From assembly GCA_963815195.1 (NCBI GenBank), contig CAWFGE010000006.1:1-64000 (forward strand): DNA of 64,000 nucleotides. The letters are read 5' to 3'. Under the pieces are notes generated by a model, which was given only the letters and a program-made list of their open reading frames with translations, did not search any database and was not told the DNA's origin. Shown here piece after piece: positions 1 to 64,000 of the stretch; the stretch's first letter is position 1; each line of letters begins with the position of its first letter. Position numbers and translations under genes: made by a program. Origin of the DNA: an uncultured Planctomycetaceae bacterium. Lineage in GTDB: Bacteria > Planctomycetota > Planctomycetia > Planctomycetales > Planctomycetaceae.

Positions 1-1370
1 TGGACCCCATTCTTTGGACAGCAAACGGGGTTGTTTAGTGGTGTGAGTCAGCGGCAGACGAGGCCCCTCATAGGCCTCGTCGTCTGCCGCCGATGACAAG
101 GGGCCCGGGACGAGACCTCACCAGTTCCCTCCCGGTTTTGCGCGAAACTTGTTTTCATTTTTCGTCCATCACTTTGTGCAGGCTTCAATCTTTTCCTTCG
201 TAGATCATCGCCGGCGTTTGATAACCCAGCGACTGATGAATCCGTTCCTCACAATAGAACTCAAAGTAACTCTGCAGGCTTCTCTCGGCCTCCCAACCAT
301 CCGTGTAATCCTTCAAGTAAACCTCTTCGTATTTCACGCTCCGCCACAGCCGCTCGATGAATACGTTGTCCAAGCACCGTCCTTTTCCATCCATACTGAT
401 CGCGACATTCAATCGTTCCAATCGCTCGGTGAACTTGATCGCCGTGAATTGGCTGCCCTGGTCGCTGTTGAAGACCTCCGGCCGCGAGATCGACAAGGCT
501 TCGTCCAACGCCTCCAAGCAAAAACTCCCCTCCAACGTGTTCGACAATCGCCAACTCAACACGTAGCGACTGAACCAGTCCATCACCGCCACGAGATACA
601 AAAACCCGTGGCGAAGCGGGATGTAAGTGATGTCGCTCGACCACACCTGGTTGGGCCGGAGAACCTCCACATTCCGCAGTAAATAAGGGTAAATCTTGTG
701 TCCGCGCCCCCGGTTTGGTCGTGCGGCGTTTCGGTCCAACCGCTTCGATTCCCATCTGCCGCATCAGCCGCTGCACTCGCTTGCGATTCACGCCGAACAA
801 CTCGGCCATCTTGCGAGAACCATAAAACGGATGCCGCGTGTATTCCTCGTCGATTCGCCGCATCAGTTCCAAATTTTCCGCGGTCTCGCCGCCAGGTTCG
901 TAGTACCAACTGCTCCGCGCCAATCCCAACAGATCGCACTGACGCGACACGCTCAACGTGGAATGCTTCGGTTCGATCCATGCCCGCAAAACCTCGTGGC
1001 TTAATCCAGCGTCAGCGACTTTTTTTTGAGCCACTCGACTTCCATTTTCAGCCGGCCGATTTGTTCATAGAGTTCTTGCTCATTGGCCGATTGATCGTCG
1101 GATCGCTTACGTCGGCCATCCGTGAACAACTCAGTGGCTCCCGACAACAACTGCTTTTTCCAAGCCGTGACTTGGCTCGTGTGGACGCCAAATTCCGACG
1201 CCAACTGAGCCGTCGTCCTATCCCCTTTGACCGCCGCCAACGCCACCTTGGCTTTGAACGCGGACCCCAAAACTCGACGCTTCCTGGTCATAATCGGAAC
1301 CTCCCAATGCGACAAATGAACATCGCAAATTCTACCTTATTGGGCTGTCCAGTTTTCGGGGTCCACCACA
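1..1370 (-). mobile_element. IS3-family insertion sequence, copy 1 (the outer ~5 bp of IRR fall outside the window)
   Basis: IRL TGTGGTGGACCCCGAAAACTGGACAGC (reverse complement ending at 1370) and IRR remnant TGGACCCCATTCTTTGGACAGC at 1. Near-identical inverted copy of 2354-3727. Confidence 0.95.
185..1291 (-). CDS. IS3 transposase OrfA/OrfB, with an extra +1 C at ~707-711 splitting OrfB
   Basis: HTH OrfA (KAKVALAAVKGDRTTAQLASEFGVH), A8G slippery site and DDE motifs WSSDITY, NSDQGSQF, ERLWRSVKYE. The C5 run here is G4 in copy 2. Confidence 0.9.
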
Positions 1371-1567
1371 ATCCTGGCTTCCCGCATTCGGAACTCTTCG
1401 GTAATATGGATGTATATAAAATTAGACAAGGGTTTCTATTAATTGGATTTGTTCAAAACTTGAGGAGGTTAAAGAGCTATGAAAATTTCTCAAAAGATCA
1501 GTCGAAACCGCTAATCATATCCAAGGGTGGCACTAACAATGGCTGTTAGTATTATATCAGCATTGGA

Positions 1568-1987
1568 TTGGGCCTGGCCGCGTGCCGAGCGGGTTATAAG
1601 ACCAAGTTCTTCACCGCCGCGGCTTTGGTGAATCGCCTGGAAGAAGCTCAGAAACATTACACCTTGGAGCGGTTGTTGAACCAACTCGACAAGCTGGATT
1701 TGTTGATCGTGGATGAACTGGGTTACTTGTCGTTCAACCGGTCGGGAGCAGAGTTGTTGTTCCAGGTCTTCGCGGATCGCTACGAACGCAAGAGCCTGCT
1801 GATCACGAGCAACCTGGCCTTTAGCGATTGGGGGCAAATCTTCCAAGGCGAACGCATGACCGCGGCATTACTGGACCGCATCACGCACCATTGCCACATC
1901 TTCGAGATGAACGGCGAAAGCTACCGCTTCAAACAGTCGATGAAAGACAAAAAAGCGTCCGAAAACAAGAAGCCGAAAACCCGCTAA
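1568..1987 (+). pseudogene. istB: IS21-family IstB ATPase, C-terminal fragment lacking Walker A
   Basis: LLIVDELGY (Walker B), ITSNLAFSDW, AALLDRITHHC and NGESYR motifs. The 5' part is replaced by AT-rich DNA. Confidence 0.9.
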
Positions 1988-2052
1988 GTCGGCTCCGACG
2001 ACGCCCGTCTTTCCTTCCCAACCTGCCCCATTCCACATCATTCCCCACCCCA

Positions 2053-2102
2053 GGTGGGTCCCATTTCCACCGAAGTGGGTCCCAATTGCACGCCGCCTGC
2101 CA
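2053..2102 (+). repeat. Probable IS21 right end with repeated transposase-binding motifs
   Basis: GTGGGTCCCA repeated at 2054 and 2075 downstream of istB, terminating in ...GCCTGCCA. Confidence 0.6.
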
Positions 2103-2353
2103 GTGCGAAGCGAGAATAGCCATTCCAGGTTTCTGAAACGTGTCCTTATTCCATGCTTGATTGAAATCGACTGGCAGCTAAGATGCCAGTAGAACCCACG
2201 CTTGTATCGATTTTCGTCCCCTAGAAAATACCGATCATTTGGACATTTCCAAACGTCTTTGGACCGTCGGTTTGGAACGAAATCGTAAGCAACTGCCAGT
2301 GTAGGATTGATAGACTTAGTATCGTTATCGAACGTGGGTGGAATCCAGCGATG

Positions 2354-3727
2354 TGTGGTGGACCCCGAAAACTGGACAGCCCAATAAGGTAGAATTTGCG
2401 ATGTTCATTTGTCGCATTGGGAGGTTCCGATTATGACCAGGAAGCGTCGAGTTTTGGGGTCCGCGTTCAAAGCCAAGGTGGCGTTGGCGGCGGTCAAAGG
2501 GGATAGGACGACGGCTCAGTTGGCGTCGGAATTTGGCGTCCACACGAGCCAAGTCACGGCTTGGAAAAAGCAGTTGTTGTCGGGAGCCACTGAGTTGTTC
2601 ACGGATGGCCGACGTAAGCGATCCGACGATCAATCGGCCAATGAGCAAGAACTCTATGAACAAATCGGCCGGCTGAAAATGGAAGTCGAGTGGCTCAAAA
2701 AAAAGTCGCTGACGCTGGATTAAGCCACGAGGTTTTGCGGGCATGGATCGAACCGAAGCATTCCACGTTGAGCGTGTCGCGTCAGTGCGATCTGTTGGGA
2801 TTGGCGCGGAGCAGTTGGTACTACGAACCTGGCGGCGAGACCGCGGAAAATTTGGAACTGATGCGGCGAATCGACGAGGAATACACGCGGCATCCGTTTT
2901 ATGGTTCTCGCAAGATGGCCGAGTTGTTCGGCGTGAATCGCAAGCGAGTGCAGCGGCTGATGCGGCAGATGGGAATCGAAGCGGTTGGACCGAAACGCCG
3001 CACGACCAAACCGGGGCGCGGACACAAGATTTACCCTTATTTACTGCGGAATGTGGAGGTTCTCCGGCCCAACCAGGTGTGGTCAAGCGACATCACTTAC
3101 ATCCCGCTTCGCCACGGGTTTTTGTATCTCGTGGCAGTGATGGACTGGTTCAGTCGCTACGTGTTGAGTTGGCGATTGTCGAACACGTTGGAGGGGAGTT
3201 TTTGCTTGGAGGCGTTGGACGAAGCCTTGTCGATCTCGCGGCCGGAGGTCTTCAACAGCGACCAGGGCAGCCAATTCACGGCGATCAAGTTCACCGAGCG
3301 ATTGGAACGATTGAATGTCGCGATCAGTATGGATGGAAAAGGACGGTGCTTGGACAACGTATTCATCGAGCGGCTGTGGCGGAGCGTGAAATACGAAGAG
3401 GTTTACTTGAAGGATTACACGGATGGTTGGGAGGCCGAGAGAAGCCTGCAGAGTTACTTTGAGTTCTATTGTGAGGAACGGATTCATCAGTCGCTGGGTT
3501 ATCAAACGCCGGCGATGATCTACGAAGGAAAAGATTGAAGCCTGCACAAAGTGATGGACGAAAAATGAAAACAAGTTTCGCGCAAAACCGGGAGGGAACT
3601 GGTGAGGTCTCGTCCCGGGCCCCTTGTCATCGGCGGCAGACGACGAGGCCTATGAGGGGCCTCGTCTGCCGCTGACTCACACCACTAAACAACCCCGTTT
3701 GCTGTCCAAAGAATGGGGTCCACCTCA
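2354..3727 (+). mobile_element. IS3-family insertion sequence, copy 2 (intact, 1374 bp)
   Basis: TG...CA ends with imperfect IRs TGTGGTGGACCCCGAAAACTGGACAGC / GCTGTCCAAAGAATGGGGTCCACCTCA. Confidence 0.95.
2433..3538 (+). CDS. IS3 transposase OrfAB, joined by a -1 programmed frameshift at AAAAAAAAG (2697-2705)
   Basis: OrfA 2433-2723 overlaps OrfB 2690-3538, which carries a DDE integrase core. Confidence 0.93.
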
Positions 3728-4477
3728 GCCGTCGCCGTGATCCACCAGGCCCTTGACGAGGGCGTCAACTATTTTGATTCGGCCCCTGCGTACGCGGGCT
3801 GCCTCGACTACTTGGGAGAAGGGGTGTCTGGTCGCCGTGAAGGAATCTTCCTGGCTTCCAAGACACACGACCGAACGCGGGACGGGTCACTTCGGCTCTT
3901 GGATCAGACGCTCCAGCGGCTGCGGACGGATCATCTCGATCTGTGGCAGCTTCACGACCTACGAACCCCTCAGCAACTTGACCAAGTGTTCGGCCCTGGT
4001 GGGGCGATGGAAGCATTGCTTGAAGCCCGTGAGGACGGGCGAGTGCGGTTTCTCGGTATCACCGGCCACCACGATCCCGAGATTCTGAATAAGGCGATGC
4101 GGCGGTTCGACTTCGACACGGTGCTGGTCGCTCTCAATGCAGCCGACCGTCACCGGCTTTCTTTCATCGAGACGACTCTGCCCGAAACCCGCCGCCGCGG
4201 CCTGGGAGTGATCGCCATGAAGGTGTTGGCGCAGGGAGCAATGATTCAGGCGGGGCTCACCGCAGAGGAGAACTTCGGTTACTGCCTGTCCTTGGACGGC
4301 GTCCACACGGCGATCATCGGCTGCCGCACCCCGGACGAGGTCCAAGAAAACGCCCGTATCGCCCGTGGCTTTGCTGTCTTCGATGAGGCACGGATGCGGA
4401 AGTTGGAGCAGCGGACGAACCCGTTCGCGGCCCAACTCGCCGCTTACAAGAAGTCCCCGTTGATCTCGCTCGAATAG
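3713..4477 (+). pseudogene. Aldo/keto reductase, 5'-truncated by the IS3 insertion
   Basis: GVNYFDSAPAY, FLASKT, DLWQLHD, RFLGITGH and GVIAMK motifs. The N-terminal GxG segment is missing and the only upstream ATG lies inside the IS IRR. Confidence 0.85.
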
Positions 4478-4659
4478 TTGTCGGGGGACGGGATGACCGG
4501 CTTACTTCAACGGGCTCGAACGAGAGATACCCGAAACCCGCCGTCCTTGGTCCTTCCCAAAGGCACGTACCCGGAGCGGACTCGGGATTGGCAGTTCCAG
4601 TTCCTACCACGCAACACGTGGGACGAGTATCTTGATTCCCGTGCGGTCGAGATCGCGGC

Positions 4660-5163
4660 CTATAGCAACAACGCCGACAAGGTGTCGGTATCCTCCCGGT
4701 TCCGCAAACAGAGGACAACCTCCTTGATCGGCGGAAAGGAGCGTTCCATCACGGGGCGAATGCCCGCGGCGAAGTCATCGAGCGAGAGTCGACCGTACCC
4801 CGTGGCAATCGCAGCCAAGGTGACTTTGGAAGAGGACAGCTCCGCAGCCATTTGCAGGGCTTTCGTCGCCACGGCGGTGACGACTTCCGCGGACGTGTCG
4901 TAAAACGCATCCACACCCACCGCATGCAGAACCGCTTTGTAAGGACTGCCGCAGGGCGGCATGGAAACCACCTCGCCGCGGGGAACCCATCTCAGGTTGT
5001 TGGCCGATAAGTATCCGTGCAACTCCCGCTGCATGGCATCCCCGTAACGGAGCAGAAACGCCCCGCCCACACCGCCTGATAAGTTGAGGTAGGGATTCGC
5101 CGAGCAGACAAGCACGTCGGCGGGCTCATCCAGGATGTCGCAGTGCTTTACGGTCCACTTCAT
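4660..5163 (-). CDS. Macro domain (ADP-ribose binding/hydrolase) protein
   Basis: CDILDEPADVLVCSANPYLNLSGGVGGA, VLHAVG and AIATGYG macrodomain motifs. ATGA overlap with the upstream ORF. Confidence 0.85.
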   Translation of the reverse strand: MKWTVKHCDILDEPADVLVCSANPYLNLSGGVGGAFLLRYGDAMQRELHGYLSANNLRWVPRGEVVSMPPCGSPYKAVLHAVGVDAFYDTSAEVVTAVATKALQMAAELSSSKVTLAAIATGYGRLSLDDFAAGIRPVMERSFPPIKEVVLCLRNREDTDTLSALLL

Positions 5164-6617
5164 GGTGCGTGTTCCCCAGGTGCTGAACTCTCGTCTGAAG
5201 GCGATCCCTCGACTTGCTCTTCTTCTGTTGGTGATTTTTCTCCGCTCTGCTCCTCCTTCTCTTCTCCTAACAGCTCGCGAAGCCGGTCCTTCTGTGGATT
5301 GGTCAACGGGGAATCAGCAGAGTCATTGGAGAGGAGCATAATCCAAAACTCCCGCTGATCGACAAGAATCGGCGAGTCATTCGGGAGTTGTTCCAGAATC
5401 GCGAGGTGGCGGTCCCACTCTTCTTGCTCCAAGAATCGCCAGTAGTTTTGATAGCCATAGCCGCGACCGATCCGGTGCTCGAACTTCTCCCAATACAGTT
5501 CTTCGACCCAAGGCCTGGTTTCCGTTGCGATGAGGGCTTCCAACACCTCCAGCAGTTCGGGCTTGGTTTCCCCGTAACCGACTCGCGGCGGCGGGTCCCA
5601 GGCGGTAAGAAGATCCTCGCGCGGCACGACCAGTTCCTCTGGGCGGTGCGGCTCGCCTTCCATGGGATGCTGGAGCGCATTTAGCACGCGTTCCCAGACC
5701 ACTTCGGGCACTGGCTCCTCTTCCACTACGGACATGACCAACATCTTTTGATCGTCGATATTCGCCACGGCGACAATCCAGATGGGCCACTCCCTGGGGG
5801 ACTCGCTGTCGAGCCGCTTCAGACCCAGCTGCCAGGTGACGGCGCGCTGTGGGAGCCGACGCAATCGCTGCTTGGGAAAATCCATTTTGCGTTCGGTGGA
5901 CCACTGGTGAATGGGGATCCTCAGTACCTGTCTGGCCCAAGTCGCAGCACCGGGCGTGGAACGCCAAGCGGGCAAGAAGAGTTGCGCATAACTGTGGGTG
6001 ACTTCGTCGAGGGGGCCATCGAAGCAGATCGGCCGCTCCGCATACACAACCTGTTCCCCAAAGAGATAATCGGTGAAACCCGGCAGAGAACCGTACGCGC
6101 TTTGGAGGCAGGTTTGGGCGGCTTCCGAATCCCCTTCGAGCCGGAATGCCAGCAGGGCCTGGATGTAGAGCCACGCCCCCGAAAGGTCGTTGAACCGTTC
6201 CAGCAGTACTTTCAACTCGTCCTGCCGATTGAGGTCCAGCAAACAGCGGGCCAGCCAATACCGGGCAAATTGGGAATCGCCCGCGTCCCGCTCAAGCAAC
6301 TCGTCAAATCGCTGGGCCGCTTCCTCAGGCTGATCGAGCCGCTGCAAGCTCCTCCCCGCGCCGAACAGGGCTTCCAGATAGGCTTGCGTTTCGGTGTTCT
6401 CCTCCGGTTTCACGGGGTCGCCTTTTAGAATCCTCGATGCGAATGACTCCTTTGCGGCGTTCAACGCCTCTTCGTATAACACCAGGGCGTTTCGAGGATC
6501 AGTCGCTTGGCGGGCCATCGCAAGGCTTCGAAGAAGCGAGTGACGTTTCCGGTCTTGGGACGGGGACACCGGATTCCGTCGTTTTTGTTTTGATTTCTCG
6601 GGCTTTCGACGGGCCAT
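5160..6617 (-). CDS. TPR-containing hypothetical protein, possibly chimeric
   Basis: 485-aa ORF with TPR-like helices (EEAAQRFDELLERD..ARYWLARCLLDL) and an acidic tail. Confidence 0.6.
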   Translation of the reverse strand: MARRKPEKSKQKRRNPVSPSQDRKRHSLLRSLAMARQATDPRNALVLYEEALNAAKESFASRILKGDPVKPEENTETQAYLEALFGAGRSLQRLDQPEEAAQRFDELLERDAGDSQFARYWLARCLLDLNRQDELKVLLERFNDLSGAWLYIQALLAFRLEGDSEAAQTCLQSAYGSLPGFTDYLFGEQVVYAERPICFDGPLDEVTHSYAQLFLPAWRSTPGAATWARQVLRIPIHQWSTERKMDFPKQRLRRLPQRAVTWQLGLKRLDSESPREWPIWIVAVANIDDQKMLVMSVVEEEPVPEVVWERVLNALQHPMEGEPHRPEELVVPREDLLTAWDPPPRVGYGETKPELLEVLEALIATETRPWVEELYWEKFEHRIGRGYGYQNYWRFLEQEEWDRHLAILEQLPNDSPILVDQREFWIMLLSNDSADSPLTNPQKDRLRELLGEEKEEQSGEKSPTEEEQVEGSPSDESSAPGEHAP

Positions 6618-6626
6618 TGCGACACC

Positions 6627-7007
6627 TCAATCTTGGGCCGATGAGGGCGTCCGGGCCTCGGCGCAAAGGCGGATCTCGCCGTCCTTGCGGTACAGCTCGT
6701 ACTCGCCGATGACCCGGTCATCATCGCCAAAAAGCGTTCGCTTACGATCGATCAGCGCCTCGACGATGCCTCGTAATTGCACGTCGCCTGCGATCGATGA
6801 TCGCAGCAGATTCAGTGAATTGTCCGTCTTGCCGACGTCAGTGAACACGACCGCGTTCCACACCGTCCAGGCAATCATCAGCGGTGGCCCCATTTGATCC
6901 TCAAGAGCATCCGGCCCGAGCGCGTCGAGCAATGGCTCCGCGAACTCGAAAAACGTGACTGAAATTTTGCGGTCTGGAAAATTTAATTTTGACTTCCTCG
7001 TGGCCAT
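6627..7007 (-). CDS. Hypothetical protein
   Basis: Protein-like ORF (KISVTFFEFAEPLL...IAWTVWNAVV), co-oriented with its neighbours. Confidence 0.6.
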   Translation of the reverse strand: MATRKSKLNFPDRKISVTFFEFAEPLLDALGPDALEDQMGPPLMIAWTVWNAVVFTDVGKTDNSLNLLRSSIAGDVQLRGIVEALIDRKRTLFGDDDRVIGEYELYRKDGEIRLCAEARTPSSAQD

Positions 7008-7008
7008 G

Positions 7009-7110
7009 TCACCACCGATTTCTCTGGGCAAGATCCTGGTCCTCGGCGGGCGGTGCGGGCACCAGAGATTTGAATATCACGATCAACTCAGGCGTATCCG
7101 TGTCCATCAT
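7009..7110 (-). pseudogene. 33-aa remnant resembling the C-terminus of a HEPN/DUF86 toxin
   Basis: MMDTDTPELIVIFKSLVPAPP... starts with an ATGA overlap on the restored MNT stop codon. Confidence 0.4.
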
Positions 7111-7432
7111 TCTTGTTTGTCGTAAATTACCTGTCTGGTTTCAACGATCCGCCCCCGTCGAAACGGTTCCGCAGACCCTCCTTCTCGACGAGATCCACCG
7201 GGCGGCCAACCAATTCAGCCAGTTCATCCTGCATCGCGATCAGATCCCAAAGGCTCCAGGGAGCATCTTCGTCGAACGAGACCAGCACGTCCACATCGCT
7301 ATCGGGACCGAAGTCGTCTCGCAGTACCGAGCCAAAGAGTGACAACTCGCGCACCTTCCACCTTTGGCAGAACGCCTCCAGGACGTCCGGTGGGATCGTG
7401 ATTTTGGGAAGGGCCGTCATGCGATTTGGCAT
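7107..7432 (-). CDS. Minimal nucleotidyltransferase (MntA-type antitoxin) with a 1-nt deletion near 7165
   Basis: LSLFGSVLRDDFGPDSDVDVLV...GRPVDLV. Adding one C restores the typical tail LRNPFRRGRIVETRQVIY. Confidence 0.85.
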
Positions 7433-7460
7433 CCGCCATTGTGGAAGAATTCACACTCCT

Positions 7461-7510
7461 GTTGACCACGTTCCCAAAGGTTCGCACCGGGTTGTCTACG
7501 GGGTCCATAC
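7461..7510. repeat. Partial third copy of the island repeat element
   Basis: CGGGTTGTCTACGGGGTCCATAC (7488-7510) is identical to 9177-9199. Confidence 0.8.
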
Positions 7511-7555
7511 CGAGCAATCAAGGGAAAACGGCGTTAAGTGGCACCCGTCAGTTTA

Positions 7556-8911
7556 TCACTCGGTTGCCCGAGTCATTGGCCAGACCCCTTGCAACCATAT
7601 CAGAGTGGGAGCTTCGTCCTCGGGGCGGGCGGCGAGGTGAAAGGTGTGCCGTTGCCTCTCGCCCGCATCGTCGGGCTCGGCCCGCATCACATGCCCCAGC
7701 AATTCGGCCGGAACTTTGCTTTTTAGTTCTGGAAGATCGTGCTCATTCAGCCGCGAGAGGAATCCGAAGATTGAAACGTCGTTGACGCCTTGGTTGTCAG
7801 TTCGTGTGACGACAAGGTGGCCATTCCAGATGCCGTTCTCGCGTACTTCCTCGACTTGCAGCTTGACCGTTGCCGAGAGCGCAGCTCCGCGAATTGTCGT
7901 CACGTACGTCTTGCCCGGCGCCATCAGCTCCACCAGTCGTGCTTTCTGACGTCCGGCGAGAGCATCGGATTCGGCGGTCATTTTTTCGACGGCGGCAAAG
8001 AACTCGGTGTAGGGGCGGCTCCACTCATTGGCCGACGCCTGGTAGTTTCCGGGATCGACGACGAGCAAGCCCGGCGGCGCGTACTCCGGCGAGACGATCT
8101 GCCGGCTGATCGACGACTTCGGGCGAAGTTGGGTGACTTCGTGAACCCACTTCGAGTCGACCAGGCGGGACTGAATCTTGCCTGTCGCCGTCCACCGCGA
8201 GCCGGTGGCGTGCTCTTTCTCGAGTACCCAGGCTCGCGACGCCAGAAGCTGCTTCCACTGCTGGTCAAGCTTGGATCGTTTCGGCTCGGCAATCTTTTTC
8301 GCGGCAGTCGTCGCACTCGACACGCGTTTGGTGTCCCACTGGATGGCCTTCTGGAGTTCGCTGCTGGTGGCCAGCTTGTACAAATCGGTCAACAATTCCT
8401 GTTCGACCTCGAACGAGATCTCGTGGTGCGTCTCGGTCCTGGGCTTGCGATGGGTGATCCGAACATCGACCAGGCGCGCCTTGATGATTTGTTCGTCCCG
8501 TTCCTTCGCGATCTGCGGCTTTTCGGTTGTTAAGGAGAATTGCCGCGAACCTTGAGTCAATTGCGCCTCGTACCGTGCCGCCGGGTCGTTGCCTGGCGGC
8601 GGTCCTCCCGGTCCAAATCCGGGCGGGCTGCCGAAGGGTCCGGGCGGCATTCCCCCCGGTGGCCCGAAGTTCGGCGGCATGCCCATCCCGGCTCGCGCGG
8701 GATCGGAGGAATGGAGGGATGATGTGACCAGCCGGTCTTGCACGTGATCGCGCACGGCTACGCCGATGTCGTTGTCAGACGGAGCGGATTCGACCGCGGT
8801 ATTTCCGGTGGTCGCTGCGTCGGCCGGAGCAGGGGCGTCCCCTTCTCCGCAGCCGGACAGAACAAAGCCGACACAGACCAACAACGCGGCACACACAAGT
8901 CGTTCTCGCAT
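7556..8911 (-). CDS. Hypothetical lipoprotein with a Pro/Gly-rich linker
   Basis: Signal peptide with lipobox LSGC, followed by PPNFGPPGGMPPGPFG repeats. Confidence 0.7.
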   Translation of the reverse strand: MRERLVCAALLVCVGFVLSGCGEGDAPAPADAATTGNTAVESAPSDNDIGVAVRDHVQDRLVTSSLHSSDPARAGMGMPPNFGPPGGMPPGPFGSPPGFGPGGPPPGNDPAARYEAQLTQGSRQFSLTTEKPQIAKERDEQIIKARLVDVRITHRKPRTETHHEISFEVEQELLTDLYKLATSSELQKAIQWDTKRVSSATTAAKKIAEPKRSKLDQQWKQLLASRAWVLEKEHATGSRWTATGKIQSRLVDSKWVHEVTQLRPKSSISRQIVSPEYAPPGLLVVDPGNYQASANEWSRPYTEFFAAVEKMTAESDALAGRQKARLVELMAPGKTYVTTIRGAALSATVKLQVEEVRENGIWNGHLVVTRTDNQGVNDVSIFGFLSRLNEHDLPELKSKVPAELLGHVMRAEPDDAGERQRHTFHLAARPEDEAPTLIWLQGVWPMTRATE

Positions 8912-9153
8912 TCAAACTGCTCCAGGCTGGCAAGGGAATGGTTGTGAGGCGTCGGGGACCAATGTAGTCGAATGTTCCAGCCGCTTCAACAATCCGCGGC
9001 GGCTGGCGGCTGGCGAAATGGACGAATGGGATCGACTGAGGATTGCCCGCCAGCGAGTCACCGTTTGGGCACTTTTTCAACGGTCCCTTTCGAATGCAGC
9101 ATAATCTTGTCGCATCACGGCGCTCTCCAGCGTCAAAAAAACGTCCCACCTGC

Positions 9154-9458
9154 TAACCAAACTCCAAAGTTCGCAGCGGGTTGTCTACGGGGTCCATACG
9201 CAACTGTGGCGTTAACCAAAATCCCGGCCAAACCAGAGAGCGCGAGAGTTTTGGCGAGATTTGACAGTTGTCAAAGGGCACCCATAGATTCGTTTCGAAC
9301 CAGAGAGTTTCTGGCTCTGTGGCCAATTTACGCCCCTCGACGCAAATCCTTTGGTGGCTTAGAGATTTGCGCTATCGCACAAAAAACGCCGGTCGCTCTC
9401 GCGCCGGCGTTTTGCGTAAACCAGTGGGTAACGGAAGTTCGCTACTGAATATAAGGCT
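9154..9458. repeat. ~305-bp direct repeat, copy A (att-arm-like)
   Basis: Colinear and highly similar to 12565-12870. Contains palindrome TTTGACAGTTGTCAAA, dyad CGCAAATC-N15-GATTTGCG and a terminator-like hairpin. Confidence 0.92.
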
Positions 9459-9591
9459 AAATATCGCCCTGGCTGACCTTAAACCGACTGGCTAACAGTT
9501 ACGCGTTGCAACCTGTTGCTTTACAATGACTTAAGAATTCATGATTTGCGTGATTTGGGCGAACTTGCTGTAAAAAACTGCGGCAACAGGA

Positions 9592-9888
9592 CTACTCCAA
9601 CAGGCCCAAGACCTTGAGATATTTCCCATAGAGATAGCCGATCAAGGCGTCCCAGGATCTGAAATCTTCGGGCACTTGCCCGTATTCCTTGGGCAGGTCG
9701 GTGAGGACCGTCGTTGTGGCTTCCTCGATTCGAGCCATTTCCGTTCCGGTGTTCTTGTGGACTTGCTCGATAATCTTGTCAAAGATCTCCTCGAACTCGG
9801 CTTTGCCGACATGGTCGAGTTTTTCGACCTTCTTCTTCACCCGCCGGATGACTTTCTCGGTCTCGCGGAGTTGCTTACGATTGCTCAT
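9592..9888 (-). CDS. Hypothetical protein (98 aa)
   Basis: Charged helical ORF MSNRKQLRETEK... downstream of the recombinase. Confidence 0.6.
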   Translation of the reverse strand: MSNRKQLRETEKVIRRVKKKVEKLDHVGKAEFEEIFDKIIEQVHKNTGTEMARIEEATTTVLTDLPKEYGQVPEDFRSWDALIGYLYGKYLKVLGLLE

Positions 9889-9929
9889 GCGATCTGGTCC
9901 ATGCGTTCTCGGGGCAAATGGGGCGTTTT

Positions 9930-11243
9930 TCAATTGTATGGGGGAGGTGAAGCCCTCAGATATTCGATGATGGCGTCGGGATCGAAGTGCACCGTCACGG
10001 TGGATTTCTTGGCATGGTAGATCACGTCCTGCACCAGGTTTGGCAGGAGCTTCGATCGGGGCCGATACATCAGCTTTGGCCAACCAACAAAGAATTCCCG
10101 GACGCCGTCGATGGACTTTTCGTTGTCCGACTCGTGGGCGTCCCATATTTCTGAATTTCGGATGGTTTCGATCACGAAATCCTCAATCTCCAGAGCCGGC
10201 AAAGAGACGCTCTGGCAGGGCGGTTTCCCGCCGGCCTCCGACCGGCAGCGGTAATAGCGGTAACGAACGTTCTTGTGTCCGGAGAAGCTCGGGCTCATCG
10301 GTCGCCCACACTGACCACACCGAAGGATGCCGCGCAGCGGCCAATGGATCGATGTGCTCCGGCCGCGGGAGTGTGTTCGGCGAGACGCGACGGCCTCTTG
10401 CACCTGATCGAAGAGCTCTTGATCCACGATTGGCTCATGAATGCCGGGACGGGTTCGATCTCCATCACGGATCAGCCCCACATACACCGGGTTGGAAAGC
10501 GTGGCGAGGATTTGGCGGGCGGTCCATTTGCCGTCGCCGGTGACTTGGCCGTTTCGAGACGTTCGTTGTTTCGTTCGCCAGCGGCGTTTGTTCGCAATCT
10601 CAGCAATCTCCGTCGGCAGCTTGCCCTCGGCGGCCCACTCGAACATCTTCCGGATGCGGTTGGCCTCCTGGCGAACGATGATCAATTGCTTGGTAATGGG
10701 ATCCGCTTCGTAGCCATAGGGCACCACGCCTGCCACGCGCCGGCCGCGGCGCTTGTGAGCGGCGCGAGCATCTGCCAGGCGTTCTCGGGTCATCTCCTGT
10801 TCGAACTCTGCAACCGAGGCGATGATGTTGAGGAAGAACGTGTCCCCCGCCGTGAGTCCCAAATCGGGCAGGGTGACGATTGTCAGGGCAACATCGTGGT
10901 CCCGCAATTCCTGAAGGAATTGGGTCCAATCGAAAAGCCGCCGCGAAAGCCGATCCAGGCGGTAGATCACGACGCGATCCATGCGGCCATCGCGAACGTC
11001 CTGTAAGAGCCGCTGAAGTTCCGGGCGATCAAGTGTTTCTGAGGACTCAGCCACATCATCATAGCGGCGGCCGTTCCAGCACCACCCATCGGGAAAATGG
11101 GAGCGAATAAACGCATCGCAAGTGTCGAACTGGGCATCGCGAGAACTGTACTCATCGTTGGTCGTTCGGGATTGCCGGGTGTAAATGGCGCACCAGCAAA
11201 TCGGCGGGAACTGGTCGATTTGCCGGTTATTGCCAGATGCCAT
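9930..11243 (-). CDS. Large serine recombinase (resolvase, recombinase and Zn-ribbon domains)
   Basis: AIYTRQS catalytic motif, DRPELQRLL, VIYRLDRLSR, AEFEQEMTRER, PYGY, HEPIVD and CGQCG...YYRC. Confidence 0.93.
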   Translation of the reverse strand: MASGNNRQIDQFPPICWCAIYTRQSRTTNDEYSSRDAQFDTCDAFIRSHFPDGWCWNGRRYDDVAESSETLDRPELQRLLQDVRDGRMDRVVIYRLDRLSRRLFDWTQFLQELRDHDVALTIVTLPDLGLTAGDTFFLNIIASVAEFEQEMTRERLADARAAHKRRGRRVAGVVPYGYEADPITKQLIIVRQEANRIRKMFEWAAEGKLPTEIAEIANKRRWRTKQRTSRNGQVTGDGKWTARQILATLSNPVYVGLIRDGDRTRPGIHEPIVDQELFDQVQEAVASRRTHSRGRSTSIHWPLRGILRCGQCGRPMSPSFSGHKNVRYRYYRCRSEAGGKPPCQSVSLPALEIEDFVIETIRNSEIWDAHESDNEKSIDGVREFFVGWPKLMYRPRSKLLPNLVQDVIYHAKKSTVTVHFDPDAIIEYLRASPPPYN

Positions 11244-11256
11244 GTCGGATTCCGCT

Positions 11257-11570
11257 TCACTTGGCCCCGCAACACTTTTTGTATTTCTTCCCGCTGCCGC
11301 AAGCGCAGGGATCATTTCGTCCGACCTTAGGAGTGGTGTTGCGGATTGTTAGCGACGCTTCCCACGGGCCTTCACTCACGGGTTCAGCACGCCACTCCTC
11401 ATCCTCGGCCATCATCTCGGCCCCCGAGGAGATACCAGCCTCTCGGCCGCGATTTCCCTCCTGGTCGTCTGGAATCCATTGAGATCTCGGTGATTGCTCC
11501 GCTTTGAGGGTGGCGATCTGCTCGCGCAGGCGGGCGGCTTCTTCGCCTCGGCCTGTCTCGTCATACAGAG
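11257..11570 (-). pseudogene. C-terminal fragment of a SEC-C motif protein
   Basis: Manual translation gives [18 protein letters not shown]...[24 protein letters not shown], with no intact 5' part. Confidence 0.7.
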
Positions 11571-11756
11571 AATACGCCCGTCAGCCAGCGTGCATTTCCC
11601 ATTGCGTTTGATAAGCCGACGGGTTTCCTCATCCTCGGCGGCCCGCTTCTCCAGCATGCGATTCATCGCAATATACGAAATAAACATCTCGATTTCCCTG
11701 CCAGATGATCTGCAACCTGAATCCTGGTTGGACGATGGACGAATTGAGACAGCCTA

Positions 11757-12329
11757 TTATGTCGTCTTGGGCCGCAGTTTTCCCGTGATCAGGTCATCAA
11801 GTTCCTGAGTCACTCGAAGCTTCTCCGCCCAGCACTTGAGATATTCCAAATCGAGAGCCTCGGCCTGCACCGTGAACACTCCGGCTGCATCATAGAGTTG
11901 GCGTTCCGAGGGGGTGAGCCGGTTCCAATACAGCTTATGAAGCAGCACGTCCTCGGCCGTGGCGATCCAAGCGGGCGTGCCGAAAAGCTCGACCGCGAGT
12001 CGCCGACGAAACATCTCTTGTTCGAACTCCGTCTCACGCAATTGCCAGAAGTCGGCCTTGAGGGCCGATTGTTCGTCGATGACGTTGAACTGATAGGGCG
12101 GCCGAAATACCGAACGCACGGACTGGGGCTGAATAAAGAAGCCTTGTTTGAACCTGGCTACGAATGGATCGACCTGATCCGGCTTCAGGAGAATGACGAA
12201 ATCGAGGTCATGCGTCGTCCTGGGAATTCCCCAGAAGTTGCTGGCCATCGAGCCCGTGAGCATGTAATCCACACCGATGAGATTGAGTTGATGGAGGACA
12301 TCAACCAGGAACTCAATTTCGCTTCTCAT
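11757..12329 (-). CDS. Nucleotidyltransferase-fold toxin (MenT/AbiEii-like)
   Basis: YMLTGSMASNFWGIPRTTHDLDFV NTase motif and EDVLLHKL..R..DA. ATGA-coupled to a small upstream gene. Confidence 0.75.
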   Translation of the reverse strand: MRSEIEFLVDVLHQLNLIGVDYMLTGSMASNFWGIPRTTHDLDFVILLKPDQVDPFVARFKQGFFIQPQSVRSVFRPPYQFNVIDEQSALKADFWQLRETEFEQEMFRRRLAVELFGTPAWIATAEDVLLHKLYWNRLTPSERQLYDAAGVFTVQAEALDLEYLKCWAEKLRVTQELDDLITGKLRPKTT

Positions 12330-12526
12330 CGCTGTCCCAATTCAATCCGTCGGCGCAAATGCTGTTCGACTTCTTCATCCGTGGCGTTCGGGTACTGGCG
12401 TCGGATCCCCGCCCGCGCGACCTCGCAGGCAAACGTATGCAAATCGAGTGCAAGTTTAAGCCGCTGCTCGCCCGTCATCCTACGGTAGATTTCGATTTGC
12501 TTGGCGAGGGCGTCATCGGGGTTCAT
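12326..12526 (-). CDS. Small helical antitoxin-like protein (MenA1/Rv0078B-like)
   Basis: 66 aa, RRMTGEQRLKLALDL...GIRRQYPNATDEEVE, overlapping the NTase start. Confidence 0.65.
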   Translation of the reverse strand: MNPDDALAKQIEIYRRMTGEQRLKLALDLHTFACEVARAGIRRQYPNATDEEVEQHLRRRIELGQR

Positions 12527-12564
12527 TTCGAACTGCGTGCCGCGTTAGAAAGTGGCGATTGCGT

Positions 12565-12870
12565 TAACCAAGCTCCGGAGTTCGTAGCGGGTTACCTACG
12601 GGGTCCATACGCAACTGTGGCGTTAACCAAAATCCCGGCCAAACCAGAGAGCGCGAGAGTTTTGGCGAGATTTGACAGTTGTCAAAGGGCGCCCATAGAT
12701 TCGTTTCGAACCAGAGAGTTTTCGATTCCGTGGCGAATTTACACCGGTCGTCGCAAATCCTTTGGTGGCTTAGAGATTTGCGTCGCGCAGCAAAAAAACG
12801 CCGGTCGCTCTCGCGCCGGCGATTTCCGTAAACCAGGGGGTAACGGAAGTTCGCTACTGAATATAAGGCT
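12565..12870. repeat. ~305-bp direct repeat, copy B, abutting the tRNA 3' end
   Basis: Matches 9154-9458 and includes the post-tRNA hairpin plus T-run on the minus strand. Confidence 0.92.
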
Positions 12871-12941
12871 CCCCGACAAGGACTCGAACCTTGAACCTAG
12901 CGGTTAACAGCCGCTCGCTCTACCGATTGAGCTATCGGGGA
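12869..12941 (-). tRNA. tRNA-Asn (GTT), CCA not fully encoded
   Basis: TCCCCGATAGCTCAATCGGTAGAGCGAGCGGCTGTTAACCGCTAGGTTCAAGGTTCGAGTCCTTGTCGGGGAG folds as a cloverleaf with anticodon GTT. Confidence 0.97.
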
Positions 12942-13405
12942 AGGTGTGGTTATTTTTATGTGATGCATTCTCCCTATGCAAGGCTGGGGCTGCGGTTTTT
13001 CCGGGTGGGGTTCTGAAATCTTCGGGTGATGCCGAATAACCGCCAAACGTCGAACGAGGTGCCACGTCTCCAAGAGAAAATGTGAGCCGAAACGCCGCAT
13101 CGGCGAGTTGGACGAATTGACGAAATCGCGGCCTGGTCCGATCGCACAAACGCTAGGCAGCGCGGGCGTTTTGGAGACCCCAGTGCGAATGCCAACGTCA
13201 GCGATTGCGGCGGTTTCCATCGTTTTCGGGCGAAGATAGAGTGCCTTGTTGGGCGTTGGGCCATTCGTCCGTCCCGACGCGCAGGGGTTTTCCAAACGAA
13301 TTCCACGATGCGGACAAGTCGGGTTCTCGCCCCTCGTGGGAGCCCGAAACTTGCAAACCCAGTCGACTTGGGTCCAGCGACCCTGGTTGGGCGAATCGGG
13401 ATGAA

Positions 13406-14413
13406 TTAAAACTCGCCGAGCACGTTGCCGTCGTTGCGGCTGCCGAGGTTTCGCCAGGTGCCTCGGTTGATGTTCTCGCTGATTGAACGGACGGAGCCGT
13501 CCATCAACAACGAGTTGACCGTGCCGATGTGATAGCTGCGGGACGTGACCGCGGCATAGGTGATCTCGGTGGCGGAGTCGCCTTCTTCTTCGGAGGTGTA
13601 ATCCACATCGAAAACCTGGCCGCCACTGCTGTAGGTCACGACGGCGTTCGGCGTAAAAGTCGTGGTAAAGCCGTCCTGATGGACCCGGCCTTCCACCCAT
13701 TCGGTGTGGCCGTTTGTTGCTTCAAAGTTGCTCCCGCCGAAGCTTGCCACCTGGGTCGGATCGGAGGGCGGCGTGCTTGGCGGGCTGCCTCCGGTCTTCA
13801 GGATCGCCTGGAACGCCTTGACTTCGCTGAACCCCAGCGTATTGCTCGCTCCATCGGTGAAGTCGCGGATGGCAATTCGGGTATTGGGAGCAAACGCCCC
13901 GTTGCCGCCTTGATTGCCGCTGGGATTGTAAACCATCCAGGTCCCCAAGTTGGCTCCGTAATTGATCGGGTACTGCTGGAGGCCGTCGGCGTCGCTTTGC
14001 CGGTCGTTGACCTCGCTGGGGCACATGTAGGTCGGAACCCGGTAGCCGATCGCCGGCACGTTGGCCGGGTCGTCGTAAGGCAGCGACCAGTTGATCAGAT
14101 CCTGCAAGTTGGCCTGGTCCATGAACGGCAACAGCCGAGCCTGCGGTCCCCATTGGCCCCAGGAACTGCTGCTCAGATTCATGCAGAGCATGGTCGGAAA
14201 ACAATTGTAGCTGGAGTGGTAGTTGTGAAGCGCGAGCCCGATCTGTTTGAGGTTGTTCTTACAGGAACTCCGCCGGGCGGCCTCGCGGGCCTGCTGCACG
14301 GCGGGCAGCAAAAGGGCGATCAAAATCGCAATAATGGCAATGACGACCAGCAATTCGATCAGGGTGAATCCGCAATGAGACCGGGAACGGGGCGGACGGG
14401 TAGCGCACAACAT
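13406..14413 (-). CDS. DUF1559 / prepilin-type N-terminal cleavage protein
   Basis: [34 protein letters not shown]...[13 protein letters not shown] and [17 protein letters not shown] (H-X9-DG). AAGGAG RBS. Confidence 0.95.
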
Positions 14414-14539
14414 GTGTTGCTCCTTACGTTTACGAAGATAGACAAACGCTGAGCAACGCGTGGCGGCTGGCTGGCGAAGCAACGGTGGGAGGGGAAGTCA
14501 AAACTCCCCCAAACGAGGCAGGTTCAGATGGAACTGAAA

Positions 14540-14556
14540 TTGAGACTCAATCTCAA
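14540..14556. promoter_or_regulatory. Palindromic operator, Fur-box-like
   Basis: TTGAGA-CTCAA-TCTCAA between the divergent DUF1559 and ECF genes. Confidence 0.45.
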
Positions 14557-14805
14557 CTCATCGGATGATAATCGAGTTCCGCAGATCGTCAAGCGAATGT
14601 TGCCGAAATTCTCCCTAAGATTTCGAAAAACCCTTCTGGCTCGAATCTTTCGATAAACACCTGACCATAAGAGGATCTGGGAACAGTTCTTGTCAAATCC
14701 TGGGTTGCCTCCCCATAATGGTGATGTGCAAAACGCCGGTCCGGAATTTGTTTTGCCACTTTCTGGCGCTCGACATCAAATCCTCTCATCCCCGCACCTC
14801 TTTCG

Positions 14806-15489
14806 ATGTCTGAAAACGAAGCCTCCAAACCACGCGCAGCTGTTCCGAGCGAATCCGAGCCGCCCAATTTCCGCGAACTGGTCAATCGCGTGCTCGGGGG
14901 AGACCGCGAAGCGCTCGCCGAGTTGTTTTTGTTTTATCGCCCCCGGCTGTGGCGGATTGTGCATTTTCGGATGCACCCGAGATTGCAGGGCCGAATCGAC
15001 GCCGACGATGTGCTGCAGGATGCCTGGCTGAAGGCGGAAAGCCGGATCGGGTATTTTCTCTCCGACGCGTCCCGCTCGTGTTTCATTTGGTTCCGCATGA
15101 TTGTGACGCAGGCCTTGATCGAATTGCACCGCCGGCATTTGGGGGCGGAAAAACGCTCGGCGAACCGCGAGCGGTCCATCCATGCCCATTGGGACTCCGA
15201 CTCGACCTCGACCTGTTTGACATTCCATTTGTTGGGAAGTTTTTCGTCGCCCAGCAGTGCCGTGATGAAGGCCGAGCAAGCCCGGCAACTCGACACGGCT
15301 CTCCAAACCTTGAGCGAACTCGACCGCGAGATCCTCGCGCTTCGGCATTTTGAAGAACTGACGAATCAGGAAGCCGCGCTGGTGTTGGGCCTCACCGAGC
15401 AAGCCGCGAGCGCCCGGTACGTGCGGGCTCTGCAACGGCTCAAGCGGGTCATGGAAACCTTGCCGGTGCTGACCGAAGGCAACCGTTAA
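14806..15489 (+). CDS. ECF sigma-70 factor (planctomycete kinase-associated type)
   Basis: RLQGRIDADDVLQD, DREILALRHFEELTNQEAA and RYVRALQRLK. Confidence 0.93.
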   Translation: MSENEASKPRAAVPSESEPPNFRELVNRVLGGDREALAELFLFYRPRLWRIVHFRMHPRLQGRIDADDVLQDAWLKAESRIGYFLSDASRSCFIWFRMIVTQALIELHRRHLGAEKRSANRERSIHAHWDSDSTSTCLTFHLLGSFSSPSSAVMKAEQARQLDTALQTLSELDREILALRHFEELTNQEAALVLGLTEQAASARYVRALQRLKRVMETLPVLTEGNR

Positions 15490-15531
15490 CCTTTGCTCCC
15501 GTTGGCCATTGCCCTTGCGGCCTGCTGCAAA

Positions 15532-16764
15532 ATGACTGAACCGACGTTTGAAGAATTCGATGCCGAGTTGGATGGGTTTCCGCTTTCCGCCGACGATCAG
15601 GACACGGGCGGCGATCGGTTGGAACGGCTGGCGTCGCGGTTTGTCGCAAAAGTCCGCGAGGGGGATTTGGTGGAAACGGACGGCTTTGCCCAGGAGCACC
15701 CGGAACTCGCGGCCGAGCTTGCCGAGTTGCTGCCCATCGCCCGAGCTTTGGAGCAATGGAAAACCCAGAAAGAAACGGAATGCCTTCGCCAGAACCGCCC
15801 GGTGGAGTTTTCCGTTCAACAGCTTGGCGATTGCGAGATCGTCCGCGAAATCGGCCGAGGCGGAATGGGCGTGGTGTTCGAGGCCCGCCAAGGTCCCTGG
15901 AAACGCCCGGTCGCCGTCAAGATGCTGCCCTGGCGGTTCGGCCAGGCCCTGCCCAAATGGAAAGAGCGGTTTCAACAAGAGGCCAAGACCATCGCCCAAC
16001 TTCGGCACCCGAACATCGTGCCGGTTTACACGTTCGGCGAGTGCGACGGGTATTGCTATTATGTGATGCAACTCGTGGAAGGCTCGAGCCTGGATCGCGT
16101 GCTGGCCGATGTTCGCGAAGCAAGTGCGCCCGATGCATCGGCGGATTCCTTATCGGCTTTCACCCAACGGCTGGCGGCCGACCATTGGCCCGCCATCGCC
16201 CGGATCGGCGTGCAGGTGGCCTCGGCGATCGAAGAGGCCCACCGGTTGGGCATCTTGCACAACGACATCAAGCCCGCCAACCTGTTGGTCGATCGGACGG
16301 GGCAGATCCTCGTCACCGATTTTTTCGCCCACCGCCTGAACGAGGAGTGGCAAGACCCGGGCGATCAGGCCGCCGGGACCTTCCGCTATCTCGCACCCGA
16401 ACGCTTGTCAGGCACCGCCGACGCCCGCAGCGATGTCTATTCCCTGGGCGTCACGCTGTATGAACTCCTGACCCGCCGGCCCGCGTTTGAAGGGGCGAAT
16501 CGCACTGAAATGCTCGACCGCATCGCCCGCTCCGAGTTTCTCCCGCCCCGCAAAGTTCGCCGCGAAATTCCCTGGGAACTGGCAGCCATCGTACTCAAAG
16601 CGATGGCCCGCGACCCCGCGGACCGATACCAATCCGCCCGCGAGCTTCGGGCCGACCTGATGCGGTTCCTCGCTGGCCGGCCGATTTCCCTCCCGCGGCC
16701 CGGCCTCTTCCGCCGGCTGATCGATTCGTGCCAAACCCGTCTCGCAAAGCGGTCTTCGGCGTAA
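15532..16764 (+). CDS. Hanks-type Ser/Thr kinase paired with the ECF
   Basis: IGRGGMGVV, VAVK, HNDIKPAN, DFF, GTFRYLAPE and SDVYSLG. Confidence 0.9.
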   Translation: MTEPTFEEFDAELDGFPLSADDQDTGGDRLERLASRFVAKVREGDLVETDGFAQEHPELAAELAELLPIARALEQWKTQKETECLRQNRPVEFSVQQLGDCEIVREIGRGGMGVVFEARQGPWKRPVAVKMLPWRFGQALPKWKERFQQEAKTIAQLRHPNIVPVYTFGECDGYCYYVMQLVEGSSLDRVLADVREASAPDASADSLSAFTQRLAADHWPAIARIGVQVASAIEEAHRLGILHNDIKPANLLVDRTGQILVTDFFAHRLNEEWQDPGDQAAGTFRYLAPERLSGTADARSDVYSLGVTLYELLTRRPAFEGANRTEMLDRIARSEFLPPRKVRREIPWELAAIVLKAMARDPADRYQSARELRADLMRFLAGRPISLPRPGLFRRLIDSCQTRLAKRSSA

Positions 16765-16939
16765 GGATCGCCAACGAAAAAAAAGTCCTTTTTTTCGAAA
16801 TCCGCTGTTGAAGCTCCACCTCCGCTGCGTTTCGGTACTTGGGCCGCTGAATCTTTTCCCCATCCCCTTGACGGGAGGCAAGCCGGTTCGAGGCAACCTT
16901 ACCGGCCCAAGTTCCCCTTCGCAGCAGAGGAGCGACAGC

Positions 16940-17517
16940 ATGCAACATCAGCCAACACGCTGGATTCGAGGGCTCGCGATCGCGGCGGGTTTGATGATCC
17001 TTGGAACCTCGGCAGCCCAGGCCCAATGTATGCGCGGCGGCGGGGCCGATCCCGGCACAGGCGGGGCGGCGTCCCTTCCCGGGCAGGGCGCGGGCGGCGG
17101 AGCGGACCGCATCGGCGGCGGGGCGCGGGCGGCCTTCAACAGGCGATGCAAATGATGCAGATGGCCCAGATGGTCCAGCAAATGCGGCAGATGCAGTACC
17201 AGCGGATGATGATGATTCGAGAACAGCAGTTGCAATACGTGGCCCAACAACGCCAGCAGCAGCAAGAGCGCCTGCGGGTCCTCCGGGAAACGCGTTCCCA
17301 AAAGGCCAAGTCAAAAAAGCACAAGAACGACCAGCAATTGGCCGAAGGCAGTGCCGACTCGCCGGGAAATGACGACTCGCAAACTCCCGACGCCGCGGCC
17401 TCCGATTCGAGCGTTTCCGGGAGTCAAAATTCCCCGCCCCAACTGAAGGCGGCAGGACCCCAAACATCGCAGCGACCCGCCGCCCGCCGGCCGCAAAACC
17501 GCCGCCGCAATTTTTAG
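16940..17517 (+). CDS. Secreted low-complexity Gly/Met/Gln-rich protein (frameshifted in a G-rich tract)
   Basis: GAGGAG RBS and signal peptide ending AAQA. QQAMQMMQMAQMVQQMRQMQ continues in another frame. Confidence 0.55.
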
Positions 17518-17712
17518 CACACCGACAAATCCCCGTGGACCGTGCTCCAGGCGGTTTCGATGCCCCACCCTCCCGGCCGATGGCACGGTCCACGGTTTTT
17601 GCTTCACGCATGCGGTGATTCGGCGATTCTTCGTACCCGCCGACCGGAGCACCAATGTGCTGAATCTTTCGGCAGTTAGAAGCCACCGCTACGACTTTCC
17701 ATCACTCGCCGG

Positions 17713-18677
17713 TTAATCCTGGACATTTCCCGTCGAGACGGTTTCCCGCAGAATCATGCCGTCCGCACTTCCATTCGGCTGAGAACTCAACCACACATCG
17801 GCTTGTTCCCGGCGCTTTGGGGACGAATAGGTCGCGGTCCAGGTCGATTCGGTTTTCGACCACGATCGCGTTTTTGTCCAATCCCCCCGGGCAAACCAAT
17901 CGTCGAAATGCGTTTGCCAGTCGCGGAGCGAGCCGGGGCCGCGAAATGCGAGCCACGTACTCCCGTCGGCGTCATGAATGGCCTGGATCAGCCGGCATCT
18001 CGCCGGGAGCGGAATGCCTTCCTGGTTTCGCGAGTCGGACGTATTGAATCCCGTGGACAAGAGAACGATCACCATCCAATCTTCGGCCGACTTGGGAAAC
18101 GCCCGCGCCCAGCACACGACTCGCGCGGAATCTTTTCGCTTGGATGATCCCGAGTCGGGTTTGGCGATCAGCAGCATCGGCAAATCGGGGCCGAAGTGGT
18201 AGACCGCCTCACCGCCGGGAAAAGTGCGCGACGGGGGCACTTTTTCAAGCTCGGCGAGCAGCTTCGCCTCGGCATGGCTGGCGGGTTTCGAGGCAAACGA
18301 ATTTCTGCAAGCCGATCGAGGACGATTTGCTCCAGTTGCTCGGCGGCGGATTGGGCATCGCCCTTCACCATCTGATGATGGATCGCGTAATCCAGATCGC
18401 CCAACTCGAGCGTGACGCCTCGCCCGCCGCCGCCCCACAGCCGGGCTTGCGCGACCGGGGGGATGTTGGAGGAAACCTCGTCGGGCGAGGTGTTCCACCA
18501 GCGGGCCAGCTTTCCGCCCACCGCCAAAAGTCCGACGGCCAAAATTGCAACCGCCAGAACATCGGTGGTCCGCCGACTGATGCTGCGGGCCGCCTTGGCG
18601 AAACCGCTCGCGGGTTCGGGCGGCGGAATCTGGGCTTCAGGCGGGGCGTCCGGGATGTCTTCAGGCGGGTCCGTCAT
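17713..18677 (-). CDS. Membrane-anchored hypothetical protein (frameshift ~18270)
   Basis: TM helix VLAVAILAVGLLAVG in the 18168-18692 frame continues in the 17713-18498 frame. Confidence 0.55.
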
Positions 18678-18698
18678 GCGGCGTGGGTTCAACTGGCA

Positions 18699-19697
18699 TT
18701 ATTGTCGAGGGGGAAGTGACGCCTTGAATTTCTGAACCTGATCGCGTTTGGCTTTCAACTGGTCGATCAGCATTTGCGCACCCGCCGGTTGGGGATCGAG
18801 CCTTTCCAACCGAGATATGACCTGTTGGTATTTTCCAATGTAATAATCGGAAACGGAATGCGGGACGTTGCGGATCGCGCGCAGCAAGGGGTTCACTTTC
18901 GCGGACCGCACGGTGCCGGGGTTGGCTTCGCAATAGTCGGGAACACGGGTGCTGACTTGCGGAATCCTGGTCATCCGCCAATCGTTTTTGGTCAACAGTG
19001 TCGGCTGAAAATTGGGAGACCGATCGCCCGTCAAATCGTAGATTTCCGGATCGCCGCCGGTCAAAGGCAACAGCGCGGACTCGTTCGGATCGAAAGCCAC
19101 CACGATCGCCGCTTCATGGTAATCGTCGACTTCATCCGGCGACCGCATCTGGAGGAGCAGCGGATACAGGCCCAACACCCGGCGGGTCGTGTTGCTGGGG
19201 AGATTCATGCTGGGATACTGAAACCGCGTCCCGTCAAAGATCACATGATCGCGGCCAAATTTCGCCTCCCCCGGCAAGCTTTGGAGCAAGGGATACGGCC
19301 GGCGGATTTTCGCAAAGCCGTCCCGCAATTGGGGTCGCATGTTGAGATTGTTCGGAAGCACGGGAAGAAACTCGCCCGTCACGGGATCGGCGAGCATCGG
19401 CCCGCGCACCACCGGATGCCCCGCATAGGGATCGAAAGGCACCGGCGAAGGCGCAGCCGACGAGAATTGAAGGGCCGCGTCTTGCGGCCAGTTGGGAGGA
19501 TGCGGGTCTTTGGCCCCGGTCCGCTGTTCCAAGGCCCGCCACGCCGCCTGCCGCGAGTTGATCTGCGTCCGCAGCTTCCAGGCGCCCGCGGTGCCCATGT
19601 TGATCATGAGCGCCATTACGAACAGCAAAATGGGCAACACGAGCACCAACTCCAAAGGAGCCAAACCGGCGCGGCGTGTTGCCCGGGGCGTGTTCAT
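18699..19697 (-). CDS. TadE-like pseudopilin / pilus assembly protein
   Basis: RRAGLAPLELVLVLPILLFVMALM matches the TadE-type G-x4-E processing site plus TM helix. Confidence 0.7.
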   Translation of the reverse strand: MNTPRATRRAGLAPLELVLVLPILLFVMALMINMGTAGAWKLRTQINSRQAAWRALEQRTGAKDPHPPNWPQDAALQFSSAAPSPVPFDPYAGHPVVRGPMLADPVTGEFLPVLPNNLNMRPQLRDGFAKIRRPYPLLQSLPGEAKFGRDHVIFDGTRFQYPSMNLPSNTTRRVLGLYPLLLQMRSPDEVDDYHEAAIVVAFDPNESALLPLTGGDPEIYDLTGDRSPNFQPTLLTKNDWRMTRIPQVSTRVPDYCEANPGTVRSAKVNPLLRAIRNVPHSVSDYYIGKYQQVISRLERLDPQPAGAQMLIDQLKAKRDQVQKFKASLPPRQ

Positions 19698-19721
19698 GGG
19701 GATGTCTTCGGGAGGTTCTCT

Positions 19722-20510
19722 TTACCAGCCGTAATAGCCATAGGGGCTGCATCCATAACCGAACCCGTAGCGGTAGCGGGAACCGAAGGCCCCGTAGCCG
19801 TAGCCTCCGTAAATCGCCGGGCTGTAGTAAGACGAGCGGTAGAACGGCGTGTAGTAAGCCGAGCCATAGTACCGCGGCCGGTAGTAAAACGCGCTGTACG
19901 AAGAGTACGGGCTGTAGCCGTAGTTGTAATACGAGCTGGGGTAGGATGAATAATAGTAGCTCGGCCGGTAGAAGCTCAGGCTCGAGCTTCCATAGTAAGG
20001 CTGATAGCCGACGGCATACGAGCCGTAGGGATAGCTCGAGTAGCCGAACGCGAACGGGCTGTAGTTATAGCCCAGGCCGCCGAAACCATAGCTGCCGTAG
20101 CCCAGGCCGCCGTAGCCGAACCCGCTATAACCTAAGCCCCCATAGCCCAAGCCGTAGCCGCCATAGTAGCTGCTCAAGCCGCCATAACCAAATCGGCCAT
20201 AGCCCAAACCGCCATACCCAAAACCACCGTAACCGAATCCACCGTAGCCGAAGCCGCCGTGATGGTGGTGATGAAAGGCGAGTTCCTCGGTGGGCGCGGG
20301 CACATGGATCGTTTCCGCCTCCACTGGAAGTTGCACCCGGATGTCTTCCGTTTTTGACGCTTCGTTCGCGGGGTCGGGAAACCGGGCGGGTTCGGGCGTG
20401 GAAATCGCCGCCGGTGCGGACAGCGTTCCAAAAATGAGAACCCCGGACAATACAGCCGCACCGGCCGACAGCTTGGCAATGGAAGTGCGCAGTGAGATCC
20501 CCCTAATCAT
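19722..20510 (-). CDS. Secreted Gly/Tyr-rich repeat protein
   Basis: Signal peptide, HHHHH, then GG(F/L)GY repeats and a Tyr/Ser-rich tail. Confidence 0.75.
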   Translation of the reverse strand: MIRGISLRTSIAKLSAGAAVLSGVLIFGTLSAPAAISTPEPARFPDPANEASKTEDIRVQLPVEAETIHVPAPTEELAFHHHHHGGFGYGGFGYGGFGYGGLGYGRFGYGGLSSYYGGYGLGYGGLGYSGFGYGGLGYGSYGFGGLGYNYSPFAFGYSSYPYGSYAVGYQPYYGSSSLSFYRPSYYYSSYPSSYYNYGYSPYSSYSAFYYRPRYYGSAYYTPFYRSSYYSPAIYGGYGYGAFGSRYRYGFGYGCSPYGYYGW

Positions 20511-20736
20511 TGATCGAGTTGCCGGGACGCGCGGCCCGCCAGGTTGGTTGGGTGCCGACATGTCACACCCAACCCCGCACGGATTCTACCACATTTATCT
20601 ATCGTAAGGAGGCCGGAGACCCGCGGTCAAGCTGCGTTTTGGTCCCCTCCCGATTTCGGGCAGTGAAGTTTAGCACACGCGTTTCGTCGCGGCGGGATCC
20701 TGCCGCCGAATTCCCCAGGAGCCGGCGGCAACTGGA

Positions 20737-22189
20737 TCACGCCAACAGATCGTGCACCACTTTGCCGTGCACATCGGTCAGGCGGTAATCCCGGCCCTGG
20801 AAGCGGTAGGTCAAACGCTCGTGGTCGAAGCCCAGCGTGTGGAGCAGCGTCGCTTGCAGGTCGTGGACATGGACTTTGTTTTCCGCGACGCGAAAACCGA
20901 GATCGTCCGATTCCCCGTAGGACAGGCCGCCTTTCACGCCGCCGCCCGCGAGCACCATCGTGTAGCAATCCGGATAATGATCCCGGCCCAGGACGTTCCC
21001 TTTCGCGGTCCGGCCTTCGCGGAAGGGCGTCCGGCCGAACTCGCCGCCGAGGACGATCAGCGTCTCGTCCAAAAGGCCCCGCTGCTTGAGGTCCTTGATG
21101 AGCGCCGCCACCGGTTTGTCCATCGTCGCGCACTTGTTGGTCAGCCCCTCGCGCAGCCCCTGCCCCGCGCCGGTGCCGTGGAAATCCCAGCCCCAATCGA
21201 AAAGCTGCACATACCGCACCCCGGATTCCACCAGCCGCCGGGCGAGGAGGCAGTTGTTCGCAAAGCTCCCGCCGCCCGGCTGGGCACCGTAGGCTTCCAG
21301 GATGTGCTTCGGTTCCTGGGCCAGGTCCATCACCTCCGGCACCGACATCTGCATGCGGAACGCCAGCTCGTACTGGGCGATGCGGGTCTTGGTTTCAGGA
21401 TGCCCCAAGTCCTCGGCCTGGTATTGATTGAGATCTTTCAAGCGCGTCCAGACTCAGCCGGCGGAGTTCGCGATCCATCCCCGCCGGGTCCGACGCATAC
21501 AGCACCGGGTCGCCCTGAGATCGGCATTGGACGCCTTGATAGACCGAAGGCAGAAACCCGCTGCCGAAGGAATTCTTCCCGCCGTTGGGCTGCACGCCGG
21601 AGGAGATCAGCACCACGAAGCCCGGCAGGTTTTCGTTTTCCGAACCCAGCCCGTAAGTCACCCAGGCGCCGAACGACGGCCGGCCCGACCGCGGCGAACC
21701 GGTGTAGATCAAAAGCTCCGCCGGGGCGTGGTTGAACTGGTCGGTGTTCATCGACTTGATGACGCACAACTCGTCCGCGACGTCGTGGAGATGCGGAATC
21801 GCGTCCGACATCCAAACCCCGCCTTCGCCGTATTGGGCAAACTTGCGGGGCGTTCCCAGAAGCTTCGGCGTCCCGGAGGTGAAGGCAAACCGCTTGCCTT
21901 CGAGAAATGTCTGCGGGCAAGGCTCGCCGTCCCGCTTGACGAGTTCGGGTTTGTAATCGAACAAATCCAGATGCGGCGGCGAGCCGGTGAGGTGCAGATA
22001 GATCACCCTTTTCGCCGTGGGCTGGAACTGCGACGCTTTCGGAACCAAAGGATTGACCGTTCCCGCGGGAGCCGCGAGCCCGTCCCGCTGAAAAAGCGAA
22101 CCGAGCGCCACCGCCCCCAATCCAACGCCGGTCTCTCCCAAAAAATGTCGGCGGGTCAATTGCGCGAGCCTGGCGAGTTTCGATTGCAT
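20737..22189 (-). CDS. DUF1501 family protein (Tat signal; frameshift ~21440)
   Basis: TRRHFL, AKRVIYLHLTGSPPHLDLFDYKP, NCLLARRLVESGVRYVQL, GGEFGRTP and RLTDVHG. Confidence 0.92.
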
Positions 22190-22285
22190 CACGGCACCTC
22201 ATGACGTTGGGGGAGTTCTAGATGTATTCTCGCCGCAACAGGGCCCGATTATCAAGGGAGCACGATCGGTTCCCCCCAAGGCAGA

Positions 22286-22454
22286 GTGTGTCTCACGAAA
22301 GTAGGTGGAAAATGACTGGACGTATTTTTCAAGTGGATCTAGGTGGCACGCCCTGAGGCACGAAGGGCGTGGTCTTTGCAATGGCCACGTCCTTCGCTGA
22401 GGCTCAGGGACGTGCCACCCAAATTTGCCCATGACCTGCTTTCGTGATACGCAC
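22286..22454. repeat. REP/MITE-like palindromic element, copy 1
   Basis: Core GGTGGCACGCCCTGAG..CGAAGGGCGTGG...CCACGTCCTTCG..CTCAGGGACGTGCCACC inside a 20-bp imperfect outer IR. Confidence 0.8.
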
Positions 22455-22695
22455 ACCCCAAGGCATCAGGGCTGCCCTTTGCCCGTCTTTCGCCCGGATG
22501 CGGCGGTCCACATCCTCAAAAGAGACGACCCGGCCCGTTTTCCTGTCGGCGAAGCCGGCCTGAATCGCCTCCCGGTCTTGTTGATCGGACAGCTTGCTGA
22601 ATACAATTCCATTGAGGTCGATTGCGACCGCGATGTTTCACGACAACGCATGATTTGTATGGAGTCTTCCCGGCGGTCTACTTTTGGCGAAGTTG

Positions 22696-23773
22696 GTGAA
22701 CGAAGCGGCTTTTCGAGCGTTGGTTTTGGGACGGAAGCAGGGAGTCGGGGCTGCGCTTTTGCGGGCGGGGTTACGAGGGCTTTCGTTCGGTTATCTAGCG
22801 GGCGTATCTTTTCGCAATCGGTTGTTCGATTGGGGCTTGAAAGCGCACGCATCCGGCCGGGGTGCCGGTGATCAGCGTGGGCAATCTGACGACCGGAGGC
22901 ACGGGGAAGACGCCGCTCGTGGCGTTCCTGGCGAATTGGTTTCGCGAGCGCGGGGTGGCCGCGGCGATTCTCAGCCGGGGGTATCGCTCGGCCGACGGCG
23001 GGGTGAATGATGAAAAGCTCGTGCTCGATCAGCTTTGCCCGGGCGTCCCGCATTTGCAAAAACCGGACCGCGTGGCCTCGGCCCGGCAAGCGGTGAAAGA
23101 GCATCATGCCCAACTGCTGATTCTCGACGACGGCTTTCAGCACCGCCGACTGGGGCGGGATCTGGATCTCGTGCTGATCGATGCCACGTGTCCCTGGGGC
23201 TATGGGGCGGTGTTGCCGCGCGGTTTGCTTCGGGAACCGAAAAGCTCGCTCCGCCGGGCCGATCTAGTGATCCTCACCCGCGCGGATCAGGTCACCGAAA
23301 CTCGGCGGGCTGAAATCCTCGAAGAGATTCAGCAAATCCAACCGCAACTGCCCTGTGTGGAGGCGGCGTTTGTGCCTCGACGGCTCATCAATTCCAATGG
23401 CGGAATCTGCGAGTTCGAAAAACTTCAAGGCGAACCGCTGGCGGGGTTTTGCGGCATCGGCAATCCCGCCGGCTTTCTGCAAACGCTCGCCTCGTGCGAG
23501 TTGGAGGTTCCGGAATCCGGGCTGCGAATCTTTCCCGATCATCACCACTACTCGGCGGAGGATTTCGATTCCCTCGGACAATGGGCCGCCGAACAGCATG
23601 TGGCGGCACTACTCACCACGCAAAAAGATCTCGTCAAGGTTCCGCATTCGCATTTAGGAGATGTGCCCGTGTGGGCGGTGGAGATCGGGGCGGAACTTAT
23701 AAGCGGGCCTGAATTGCTGATCTCCCGGTTGGAGGAAGTCGCGATGAACCTTAACGCCGAGGACAACCGTTGA
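22696..23773 (+). CDS. lpxK: Tetraacyldisaccharide 4'-kinase (frameshift ~22840)
   Basis: PVISVGNLTTGGTGKTP, ILSRGY, LDDGFQH, LPRGLLREP, FPDHHHY and TTQKD. Confidence 0.93.
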
Positions 23774-23856
23774 CGGTCCGGATCCGTCGACATACGATAC
23801 GGGGAGTGGGAGTTGGCGCGATGATTCCCGCCGGTCTTTAGCCGCTTGGAGAAACC

Positions 23857-24816
23857 TTGGCACATAAAGTCATCATTGATACCGATCCGGGCATCGGCGA
23901 TGCGATCGCCCTGGCGATGGCCCTGTTGGACCCGGAGATCGATGTGCTCGGCGTGACCGCGACCGCCGGCTGCGTGTCCGGACCCGCGGCGACTCGCAAT
24001 GTGCAGGCGATCATCGAGCATCTCGATCCCGCCAAATGGCCGCGGATCGGGGCGTCCGAAGTCAAAACGGCCGCCAGGTCGGGGACCGATGTCGGGGCCG
24101 AGCCCATTTCGCTCGCGGCTCTCAACGGGACGTCAGGGCTGGGTGATTGGGAGTTTCGCGTCGCCGACTTGCACCACCGCCACGAGTCGGCCAAGTTGAT
24201 GATCGACATCGCCCGCTCCGAACCCAACGAAGTCACGCTGCTCACGTTGGGGCCGTTGACGAATCTGGAACTCGCCCTCGAGCGGGCTCCCGATTTTTTG
24301 CAGTCGCTCAAAGAGATCGTGGTGTTCGGCGGCTCGGTGAGGCGGGGCGGGGATGTGACGGCGGCGGCAGAGTTCAACATGTACGCCAATCCCGAAGCCG
24401 CCCGCACCGTGCTGTGTTCCCCCGCGACGAAAACGCTCGTGCCGTTGGACATTTGCCAGAAAGTCGTGTTGACCTTCGAGCAATACGGCCGCGTCAAGCC
24501 GGCGGAAGATTCGCCGGTCGGCCAGCTCCTCGAACGCCTGTTGCCGTTTGCGTTCCGCGCACATCATCAATACCTGGGTCTCGAAGGCGTGGCTCTCAAT
24601 GAACTGGTGGCGCTTGCAGCGCTCTCGCAGCCGCGGTTGTTCAACAGCCAGGCGATGGCGGTCGATGTGGAGACTTCCGGCGAACTCACGCGGGGCATGA
24701 CCGTATTCGACCGCCGGGGCATCCCGAACTGGCAAACGAACATCGACGTCCTCACCGAAGTCGACGCCCAAGGCGTGCTGGATTACTTCAGCCGAATTCT
24801 GCGATCGGCCGCGTGA
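23857..24816 (+). CDS. Inosine/uridine-preferring nucleoside hydrolase
   Basis: IIDTDPGIGDA, LGPLTNL and AEFNMYANPEAA. Confidence 0.92.
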   Translation: MAHKVIIDTDPGIGDAIALAMALLDPEIDVLGVTATAGCVSGPAATRNVQAIIEHLDPAKWPRIGASEVKTAARSGTDVGAEPISLAALNGTSGLGDWEFRVADLHHRHESAKLMIDIARSEPNEVTLLTLGPLTNLELALERAPDFLQSLKEIVVFGGSVRRGGDVTAAAEFNMYANPEAARTVLCSPATKTLVPLDICQKVVLTFEQYGRVKPAEDSPVGQLLERLLPFAFRAHHQYLGLEGVALNELVALAALSQPRLFNSQAMAVDVETSGELTRGMTVFDRRGIPNWQTNIDVLTEVDAQGVLDYFSRILRSAA

Positions 24817-24943
24817 AGAGTGGAGCGAAGTGCCAAGAGCGGAGAGCCGATCCCGCCGCCGCGCACTCTGCATTGTGACGCGCACTTGATACGATGGCGT
24901 TTTGCAATTCCCATGGAAACACCAATCTGTCAGGACTTTTGAG

Positions 24944-26527
24944 ATGGCACGCTTGGCTCTTCTGTTTCGCTTTTTGCCGTGGCTCGTTTTGATGGTTTTC
25001 GGCTCGTCGGTTTTGGGGGCGGAGCGGTTGCCGAATGTGGTGTTCTTTCTGGTGGATGATCTCGGCTGGCGGGATGTGGGCTGTTTCGGGAGTTCGTTTT
25101 ACGAGACGCCCCATATCGATCAATTCGCCCAAGAGAGTGTGCGGTTCACCCAGGCGTACGCGGCTTGCCACGTCTGTTCGCCCACGCGGGCCAGTCTTAT
25201 GACGGGCAAATATCCGGCGAGGCTGCATCTGACGGACTGGCTGCCAGGCCGAAAGGAATATGCGTTTCAGAAACTCAAGAGCGCCGAGATTCATCAGCAG
25301 TTGCCTCTCGAAGAAATCACGCTCGCCGAGGCTCTCAAAGAGCATGGCTACCGGGCCGGGCATTTTGGGAAGTGGCATCTCGGCGAAGATCCGGCGGGTC
25401 CGTTGGCCCAGGGGTTCGACGTGCAGGTGCCCCGCTGGAACAGGGGTTGGCCGAAGGTCGGTTATCATGCCCCGTTCGGGTTCGAGGGCCTCGCCGATTC
25501 GCCCGGCGATTACCTGACGGATCGGCTCACCGATGAGGCCCTCAAGTTTATCGAGCAAAACCAAAGCCGGCCGTTCTTTTTGTATCTGTCGCACTTCGCG
25601 GTGCACGACCCGATCCAAGGCCGGTCTGATCTGGTGAAGAAGTCTGCGGGGAGATTAAACAATCACGAAACCCCGAAGGGCAAAGCATTTATCCTGGAAG
25701 GCAACCCCGATGCAGAGCATCCGCTGTCACGCACCGTATTGGATTCCCTGTTAAAACAGAAGGATTATCGCGGGTTCCGCGTGTTGCCAAAGCGGACGGT
25801 GAAGATCAAACAGAGCCAGGACAACGTCCAGTTCGCGGCGATGGTGGAAAGCATGGATGAAAGCCTCGGCCGCGTGTTGGGCACGCTCAAAAACCTGGGC
25901 CTCGAAAAGGATACGATCGTGATTTTCTTCTCGGACAACGGCGGGATGTCGGCGGCGAATTTCGGCCGGCCGACGCGGGTAATTCCGCAGGCGAAGCTCG
26001 ATGCGGCGTTTTCCACGTCGAATCTCCCGCTCCGCGGCGGGAAGGGCTGGCTTTACGAAGGCGGGATCCGCGTGCCGATGCTCGTGAAATGGCCCGGCCG
26101 AGGCCAGCGGGGCACGGTGTGCGATGTGCCGGTGGTCAGCACCGATTTTTATCCGTCGATTCTGGAGATGATCGGCAAACCTGCCCGCCCCGAACAGCAC
26201 GCGGACGGCACGAGTTTCGTCCCGCTCCTCCAAGGCGAAACGAAGCTCGGCCGCGAGGCGATCTATTGGCATTTCCCCCACTACAGCAACCACGGCATGC
26301 AAAGCCCCGGCGGTGCCATCCGCAGCGGAGATTACAAGCTCATCGAGTATTTCGAGAACGGCACGTTGCAGCTCTTCAACCTGAAAACCGACCCCGGCGA
26401 AGAGCACGACCTGATCCAAGAACAACCCGAAACCGCCGCCCGCTTAAAAACGATGCTCCACGAATGGCGAACCAAAGTCTCGGCCAACATGATGCCGCCC
26501 AACCCGGATTATCAACCGCCAGAGTAG
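24944..26527 (+). CDS. Sulfatase (formylglycine type)
   Basis: PNVVFFLVDDLG, CSPTRASLMTG, GKWHLG, SDNGG and YEGGIRVP. Confidence 0.95.
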   Translation: MARLALLFRFLPWLVLMVFGSSVLGAERLPNVVFFLVDDLGWRDVGCFGSSFYETPHIDQFAQESVRFTQAYAACHVCSPTRASLMTGKYPARLHLTDWLPGRKEYAFQKLKSAEIHQQLPLEEITLAEALKEHGYRAGHFGKWHLGEDPAGPLAQGFDVQVPRWNRGWPKVGYHAPFGFEGLADSPGDYLTDRLTDEALKFIEQNQSRPFFLYLSHFAVHDPIQGRSDLVKKSAGRLNNHETPKGKAFILEGNPDAEHPLSRTVLDSLLKQKDYRGFRVLPKRTVKIKQSQDNVQFAAMVESMDESLGRVLGTLKNLGLEKDTIVIFFSDNGGMSAANFGRPTRVIPQAKLDAAFSTSNLPLRGGKGWLYEGGIRVPMLVKWPGRGQRGTVCDVPVVSTDFYPSILEMIGKPARPEQHADGTSFVPLLQGETKLGREAIYWHFPHYSNHGMQSPGGAIRSGDYKLIEYFENGTLQLFNLKTDPGEEHDLIQEQPETAARLKTMLHEWRTKVSANMMPPNPDYQPPE

Positions 26528-26675
26528 CAACGCTTGCAGCGCGGAGCCGTTATTTGAGATTTGCCGGTTGGCTTGCCTGAGGGATCGGGCAAAGCGTTTG
26601 AGGTTCCTTCGCACCGTCCTCCCCGCGCAGAATCCACCGGGAGGCATTTTCTAGTCATGGGGTGCGCAATTCAGA

Positions 26676-26990
26676 TCAGGCGGGCCATTCGCTGTGGCAG
26701 TGGAGGCAGTGAAACCCGACCAGCGTCGCGGTGCCGGGGATCGGCATTCCGCTGCAACCCAGCACCGCATCGTCGAGTTCCAACGGCTCGACGTTGGGGT
26801 GGTCGCAGTGAGGGCAGTTGCGGTTCTCGTACAGCAACCGGGCTCGGGCGATCAGACCCAGCGCCGGCCGGGATGCGGATCGGTGCCGGCGTTGATAATG
26901 CGGTGGGAACGGCAGAATCTGCGGTTCGGGATCATCGAACCGGTACACGCGGTCGCCCTCGGCGGGGCGATACACTTTGAGATGGCTCAT
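26676..26990 (-). CDS. Small Zn-binding hypothetical protein
   Basis: CPHC and CLHC pairs. Confidence 0.65.
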   Translation of the reverse strand: MSHLKVYRPAEGDRVYRFDDPEPQILPFPPHYQRRHRSASRPALGLIARARLLYENRNCPHCDHPNVEPLELDDAVLGCSGMPIPGTATLVGFHCLHCHSEWPA

Positions 26991-27041
26991 CCTTGAGCAG
27001 TCCCCTTAACAGAGTTTGGGAGAGTCTTCATCCTGAAGACT
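26985..27041 (-). promoter_or_regulatory. Two GGA-loop hairpins, candidate CsrA/RsmA binding sites
   Basis: Minus strand AGTCTTCA-GGA-TGAAGACT and GCTCA-AGGA-TGAGC, the latter containing the start ATG. Confidence 0.5.
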
Positions 27042-27227
27042 GGGCGTCGGGGCACGATACATTCCGCGGAGGGAAATCTCAAGAGATCTTCCATTCCCAC
27101 GAGCGGAATCGGGAAAATGGCCGGGCGGCCGGCTTCTCTCCTTTGCCTATTTTGTGAAAAGCCGTCGCGGGAAGTGCGCGACCGGGATTGCAGCCGTCCC
27201 CCGAATTGACTAATTTCCCTTTCGCCT

Positions 27228-28379
27228 GTGTATTGCCTGATTGGGCAAGTTCTCCATTTTGCCTCGTTGTGCCGGAATCTTCCGTTGAAGTTCTTCAGTC
27301 CCTTGCGCGATTGGTTGGGAAGCAGTTGGTCCTGGCTCCGCTGGGTCGTGGCGGCGGGCGTGCTCGCGTTTCTGTTTCATCAGCACCGCGACAGCGTGCT
27401 GGAACTCAGCGAGGCGCAAATTCATTGGGGTCTGTTGGCGCTCGCGCTCGTCTGTTGTCTGGCGGCCCAGATGCTGACGTTCCTCCGCTGGTATTTGCTC
27501 GTGTGGGCTTTGGACATTCCCTTTCGCGTGCATGATGCGCTGCGGCTGGGGTTTATCGGGTATTTGTTCAATTACGTCGCCCCCGGCGCCGTGGGCGGGG
27601 ATTTGATCAAAGCCTCGATGATCGCCCGCGAGCAATCGTCCCGGCGGCTGGCGGCGGTGGGGACGGTGTTTCTCGACCGTGTGATCGGGCTGATGAGTTT
27701 GATGCTGCTGGGGGCCGGGCTGATGTTCTGGCCGACCCCCGTTCTCGACGCCCCGAAGTTTCAATACGTGATCGGCATCTTTCAAGTGGGGAGCCTGGTT
27801 TCGCTGTTGGGCATCGGAGTTGTGCTGTTGCCGGGCTTTTCGCGGTGGCGGCTTTTGGACCGGCTGGTGGGCTTGCCCAAAATCGGGCCGATTTTGGGAG
27901 AGCCGATTTATTCCGTGCGGATGTATCAATCCCGCTGGCGGGTGCTGGTGCTCAGCCTGGTGATGGGGCTGGTGAGCCATACCATCTTGATTCTTTCCAT
28001 CTACCTCAGCTCGGCCGCACTGCATGGGACGGCGGCGATTCCCTCCTTTGTGGAGCATTTGCAGATTCTGCCGCCGGCGGAGTTGGTGGGAGTCGTCGTG
28101 CCGTTGCCGGGGGGAACTGGTGCGTTGGAAGGAGCCATCGGCTACTTTTACACAATCGCCGGATCCAGACAGGGGCAGGGCTTTTTGGCGGGGATCGCTT
28201 ATCGCCTCGTGACGATCGTGCTCGCCGTCGTGGGCGCGGGCTGGTATATGTCGGCCCGGCGGGAAATCGACGATGTGCTCCACGAAGTTCCGCCCGCGGA
28301 CGGCACCGAAAAATCGCCCGGCGAGCCGCCAACCGTGGACGATCCCAAATGTGTGGCTTCCCCCGTCTCGCAAACGTGA
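27228..28379 (+). CDS. Lysylphosphatidylglycerol synthase TM / flippase-like (UPF0104) membrane protein
   Basis: RWYLLV, GYLFNYVAPGAVGGDLIK, FLDRVIGL and PGGTGALE, with multiple TM helices. Confidence 0.85.
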   Translation: MYCLIGQVLHFASLCRNLPLKFFSPLRDWLGSSWSWLRWVVAAGVLAFLFHQHRDSVLELSEAQIHWGLLALALVCCLAAQMLTFLRWYLLVWALDIPFRVHDALRLGFIGYLFNYVAPGAVGGDLIKASMIAREQSSRRLAAVGTVFLDRVIGLMSLMLLGAGLMFWPTPVLDAPKFQYVIGIFQVGSLVSLLGIGVVLLPGFSRWRLLDRLVGLPKIGPILGEPIYSVRMYQSRWRVLVLSLVMGLVSHTILILSIYLSSAALHGTAAIPSFVEHLQILPPAELVGVVVPLPGGTGALEGAIGYFYTIAGSRQGQGFLAGIAYRLVTIVLAVVGAGWYMSARREIDDVLHEVPPADGTEKSPGEPPTVDDPKCVASPVSQT

Positions 28380-28401
28380 GCCGGGGCAAGGTTGCCCCAT
28401 C

Positions 28402-30132
28402 TCATCGGCCTGCGGAGGAATGGCAGGCGGTCGCGCTGCACACGCAGTTTCGGCCATTGGCCTTGGCGAGGTACAAGGCGGCGTCGGTGGCGGCGATGAG
28501 TCCGGCGGCGGAGTCGGTGTGCTTGGGAAACGTGCCCACGCCAATACTGGTGGTGACGTTGATCGGCATCTGCTGCCACCAGACGATTTTCTCGGCCACC
28601 GCGACGCGAATCGTCTCGGCCACTTGGATCGCCATTGCCTCGCCCTGGCCGGGCAGGAGGATCGCAATTTCTTCGCCCCCGTAGCGCGCGCTCAACGATC
28701 GCTCGCCGGACGTGGTCTGCATTGAAATGTCGTGGAGCATCCGTGCGATCATCCGCAACACCTCGTCGCCCGCGGGATGGCCGTAGGTGTCGTTCACGGA
28801 TTTGAAGCGGTCCAGATCGCACAAGAGCAGCGAGCATTCCACGCCCGCCCGCGCCGCGACGCGAATCTCCCGCTCGATCTGCTCGTCGAACGCCCGGCGG
28901 TTGGCGAGTTCCGTCAGCCCGTCCTGCTTGGCCTGGCGTTTGATGTCCGCGATGGATTGCAGGCGGATGAGCGTTTTCCCCAAGTGCTGGGCCGCCCAGT
29001 GCGCGAGCTGCCGTTGCGAGGAATCGAAAGGCTCGTCTCCGTGCCGGGTAAAGCAGAACACCCCCGAGACCTGCTGGTGCTGCCAAAGCGGCACGAGCAT
29101 GGCCGCCCGCATCAACGTGTCGATGCCCAGCGCCTTCAATTCGCGGGCGTCGTAGGCTTGGAATTCCGTCGCCTGATTCAACTCGGCCAGCAAGCGTTGT
29201 TCGTGTTCTTCCCAGTGGGGCAAGAGCGTGAGCGCGAGATCGGCTTCGCAGCGGACCATCGGCTTCCAATGGCCTTCCGCGGCTGCCGTGGGAAAAAACA
29301 ACGTGGCACCGTCGGCGTCCACCATCGATTGCACGGCCGAGAGATACGTCTGCACCATGTCCAACGGCGTGGGATAAATGCGATCCGTCAACGAGCGGAG
29401 TTGCAGCATCTCGCCGGTGAACCGCAGTTGATGTTCCCGGTGCTTCAAAGCCCGGCATTGCCGGATCGTGCCTCCGATGCTCGACATCAACCGCTTCGCC
29501 AATTCCAATTGCTCCTCGCGCGGGGCCGCGACGGGGCACAGGCTGGTGGTGAGCACCATGCCGATCCATTCGCCGGCGTAGACGACCGGCAGGAGAAACA
29601 CCTCCTCGGCTTTTCGGCGATCTTCCACGCTCAACCGGGACCAGAGTTCGCTTTGCCTGAGGTTCCGCTCTTTGAGGATCACCGGCTCCGGGTCCCGGAT
29701 GTCCTGAAATCCGTCGAGCGAGAGAAGCATCTCCTGGCACGAGGCCTTCGACAACCCCCGGGCGGCTTCCAGCACCATTCGGGAATTGTCCACATAACAC
29801 AAGACCGCAAATCCCCGCGACGGGTTGGAGACCAGATACTTGAGCAGCAAGTCGGCGGCTTTTTCGAAATCGCTCGAAGCCACAAACGCCCGCAGGATGC
29901 GGTTTTCGATTCGCGTCAACACCTGGTCGTGGTGCATGCCGTCGAGTTCGTCGGACAGATCGGTGATTTCCACCTCATACCGTCTGGTCCGGCGGCGGGT
30001 CGCGGCGACGTGGTGCACGTGCAGAGCGTATTGAATCATGCACACAACCGCCAAGGCGACCAGACAGCCGCTTCCCACAACCCCGTCGAGTTGAGGCAAG
30101 AACGGAAGGAAATCGGCAGCCAGACACGACAC
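28402..30132 (-). CDS. Diguanylate cyclase (TM, GAF-like and GGDEF domains)
   Basis: QDGLTELANRRAF, CDLDRFKSVNDTYGHPAGD, RYGGEE and ALYLAKANGRN. Confidence 0.92.
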   Translation of the reverse strand: MSCLAADFLPFLPQLDGVVGSGCLVALAVVCMIQYALHVHHVAATRRRTRRYEVEITDLSDELDGMHHDQVLTRIENRILRAFVASSDFEKAADLLLKYLVSNPSRGFAVLCYVDNSRMVLEAARGLSKASCQEMLLSLDGFQDIRDPEPVILKERNLRQSELWSRLSVEDRRKAEEVFLLPVVYAGEWIGMVLTTSLCPVAAPREEQLELAKRLMSSIGGTIRQCRALKHREHQLRFTGEMLQLRSLTDRIYPTPLDMVQTYLSAVQSMVDADGATLFFPTAAAEGHWKPMVRCEADLALTLLPHWEEHEQRLLAELNQATEFQAYDARELKALGIDTLMRAAMLVPLWQHQQVSGVFCFTRHGDEPFDSSQRQLAHWAAQHLGKTLIRLQSIADIKRQAKQDGLTELANRRAFDEQIEREIRVAARAGVECSLLLCDLDRFKSVNDTYGHPAGDEVLRMIARMLHDISMQTTSGERSLSARYGGEEIAILLPGQGEAMAIQVAETIRVAVAEKIVWWQQMPINVTTSIGVGTFPKHTDSAAGLIAATDAALYLAKANGRNCVCSATACHSSAGR

Positions 30133-30512
30133 AGATGTTCTCCTGCTGGGGATGTCCGCAACTCCGCGTGGCCCGGCCAGCGCAGAATCCTTTGTAACTT
30201 AGCATACAAACAATCGCCAAAGAGCCTGACGAAAGGGACGATTGGCCAGATCTCGGCCATTCCAGGCGAGACGAACCGTTGCCCCTCCTGCCACCGTTAG
30301 AACCGCTCGGTAGGACCCCTGGGGGAAATCTCTGAAAAACCGCCGATAGCGACGCCGACCGGGACAATTTTGTAAAAGTTGCAAGATTTCCGAAAATAAG
30401 GGCGCGACCTGGAGCATCGGATAATTGCTGCCGGTTTTGTGGAGGAACCGGCGTTGGGTTGGCTCACATTGGGTGAGCCAGGTTCCTCATTCCTCCCGCT
30501 TATCTGGAGAAG

Positions 30513-30807
30513 ATGCTGATGAAACGACTGCTCACCTGGGTTTGCGCTCGCATTTCTGGCCAGCCTCGTCGGCCAAGCCACGGCCCAAGAAAAGAAAAAG
30601 CCCGATCTCGACGCCCAGTTCAAGAAAATGGACAAAGACAGCGACGGCAAATTGACCTTGGAAGAATTCAAGGCCAACAAGAAAGGCAAAGCCCTCGAAA
30701 ACGCCGAGAAAGCCTTTGCCCGCCTGGACAAAGACAAAGACAAATCGGTTTCCCTCGAAGAGTTCAAAAACCGCGGCAAAAAACCCGCCAAGAAAAAAGA
30801 CGAGTAG
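30513..30807 (+). CDS. Secreted EF-hand protein (frameshift ~30548)
   Basis: Second frame reads FKKMDKDSDGKLTLEEF...FARLDKDKDKSVSLEEF after a signal peptide. Confidence 0.8.
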
Positions 30808-30825
30808 TCGTCCAACCCAGGAAAA

Positions 30826-30863
30826 CAGCACCCCGGAATCCTTTCAGTGAGTCCGGGGTGCTG
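30826..30863. terminator. Hairpin between convergent genes
   Basis: CAGCACCCCGGA...TCCGGGGTGCTG perfect stem. Confidence 0.6.
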
Positions 30864-30905
30864 TGATCTTGAAATCCTCAAATTGGCGGAGCGAACGACG
30901 GCAAG

Positions 30906-32485
30906 CTACTTCGCATCCGCGGTCGTCCACTCGCCGTCGATCAGCCGCCAGAGCTTTCCGGTCGGGTTTTCTTTCTGCAAAGCCGGCGGGAGGCGGTGGG
31001 GGCGGACGTTGTCGTAGGACCTTAGCATCGCGAATCGTTCAATCGCGCGAGGCATGCCGACGGCCGTGAATCCCGGATGGCCCGTCGCGGGGTAGGGTCC
31101 GCCGTGATTCATCGCATTGCTGACGGCGACGCCGGTGGGCATTTTGTCATTGAGCAACCGCCCAACCTTGAGTTCGAGCACCGGCGCGACCTTTTGGTAA
31201 AGCTCCTCATCTTCTCCCCCAGCGTGGCTGTAGATACAGCCCGTGAGGTTCCCTTCCAGATGCTTTAGGACCTCCACCAATTCGTCGGCGTTCTCTGCCA
31301 CCACGAATAGCGAGCCGTTTCCAAAGGCTTCCGTCTGCAGCTCGTACGGACTGGCGAGGAATTTCTGTCCCACGACGCGGAGCAGCGTGTTTTGATAAGA
31401 CACCCCGCGGCCGCCTCCGGGCCGGCCCCCCGCCACCAGTTCCGCTCCCGCGTTCTGGATCGCCTTAAGGCCGGCGGCAAAACTCTTTTGGACGCCCGCG
31501 TTGAGCAGTGTCCCCACCGGGGCCTTTCCGAACCGTTCGGCGATGTTTTGAATGAAACTTTCCGTCGATTCGCCCGCAAGCAGCAGGACCAGGCCCGGGT
31601 TGGTGCAGAATTGCCCCGTTCCCATCAGGCAGCTTCCGGTGAATTCCTCAGCCACCTGATCCGCGCGTTCTTCCAACGCCCCCGGCAATATCACCACCGG
31701 ATTGATGCTGGAGAGTTCGAGATAAATCGGTTTTCCCGCCCGGTCCGCGGCGCCTTTGAGCGCCAGTCCCGCGTGGCGGGAACCGGTGTAGCCCGTCGCC
31801 CCGATCTTGGGGTGTGAAACGAGCCTGGACCCGTCTTCGTGGCTAATGCGGTAGATTAACTGCACGAAGCCGGGGGGCATGTCCGTGGCGGCCGCGGCTT
31901 CGTGGGCGGCTTCCGCGAGGAGTTTTGTCGTGCCGGGATGCGACGGATGCCCCTTGGCGATCGCCGGATTCCCCGCCGCCACCGCCGCCGCGAAATCTCC
32001 GCCGCTGGCGCTATTGAATGCGAACGGAAAATTGTTCGGCCCCATGACGACCACCGGCCCCAACGGGCCGAGCATGGAATGGATGTTCGCTTTGGTGTCG
32101 AGCGTCGGGCGGGTCCAGGAACCCGTTCGCGCGGCGCCTGCCGCCTGCCGAAGCTGGTTCGTCGTCCGCGGCAGTTCGCCGTCTTTGAGCCGCGGCGAGA
32201 TGGCAAGCGCGGTTTCCCGATGCACAGGTCGACGAGCGCGTCGGTCCGTTTTTCAATGGCCGAGGCAAACGCTTCCAGAAACGCCGCAAACCGTTCGCCC
32301 GGCCAGTCCTTGACCTCGTGAAATGCCCGATGCGCCGCTTCGATGGCTGTTTCGATTTCGGGCCACGGGCTCACGGGATACGCTTCCGCAAAAGTCTCCT
32401 CCGTGGCGGGATTCACGGGCTGAAACGTTTCCGTCCCCGCGGAATCTCTCCACTCGCCGTCGATCAAAACCGGTTGCTTGCTCAT
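30906..32485 (-). CDS. Aldehyde dehydrogenase (NADP+, 2,5-dioxovalerate dehydrogenase-like; frameshift ~32225)
   Basis: GPNNFPFAF, KGHPSHP, YTGS, ELSSINP, GQFCTNPG and HGGPYPAT. Confidence 0.92.
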
Positions 32486-32630
32486 GGGGTTGTCTCCTCA
32501 TATTCCCGCGCACGTTTGCGGTTGATGGTTTGATGTGTGGGTCATTCTAACGGCGCAGCCGCAGCATGCCAAACCTGGCCAATTGCGACAGAGACAAAGG
32601 GTGTGTCGCCATTTAAGCCGACTCAAAACG

Positions 32631-32670
32631 AAAAACCGGAAGCCGCCCCAGACTGAAGGCGGCTCCCGGC
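32631..32670 (-). terminator. Rho-independent terminator
   Basis: Minus strand CCGGGAGCCGCC-loop-GGCGGCTTCCGG-TTTTT. Confidence 0.6.
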
Positions 32671-32698
32671 TCGGAGGATTATCCAACGACCGGCCGGA

Positions 32699-34531
32699 TC
32701 ACCGGTAGACGTTGAACTGCACGTTGAGTTCGCCGTCAAACGTGCGGTTAAAGCCGCTCCGCAGCGGAGCGACATAACCCACGGCCAAGGTCCCGGCATT
32801 CGCAACCTGAACCACTCCGCCCAGGGTGAGGTTCAAAATGTCGACGCGGTTGGCGAGGTTGCCGATGCGAGTTGGAGCTTCCTTTGTCGTGGCGTCGCCC
32901 GTAAGAAACAGGCTGGGCTGCGGTTGGAAGGTTACAATATCCGCGTTTTCCAAAGTGCTGGTGTAGTGGAGTTCCATCAGGGACGCTAGGCCGGTCACTC
33001 TTCGGGCCGCGGGATTGCGATACAGCCAATAGCCCCCGCCGATGTCCATTTGCAGAAGGCTTTGCCCGTTGATCTTCGCCTTCTGGCGAAACGTCCCTTC
33101 AGAACCATTCGGTCCAAAGACCATGCCGTTCGAATTGGTCGCAGTCGCATTGGGAAAAATGTCACGGGCGACAATGTCCGTGCGGGTTTCGCGATAATAG
33201 ACATCCGCGGAGTTAAGCGGGACATCCACTTGCATAAATCCGTTGACGAACGTCCGGTTCGTGGGTGTGGCGACCATTGCCAGGAAGGGAGCGACATCCC
33301 AAATCTGGTTTTTGACGGTAATGTCCCTGCGGCGCATGTTGGTCGCAATCCCATTCGGATCGAAGTCAACGAGGTCGAAAACCGATCCCGGCGGTTCAAA
33401 TAGTTGAGGATCGTCGTAGCTATCCACGATGGAGACTTTGACATCGGGCGCCGTTGGGGCCGTGACTCCCATGCCGCCGGACATCAAAAACCGGCGATCT
33501 TGCGAGATATACAGCACCCGCTTGAGGATGAAGCTCAAATCTTGGATTTGAGTGGCTGTAGCCCCTAACACATCGGTCCCCGGCGTGACCAATGGCGCCG
33601 CTCCGACGGGAACATTCACGGGAATGCCGGCGAAGCTTGTCAAGCCAGGACCGGCCCCGGTGCCGGGGACGGGCTGGCTCGCGATGAAATTCTGCCGGGC
33701 ACTTAAAGTTGTGGCAAACGGGATGCGCAGTTCCAGGGACGCCATCTGATCCCAGAAGGTTTTTTCAAACCCGAACGTATAAAAGTGGGCATTATAGCTT
33801 TTGGTGGCTGGGATCACTTGTTGAACCGGAATCCGCGCATTCGGATTCGTGGCCTCAAAATCCGGAAAATTTCCGACAGTTCTGCCATTGGGATCCGGGG
33901 CCGTTTTGTAACCCTGGACGGCGGTGGCGTTGTTAAAGAAGTTGTAGCGGAACGTGAAGCGGTCCCGCGGGATCGCCGAGTTGTTCTCGGCGACTTTCGA
34001 GTTTCGCAAGGTGGTGGAACCCGCGGTTAAAATCGGAGCGAAATCGCCGCCGCCGTTGTATTGAAAATTCACCGAGCGGAAGCCGCGCAGGAGGTCGCCC
34101 ATCATGTTCGGGACGCGGCCGAACGCGGTGTCCGGCGTCCCGAGCCCCGCCTGGGGCGTGCTCAACGACGCCAACTCCGGCGTCTCGGGCATCTCGGGCG
34201 TGGTGACGGGCGGGACCTGGTCGGGAGTCGTCGTGCTTGGAGTTTCCGGTTTTTCCGGTTTGACCGGTTTTTCGGGTGTTGACGGTTCCACCCACGGCGG
34301 AGGCTGCGGGCAGGGAGTCGTGGGAACTTGGCCCACGTGAGCGTGACCCGTGCCGCAAGGCATCGCGGCACACGAAGGATTCGATGCACAAGCGGTTCCC
34401 GGCGAGGGTTGTTGAGCAAAACTTGAACTTGGGCCGGCAGCGATTTGCGCTGCCAAAGCAGCCGCCAGCCCGACCCGTTTCCAAAACGACGGCATTGGAT
34501 TCCTCCATGAATGTGCGATGCGTGTATTCAA
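32699..34531 (-). CDS. Planctomycete secreted / putative outer-membrane beta-barrel protein
   Basis: Signal peptide, Pro-rich linker, PNMMGD, KVAENNSAIPRDRFTFRYNFF, FGFEKTF and an aromatic C-terminal strand VQFNVYR. Confidence 0.65.
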   Translation of the reverse strand: MNTRIAHSWRNPMPSFWKRVGLAAALAAQIAAGPSSSFAQQPSPGTACASNPSCAAMPCGTGHAHVGQVPTTPCPQPPPWVEPSTPEKPVKPEKPETPSTTTPDQVPPVTTPEMPETPELASLSTPQAGLGTPDTAFGRVPNMMGDLLRGFRSVNFQYNGGGDFAPILTAGSTTLRNSKVAENNSAIPRDRFTFRYNFFNNATAVQGYKTAPDPNGRTVGNFPDFEATNPNARIPVQQVIPATKSYNAHFYTFGFEKTFWDQMASLELRIPFATTLSARQNFIASQPVPGTGAGPGLTSFAGIPVNVPVGAAPLVTPGTDVLGATATQIQDLSFILKRVLYISQDRRFLMSGGMGVTAPTAPDVKVSIVDSYDDPQLFEPPGSVFDLVDFDPNGIATNMRRRDITVKNQIWDVAPFLAMVATPTNRTFVNGFMQVDVPLNSADVYYRETRTDIVARDIFPNATATNSNGMVFGPNGSEGTFRQKAKINGQSLLQMDIGGGYWLYRNPAARRVTGLASLMELHYTSTLENADIVTFQPQPSLFLTGDATTKEAPTRIGNLANRVDILNLTLGGVVQVANAGTLAVGYVAPLRSGFNRTFDGELNVQFNVYR

Positions 34532-34792
34532 TTACCCCGCAGGAGAAATGCGTGCAGCGGGGAGATTCGGCTTAGCGGAAGTGATCGGCATAATCCGGCT
34601 ATCTCCGTCGATCGGAATGACAGCTACGGGGTATATCTGACGAACAACCGCTTTAGAGTTCCGCATCTTCCTGCCAGGCAATCCCTAACGATTGCACCGC
34701 CTGCGCATCGGAAGGGTGCTAGGAATAAAACCAACGCCAGAGGCGCGCGGTGCGGAGTAAGGCAAGAGAAGCGGGCCGAGCCTTCAAACGGC

Positions 34793-37075
34793 TCATTTCG
34801 GGTTGAGGCTGCCTTCCAAGATCCGATGCAGTTGCCGGACCCGCTCCAGATCCACATCGACCGGGCGTTTTTCCAGGAGCCATTTCGTGTCTTCGTAGGC
34901 CGCCGGGATGCGGTCCGTCTGGAAGCGGAGCACGGCCCGGAACCAGCGGTACTCCGTGTTCTCCGCATCGATCGCCGCCATCGTTTCCACGTACCGCAGC
35001 ATCGTTTCCGGATCGCCGGCATCGCGGGCGACATTCATCAGATTGCTCAGCATGCGAACCAAGATTTCCTTCGAAGTCTGGCTCCGCAAGACATCCGCAT
35101 CGAACGGCCGGCCGGTGTTTTGCTCCACCAACTGCACCGCTTCGTCGCGGGACATCTTCTCCCCGCGGTGAAACGGATCGATCAACTGCCCCGGCCCCTG
35201 TTTCGGTTCGTGCCGGACGATAAAATGCCCCGGCAGGCCCACGCCGACCACCTTCACGTCCAACCGCTTCGCGAGTTCCATGTAAAGCACCGACAGCAAA
35301 ATCGGCAAGCCTTCGCGGTCGTCCAGAACCTCGTTGAGATAGCTGTTGGACTTGCTGTAGTAGTTGGTCCGGCTGCCGTGAAAGCCCATTTGCTCGAACA
35401 GATACTTATCCAATGCGGCGAGCCTTTGTTCGTCGGTGGGTTCCTTCCGGCCGGCGAGGTTTTTGCGAATCTCCGCGATCATCTGCGCGGACTGTTGGAG
35501 ATACGCGGGCACGTCGACTTCTTCGTTGTCCAGCCAGGCGATGTAAAGGGCCGCCTTCAACAGGTCCACCTCTTCGCCGCCTTTTTGCATCAGTTGGACC
35601 AATTCCCGCCGCACGCGGGTTTCGTGAACCTGCCGGGCGAGTTGCCGAAGCCGCTTCGCCGTTTGCTCCAACCGCTGGGCTTCCTCTTCCAACACGGTCG
35701 TCGCCATCGCGGCATCGGGAAGCAGTTTTTCCGCCAGGTCGGCCGCAGGCGGCTGCTCGGGAGGAATGTTCGCAACGGCGTCCCGGATCCGCTTGACCGC
35801 CGCCTCCGACGGTCGGCTCGGCGGGATGGTTTCCGCCACCTGAAAGTTCTTGAACTCGGCCTCGGTTTCGCGGAACTTCGCCAGACCGACGAGTCCCGTC
35901 TCGTAGCGGTCGTCCTTGGATTCAATCGCCAGCTGATCGTTGATGAAGCATTGGATGCGGTCGGCTTCGACGCGGACTTTCAGCGTGTTCCATTCGCCGG
36001 GGCGGTAGTGCGGGCTCTTGACCTGCTCGAGCACCTGCCAGGAAAACACGTCCGGCCCGTCGAACCGGCTGAACCGCAGGCTGCCGTCGCTCGGATAAAA
36101 CCCGTAATGCCGATTTTTGCCGTCGGCGTGGATCACGAGACCCGCGGCCCCCTCTTCGGACTCCAAGCGAACCGCGACCGCCACCTCGAACGGCAGCTTG
36201 GGCGGCTTTTCCGTCTGGAGCGCCAACGAACGCCCGCCGAAGCCGTCGCCCCGGCCCTCGACGAGAATCCGCCCCGCCCGCTGCCTCCAGTTGGCTCCGA
36301 ACAGGGTTTGCCACTCGCCCGCGTTGAGCCGGCCGATGGTCAGCCAGCGGGAAATCGGGATCGGGTTGGGGCGTTCGACGAGCGGTTTGAGCGCGTTGCT
36401 TTCGACCGCGAAGCCCAGGTTCCGCGTGACGAGCGATTTCATCGTGAGGATCCCGTGCACGCGGCCGAAGCGGTCCAAAAGCGGCCCGCCGCTGTTGCCC
36501 TGCTCGATGGGGATCGCGAGTTGGATCATCGGTTTGCCGTCGATTTCCCGCCGGCCGGAGACCACGCCTTTGACCACGCTGAACTTGAGCCCCTGCGGAT
36601 TTCCGAAAGCGACGACATCCTCGCCTTGCTTGAGCGCCTGAGAATCGCCCAGGGGCAGCGGCGTCAAATCTTTCGAGGCGATTTTGAGAATGGCGAGATC
36701 CATCGCCTGATCGGTGGCGTGGATTTGCGTGACGGAATGCCGGGTGCCGTCGGCCGTCTGCACGAAGATCGGCCGGGCTTCGCCGATGACATGCAGGTTG
36801 GTGGCGATCAAGCCGTCGCGCGAAATCACAAACCCGCTGCCGAGGCCGAGGGTTTTATGATCCCGCCCGGTGAAGGAGACCACGACCACGGATTTCCGCA
36901 CGAGTTCGGTGAGGTTCTCCACGCTTAAGGGTTCGCCCGTTTCGCCGGTGGCTGCCGCGGACGGTTTTGCCCGCTCCGCCACCGCGGGCTCTGGGGCATC
37001 CGCGAAAACTCCGCCGGGCGAAATCGCACCCGCCGCGAGCAAACCCAGCCAACAATAAACCGCTTTTTGAAACAT
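34793..37075 (-). CDS. Trypsin-like serine protease fused to a beta-sandwich (DUF1080-like) and a SirB1/transglutaminase-like TPR domain
   Basis: TNLHVI, DLAIL and GNSGGPL triad, WNTLKV, and NSYLNEVLDDREGLPILLSVLY...GVGLPGHFIV. Confidence 0.85.
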   Translation of the reverse strand: MFQKAVYCWLGLLAAGAISPGGVFADAPEPAVAERAKPSAAATGETGEPLSVENLTELVRKSVVVVSFTGRDHKTLGLGSGFVISRDGLIATNLHVIGEARPIFVQTADGTRHSVTQIHATDQAMDLAILKIASKDLTPLPLGDSQALKQGEDVVAFGNPQGLKFSVVKGVVSGRREIDGKPMIQLAIPIEQGNSGGPLLDRFGRVHGILTMKSLVTRNLGFAVESNALKPLVERPNPIPISRWLTIGRLNAGEWQTLFGANWRQRAGRILVEGRGDGFGGRSLALQTEKPPKLPFEVAVAVRLESEEGAAGLVIHADGKNRHYGFYPSDGSLRFSRFDGPDVFSWQVLEQVKSPHYRPGEWNTLKVRVEADRIQCFINDQLAIESKDDRYETGLVGLAKFRETEAEFKNFQVAETIPPSRPSEAAVKRIRDAVANIPPEQPPAADLAEKLLPDAAMATTVLEEEAQRLEQTAKRLRQLARQVHETRVRRELVQLMQKGGEEVDLLKAALYIAWLDNEEVDVPAYLQQSAQMIAEIRKNLAGRKEPTDEQRLAALDKYLFEQMGFHGSRTNYYSKSNSYLNEVLDDREGLPILLSVLYMELAKRLDVKVVGVGLPGHFIVRHEPKQGPGQLIDPFHRGEKMSRDEAVQLVEQNTGRPFDADVLRSQTSKEILVRMLSNLMNVARDAGDPETMLRYVETMAAIDAENTEYRWFRAVLRFQTDRIPAAYEDTKWLLEKRPVDVDLERVRQLHRILEGSLNPK

Positions 37076-37187
37076 CAAGGCATCTCCCGAGGCGGAAGCG
37101 ATCACAACGAATGGCTTTTCTATCGTAACCGGAAGACCCGCGAAGAAAACAGAGCGAGGCTTCATCTGTCTTTTGGCGGCCCCGGCA

Positions 37188-37283
37188 TGTTTCACAGAAA
37201 CAGGTACGAATTTGGGTGGCACGCCCTGAGGAACGAAGGGCGTGGTCCGGGCGATCGCCGCGCCCTTCGCTGCGCTGTGCCAC
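37188..37283. repeat. REP/MITE-like element, copy 2
   Basis: TGTTTCACAGAA..GGTACGAA.TTGGGTGGCACGCCCTGAGGAACGAAGGGCGTGGTC shared with 51968-52072. Confidence 0.8.
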
Positions 37284-37424
37284 TCCATCCGCGGGAGGAA
37301 AACAGAGCGCGGCTACGTCGGCCGGCCGCCGCGGCGGGATCGCCGTTGACCTCGGCAGTTGGCGGGGCGATAATTTGGGCGGAGAGGAATGATCTTGCGA
37401 TCCCCGTCACGGAGCTTTCTGTTT

Positions 37425-37802
37425 ATGTCGCGCCGGCTGTCAGCTTCCCGTTCCTCACGGCCACCCGCCGCGACGACGGACCAGACGTTTGAAGTCGTTT
37501 GCTCCTGCGGCGAAACGCTGGGCGGCCCGCGCCGGCCGGAGCCTCAAACACTTTCCTGCCCGCGGTGCAAAGCTCCGCTGTTTGTGCTGCCTCGGGATTG
37601 TTACGCCGGAACCGCTCCCGAGCGATCGCTTCGCAAACGAAATCCGGACGCTCGCTCCAAGGGAGGACTGATCGAAAAACTCAATCGGCTCGCGTTTTGG
37701 ACCCGCCTCCGCGAAGGCCGCCTGACCCTCGGGGGCCAACTGGCCAGGTCGGTCCAGCGTTTGGGAGAATGGGTGAAACGGCGATTTTCCGCGGGACAGT
37801 GA
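37425..37802 (+). CDS. Zn-ribbon hypothetical protein
   Basis: FEVVCSCG...CPRCKAPLFVLP. Confidence 0.6.
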   Translation: MSRRLSASRSSRPPAATTDQTFEVVCSCGETLGGPRRPEPQTLSCPRCKAPLFVLPRDCYAGTAPERSLRKRNPDARSKGGLIEKLNRLAFWTRLREGRLTLGGQLARSVQRLGEWVKRRFSAGQ

Positions 37803-37953
37803 ATTTCTCGGGCGGAAGATTTCGATCTCGTTTTGGAACGAATTCTCGTCTATGATTTCCCGATGAGATTTTGGCGAACCGCGCAGTTTTCCGAAGAGAG
37901 AAAACCGCCGGAAAGCCTTCATTCATTCTATTGTCCGCACGAAAGGTGAGTGC

Positions 37954-39623
37954 GTGTCGCCTAACGATCATTCCGCCTACGCCAAAACGGTCGAGATGCC
38001 CTCGAACGTCGAGACGCCGGACAATCTCGATTCGGCGGCCCGCCGGCGGCACCCGCTGGTCGCCTTGGTCGAAGGCAGCCTGCCCCATTACAGCGGGGAA
38101 ATCAACGACCTGCTCCGCGACCGCCTGCGGACGGCTTCGCTGCTGCTGTTCGCGGGCTATTTGAGTTTCTTCATCAAGAACCTGTTTTCGCTGGAGCGGT
38201 TTCAAACGGGGCTGGACCGGGTGCTGTTCTGGGAGCACTTCGGCATCACGGTCGTGACGGGCATCGTCGGACTCCGGCTGTGCATGCGCTGCCGGCACAT
38301 GCTCGCCCATTTGCGGATCGTGGAAAGCATCGTCTTCGGCGGCTCGGCGGCGTTCTTCGCCTGCTTGAGTTACGCCATGCTCGAGAACTCCGCCCGCGAA
38401 GGTTATCTGCTCTCCATCGCCCCGATCTGGATGATTTTAATTTTCACTTACGCGATCTACATCCCCAACACGTGGCGGCGGGCGAGCCTCGTGATCGGCG
38501 GGATGGGACTGACGGCGATTCTCGTCCAGTTGGGGGCGTGGATCTTTTCCGGCGACGTCCGGAAACTGGTTCAGAAAAACGAAGATTTCCAGCGGATGAT
38601 GCTGGAGGACCCGATGGTGCTGGTGTTGTCCGGCGTCATTGCGGTCTGGGGCGTGCGGACGATCGGCCGCCTCCGCCGGCAAGCCTTCGAGGCTAAGCAA
38701 CTCGGACAATACCGCTTGAAGCAAAGGCTCGGCGCGGGCGGGATGGGGGAAGTGCATCTCGCCGAGCATGTGCTCCTCAAACGCCCCTGCGCCTCAAGCT
38801 GATCCATCCCGACAAAGCCGGCAACCCGAACACGCTCGCCCGGTTCGAGCGCGAGGTGCAGGCCACCGCCAAGCTCTCGCATTGGAACACGGTCGAGATT
38901 TTCGATTACGGCCGCACCGGCGACGGCACGTTTTACTACGTGATGGAATACCTGCCGGGGCTGAACCTCCAGCAGTTGGTGGAGATGTTCGGGCCGCTGC
39001 CGGCGGAGCGGGCGATCCATCTGTTGATGCAGACCTGCGACGCCTTGAGCGAAGCCCACGCGAAAGGACTGGTCCATCGGGACATCAAGCCAGGCAATAT
39101 ATTCGCGGCCAACCGGGGCGGCGTGTTCGACGTGGCGAAGCTTCTGGATTTCGGTTTGGTCAAGCCGATCGCAGATGTCAACGATTCCGCCGTCACCCAG
39201 GAAGGCATGATCGCCGGTTCGCCGCTGTTTCTCTCGCCCGAGCAAGCCACCGCCGATGCCGTGGACGCCCGGAGCGACATTTATTCGCTGGGGGCGACGG
39301 CGTATTATCTGCTCACCGGCCACGCGCCGTTCGAGGATGTGAAGCCCATCAAGATCCTCATGGCCCACGCCAGCCAAAAACCCGCCCCGCCTTCCTCGCT
39401 TCGGCCGGATGTTCCCGTGGATCTGGAGCGGGTCGTCATGCGCTGCCTCGCCAAGCTGCCGAGCGAGCGCTACGACTCGGCCAAAGCCCTGCGGACCGCT
39501 CTCTCCGAATGTGCGGCCGCCGGTTTGTGGACCCGCGAAAACGCCTCCAACTGGTGGCTGGACTTCGGCTGCCCCCAGAAAAAGCAACTCGACGCCGAGG
39601 TCCTGGCGGCCTGCGGCGTGTGA
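37954..39623 (+). CDS. Membrane Ser/Thr kinase with ~6 TM helices (frameshift ~38790)
   Basis: LGQYRLKQRLGAGGMGEV, then HRDIKPGN, LLDFGLVK, GSPLFLSPEQ and SDIYSLG. Confidence 0.92.
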
Positions 39624-39680
39624 AATTCCGGAATCGAATTGTCAAAAGCTGGCCCGTCCGCGGTACAATCGAAGCGTTGA

Positions 39681-40622
39681 TTGCAGAGCGAGCTCTCTTG
39701 CGAAACTGAAACACACGCCGCAACGGTTCCAGCAGCAACGGGTCAAAACGTGAACTTTTTTCTTTCATACCGCCGGGACGACAGTGCGGCCATCACGGGG
39801 CGAATTTACGACCGGCTGACGGCGAAGTTTGGAAGAGACGCCGTGTTCATGGATGTCGATGCGATTCCCCTGGGCATCGATTTTCGCGACCACATCCGCG
39901 AGGCGGTCTCCCAATGCGATGCCTTCCTGGCCGTGATCGACAACTTGTGGAATGGATCACCGGACACAAACGAACGGCGTTTGGACAATCCCAGCGACTT
40001 CGTTCGCGTGGAATTGGAAACCGCGATGGCCTTGGACATTCCGATCATTCCCATCCTGATCGGGCAAACTTCCATGCCTCGACCCAGCGAGTTGCCCGCC
40101 TCACTGGAAGCATTCGCCTATCGCAACGCGGGGCGAGTGGATGTTGGACGAGATTTTCACGCGCACATGGATCGGATCATTGACCACTTGGACAAAGGGA
40201 TCCGCATGAAACCCTCGGTCGAATCAACGTCACCTGCTCCGGACGTTCATGCATACACAACCCAGTTCACGGGCGCTCCTCCCGCTTTAATTCTCTTGGA
40301 AATGGAATCTTCGTCCTCTGAAGGAGGCCGATATTCGTTCGACGCCTCAAAGGATCGACGGATCATTATTGGCCGGCATCCAGAATGCGATTTGCCTCTG
40401 GACGAAAAGGGCGCGTCGAGAAAGCACGCAATGATTCTCTATGATCTGACGTACGGATGGATCCTCCAAGACTTGGCTTCCAGAGGCGGGGTTTACCTGA
40501 ACGGGAATCGGACGGAGAAAGCCGGACTGAATGTCGGCGACCGCATTCGCATCGGGGAGACGGAAATCAAGGTCGTTAACATCTGGGGAACTTTAGGCGC
40601 CGCTTGGAATCACGATCGATGA
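39681..40622 (+). CDS. TIR domain-FHA domain fusion protein (start may be GTG 39750)
   Basis: TIR: FLSYRRDDS, VFMDVDAIPLG, DFVRVELETA, IIPILI. FHA: IIGRHPECDL, ASRKHA, QDLASRGGVYLNG, GDRIRIG. Confidence 0.9.
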   Translation: MQSELSCETETHAATVPAATGQNVNFFLSYRRDDSAAITGRIYDRLTAKFGRDAVFMDVDAIPLGIDFRDHIREAVSQCDAFLAVIDNLWNGSPDTNERRLDNPSDFVRVELETAMALDIPIIPILIGQTSMPRPSELPASLEAFAYRNAGRVDVGRDFHAHMDRIIDHLDKGIRMKPSVESTSPAPDVHAYTTQFTGAPPALILLEMESSSSEGGRYSFDASKDRRIIIGRHPECDLPLDEKGASRKHAMILYDLTYGWILQDLASRGGVYLNGNRTEKAGLNVGDRIRIGETEIKVVNIWGTLGAAWNHDR

Positions 40623-40755
40623 GTTGGATTACGGTGTCCGGCGCCTCCAAAGTCGCCCCGGCCGTTGAAGAGGTGTTGATGACCGGCCTCCGCAAACGGC
40701 TCAACGCAGCGCTGGAAGCCAGTCGCTGACGCGCGCCATCCGCCGCGGTCTTGGA

Positions 40756-42308
40756 TCAGTCGTTGACGATTTCGAGGAGTTTCTTAAATTGCTCGGCGGC
40801 TTCTTTCTCCATCTGCTTCTTGTTCTTCTGAGTTTGCTCGATCATCCAGCGGAGGTCCTCGGCCAGCCGGCGGTCGTATTCCAATATCCGGAGCTTTTCC
40901 ATCTCCGCCTTCAGTGCGAGCAGTTTTTTTGCGCGGGCGATTTGGGTTCCGCGTTCTTGATCAAGCATTCGATAAAAATCAAATTCACGTCCGGGGGCCG
41001 CTTCGTATCGATCCGCTCGAAGATCTGCTTTTGAAACTCTTGCGACGCGGCCTCCTTTTTGAGTGCCGAGGCGACCAGCTCCAGGATCAGCGGATCTTCA
41101 TCCGACATGAGCAACTCTTTTAGCCAAGGCTGCGAAACGTTCGGTTGGCGAAGCACATCTTGGAGGGCATGGCCCGCTTCGATGCAGAGCACAGGATCGT
41201 AATCGTGCAGCGATGTCCGCAGAACGTCCATGAGTTCCTCCGGGACGTTGCCGCGGCGGCCCAGACCGGCTATCACGGCCAATCGCAGCGTGGCATATTC
41301 GCGCTGGCGGAACAATTTTAGAAGCTCGGCGGAATATGGCCCGGGATAGCTCAGCCCGGCAACGCGGTCGGCCAACTGCTTGATGGAGAAATCTTTCGGA
41401 GCGGCCGACGCCAACGCCGCAACCTTCCGGGCGTCGGAGCCGGAATATTCCAAGCCTTCAATGGCGTTTTGCCGCTCCCGATCGCGGCTGCCGAAGGCCA
41501 CCGGGACGAACGCCTGCGCGATCGGTTTGGGAGGGAACTGTTCGCCGTAACGCTGAAACAGTTCCCGGGCATCATAGTCCCCCAATTCCATCAGGTGAAC
41601 GATCTTGTCAAATTGCCGGTGCTCGATCAGCGGATGCGCGAGATCCTTTCGCGGAGGCGGCGGCGGAACGAACGGGGGCGGATACGGTCTTGGAAAAACA
41701 AACCGTGCGCTCCCGTCCTCTCCGTCGCCAATTCGATCGATTCGCGCGTAGATCGGGGCTTCCGTTTGGCGGATGTGTTTTTTGAGTTCCTCTGCCGTCA
41801 ACACGTCGTTCTCGCCGGGCGGTCTGACGTTGAGCGACTTCCGCAAGAGCCAATCGTCCGGGTTCGCGAGGAGCACATCCACCGCCGACCCCTCCTCGGG
41901 CAAAATGGACGACAGCGTCACCGCGTGAATCCATTTCAGATCGGGATCGGTTTCGGCGGCGACGCCGTTTCGCAAATTGTGCGCTGCGACCACTCGCGTG
42001 ACGTAAGGCAGCCGGGCGAGTTGCTCGGACGCCTGCCGACGGACCGCCGGATTGGGATTCATCAACTCCCGATCCAACGCGATCGCGATCTCCACCTGCC
42101 GAGGCAAGATGCCGAGGTCTTGGATGTCTCTCCACGCCTTTGCGGCGACGGTTTTCTGCGGGGCCTTTTTGATGCGGTTCATCAGTTGCCGAATTTCCCG
42201 CTGCCGAGCGATCGCCTGCTGGGCCGGAGGTTCGTCCGCTTGGGCTGCGGACCGCGCCGCGCCCGGCAATGTGATCGTCAGCAAAATCAGAAAGGGAATG
42301 CGAAACAT
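40756..42308 (-). CDS. Secreted HEAT-repeat-like protein (frameshift in the T7 run ~40925)
   Basis: Signal peptide, NPAVRRQASEQLA and LHDYDPVLCIEAGHAL. Confidence 0.6.
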
Positions 42309-42470
42309 AGGAGCCTCCCTGTCGAATCGACGGCCGGGATCGGGCGCACGCAGAAATGCACGAGACGCCGGCGTTTGGGAATGGGTTCAGCATACGCCGG
42401 ATCGCGCCGATCCGCCAGAGGAATCGCGAATCGCATCCACAGGGAAATCGCACATAACCCGCAAAGCCTT

Positions 42471-42499
42471 TTGGCTTTCCCGGCGCGGTGCGGTATAAT
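42471..42499 (+). promoter_or_regulatory. Sigma70-type promoter of the STAS gene
   Basis: TTGGCT-N17-TATAAT. Confidence 0.55.
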
Positions 42500-42549
42500 C
42501 TCATAGGAGGCGGGCGGTTCTGTTTGCGAAGTCTGTTGAGGTTGGCGAT

Positions 42550-42879
42550 ATGCAAAACGATTTGGGGGCGCTGCTCGTCTATGACGTGGGGGAGCAAATT
42601 CTGGTCGGGTTCAAGGATGTCGAAGTGGTCGACGACCACCAACTCGACACCTTCCGCGATGCGCTCGAGCAGCTGATTCACGAACACCACTGCAAAACGC
42701 TGGTCTTGGATCTCACCGGCGTGAAAATCATCTCCAGCGGCACCTTGGGGTTTTTGTTCTCGCTCGACCGACAGGGAATCAAGATCCGGATTTACAATCC
42801 CTCCGAAGGCGTGCGCGAAGTTCTGGAAATCACCAAGCTCGGGCAGATGTTCCAGGAAGTGGACACCCCGCACGGCTAA
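42550..42879 (+). CDS. STAS domain anti-sigma-factor antagonist
   Basis: LVLDLTGVKIISSGTLG...VREVLEITKL. Confidence 0.9.
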   Translation: MQNDLGALLVYDVGEQILVGFKDVEVVDDHQLDTFRDALEQLIHEHHCKTLVLDLTGVKIISSGTLGFLFSLDRQGIKIRIYNPSEGVREVLEITKLGQMFQEVDTPHG

Positions 42880-42912
42880 TCAGCGTGCCGCAATTTTGTG
42901 CGTTTTCTGGTG

Positions 42913-42973
42913 AAAATCCGAAGCTCGAAATCCGAAACAAAGCCAAACGGTCACGGGGATTTGTTTCGGATTT
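42913..42973. repeat. Short heptamer-type repeats forming an inverted pair
   Basis: AAATCCGAAGCTCGAAATCCGAAACAAA ... TTTGTTTCGGATTT. Confidence 0.5.
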
Positions 42974-43099
42974 TCGGTTCGCCCCAAATCGTGCGCAACG
43001 TTTAGGGCGCGTTGCAAGCCGACCCAGTGAGTTTCCTGTCTCAATCGCACCCTGGATGCGCCTCGAAACGGCCCGCTGAACGCGATCTGGCAAACGTCC

Positions 43100-43310
43100 A
43101 GTCCCAACGACCGTGGATGCGTTCGCCAAGACCGGGCCTTGAACACCGTGCCCATCCCAGCATCCAGACTGACGGTGGTGGACGACGATGGCGGCCAGGC
43201 GGCTCCGCGGTTCATGCTTGTCGTGCAGAACATCGCTCCCAGCATAAGCGCGGGCGATGTGATTTTGAAGGATGCCGCCGGGAACACCGTCGCCACTTGG
43301 GGTTGGGACT
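43100..43310 (+). ncRNA. Putative 6S RNA-like structured RNA
   Basis: Terminal stem AGTCCCAAC/GTTGGGACT, further pairing GATGCGTTC/GAACACCGTC and CCGG/CCGG, CCTTGAAC motif, internal hairpin ACATCGCTC/GGGCGATGT and a 3' T-run. No credible ORF covers it. Confidence 0.6.
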
Positions 43311-43519
43311 TTTTACGCAGCATTGCTGAATTCTGGCGGTTCGCAATAATGAAGGCGCCGCTAAGAACGTGTTTGAGAATCTGGGCGGTAGGCGCTAGGC
43401 TCCGGTTTCGATGAAAGGATACTCACAAAATCAAGGCCGGCGGCTACGCACCAGCCGCTCACTCCTGCGGAAACACCCGAGAAACAACATGAACATAAGA
43501 CTCCAAGGAGACGTCGCCG

Positions 43520-44767
43520 ATGAGAAACGTGCTCGCGCTCGTGCTGGCCGGGGGAAAGGGAAGCCGATTGGAACCGCTCACACGGGACCGCGCCAAACCG
43601 GCCGTGCCGTTTGGCGGGGTGTACCGCATCATTGACTTCACGCTGTCGAACTGCATCAACAGCGGCCTCCGGCGTGTGCTCGTGCTGACCCAATACAAAG
43701 CGGCGAGCCTCGATCGGCACATCAACCTCGGCTGGCGGTTTTTGTGCCGGGAGTTGGACGAGTTCATCGATGTGCTCCCGCCGCAGCAGCGGTTGGACGA
43801 GCAGTGGTATCAAGGCACGGCCGATGCCGTCTATCAGAACATCTACACGATCGAGAAAGCCCGCGCCGAGTACATTCTGATCCTCTCGGGCGATCACATC
43901 TACAAGATGGATTATTCCGAGCTGATTGGCGACCACATCCAATCCGGAGCCGACGCGACCGTGGCCTGCATTCCGGTGACGCTCAAGGAGGGCAGCGATT
44001 TTGGGATCATGAACATCGACGGCGACCAGCGGGTCATCTCGTTCGATGAAAAGCCCGACCGCCCGGCAAACATTCCCGGCGACCCGAAACACTGCCTGGC
44101 TTCGATGGGCGTGTACGTCTTCAAGACGAATTTTCTGTTCGACCAGCTTTGCCGGGACGCGACGGTGACGGGCAGCCGGCACGATTTTGGGCACAACATC
44201 ATCCCGTCCATCATCGATAGCTGCCACGTGCGGGCTTATCCGTTCCGCGACAAGAACACGGGCGACAAATGCTACTGGCGGGACGTGGGCACGCTCGACG
44301 CGTATTTCGAGGCCAACATGGATCTGGTTTCGATTCACCCGCTTTTAAACCTGTACGATCGCAGTTGGGAACTGAGGACCTATCATCCCAATTTCCCGCC
44401 GCCCAAGTTCGTGTTCAACGACCAGACTTCGGAAGAGCCGCGGGTGGGCACGGCACTCGACAGCATCGTGGGGCCGGGGACGATCATCTCCGGCGGGTTG
44501 GTGGAAGGCTCGGTGCTTGCGTCCGACGTGCGGGTCAACAGTTGGGCCAAAGTGGAGGATTCGATCCTGTTCGAGGGGGTGAACGTCGGCCGCCACGCGA
44601 AGATCCGCCGGGCGATCATCGACAAGAACGTGCACATCCCGGAAGGCATGGAGGTGGGCTACGATCTCGAACTGGACCGGGAGCGAGGCTTCACGATCAG
44701 CGACAACGGCATCGTCGTCATCCCGACCACGAGCGCGCTTGCCGAGTACGAGGTGCCGGTTCGCTGA
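43520..44767 (+). CDS. glgC: Glucose-1-phosphate adenylyltransferase
   Basis: [50 protein letters not shown] and YWRDVGT. Confidence 0.97.
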
Positions 44768-44949
44768 CACGGCGGGCGAGCGGACCCACCTGCGGTCGGT
44801 GCCACGCGTCAGGCCCGTGGTCGCAGACGAGTCCTCTCGGGAGCCAATATTTTGAAGGATTGTCATTCGAAGCGGATTCTGGAAATCATCGTAACGGGAG
44901 GGCTGACGGCCTCCGCTCGTTTGGACTTCGACTTGCAAACGGAATTGGC

Positions 44950-45945
44950 ATGACTGAAACACATCCGAAAACCTATTGGATCGGCTACGACCTGGGCGGG
45001 ACGAAGATGTTGTGTTCCGTGTACGATGAGGGGTTTGAGCTCATCGCCCAGAAACGCCGGAAGACCAAAGGGCAGGAAGGCATGGCCGCGGGGCTGGACC
45101 GCATCGTCGAGACGACCCTGGCGACCTTGGAAAAAGCGGAACTCAAGCCGGAACAGATTTCCGGTCTGGGCATCGGTTGTCCGGGACCTCTGGATCTCGA
45201 AAAAGGCATCATGCTCGAAGCCCCGAACCTCGGCTGGAAAAACGCCAAGGTGCGGGAGGCTTTGGAGAAGAAGTTTCCGTTTCCCGCCGTCGTGATTAAC
45301 GATGTGGATGCCGGGGTGTTCGGCGAGTACCGCTTCGGGGCGGGGAAGTCGGCCCACTGCTTGTTCGGGCTGTTTCCAGGGACGGGCATCGGCGGCGGCT
45401 GCGTTTACGAGGGTCGAATCTTGCAGGGCCGGCGGCTGTCGTGCATGGAGGTGGGGCACGTGCAGGTCATGCCGGACGGCCCGCTCTCGGGCGGCGGGCA
45501 TCGCGGAACGTTGGAAGCCGTGGGCAGCCGATTGTCCATCGCCGGGGCCGCCGCCCAAGCCGCCTTGCGCGGGCAGGCTCCGAACTTGTTAAAAGAAGTC
45601 GGAGCCGACCTGGCCCAAATCCGCAGCAGCGCCCTGGCGAACTCGGTGAAAGCCGGCGACAAAGTCGTGGAGACGATCATTCGCCTCGCGGCCGAGCACA
45701 TCGGCACCGCGGTGGGCGGCATCGTGCACATCCTGGCCCCGGACATGATCGTCCTCGGCGGCGGCCTGGTGGAGGCCATGCCCAAGCTGTTTCAAGAGAC
45801 CGTCGAGAAAGCCGCCCGCGATTTCGTTTTGCCCTGCTACCGGGATTCGTTCAAAGTCGTCACCGCGGAATTGGGCGACGACGCCGCCGCCCTCGGTGCC
45901 GCCGCCTGGGCCAAAGACACGATCTTGAAGCGGCATGAGGTTTGA
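44950..45945 (+). CDS. ROK family sugar kinase
   Basis: GYDLGGTK, GIGCPGPLD, NDVDAG, GTGIGGG and EVGH. Confidence 0.93.
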   Translation: MTETHPKTYWIGYDLGGTKMLCSVYDEGFELIAQKRRKTKGQEGMAAGLDRIVETTLATLEKAELKPEQISGLGIGCPGPLDLEKGIMLEAPNLGWKNAKVREALEKKFPFPAVVINDVDAGVFGEYRFGAGKSAHCLFGLFPGTGIGGGCVYEGRILQGRRLSCMEVGHVQVMPDGPLSGGGHRGTLEAVGSRLSIAGAAAQAALRGQAPNLLKEVGADLAQIRSSALANSVKAGDKVVETIIRLAAEHIGTAVGGIVHILAPDMIVLGGGLVEAMPKLFQETVEKAARDFVLPCYRDSFKVVTAELGDDAAALGAAAWAKDTILKRHEV

Positions 45946-46026
45946 TTGCGGATGCGCTGGCGATTCCGCACAATGGGTTTGTTTCCCTTGCCATTTGCTT
46001 TTCCGATTTCAGACAGGCGGGATGGA

Positions 46027-47507
46027 TGATGTATGCTCCATGGGCTTTTCGCGTGTTGGTTTTTTGGGCCGGGTTTTTGTGTTTGGCGTCCCAAGGGTTG
46101 GCGAAGGACGGGCCGCGGCCCAATGCGGTGTTGTTTATTGCGGATGATGTGTCGGATGAAGATGTCGGCTGTTACGGGCATCCCACGATCAAGACGCCGA
46201 ACATCGACCGGCTCGCGGCGAAGGGGCTCAGGTTTACCAACGCGTTTTTGACGATCAGCAGTTGCAGTCCGAGCCGGTGCAGCATCATCACCGGCCGGTA
46301 TCCGCACAACACCGGCGCTCCGGAGCTGCACACGAGACTCCCCGATGCGCAGATTCGCTTTCCCGAACTGCTCCGCAAAGCCGGGTATTACACCGCGCTT
46401 TCGGGAAAGAACCACATGTTCGGGAACAAGGACCGGGCGTTTGATGTGATCTCCCCCGGCAAGGGGCCGGGCAAAGAGGAGGACTGGGTGGAGATCGTCC
46501 ACAAACGCCCCAAGGACAAGCCGTTCTTCTTCTGGTTCGCCTCGACCGACGCCCACCGCGGCTGGCAGTTGAACGACGCCGCCCCGAAGTACGAGGCGGC
46601 CGACGCGGTGGTCCCGCCGTATCTGGTGGAGACCGAACCGACCAAGAACGACCTGGCGAAATACTATCATGAAATCAGCCGGTTCGATCGCTACGTCGGC
46701 GATGTGGTGCGGGAACTCGAATCGCAGGGCCAACTCGAAAACACGCTGATCATCGTCATGGCCGACAACGGCCGGCCGTTTCCTCGCTGCAAGACCCGGC
46801 TGTATGACGATGGCATCCGCACGCCGTTCGTCCTCTCTTATCCCGCCGGGATCAAACAGCCCGCGGTGACGGACAGCCTCGCGAGCAGCATCGACATCGC
46901 CGCGACGATTTTGGACCTGACGGAAACGCCCCGCTCCGAGAGCATTCAAGGCGTGAGTTTGCTGCCGATCTTTCGCAATCCGAAAGCCAGCGTGCGGGAC
47001 GTGGCGTTCGCGGAGCACAATTGGCACGTTCACAAAAACCACGAACGCATGGTCCGCACCAAGGATTTTCTGTATATCAAAAACAACTTCCCGGGCCGAC
47101 AGGTGCTGTGCAGCGAAGCTTACAAGTTCGATGCGGGGGAAGAACTCTGGAAAGCCCAAGCCGCGGGCCAAACCACGCCCGCGCAGCAACTGCTGTTTGC
47201 AAAATCGCCTGTGGAGGAACTTTATCGAGTCTCCGCGGATACGGATCAACTGCAGAATCTGGCGGGGGAGGAAAAATTCGCCCCCGTGCTGACGAAGATG
47301 CGAAGCGCGCTTGCCGACTGGACCCGGCAGACCGGCGACACCGTGCCTTCCGATCCCACGCCGGACCGGGACGCTGCCCCGCGGATCGAAAACGGCCGGC
47401 TGATTCCCTCCAAAGGCAAGCTCAAAAACTGGTCGCACCGCGAATTTCCCGGAGCGAGCGCGGGGGCCGAGAAAATCAATAACCCCGGCCCCGTGCGGAT
47501 CGAGTAA
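46027..47507 (+). CDS. Sulfatase (N-sulfoglucosamine sulfohydrolase-like)
   Basis: FIADD, CSPSRCSIITGRYPH, ADNGRPFPRCKTRLYD and EELY. Confidence 0.93.
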
Positions 47508-47808
47508 TTGTGATCGTAGCGGCGGCTTTTGGCCGCCGAAGATTCCGAGCTTCGTACGCGAATCGGGGGCTGAAGTCGCCGCGACGGGAACGTCACCCCC
47601 TTGAGCGAACGGCGATGTTCACACCGCGAGGATTTGGAAGGCTAGGTAAGCCACGGCGGGTTTGCGAGTTCTCCCAAAAAGGCAATCTCTGGTATTCTCC
47701 CGTTTGCGGAATGCCGATATATTAGACATTTCGTAGCATCGTGGGAGTTTTACCGCGCACAGCAACCTGGGGAATTCTTTTCGGTTGCGGCAAAAGTCGC
47801 TGTGGAAA

Positions 47809-50346
47809 ATGGCAAGGGAGTGCCAAACCTTGGATGGTTCAAACGTTCAATCCGCCACGCCGTCGGTGGGGTCAACGCCTGTTCCAAATGCCGATCAACG
47901 GGGCCTGGGAAATCGATTGTCGCTGGTGATCCCGGCGTACAACGAAGAAGACACAATTCGCCAGGCGATTCACGAAGCGCGGGCGGCGCTGGAAACGATC
48001 GTTTCCGAGTATGAAATCCTCATCGTGGATGACGGCTCGACCGACCGGACCGCGGAAATCGTCCGCGCGGAAGCCGCGTTCGATCCCTGCGTGCGGTTGC
48101 TGCAACAACCCCGGAACATGGGCTACGGGGCAGCACTCCGCAGAGGGTTTGAGGCCGCCACGTTAGATCTGGTCGCCTTCACCGATGCCGACTGCCAGTT
48201 TGAGCTGAGCGACCTGGGCTACATGCTGCCTTTGGCCGAGAAATTCGACATTGTGTCGGGCTATCGCATCGACCGCAAAGATCCGGTCAAACGGCGGTTT
48301 TTCTCGTGGGGATATAATACGCTCGTGCAACTTTTGATGGGCAGCCGGATTCGCGACATCGACTGCGCACTGAAAATCTATCACCGCGACACGCTCCAGC
48401 AGATCCTGCCCGAGGCGGAGAATTTTTTCGCCAACACCGAAATGCTCACCAAAGCCCGCAGCCAGGATTTGTCGGTCGTGGATGTGGGAGTTCGGCATCG
48501 TCCGCGGGCCGCGGGAGAAAGCAAAGTCTCGCTGTGGGACATCCCCGAAACCCTCAAGTCGCTTCTGCCGTTCTGGTGGACGCGGGTGTTGTTTTCTGAA
48601 GAAAGTTCCGCACCAAAAGCTAAGCGGGAATCTCCAGTTGAGGCACAGGCCCAGCCCGCGCGTGTGCCGTTCTGGGCGGCGTTGATCTTGCTGATGGTGG
48701 TGGCGGGAACGCTGCTCTTTCGAAATCTGTCCTATCCGCTCATCGAACCCGATGAAGGCCGGTATGCGGAGATTCCCCGCGAAATGATCGCCAGCGGGGA
48801 CTGGATCGTGCCCACGTTCCACTTCAAGCCTTATCTCGACAAGCCTCCGCTGTTTTATTGGATGTGCGCGGCGAGCTATCAAATCTTCGGCTCCGCGGAT
48901 TGGGCGGCCCGTCTGGTTCCGGCCGGCTCCGCGTTTCTGACGGTGCTGCTCACGTTTTTGTTTGGTTCGCGAATCCTGGGCACGCGGTCCGCGTTTCTCG
49001 GCGCACTCATTATGTGTTTGTCGCTGGGGTTCGTGTATTGCGGACGGTATTTGATCCTCGACAGTGTGCTCACGCTGTTCGTCACGCTCTCGCTGTTTCT
49101 GGCTTACGAAGCAATCGGCCGCGGGAGGTTTCGGTGGTCGTGGTGGATCGCCTCGGCCTCCGCATGCGGATTGGGGTTCCTGACGAAAGGCCCGGTCGCG
49201 ATCCTGCTGTTTGCGCCGCCCATTGTCGCGTATTGCTGGCTAAGCCGGTTGAAAACCGCACCGAGGTTCGGCGCTTGGGCGGTTTATGGTTTGGTCTCGG
49301 TCGCGGTGGCGGCTCCGTGGTACCTCGCCGTGAGCCTGCGGGAGCCGGGCTTCGCGCATCACTTCTTTTGGGTGCACAACTTCGGGCGGTTTCTGTATTC
49401 GGTGAGCCATCCCGAGCCGTTCTGGTACTATGGCCCGGTCCTGCTGCTGGCCTGGATGCCTTGGGGATTGCTCTTGCCGCCGCTCGCGGTGTTCTTGGTG
49501 AAGCGATCGAAGGACATCCGTGCGGCCCGTCCGCTGTCCGTGGGATACTTCGCGCTCTGGGCCGGCTGGTGCGTGGCGTTTTTCTCGCTTTCCAAAGGAA
49601 AACTGCCGCCATATATCATGCCGGCCTGGCCGGGAATCGCGCTTTTGCTCGGACATTTTTTGGGTTCGATGGGCGCTTTGTCTCCCCGGCCGCTGCCCCG
49701 CTGGAATCCGCTGCATGCGCAGTTTCAGAACGGGCTTTTCGCCTTGTGCGCGGCGGGAATCGTCGGCTGCCTGGGGGCCTATCTTCTGCGTTTGGAGGAA
49801 CCCGTCGAAGCCGGCTTGGAACTGGGGTTATGGACCGCCGGGCTCGCGGCCGCCGGGCTGTTTCACAAACGCTGGTCTCCGCAATTGCTCTGCGGCGTCT
49901 TCAGTCTGGCCGCATTCGCGATCACCTTCGAAACCGCCCAGGATTTGTTTCCCACGTGGGGCCACAATCATGCCGCCGTGCCGATCCAGTCCGAATTGCG
50001 GGACGAGATGATGCACAGTTCGGCCAAAGTCATCAGTTGCGGCCAGGAGTGGGGTTCGGTCCCGTTTTACCTGCAACGAAACGATGTCACCTATTTGCAC
50101 AAACGCAACATGAAGCAGTTGGTCCACTGCGTGGATCGGCGGCAGGGCACGTATTTAATCATGAAGCACGACGTCGAGGTCGATCAACTCCATCGGCTGT
50201 TCCCGGCGAAGTCCGCGATCCACATTCTCTGGAAGACCCGCGAATCAACCATCGTCTATTTGCCGCCCGAACCCCTGGAGTTCACGGCCGCCAATAATTC
50301 CCGCCCGCAATCCGCCGCGGCCGGCCGGCCCGCGAAACGCCTCTGA
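47809..50346 (+). CDS. GT2 polyprenyl-phosphate glycosyltransferase fused to an ArnT/PMT-like GT-C transferase
   Basis: VIPAYNEE, VDDGSTD and DADCQ, then EPDEGRYAEIPREM, YLDKPPLFYW, GFLTKGP and HPEPFWYY. Confidence 0.92.
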   Translation: MARECQTLDGSNVQSATPSVGSTPVPNADQRGLGNRLSLVIPAYNEEDTIRQAIHEARAALETIVSEYEILIVDDGSTDRTAEIVRAEAAFDPCVRLLQQPRNMGYGAALRRGFEAATLDLVAFTDADCQFELSDLGYMLPLAEKFDIVSGYRIDRKDPVKRRFFSWGYNTLVQLLMGSRIRDIDCALKIYHRDTLQQILPEAENFFANTEMLTKARSQDLSVVDVGVRHRPRAAGESKVSLWDIPETLKSLLPFWWTRVLFSEESSAPKAKRESPVEAQAQPARVPFWAALILLMVVAGTLLFRNLSYPLIEPDEGRYAEIPREMIASGDWIVPTFHFKPYLDKPPLFYWMCAASYQIFGSADWAARLVPAGSAFLTVLLTFLFGSRILGTRSAFLGALIMCLSLGFVYCGRYLILDSVLTLFVTLSLFLAYEAIGRGRFRWSWWIASASACGLGFLTKGPVAILLFAPPIVAYCWLSRLKTAPRFGAWAVYGLVSVAVAAPWYLAVSLREPGFAHHFFWVHNFGRFLYSVSHPEPFWYYGPVLLLAWMPWGLLLPPLAVFLVKRSKDIRAARPLSVGYFALWAGWCVAFFSLSKGKLPPYIMPAWPGIALLLGHFLGSMGALSPRPLPRWNPLHAQFQNGLFALCAAGIVGCLGAYLLRLEEPVEAGLELGLWTAGLAAAGLFHKRWSPQLLCGVFSLAAFAITFETAQDLFPTWGHNHAAVPIQSELRDEMMHSSAKVISCGQEWGSVPFYLQRNDVTYLHKRNMKQLVHCVDRRQGTYLIMKHDVEVDQLHRLFPAKSAIHILWKTRESTIVYLPPEPLEFTAANNSRPQSAAAGRPAKRL

Positions 50347-50365
50347 GAATTCCCAAGCATCTCGC

Positions 50366-50767
50366 TTAGTGCTCTGCAATCTGAGGCAGGATTTTGACGG
50401 CGTAGTCGCGGACGCGCGGGTCGGAATCTTGTGTGAGCTCTTTAAGTTTTGGAATGGCGGCCGCGGCTTGGGGGCCGCTTTTGCCGAGAGCCAAAACCGC
50501 TTCGGCCCGCACCCCGGCCTCCTTGTCGTCCAAGGCCCCGATCAATGCGGGAATCGCCTGGGAATCCGCATCGCCCACATTCCCCAGCGCCCGCACGGAT
50601 TGGATGCGGTCTTTCGCGGATGTCTTCGGCTGCTTGAGGAGGTCCGCCCAATAACCGACCGACTTCCCGGAGACGGTGAAGTTCTCCGGCTTGTCCGGCC
50701 GGCCCCCGCAGCCCAGCAACACGGCCGCGACGATTGTCATAATGAAAATCGGTGCTTGCTGCTTCAT
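50366..50767 (-). CDS. HEAT-repeat lipoprotein
   Basis: Lipobox LLGC and AIPALIGALDDKEAGVRAEAVLALG. Confidence 0.85.
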   Translation of the reverse strand: MKQQAPIFIMTIVAAVLLGCGGRPDKPENFTVSGKSVGYWADLLKQPKTSAKDRIQSVRALGNVGDADSQAIPALIGALDDKEAGVRAEAVLALGKSGPQAAAAIPKLKELTQDSDPRVRDYAVKILPQIAEH

Positions 50768-51711
50768 TATTCCAGCCCCTGGACGATTTCGTTTCCGTGA
50801 ACCGTGCCCATCGCCCAGAACGCTTTCCGCAACGCGCCGTCCTGGGTGATGCTGGCGATGAAGCGGACCGAACCGTCGCCAAACAAGAGTTGCACGCCGC
50901 CCACGTGCAGGCTGGAGAAATCGTCGAGGCCGCCGTCGCTGTCGGTGAGAATGTTGATCCAGTTGTTATGCACGAGGGAGACAGCTTCGGCAGGAGCCGT
51001 GGTCAGGTTCCAGGGATTGAGCGAGCCGGCTTGGACGACGGCCCCGCTCGGAGCGCCGATCCAACTGCCTTGCGTCATGCCCCAGGCCCGGTCGCCGACG
51101 AGCGTCGTCTGCGTGGAGCCGTCGGTGAAGTCCCGCATCCGCACCGAGCTGTTGCGGAAGAACGCTCCGTTGCACTTCACGTCGGTGACTTCGCTGCTGT
51201 CGTCGCCCACGGTCGCGGCATAACTGCTCGGGGCGACCTGGCCGAGCACGGTTCCCGTGGCATCGGTCATGTTGAAGGGGTTCGGATTGACAATGTCGGT
51301 CGGACACAGAAACACCGGCAGCGGCGTGCGGATCGCCGCGGCGTTGGCGGAATCAAAAATCGGCCGGTTGAAGTTGATGTTTTTGTAGAGGGGCGCTTGA
51401 TCCAAAAAAGGCAGCAAATGCGCGGACCAGCCCCAACCGTTCCCGGTCGCAGGCGCCGCCGCTCCCGCCACAAATCCCGGCGGGAAACACCGGTGGGTGT
51501 TGTGGTAATTGTGCAGCGCCACGCCGATCTGTTTGAGGTTGTTTTTGCAGGTCGAGCGGCGGGCGGCCTCGCGGGCCTGCTGCACCGCGGGCAGCAACAG
51601 AGAAACCAGGATCGCAATGATCGCAATCACCACGAGAAGTTCGATCAGTGTAAATCCGCGGCGGGCCGTCGTCCGATGACGCCGGTCGGCAGAACAAGAG
51701 CAAATTGGCAT
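50767..51711 (-). CDS. DUF1559 / prepilin-type protein
   Basis: [34 protein letters not shown] and [18 protein letters not shown]. Confidence 0.95.
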
Positions 51712-51747
51712 GCAGAAAACTTTCATCCGGTGGGCAGGGATTATTAA

Positions 51748-53524
<1,777 letters not shown>

Positions 53525-53561
53525 TCTGCGTCGGTTGGACAACTGCGTCGGCATGTCCGGG

Positions 53562-53849
53562 CTACGGAAGCAGGATGTAACCGAATGCGCCCGCGAAAAC
53601 GCGGAAGGCGATCACACCGACAACGAATGGTGTGAGGCAGAAGATTCCAACGATCACCGTACCAAGAGGGTGACCGGCTTGCCATGATCGAACGGTGAGC
53701 GAAAGTCCGAGGACGGCAGTACAGAATGCTGTCGCAATGATATATAGCGGAATATCCATTGGACGAGTGGCACTTCCGGGCGGCTCCCGAAATATGACGG
53801 CCGCACTCAAAACGGCCAGCAGATTCCCCGCCACGGCAATAAGGATCAT
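53562..53849 (-). CDS. Small membrane protein with 3 TM helices
   Basis: Hydrophobic ORF MILIAVAGNLLAVLSAAVIF..., joined to the GT4 only in the frameshifted track ORF. Confidence 0.5.
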   Translation of the reverse strand: MILIAVAGNLLAVLSAAVIFREPPGSATRPMDIPLYIIATAFCTAVLGLSLTVRSWQAGHPLGTVIVGIFCLTPFVVGVIAFRVFAGAFGYILLP

Positions 53850-53866
53850 CTTTTTCAGCGGGCTGG

Positions 53867-54999
53867 TCACGCCTTGGCTCCGCTTCGGATCTTGGCACTT
53901 TGAGGGAGTTGGGTTTTCGCTTCTTCCACGATTTCGCGATAGAGGTCGGCGGTTTCTTTGACCATGCGTTCCACGCTGAAATCCCGCCTGACCAGATCGC
54001 CGCCCATTGCTGCCCAGGGTGCGGGCTCGGAGCGGATCGGAAAGCAGTTCCAGGATGCGTTCCGCGAGACGGGCGCTGTTGGAAGGCGGGACGACGAGGC
54101 CGGTTTCGTTGTCGCTAACCACGCTGAACACGCCGCCCACGCCGGAGGCAATCACCGGAATCCCCCGCCCCATCGCTTCCAGCATGATGGTGCCCAGTCC
54201 CTGCCGCAGCGAAGGAAGGCAGAAGATGTCGATCGCTTCGAGGGCCGTGGAGAAATCGTAAAGCTTGGGGACGAAGGTGACGGCTTCCACGATCTTCAGT
54301 TCGCGCGCGAGCCGGCGGAGGTTTTGCTCCTCCGGGCCGGCCCCTGCGATCAGAAACTGCACCTGCGGATTCTCCGCCAACACCCGCTGAGCCGCCCCCA
54401 GGAAGAACGGCAAACCTTTGAGCGCTTCCAAAGGCCCGGCCGTCCCCACCACCGGAACCCGCCCGGGAGAGAGCACCGGCGTCAAGTCGGCATCGCTGGG
54501 AATCTCCACGCCCGCATGGATCACCGTCACCAGGCTCGGCGGTAAGATGCACTTGCTCCAAGAGCTCGGACTTGACGGACTGGCTCACCGTCAGCACCCG
54601 CCGGCCGTAGTCGCGGTCCATCCGCAGTCGCTCGCGCGGAGCGAGATAATCGTGAATCGTCAACACATAGGGCACGCGGAGGGCGCGGGCCAGCCAAGCC
54701 CCGGCGTTTTGCATCCGCCGCGATTGCACGTGAATCAAATCCGGGCGGCGTTGTTCCAACTCCTGCCGGATCATCCCCAACACCACCCGCCCCCACACGG
54801 GCACGCGCAGGTGCGGATAAACGCGGATGGGCAACGTCTCCCGCAGCGGGGCCGCGATGTTGTCGGCGTTGGGCGTGATGATCCGGGGCAGGACGCCGAA
54901 CTCTTCGAGATGCTGCACCAACCGCAGCGTGTAAGCACAGGAACCGCGGACCTCAAACCGATCCGAGAGCAACACAACGTTTAGCGGTTTCGCGGCCAT
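53867..54999 (-). CDS. GT4 glycosyltransferase (two frameshifts, ~54540 and ~54000)
   Basis: PDLIHVQS, VLTIHD, LPSLRQGLGTIMLEAMGRGIPVIAS and FSVERMV. Confidence 0.88.
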
Positions 55000-55070
55000 T
55001 TTAGAAACCTTAATCTCCTCGAACCGGGGCTAGCGCCCTGCGGCTAATGATTTGTCAGGCGGAACCATCA

Positions 55071-56069
55071 TCATTCGGAAACTTTCTTGTAAGCGTCGAG
55101 CACGGCCTCGTGCAGAAAAGCGTTCGTGACGATCACGCCTTGGTTCATCGAAAGCTGCTCGCCTTGAGTGAAGTCCAACTCCCGGCCCTTCACATCGGTG
55201 ACCTTGCCGCCGGCTTCTTCCACCAACAGCACTCCGCCCGCGTGGTCCCAGATTTTTTCCTGATAACCCTTTTGGCTCGGCAGCCTCAAATAAATCTCCG
55301 CCTCGCCCCGCGCAACCGTGGCATACTTCGCCTGGCTGTCGAGACGCAGCGGCGGTTCCGTGATGCCCAGAATCGCCGCGATCTGCTGGGATCGGCTTTG
55401 GCTCGTGTGTCCCGATTCCACCGATTCGCATACCCGCGATTGGGAAGGCTCGCGGACATCCCGCACGCGAATTGGTTGCGGGTTATTCAAGTCGTCCGGC
55501 GAAACGACCCAAGCCCCGCCGCCTCGCTCGGCGTAAAACAAGGCTCCGCTCGAAGCCTTTTTCCGTGAAACCTGCCCGCCCGCGGGCGAGAGATTCGGAC
55601 AGCCCAACACGCCGACTTGGATTTTTCCTTCGATCAACAGCGCCAGCGAAATCGCGTATTGCTCGCCCCTTAAAAATCCCTTCGTGCCGTCGATGGGATC
55701 GAGTGTCCAAAACCGATGATGCGTCCCCTCGGCGCACCCGCGGTCGATCCAACCGCAAATGTCCTCCGTGCCGGCCAGAAGCCCCACGCCCGCGAGTTCT
55801 TCGCGAATCCGCTCCAAGAACACTTTCTGTTCCGGCCTCTGCAGGCCCTTCGAGTCCTCTTCGCCGATGATCGGATCGTCCGGAAACGCCCGGTCCAACT
55901 CCCGGCAGATCATCGCCTGGCTCGCGAAGTCGGCGACGGTCACCGGGCTTTTGTCGTCTTTTTCCAAGACCTCATCCGTGATGGCGAACTGCACGCCCCG
56001 GCAGACTTCCATCGCCCGCCGCACCGCCTCCACCGCGATCTTCCGCGCTCGTTCAAATTCCTGAGCCAT
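55071..56069 (-). CDS. 3'(2'),5'-bisphosphate nucleotidase (HAL2/CysQ-type inositol monophosphatase family)
   Basis: KDDKSPVTVADFASQ, IGEED, LDPIDGTKGFLRG, DSQAKY and EKIWDHA. Confidence 0.92.
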   Translation of the reverse strand: MAQEFERARKIAVEAVRRAMEVCRGVQFAITDEVLEKDDKSPVTVADFASQAMICRELDRAFPDDPIIGEEDSKGLQRPEQKVFLERIREELAGVGLLAGTEDICGWIDRGCAEGTHHRFWTLDPIDGTKGFLRGEQYAISLALLIEGKIQVGVLGCPNLSPAGGQVSRKKASSGALFYAERGGGAWVVSPDDLNNPQPIRVRDVREPSQSRVCESVESGHTSQSRSQQIAAILGITEPPLRLDSQAKYATVARGEAEIYLRLPSQKGYQEKIWDHAGGVLLVEEAGGKVTDVKGRELDFTQGEQLSMNQGVIVTNAFLHEAVLDAYKKVSE

Positions 56070-56244
56070 TGTGTGGACATGCCTTTGTGAGTGCCGCCGC
56101 TCTCGCGGTTCGGGTTTTGCTCGTTGAATGGGAATTTCCGCAAATTATCGTAAACTGAACCTCAGTTTTAGTGCATCGCGAGCCAACTTGCGACTGCAAT
56201 TTCAAAAATCGCCACGTTTCCATTTTTCTTGACCGGGGACTTCC

Positions 56245-57180
56245 ATGCACTCCGCCCAAAATGATGACCGATCCACCAACCGTCGGCAATTCCTCGCCGC
56301 CACGTCTTCCGCCGCCCTCGCCGCGGCCGCGATGTCTTTGCCCACTCAAGCAGTAGAGAAACCGCAAACGCCCCGGCTGAAAAAGGCCGTCAAGCTGGGC
56401 ATGGTCCGCGGGAACCTGTCGCTTCTCGAAAAGTTCAAACTGCTCAAAGAACTGGGCTTCGACGGCGTGGAAGGCGACAGCCCCAACAACCTCGATCCCA
56501 AGGAGGTTCTGAACGCCCGCGACAAAGCCGACCTGCCGATCCACGGCGTCGTGGATTCCGTGCATTGGCGGCAAACGCTTTCGCATCCCGATCCCGAGGT
56601 TCGAGCCAAAGGTTTGGAGGGCCTCAAAACCGCGCTCCGCGATGCCAAGACCTACGGGGCGACCTCGGTGCTGTTGGTGCCCGCCGTGGTCAATAAAGAG
56701 GTCTCCTACAAACAGGCCTACGAGCGTTCGCAGGCGGAGATCAAAAAAGCCCTGCCGTTGGCCGAGGAACTGAACATTCGGATCTTGTTCGAGAACGTCT
56801 GGAACAATTTTCTCTTAAGCCCGCTGGAGATGGCCCGCTACATCGATGAGTTCGACAGCCCGCTCGTCGGGTCCTATTTCGACGTGGGCAACGTCGTCAG
56901 GTTCGGCTGGCCGGAGCATTGGATCGAAGCCCTCGGCCACCGCATCGGCAAGCTGGACATCAAGGAATACAGCCGCAAGCTGCAAAACACCAAAGGCCCC
57001 GGAGCGGGTTTCGGCGTCAAGATCGGCGAAGGCGATTGCGACTGGCCCGCCGTGATGCGCGCCTTGGAAAACATCAAATACCGAGGCTGGGCCACCGCCG
57101 AGGTCCCAGGCGGCGGCCGCGACCGCCTGAAAGAAATCGCCGAGCGGATGGACAAAGCCTTCGGCGGATACGGCAAGTAA
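56245..57180 (+). CDS. Tat-exported sugar phosphate isomerase/epimerase (xylose isomerase-like TIM barrel)
   Basis: NRRQFL, ENVWNNFL, YFDVGN, DIKEY and WATAEV. Confidence 0.9.
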   Translation: MHSAQNDDRSTNRRQFLAATSSAALAAAAMSLPTQAVEKPQTPRLKKAVKLGMVRGNLSLLEKFKLLKELGFDGVEGDSPNNLDPKEVLNARDKADLPIHGVVDSVHWRQTLSHPDPEVRAKGLEGLKTALRDAKTYGATSVLLVPAVVNKEVSYKQAYERSQAEIKKALPLAEELNIRILFENVWNNFLLSPLEMARYIDEFDSPLVGSYFDVGNVVRFGWPEHWIEALGHRIGKLDIKEYSRKLQNTKGPGAGFGVKIGEGDCDWPAVMRALENIKYRGWATAEVPGGGRDRLKEIAERMDKAFGGYGK

Positions 57181-57302
57181 GTAAGACCTGTTTTTCCGAC
57201 CGAATGCGGTCAGATGAGGCTTCGATGGCCGGCAAAGCCAGTCCCACTTGAACTGAATTCTGCCTATCTTTGGTGGAAAGAATGGGTTGGAGCAATCCTG
57301 CG

Positions 57303-57956
57303 ATGCCAAAGAAATTGACGATTAGGGCACTCCAGCAGGAGGCAGGCGCATTCGCGGCGGTTGAGTCGTCACATCCTGAACCTTCATTATATGGAGTTAC
57401 GGACGGAAAAGCGGTCGGCACGTATTTTGAGCAAAAATTCCAAGCCTATCTAAAGCAGAAGTACAAATATGAGCAAGGAAGTTCCGCACGAGGCATCGAC
57501 TTTCCGGGTTTGGAAGTTGACGTGAAAGTCACGAGCATCACCCAGCCGCAATCGTCTTGCCTGTTCAAATCCGCTCGGCAGAAGATTTTCGGGTTGGGTT
57601 ACCATTTGCTGGTCTTTGTGTACGAGAAAACCGACGACCCGGCCACCACCACCGGAAGATTGGACATCAAGCACACGATCTTCGTCGAGAAGCAACGCAC
57701 CGCTGATTATCAAACCACGCGCGGTATTCGGGAGATTTTGGACCGTGATGGAAATGCCGACGATTTGATCGCATTTTTCCACGATCACAATTTGCCGGTC
57801 GATGACATTCAGGCGCGCGAGATTGCGGAAGAACTGCTCCAGTCGCCGCCGGAATTGGGGTTTCTTACAATTTCCAATGCCTTGCAATGGCGATTGCAAT
57901 ACGGACGTGTTATTACAGAAGCCGGCAAGGTGGATGGCATTCTTCCCATACCGTGA
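57303..57956 (+). CDS. Type II restriction endonuclease (NspV-like)
   Basis: LYGVTDGKAVGTYFE and GIDFP..VDVKVTS (PD-D/ExK), adjacent to a methyltransferase. Confidence 0.75.
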   Translation: MPKKLTIRALQQEAGAFAAVESSHPEPSLYGVTDGKAVGTYFEQKFQAYLKQKYKYEQGSSARGIDFPGLEVDVKVTSITQPQSSCLFKSARQKIFGLGYHLLVFVYEKTDDPATTTGRLDIKHTIFVEKQRTADYQTTRGIREILDRDGNADDLIAFFHDHNLPVDDIQAREIAEELLQSPPELGFLTISNALQWRLQYGRVITEAGKVDGILPIP

Positions 57957-57961
57957 TCTTT

Positions 57962-59443
57962 ATGACCCGCACGAAAACAAAACTCATCGCCGAGTTTGGC
58001 GATTTCCAGACGCCGCCCCCACTCGCGGAAGCGGTCTGTTCGCTCCTGGGCAAAAAGCAGGTCCGCCCCTTGACGGTGATCGAACCGACATGCGGCCGGG
58101 GAAATTTTCTAATTGCGGCCCAGAAAGAATTTCCAACCGCCCGGTTGATTGGTTTTGACATCAACGCGGATTATGTTCAAATCGCCCAACAACGATTGTC
58201 GGAGAGTTCCGTTTCGGTCGGAAATTTTTTTGATCTGGATTGGCGAAAACTATTGGACGACCTTTCCGAAGCATTCCTTCTCATTGGCAATCCCCCTTGG
58301 GTCACCAATTCGGAACTCGGCACTCTGGGAAGCAAGAATCTTCCGACTAAAAACAATTTTCAAAACTACCGCGGGCTGGATGCCCTCACCGGAAAAAGCA
58401 ATTTCGATATCTCGGAATGGATGTTATTGAAACTCATCGAATGGCTCTCCGGGCGAGAGGCCACTTTGGCGATGCTTTGCAAAACAGCCGTGGCTCGTAA
58501 GGTGCTCCTTCAAACGTGGAAGAGAAACATTCCCATCGGTTTGGCCGAGATCCATGCCATCGATGCGAACAAGCATTTCGCCGCCGCCGTCGATGCTTGC
58601 CTTTTGCTCTGCCGGTTTTCACCGAACGAGCACGAGAAACTTTGCCGGGTTTATCAATCGCTCGGCTCAATGCCCAAGGGAACGTTAGGCTATCACGAAG
58701 GCCGGCTGTTGGCGGACATCCGGGCTTATGATGGGCTAAAACATCTCGAAGGCGAGAGCCTTTACCGCTGGCGCTCCGGGGTGAAGCACGATTGCCGAAA
58801 CGTGATGGAGTTTCAAAAGAAGGATGGCCGGCTCATCAATGGTTTTGGCGAGGCGGTCGATCTAGAAGAACGTTATCTGTTTCCGATGCTCAAAAGTTCG
58901 GAACTGGCCAATGGAAAAACGGACAGCCCGCAGCGGTGGATGCTGGTCACGCAGAGGTTGGTGGGCGAAGAGACAAAAGGCATCGAACACGAAGCTCCGA
59001 AAACGTGGAAGTATCTCAATTCTCATGCCGAATTGCTCGATGGGCGAAAAAGCACCATCTATCGAAGCCGGCCGCGTTTCTCCGTGTTCGGCGTCGGCAA
59101 ATACACCTTCGCTTCTTGGAAAGTCGCCATCTCCGGGTTTTACAAACGTCTGGCGTTCACGAAAGTCGGCTCGTTTCAAGACAAACCGATCCTTCTGGAC
59201 GATACGGCTTACTTTGTGGATTGTCACTCGGAATTCGAAGCAGACCTGGTTTGCTCTCTGCTCAATTCAGACCTCGCAAGGCGCTTTTATTCAGCTTTTA
59301 TTTTTTGGGATGCCAAACGCCCCATTACGGTTTCGACGCTCAATCTGCTGGACATTCGAAAGCTGGCCGAGACTCAAGACCGGTTCGAAGAACTCAAAGC
59401 CTGCCGCGCGGATTTGTTCCAAGGCCAGTTGAGCTTGTTTTAA
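57962..59443 (+). CDS. Amino-methyltransferase (probable N6-adenine, gamma class), M.NspV-like
   Basis: GDFQTP, IEPTCGRGNF (motif I) and GNPPW (motif IV). Confidence 0.88.
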   Translation: MTRTKTKLIAEFGDFQTPPPLAEAVCSLLGKKQVRPLTVIEPTCGRGNFLIAAQKEFPTARLIGFDINADYVQIAQQRLSESSVSVGNFFDLDWRKLLDDLSEAFLLIGNPPWVTNSELGTLGSKNLPTKNNFQNYRGLDALTGKSNFDISEWMLLKLIEWLSGREATLAMLCKTAVARKVLLQTWKRNIPIGLAEIHAIDANKHFAAAVDACLLLCRFSPNEHEKLCRVYQSLGSMPKGTLGYHEGRLLADIRAYDGLKHLEGESLYRWRSGVKHDCRNVMEFQKKDGRLINGFGEAVDLEERYLFPMLKSSELANGKTDSPQRWMLVTQRLVGEETKGIEHEAPKTWKYLNSHAELLDGRKSTIYRSRPRFSVFGVGKYTFASWKVAISGFYKRLAFTKVGSFQDKPILLDDTAYFVDCHSEFEADLVCSLLNSDLARRFYSAFIFWDAKRPITVSTLNLLDIRKLAETQDRFEELKACRADLFQGQLSLF

Positions 59444-59458
59444 CTCTCGTGGGGTGCG

Positions 59459-60121
59459 TTAAACGCCGCCCCAGCGCACCTTCTCGACGCCTTCCTCCAG
59501 CCAGGACATATACCAACCCGAGAACGTCTGCTGACCTCCCAACTCATCAACGACCGGCAGAATGCCTCGGCCATCTGCTCGATAATCGTTCCATACAAAT
59601 CCCTTTTGTTCGCCGTTGACGATGAGCCACTGCCGAAGGGCGCAACCCATGTGGCAGATCGGAATGGCTCCGTTCATGATCGCCGGGTTCCAGTATTGCT
59701 CCTGCTCCACATTGTCCCACGCATCCCAGAGTCGCTGTTCCTCGTCAGCGGGAAGACCCGGAGGGATGTCAGGCTCCTGTTCCCAGAACGACTTCGGCAG
59801 ATTCCACGCCGCGACATGCGAAAACGGCTGGGAAACGTCTCCAATCAGACCACTTTCTTCCCACAGCCCGTCATCGTCATGTCCGAATGGGAAAAGGCCG
59901 TAGTACGGCCCTGCGCCGCCATTGCCGATCTCCGTCACGAAACAGCGATAGTCGTCGGGAATCGTGATTCCATATCGAGCCTCAAATTCGTCGATGACGG
60001 AAGAGGGAAGTGGAGAATTCAGGTCGTAACGGTGCGCCGCAGAGCCGAAGACGCGGTGTTTGCGGTCCTTTCGCTTCAAGTCCGACAGAAGACGAACGAC
60101 GGTCGCATTCTCGAGATTCAT
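59459..60121 (-). CDS. SMI1/KNR4 (SUKH) immunity-type protein
   Basis: FEARYGITIPDDYRCFVTEIGNGGAGPYYGL, ICHMGC, GFVW and FSGWYMSWL. Confidence 0.88.
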   Translation of the reverse strand: MNLENATVVRLLSDLKRKDRKHRVFGSAAHRYDLNSPLPSSVIDEFEARYGITIPDDYRCFVTEIGNGGAGPYYGLFPFGHDDDGLWEESGLIGDVSQPFSHVAAWNLPKSFWEQEPDIPPGLPADEEQRLWDAWDNVEQEQYWNPAIMNGAIPICHMGCALRQWLIVNGEQKGFVWNDYRADGRGILPVVDELGGQQTFSGWYMSWLEEGVEKVRWGGV

Positions 60122-60321
60122 GTTAATAGGTTCCGTCGGCTGGACAAAGAAACTTGAAGGAAAAATTCAATCCCGAAGCCACCATTCAATGACTGAGTTA
60201 ACAACCAAGGAGCGAAAGCGCTCGACCAACAGGTTCTAAGCAATCAAGATGAGAAGCAGCGAGATCACACTTCCCGCAAGCAACACAAAGAGGTTGCAGA
60301 TTTCGCACAGCAGTCGGGAGT

Positions 60322-60642
60322 TTATTCGCTTTCAGCGAAATGTTTGCGAATGATGCTGGCCAGTTCGACGAAACTCACGTTATGAAACGAACCTGCGTCT
60401 TGATAGATCTGGTCTTCTTCACCGGGTAGCGGAGGAAGTTCCAACTCGACATCATAAATACATTCAGGTTGATTGGAGACGCTGATATATACCAAGACTC
60501 CATGATTGGAAGGTTTTCCAATTCCAATTGCATCGAGGTCCGCGTCCCAATGATCGACAATATCAAAGGCATCATGCCCCAGATATTTTTGGAGACGATC
60601 GATAACTTCATATATCAACGGATTTTTTTCTGAAGACAGCAT
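60322..60642 (-). CDS. Hypothetical protein, lower GC, immunity-protein-like
   Basis: MLSSEKNP...IVDHWDADLDAIG...LVYIS. It is fused to the ECF only through a frameshift in the ORF track. Confidence 0.55.
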   Translation of the reverse strand: MLSSEKNPLIYEVIDRLQKYLGHDAFDIVDHWDADLDAIGIGKPSNHGVLVYISVSNQPECIYDVELELPPLPGEEDQIYQDAGSFHNVSFVELASIIRKHFAESE

Positions 60643-60658
60643 GTCAATACGACTTCCG

Positions 60659-61299
60659 TTAGCTTTCCGACGCCTCTCCCAAGATTGCGCCAGCTTTTTC
60701 AAAGCCCGCAGGTGCCGCATGCCGGCGGCGGCGGGGGTGATGTTTAATGCGGTGGCGACTTCGCTGTTGCCCAGGTGTTCGTAGTGCCGCATGAGGAGGA
60801 TGTCGCGGTCGTCTTCGTCGAGCTCGGCGAGGGCGGCGAGGAACCGCTGTTCGAGTTCTTTGCGGATATTGAGGGCGGCGGGGGTCAGCTCGCCGTCGGG
60901 CAGTTGGCCGGCCCAATCGAAGCCCGAGGCGTCGGGACCGGGCGGGGCCTGCAAAGGATTCTCCCGGTCCACGCTGCGGCGCTGGGCGGCGCGATGCCTG
61001 CGGTGCATGTCGATCATGCGGTCTTTGGCGAGCTGGCGGAGCCAGAGATGGAACGGCAGCGACGGTTGTTTGATGTAATCCTCGAGCCGCCGGCTGGCTT
61101 CCCAGAGCACGTCCTGCACCACGTCGCTCGCATCCACGCGGCCGGCGATCGCCCGGTCCATCCGCATGTTGACCATCTGCCTAAGCGATTCGCGGTGCCG
61201 GTCCATCAAGTTGTTGATGGCCGCGGCATCGCCTTCCTCGGCCCGGCGGAGCAGTTCCTGCGTTTCTTGAGAATCCGGCCACATGGCATGGGCTGACAT
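60659..61299 (-). CDS. ECF sigma-70 factor (frameshift ~60690 near the C-terminus)
   Basis: RVDASDVVQD, FHLWLRQLA, DRDILLMRHYEHL and RHLRALKKL. The tail AILGEASES* lies in the adjacent frame. Confidence 0.9.
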
Positions 61300-61494
61300 C
61301 AATAGAGGAAAGCGATTTCAAAAACGGCTGAGCCGCGCACGAAGTCAGCGGTGTTGCGATCTTTGAATCGTTAAAGAACCGCTGACTTCGTGCGCGGCTC
61401 AAGAAAACCGGTTCGATTATACGGTCGCGAAACGCTCCGTGCAGCGCAAATCTTTGACGGGCGTATGGAACCGCCGCTATCAGCGATCGGCGCT

Positions 61495-61982
61495 TCACAA
61501 TTCCTTCGGCCGCCAGAGGTGGAGGAGTTGGCCATTTGTGTTGAGGCGGAGGTCGTGCCAGTGTTCGATCGGCAGTTCCACTTCGGCGAGGGCCGCGGTG
61601 GAGAGGTGCTGGACTTCGCCGGTGAGTTTTGCGAGCAGATCCTCAAGGCCGGGGTTGTGGCCGACAGCCAGTACGCGGTTTGCGGCATCGGGGACTTGCT
61701 TGAGGGCGTGGAGGTAATTCTCGGGATCCCCCAGGTACAGTTCCGGCGGAAACTCGATGTCGCCGCGAAAGCCGGCTTCTTCCATCGCGGCTTCCGCGGT
61801 CGTTCGCGGCGGAGGGCCGGAGACGAGAGCACGGCATCGGGCTGCAGATCTTGCTCCGAGATCAACCGGCCCATCCGCGGAGCGTCCTGTTGGCCGCGCT
61901 TGTTGAGCGGCCGGTCGTAGTCGGCGAGCGTCTCGTCTTTCCAACTCGATTTGGCGTGCCTCAACAGGAGCAGCGTTTTCAT
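61495..61982 (-). CDS. sixA: SixA-like histidine phosphatase (frameshift ~61810)
   Basis: MKTLLLLRHAKSSW...DRPLNKRG, SSPALR and VGHNPGLE. Confidence 0.85.
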
Positions 61983-62174
61983 GGAACGAGTCCGGCGATT
62001 GGAGTTTGCGGGTTGTGCGGATTTTGGGGACGCTTTCTTTTCGGGAGGCTTTGGGGCGTCGGCGGTGACGATATTTCCGATAACACCGCCATCAACCGGT
62101 TTGATGGATCCGCACATTCGAGCGGGGGGCCACGGAGGTTCCCCTCGGGCAACTTCTACAGGGATGAATCGGTT

Positions 62175-62699
62175 ATGTCCAGTCGTTTGACAGGATTGTA
62201 TTTGAGCGTTTGGGTTGCGGGCTTTTGTGCGCTGGCCAATCCCGCGAAGGCGGGGGACCTCTGGTGCAGACTTCGCAACTCCTGCGAATCGTGCAAGTGC
62301 GAAACACCTCATAAGATTTTCGGGAACAAAGCCGAGATCGATCCCCGCGAAACTTGCCCGCTCACGCTCGAAGAGCGATTCCAGCGGGCGGGGAATCCCT
62401 TGTGCCTTTCGCCGCTGGCCGACTGGTCGAACACCGTGCAGGATTGGGGCTATTCTGTGGGCGGCGGCAATCCGTTCACGTGCTGCGGCCGATGCCTGGC
62501 GGGCGAACGGCGGTTCACGAGTTGCGAAGGGACCTGGGGTTGGGATTACGTGCCCTGCTGGTCTCGCGTCAGGCTTCGCTGGTGGCATGGCCGCAGGTAT
62601 CAGGACGGCGAAGGCCAATACGAAGCCAATGGGGTGGTGGAACCCTTCAGCCCGACCCACGGCCCCAAGGGAATCATCATGAACGGGCTGATTCATTAA
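62175..62699 (+). CDS. Secreted Cys/Trp-rich hypothetical protein
   Basis: Signal peptide ending AKA, RAGNPLC, EGTWGWDY and WWHGRRYQDGEGQY. Confidence 0.6.
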   Translation: MSSRLTGLYLSVWVAGFCALANPAKAGDLWCRLRNSCESCKCETPHKIFGNKAEIDPRETCPLTLEERFQRAGNPLCLSPLADWSNTVQDWGYSVGGGNPFTCCGRCLAGERRFTSCEGTWGWDYVPCWSRVRLRWWHGRRYQDGEGQYEANGVVEPFSPTHGPKGIIMNGLIH

Positions 62700-62772
62700 A
62701 AACGCCCGGCAAACGGTGGCGCGCACAAAGGCGGCCCAGAGATTCCTGTCTGTGCGCTATATCTGTGCCCAT

Positions 62773-62979
62773 TCACCGAGGGCGATTATTGCGGCGTTCG
62801 AGGCGGAGCCAATCGCTCCGCAGCGTCGATGAGGCATTCGGCTCGGGGATTGAATCTTTTTCAAACGCCGGCGGGCTAGGTTTCGGTCGAGACGCAGGCC
62901 GTGCGCAGGCGGCCCGGCCGCGGTCGATCAGCCAAGCCCCGCCCGCAATCACGATCACGATCAGCAGAAGATCAAACAC
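62773..62979 (-). CDS. Small membrane-anchored hypothetical protein
   Basis: N-terminal TM helix LLLIVIVIAGGAWLI, starting 5 nt after the vWA stop. Confidence 0.4.
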   Translation of the reverse strand: MFDLLLIVIVIAGGAWLIDRGRAACARPASRPKPSPPAFEKDSIPEPNASSTLRSDWLRLERRNNRPR

Positions 62980-62984
62980 CCAGG

Positions 62985-63635
62985 TTATTCCATCGATTCT
63001 TTGCGCTGCTCTTCGTCAAACTCGTAGGCTTCGTAGGCTTCTGCCAACGGCGTCTCGGCCTGGAGCATCTTGCGGCATTTGAGCATGTTGCCCGACATCG
63101 CTTTGTACGCGGCCTGCGTGCCCTGCGACGTTTTGGCCATCTGCAGAGCAAAGCCCGCACTCATCCCCAAACCGCCGGCTTCGGCGAACGCGTCCACGTC
63201 GGCCCCCAGGTACAAAAACTTCCAGCCGCGCGTGGTTTCGTATTCGCGGATCATCTGTTGAATCTGCTCGCGGCGATACTCCCGACTCGCGTTCTCCTGG
63301 CCGTCGGTGATAATCATCACCACCACCTGATCGGGCCGGCCGTCTTTTAATCGCTCGGCAACGTGCGCGATGGAAAGCCCGACGGCATCGAGCAGAGGCG
63401 TCCCGCCGCGGGGGATCAGTTTGAGGTCCTTCGCCTCGGCAATCGCCACGCCGTCGTACAGGATTTCGCAAGGCTGGACCGTGTCGAATTGGATCAGCGT
63501 AAACCGCACGTCGCCGGGGAGTTGCTGCTGGTCTTCGACAAAACTCTTGAGGCCGCCTTCGTGGTCGTCCTTGCCGTGCTGCATCGAGCCGCTGCGGTCC
63601 AAGAGCACCACAATTTCCGTGTAATCGTGTTTCAT
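62985..63635 (-). CDS. von Willebrand factor type A domain protein
   Basis: MIDAS motif LDRSGSM, GGTPLLDA and ITDGQENAS. GAAGGGAG RBS. Confidence 0.9.
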   Translation of the reverse strand: MKHDYTEIVVLLDRSGSMQHGKDDHEGGLKSFVEDQQQLPGDVRFTLIQFDTVQPCEILYDGVAIAEAKDLKLIPRGGTPLLDAVGLSIAHVAERLKDGRPDQVVVMIITDGQENASREYRREQIQQMIREYETTRGWKFLYLGADVDAFAEAGGLGMSAGFALQMAKTSQGTQAAYKAMSGNMLKCRKMLQAETPLAEAYEAYEFDEEQRKESME

Positions 63636-63787
63636 GCGAATCTCCCTTCGTTCGATGTCTCGCGGTTGAGGTGGGGCGTTTTATCTATTTACGGTGGCAG
63701 ATACCGTTTTTTTCAGCCATCGCACAAAAACATCGCCAAACTGCCCGATCAGGCGACACGCGATCGAAAACCAAAAACGGAACCCAT

Positions 63788-64000
63788 CTACGTTTCTTCT
63801 TGTTTGGCATCGTCCCGCAAACGGCGGTGGGAGCCTTGGGCCTTTGTCAGAGATTCCAGCACGTCTAACGAAAGCTCTTCCTGCCGGGTCCCCACGCGGA
63901 GGGCTTCGATGACGCGTTCGTATTGGCGATTCAGATTCTTCTGGTAGTCTTCATCGTCTTTCGAAACCTTGGCATCGACCGCGTAGCGGATGAACTGGTT
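63788..64000 (-). CDS. C-terminal part of a gene running off the window
   Basis: Open frame NQFIRYAVDAKVSKDDEDYQKNLNRQYERVIEALRVG...DAKQEET*. Confidence 0.5.
   Translation of the reverse strand, partial: NQFIRYAVDAKVSKDDEDYQKNLNRQYERVIEALRVGTRQEELSLDVLESLTKAQGSHRRLRDDAKQEET

Follow-up and report, generated by a model that had tools for sequence, protein, structure and literature searches.

A probable tandem composite island at a planctomycete tRNA-Asn gene, with a large serine recombinase that naturally lacks the coiled coil

The region described here lies in a window of 64,000 nucleotides, the whole stretch of DNA that was analyzed, from an uncultured Planctomycetaceae bacterium. Its reference point is a tRNA-Asn(GTT) gene (12869..12941), the 3' end of which is the target, with CT at 12869-12870 of the plus strand; this gene and all of the other genes, gene remnants and repeat copies discussed below are on the minus strand. 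An element of about 305 bp directly follows the tRNA 3' end (copy B, 12565-12870) and recurs at 9154-9458 (copy A). The original prediction that this element is repeated was borne out, with 91.5% identity over 307 nt (E 1e-120) in the alignment of the two copies, as was its third, partial copy near 7461-7510 (copy C), which matches copy A at 94.6% over 37 nt (7474-7510).

Moving away from the tRNA gene, copy B is followed by a MenA-like antitoxin of the Rv0078B family (12326..12526; PF18993, E 5e-10), a MenT-like nucleotidyltransferase (11757..12329; DUF6036/AbiEii-like, the AbiEii match being weak), and deletion remnants of SEC-C-type accessory genes (11264..11750), of which contig C14 and genome G094 have longer versions. 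The MenT-like protein had no match among solved structures, and PADLOC returned none. Next come a resident large serine recombinase (LSR) of 437 aa (9930..11243) and orf98 (9592..9888), a helical protein of no known family. Beyond copy A are a 3' remnant (domains V-VI) of a group II intron (9039..9136), a putative lipoprotein of 451 aa (7556..8911) with a lipobox-like LSGC and no family match, copy C, an MntA-like antitoxin with a HepT remnant (7036..7432), and orf134 (6627..7031), a recurring cargo gene of such islands. As a separate observation, group II introns in genome G002 target the repeated site. The identities first proposed for the MenAT-like pair, the lipoprotein and the MNT antitoxin hold, with the correction that the MNT gene is frameshifted near 7160; its HepT partner is mostly deleted. 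The cargo had also been called unrelated, a description that must be given up: the same MenAT, MNT and orf134 genes adjoin the repeated element in other genomes, and the cargo is a recurring toxin-antitoxin (TA) set.

The 305-bp element is the end on the tRNA side, here called the arm, of mobile islands located at the 3' end of tRNA-Asn. Arm B (12561..12868) forms this end of a 3.4-kb unit, and arm A (9150..9456) that of the next unit. Arm B consists of an outer half-site, a terminator-like hairpin (about 12792-12821), a dyad (about 12753-12781), GAGAG repeats and an inner inverted half-site (12605-12580) with a GTTAAC tail; the inner inverted half-site of arm A is at 9194-9169. The hairpin is known from folding and was not picked up by a terminator scan, while a promoter scan gave two TTGACA-type matches, the same as the shuffle mean. 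A structured non-coding RNA was considered and rejected, as pairing is restricted to the terminator hairpin and one dyad and no Rfam family matched. The direct repeats, TTTGACA..TGTCAAA palindrome and dyad noted earlier are all in the sequence, except that the palindrome is private to A and B and is not conserved in 14 homologous arms.

An arm model matches 79 of 150 genomes of the family and 54 of 150 of the class; the genomes searched are kin, and these counts are therefore not independent. A complete tRNA-Asn gene adjoins the arm in 16 of the best 30 arm loci. In genome G204, five arms follow one another in tandem; four units there each encode a single DUF2924-LSR, and the genome has no intact rve gene. 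The proposed att-like nature of the repeat is upheld.

The joint was surveyed across 93 different arm ends, with a motif separate from CT as the anchor. CT lies exactly 41 nt past the anchor in 74 of the 93 and within 3 nt of that position in 92, and the sequence beyond is tRNA-Asn in 43, a conserved far end in 30 and other ends in 19. The T-loop and anticodon loop of the tRNA gene make up the motif CGAAC-N12-GGTTAACAG, with CGAA starting at +16 in 42 of 43 tRNA sides versus +21/22 in 25 of 30 far ends. The far-end motif is thus 5 bp further out than the tRNA motif, matching the 5-bp shift by which, in the portion of the source available (PMC3783163), serine-integrase attP motifs differ from attB motifs. 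A second arm family, at tRNA-Met of the same genome and adjoining a distinct LSR clade, shows the +5 shift in 3 of 3 joints. The arm half-site itself has attB-like spacing (15 in 66 of 92), unlike a textbook attP, in which the spacing is long on either side.

The 3.4-kb unit ends away from the tRNA gene in a type-2 far end (9457..9500, plus strand), which is CT-joined to arm A and matches 26 of 35 positions in the consensus of 13 type-2 ends. Its GGCTAACAG is in register with the tRNA anticodon loop; an early reading of 9457-9500 as a degenerate tRNA half was replaced by the type-2 assignment. Conservation among type-2 ends peaks at +20 to +41, outside the 25-bp LSR footprint.

The original prediction had placed the recombination joint at the left limit of the copies, a T(A/G)ACCA motif common to all three. 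The motif is real, but it is not fixed in relatives, where several arms start about 55 nt further in, and the conserved joint is instead the tRNA-facing CT (9457, 12869). The supposed shared breakpoint is the tail of an inverted half-site within the arm. When a matrix built from 31 far ends of other genomes was run against the window, its top three sites were, in this order, 9194, 7505 and 12605: each of the three breakpoint motifs is a far-end half-site in inverted orientation, lying at an arm's inner edge. Good half-site scores occur at just 10 of 90 arm inner ends, with variable core letters, and the inverted half-sites are probably accessory binding sites. GTTAGGC-like repeats on contigs C7 and C14 turned out to be part of the same inverted far-end motif. 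Copy C (7459..7510) consists of an inverted half-site (7505-7480) and a GGTCAACAG tail. It is probably what is left of the inner portion of a third arm that has decayed, or alternatively a secondary site; C and A have five further bases in common outside the core, and arm-like relics lie farther right of C, both of which are expected of a decayed arm. Cassette exchange at the left motif is conceivable for the A-C pair. Synteny was absent among genomes G000-G003 of the genus.

The resident LSR has resolvase, recombinase and zinc-ribbon domains and retains the catalytic serine, but it has no coiled coil. Direction and site choice in serine integrases are generally attributed to the coiled coil, and a laboratory coiled-coil deletion of LI integrase is reportedly an unregulated excisionase. 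The loss characterizes a family, of which 60 members were aligned and more than 100 are found among the matches listed. Y21, R23, S25 and four cysteines are invariant across the 60 rows, and the distance from the zinc ribbon to the WxxL motif has a median of 45 aa (measurable in 50 of 60), versus 122-136 aa in 23 of 24 DUF2924-LSRs. The family is thus shorter by about 79 residues, exactly at the coiled coil, and the predicted structure of the resident protein contains no long coiled coil or long helix pair. Lacking the direction-setting element, the resident enzyme may remove and rearrange blocks instead of only inserting them. A search of the literature, not aimed at natural coiled-coil-less LSRs, found no description of this system.

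The link between the resident LSR and the array, suggested at the outset, is sustained by relatives in which the layout of tRNA, arm, TA genes, recombinase, far end and arm recurs; at locus L316 the order in the window is reproduced gene for gene. Of 37 short-LSR loci, 21 have at least one of three marks (tRNA-Asn, an arm, a type-2 far end), and the 16 without any are mostly outside the planctomycetes. The resident LSR type occurs at high score in 3 of the 150 family genomes, far fewer than have arms, so most arms cannot depend on it in cis. For 19 of 41 DUF2924 loci, the contig also carries an arm no more than 55 kb away, and the arm-linked DUF2924-LSRs form one weakly supported clade (SH-aLRT 65), whose G074 member lies toward tRNA-Arg. 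The orf98 gene follows the recombinase at two other loci; a search of 301 genomes of the phylum found it in one, its own, and no Atlas match exceeded 0.9.

We conclude, with a probability of roughly 0.7, that LSRs assembled a tandem composite island here, at the tRNA-Asn 3' end, and that it is not an integron. The 3.4-kb unit (9457-12868) comprises the far end, orf98, the resident LSR, the MenAT-like pair and arm B, and the earlier suggestion of repeated tandem integration of related islands is supported. How could units come to stack at a single tRNA gene? The anatomy, joints, spacing, gene associations and coiled-coil loss described above suggest how catalysis, its direction and the order of arrival of the units might work. 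Each unit runs from far end through genes and a roughly 300-bp arm to CT and the target, and crossover within or beside CT would join the arm either to the tRNA gene (copy B) or to the far end of a neighboring unit (copy A). Because spacing in the outer half-site of the arm is close to that in the tRNA half-site, arm plus tRNA would remain a usable target and units could stack. By analogy with the LI integrase deletion, the resident LSR should excise between directly repeated sites without a directionality factor, releasing, for example, a circle of 3412 bp that joins A to B. Its integration should be poor unless the long arms assist or a full-length DUF2924-linked LSR acts in trans. In the assembled contigs from three sequencing runs, which carry no weight on this point, no joint linked the A and B positions. 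Running counter to this model are the attB-like spacing of the arm half-site, the peak of type-2 conservation beyond the LSR footprint, the scarcity of the resident LSR type relative to arms, the weak support for one clade of arm-linked DUF2924-LSRs with its G074 member, the short-LSR loci that show none of the three marks, and a unit in genome G159 whose far end and arm enclose an rve gene but no LSR.

That unit bears on a rival model, that of a DDE transposon. Here the IS481-like product of an rve gene, which lies 330-710 bp into many far ends, would mobilize the units, with duplication of CTCCCC. The far end is upstream of rve at 19 of 30 rve loci, rve copies and arms are co-oriented in complete genomes, the catalytic D-D-E is invariant in 25 rows, the fold resembles IstA, the arm and far-end motifs are symmetric around a 6-bp spacer, and the G159 unit is compact. 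This was for a time the working model. It was demoted because intact rve is absent from arm-bearing genomes (G204, G254, G040, G222, G060), because related rve genes occur at other tRNA islands (tRNA-Arg islands with a tyrosine integrase, and upstream of a tRNA-Met island), and because CTCCCC/A, the six bases ahead of the far-end body in 40 of 44 cases, never matches type-2 targets and so looks element-owned rather than duplicated. Moreover, rve carries relics of its own IS-type ends, there is no rve gene in the window, the arm end is not IR-like, and type-2 targets are not duplicated among the few paired ends that could be checked; we consider the model very improbable. Hardly credible, in our estimation, is the notion of tyrosine-integrase islands served in trans, or of plain local duplication. 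The genome does contain 36 PF00589 matches, a tyrosine integrase lies at tRNA-Asn in G090, and a 44-bp tRNA 3' half ending at the anticodon loop follows some arms. These halves, however, are explained by other islands displacing the tRNA, the loci examined have no tyrosine integrase beside the arm inner end (the nearest is 1.6 kb away, on the far-end side), and fixed joints in dozens of genomes cannot come from duplication alone.

The remaining alternatives are closer to the integron-like gene-capture platform that the original prediction favored. That platform is contradicted by the lack of IntI in the window (an IntI-like gene on contig C25 has no array beside it) and of an attC-like hairpin (z=+1.15 for copy C and z=+0.09 for the inner end of arm B, with RNA folding parameters). 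Perhaps the coiled-coil-less LSR stays beside the tRNA gene and keeps its far end (9457-9500) as a dedicated landing site. Promoter-less blocks would be swapped at this site or at the arm inner half-site, with the lipoprotein block (A to C) as one such cassette. In the window and at L316, L348, L356, L360 and L382, the short-LSR unit is the tRNA-proximal one and its far end carries a second arm; the type-2 end mimics tRNA spacing, the A and C half-sites flank the lipoprotein block as direct repeats, MNT directly adjoins the arm at five loci (G094, G021, L347, L357, L358), and the TA genes in the arm-adjacent slot vary (MenAT, MNT-HepT, AbiE). We nevertheless judge this unlikely: copy C has the features of a decayed arm, good half-site scores are rare among arm inner ends and the core letters vary, units found elsewhere span 8-50 kb and bring an LSR of their own, and insertion between arm and tRNA is also seen for other units, as at L352. 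A broader version is doubtful but somewhat easier to entertain. It would make the coiled-coil-less family a resident shuffler at tRNA-Asn, which would cut out blocks with arm ends (TA modules, lipoprotein, defence cargo) and rearrange them, using its own far end and the arm inner half-sites. The repeated half-sites of the 300-bp arm would take over the role of the coiled coil in synapsis and in setting direction. If true, this would be an integron-like system based on a serine enzyme, in planctomycetes and neighbors.

The tandem island is best regarded as a variant of a known island type. SCC/SCCmec and the Enterococcus cassette chromosome, in the sections of PMC6222049 drawn on here, likewise combine a serine recombinase, the 3' end of a conserved gene and repeated att sites around variable cargo, and Ccr enzymes tolerate non-standard site pairs (PMC3783163, in part). 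Their target is rlmH rather than tRNA-Asn, and their sites are about 50 bp, in contrast to an arm of about 300 bp with a terminator and repeated half-sites; the resident LSR also falls far below the CcrA/B/C cut-offs (CcrB model, 108 bits versus 900) and has no coiled coil. With the phage A118/LI, Bxb1 and SPbeta integrases, as covered by the same portion of PMC3783163, it shares domain order and fold, and the 25-bp half-site and, for the far end, the 5-bp motif shift relative to the chromosomal target are also alike; the differences are the missing coiled coil, attP-type spacing on one joint side only, and the long accessory arm. Integrons resemble the array in lining up variable blocks that each terminate in a repeated site, and in TA cargo, but here there is neither IntI nor attC-like hairpin at the locus, and units of 2.5-50 kb often encode their own recombinase. 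The IS1202/ISAba32 subgroup, which inserts beside xrs sites (10.1101/2022.12.17.520857, in the part consulted), provides a lead for the rve genes near far ends of several tRNA islands, although here rve is a passenger gene absent from the window, and neither a fixed 5-bp distance nor a fresh duplication was seen.

A widespread natural family without the coiled coil, combined with a defined target and long accessory arms, makes alternative direction control directly testable. The arm site together with an integrase is a candidate neutral landing pair for planctomycete genetics. Within the bacterial family, the arm marks a hotspot in about half of the genomes searched, at which TA and defence cargo accumulates.

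The ~305-bp element said to be reiterated at tRNA-Asn is indeed a repeat. Copy B (12565-12870), directly adjoining the 3' end of the tRNA-Asn(GTT), is 91.5% identical over 307 nt to copy A (9154-9458), and the partial copy C aligns to copy A over 37 nt; the gene content previously described also holds, and the large serine recombinase (LSR) at 9930-11243 appears intact. The element is found beyond this array, on contigs C7, C13 and C14 of the same genome and widely among relatives. A sequence model trained on 16 copies matches 79 of the 150 genomes searched in the family and 54 of the 150 in the class, this genome counted in each time. A complete tRNA-Asn is abutted by it in 16 of the best 30 loci. 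The element is an island end, here called the arm. It contains a terminator-like hairpin and a dyad; an overall RNA fold, sought across the arm by folding, was not found.

Which side of the arm is the joint? With the motif GTNAAC as anchor, 93 distinct arm ends were compared: a CT lies exactly 41 nt past the anchor in 74 and within 3 nt of that position in 92. The sequence beyond is tRNA-Asn in 43, one conserved far end (type 1, at the opposite end of a unit) in 30, and other ends in 19, seven of which read as type 2. Because the position of CT is nearly constant and is followed by either the tRNA or a far end, the fixed joint of each copy is its tRNA-facing end, here 9457 and 12869, rather than the left-side breakpoint originally proposed. 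Same-orientation tandem arms are recurrent, with a maximum of five, at 43-50 kb spacing, in genome G204.

The shared left limit is nevertheless present, with a different explanation. Allowing one mismatch, the window contains three occurrences (tRNA, copy A, copy C) of the motif CGAAC-N10-14-GGTTAACAG, which equals the tRNA T-loop and anticodon loop on the opposite strand, versus a shuffle mean of 0.07; the two versions in copy B carry two mismatches. Since a half-site matrix derived from 31 type-1 far ends, all in other genomes, places minus-strand positions 9194, 7505 and 12605 at the top of the window (23.7, 20.7 and 17.4; next best 13.9), the limit is an inverted half-site with its tail, located at the inner edge of the arm. 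An accessory role seems likelier for this inner half-site than that of an obligatory crossover point, because a score of at least 10 (background 0.1%) is reached by only 10 of 90 arm inner ends and the core letters vary. In genome G002, the motif in the arm's inner half-site is split by two group II introns that have no ORF (L030:2616-3310 and L027:3511-4200), and what is left of such an intron lies at window positions 9039-9136. G002 also has a group II intron that encodes an RT (L027:4411-6340), inserted just past the arm's terminator hairpin.

The simplest reading of copy C is as the inner portion of a third arm, because the MNT gene directly abuts an arm in other loci (G094, G021, L347, L357 and L358). 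Alternatively, the lipoprotein block may have entered between A and C as a cassette. A 99.8% identical copy of 7274-8660, which takes in copy C with portions of the MNT and lipoprotein genes, lies at G000:C16:94924-96310 in the same genome, after the companion gene of a DUF2924-linked LSR; it is interrupted by an IS21-like element, and its left junction is also present in sequencing run X1, perhaps the sample that the genome came from. The slot beside the arm often holds nucleotidyltransferase toxin-antitoxin pairs (MenAT-like, MntA-HepT, AbiEi/AbiEii), as at 12326-12526, 7127-7432 and in arm-adjacent genes of relatives. At the contig start (1-3722), two inverted IS3-family copies flank an istB fragment, and the array probably extends onto another contig. 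A palindromic repeat of 89 nt occurs three times (22315-22403, 37188-37276, 51968-52056) and is probably a REP-like element.

Positions 9457-12868 form one 3412-bp unit, because locus L316 has the same order (tRNA-Asn, arm, MenA-like, MenT-like, LSR, orf98, type-2 end, second arm) and the 44 nt that follow copy A on its right agree with a type-2 end, at 26 of 35 positions of a consensus of 13 such ends. LSR, type-2 end and second arm also occur in L348, L356, L360, L364, L382 and G160. The resident LSR has a close match in 3 of 150 family genomes sampled, and its family consists mostly of 410-460-aa proteins; tRNA-Asn, arm or type-2 end accompanies 21 of 37 short-LSR loci and 11 of the 13 titled as planctomycete, one at tRNA-Met. 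Acidobacterial short LSRs lie beside tRNA-Gln(TTG) in L344, L345 and L350, with arm-like sequence in L345, and may represent this system at a different tRNA.

Proteins of the resident LSR's family are about 79 residues short where the coiled coil would lie, from the zinc ribbon to the C-terminal WxxL motif; no such natural family is known to have been described. In one study (PMC3783163), LI integrase without its 75-residue coiled coil kept binding, lost integration in trans and permitted excision for all four site pairs. By analogy, the resident LSR would act as a relaxed excisionase, and would integrate only with long arms or a full-length LSR.

The spacing of the sites is also informative. 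On the tRNA side the CGAA motif begins at position +16 in 42 of 43 cases; type-1 far ends have it at +21/22 in 25 of 30, and on the arm side it lies 15 nt from the joint in 66 of 92. According to PMC3783163, the attP half-site is 25 bp, and in attB its distal motif lies 5 bp further inward. At tRNA-Met, the same genome has another arm family, of different sequence, in which three joints repeat the +5 shift; members of this parallel family (C8:438984, C8:110369, C17:385604 and C8:453600) have their own far end and LSR clade. The attB-like spacing of the arm side is contrary to the textbook reading. It would keep arm plus tRNA reusable as a target, and units could therefore stack.

What moves the units? 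An IS481-like rve protein, which follows the type-1 far end in 19 of 30 loci, is the less likely candidate: an intact copy is absent from five arm-bearing genomes, related rve genes sit upstream of a tRNA-Met island and on tRNA-Arg islands that also encode a tyrosine integrase, and the bases ahead of the far-end body lack the behaviour expected of a target duplication. The rve of loci L116-L145 retains D-D-E and lies 280-710 bp inside tRNA-Asn and tRNA-Arg island far ends. In most copies its left IS end begins with GGT rather than TGT, which suggests a domesticated insertion sequence. By contrast, one DUF2924-linked LSR is present in each of four G204 units, and for 19 of the 41 DUF2924 loci the same contig carries an arm no more than 55 kb away; one G159 unit, however, contains rve but lacks an internal LSR. 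When 44 LSRs were placed in a tree, a clade of 8 (SH-aLRT 98) included those at tRNA-Met, and 31 mostly arm-linked LSRs grouped weakly (SH-aLRT 65), with G074 as an exception. A ~135 kb stretch (G000:C14:3110-137998) has co-oriented far ends at 3110, 29433, 62991, 75823 and 80281, two arms, rve copies, a type III CRISPR-like block, an E2/E1/JAB gene set and a DUF2924-LSR phage-like element, and ends in a displaced tRNA-Asn 3' half.

The system is not an integron. An IntI-like integrase cut by the contig end lies at G000:C25:20753-21544, with no cassette array seen upstream, and IntI fragments occur on C18 and C21. In its working the tRNA-Asn system resembles the SCC/ECC composite islands (PMC6222049), but it is not one of them. 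No description of a tRNA-Asn arm/LSR system was found in the literature searched. What is new is a 300-bp arm with repeated half-sites, common to these islands, and an LSR family without the coiled coil, tied to that arm.
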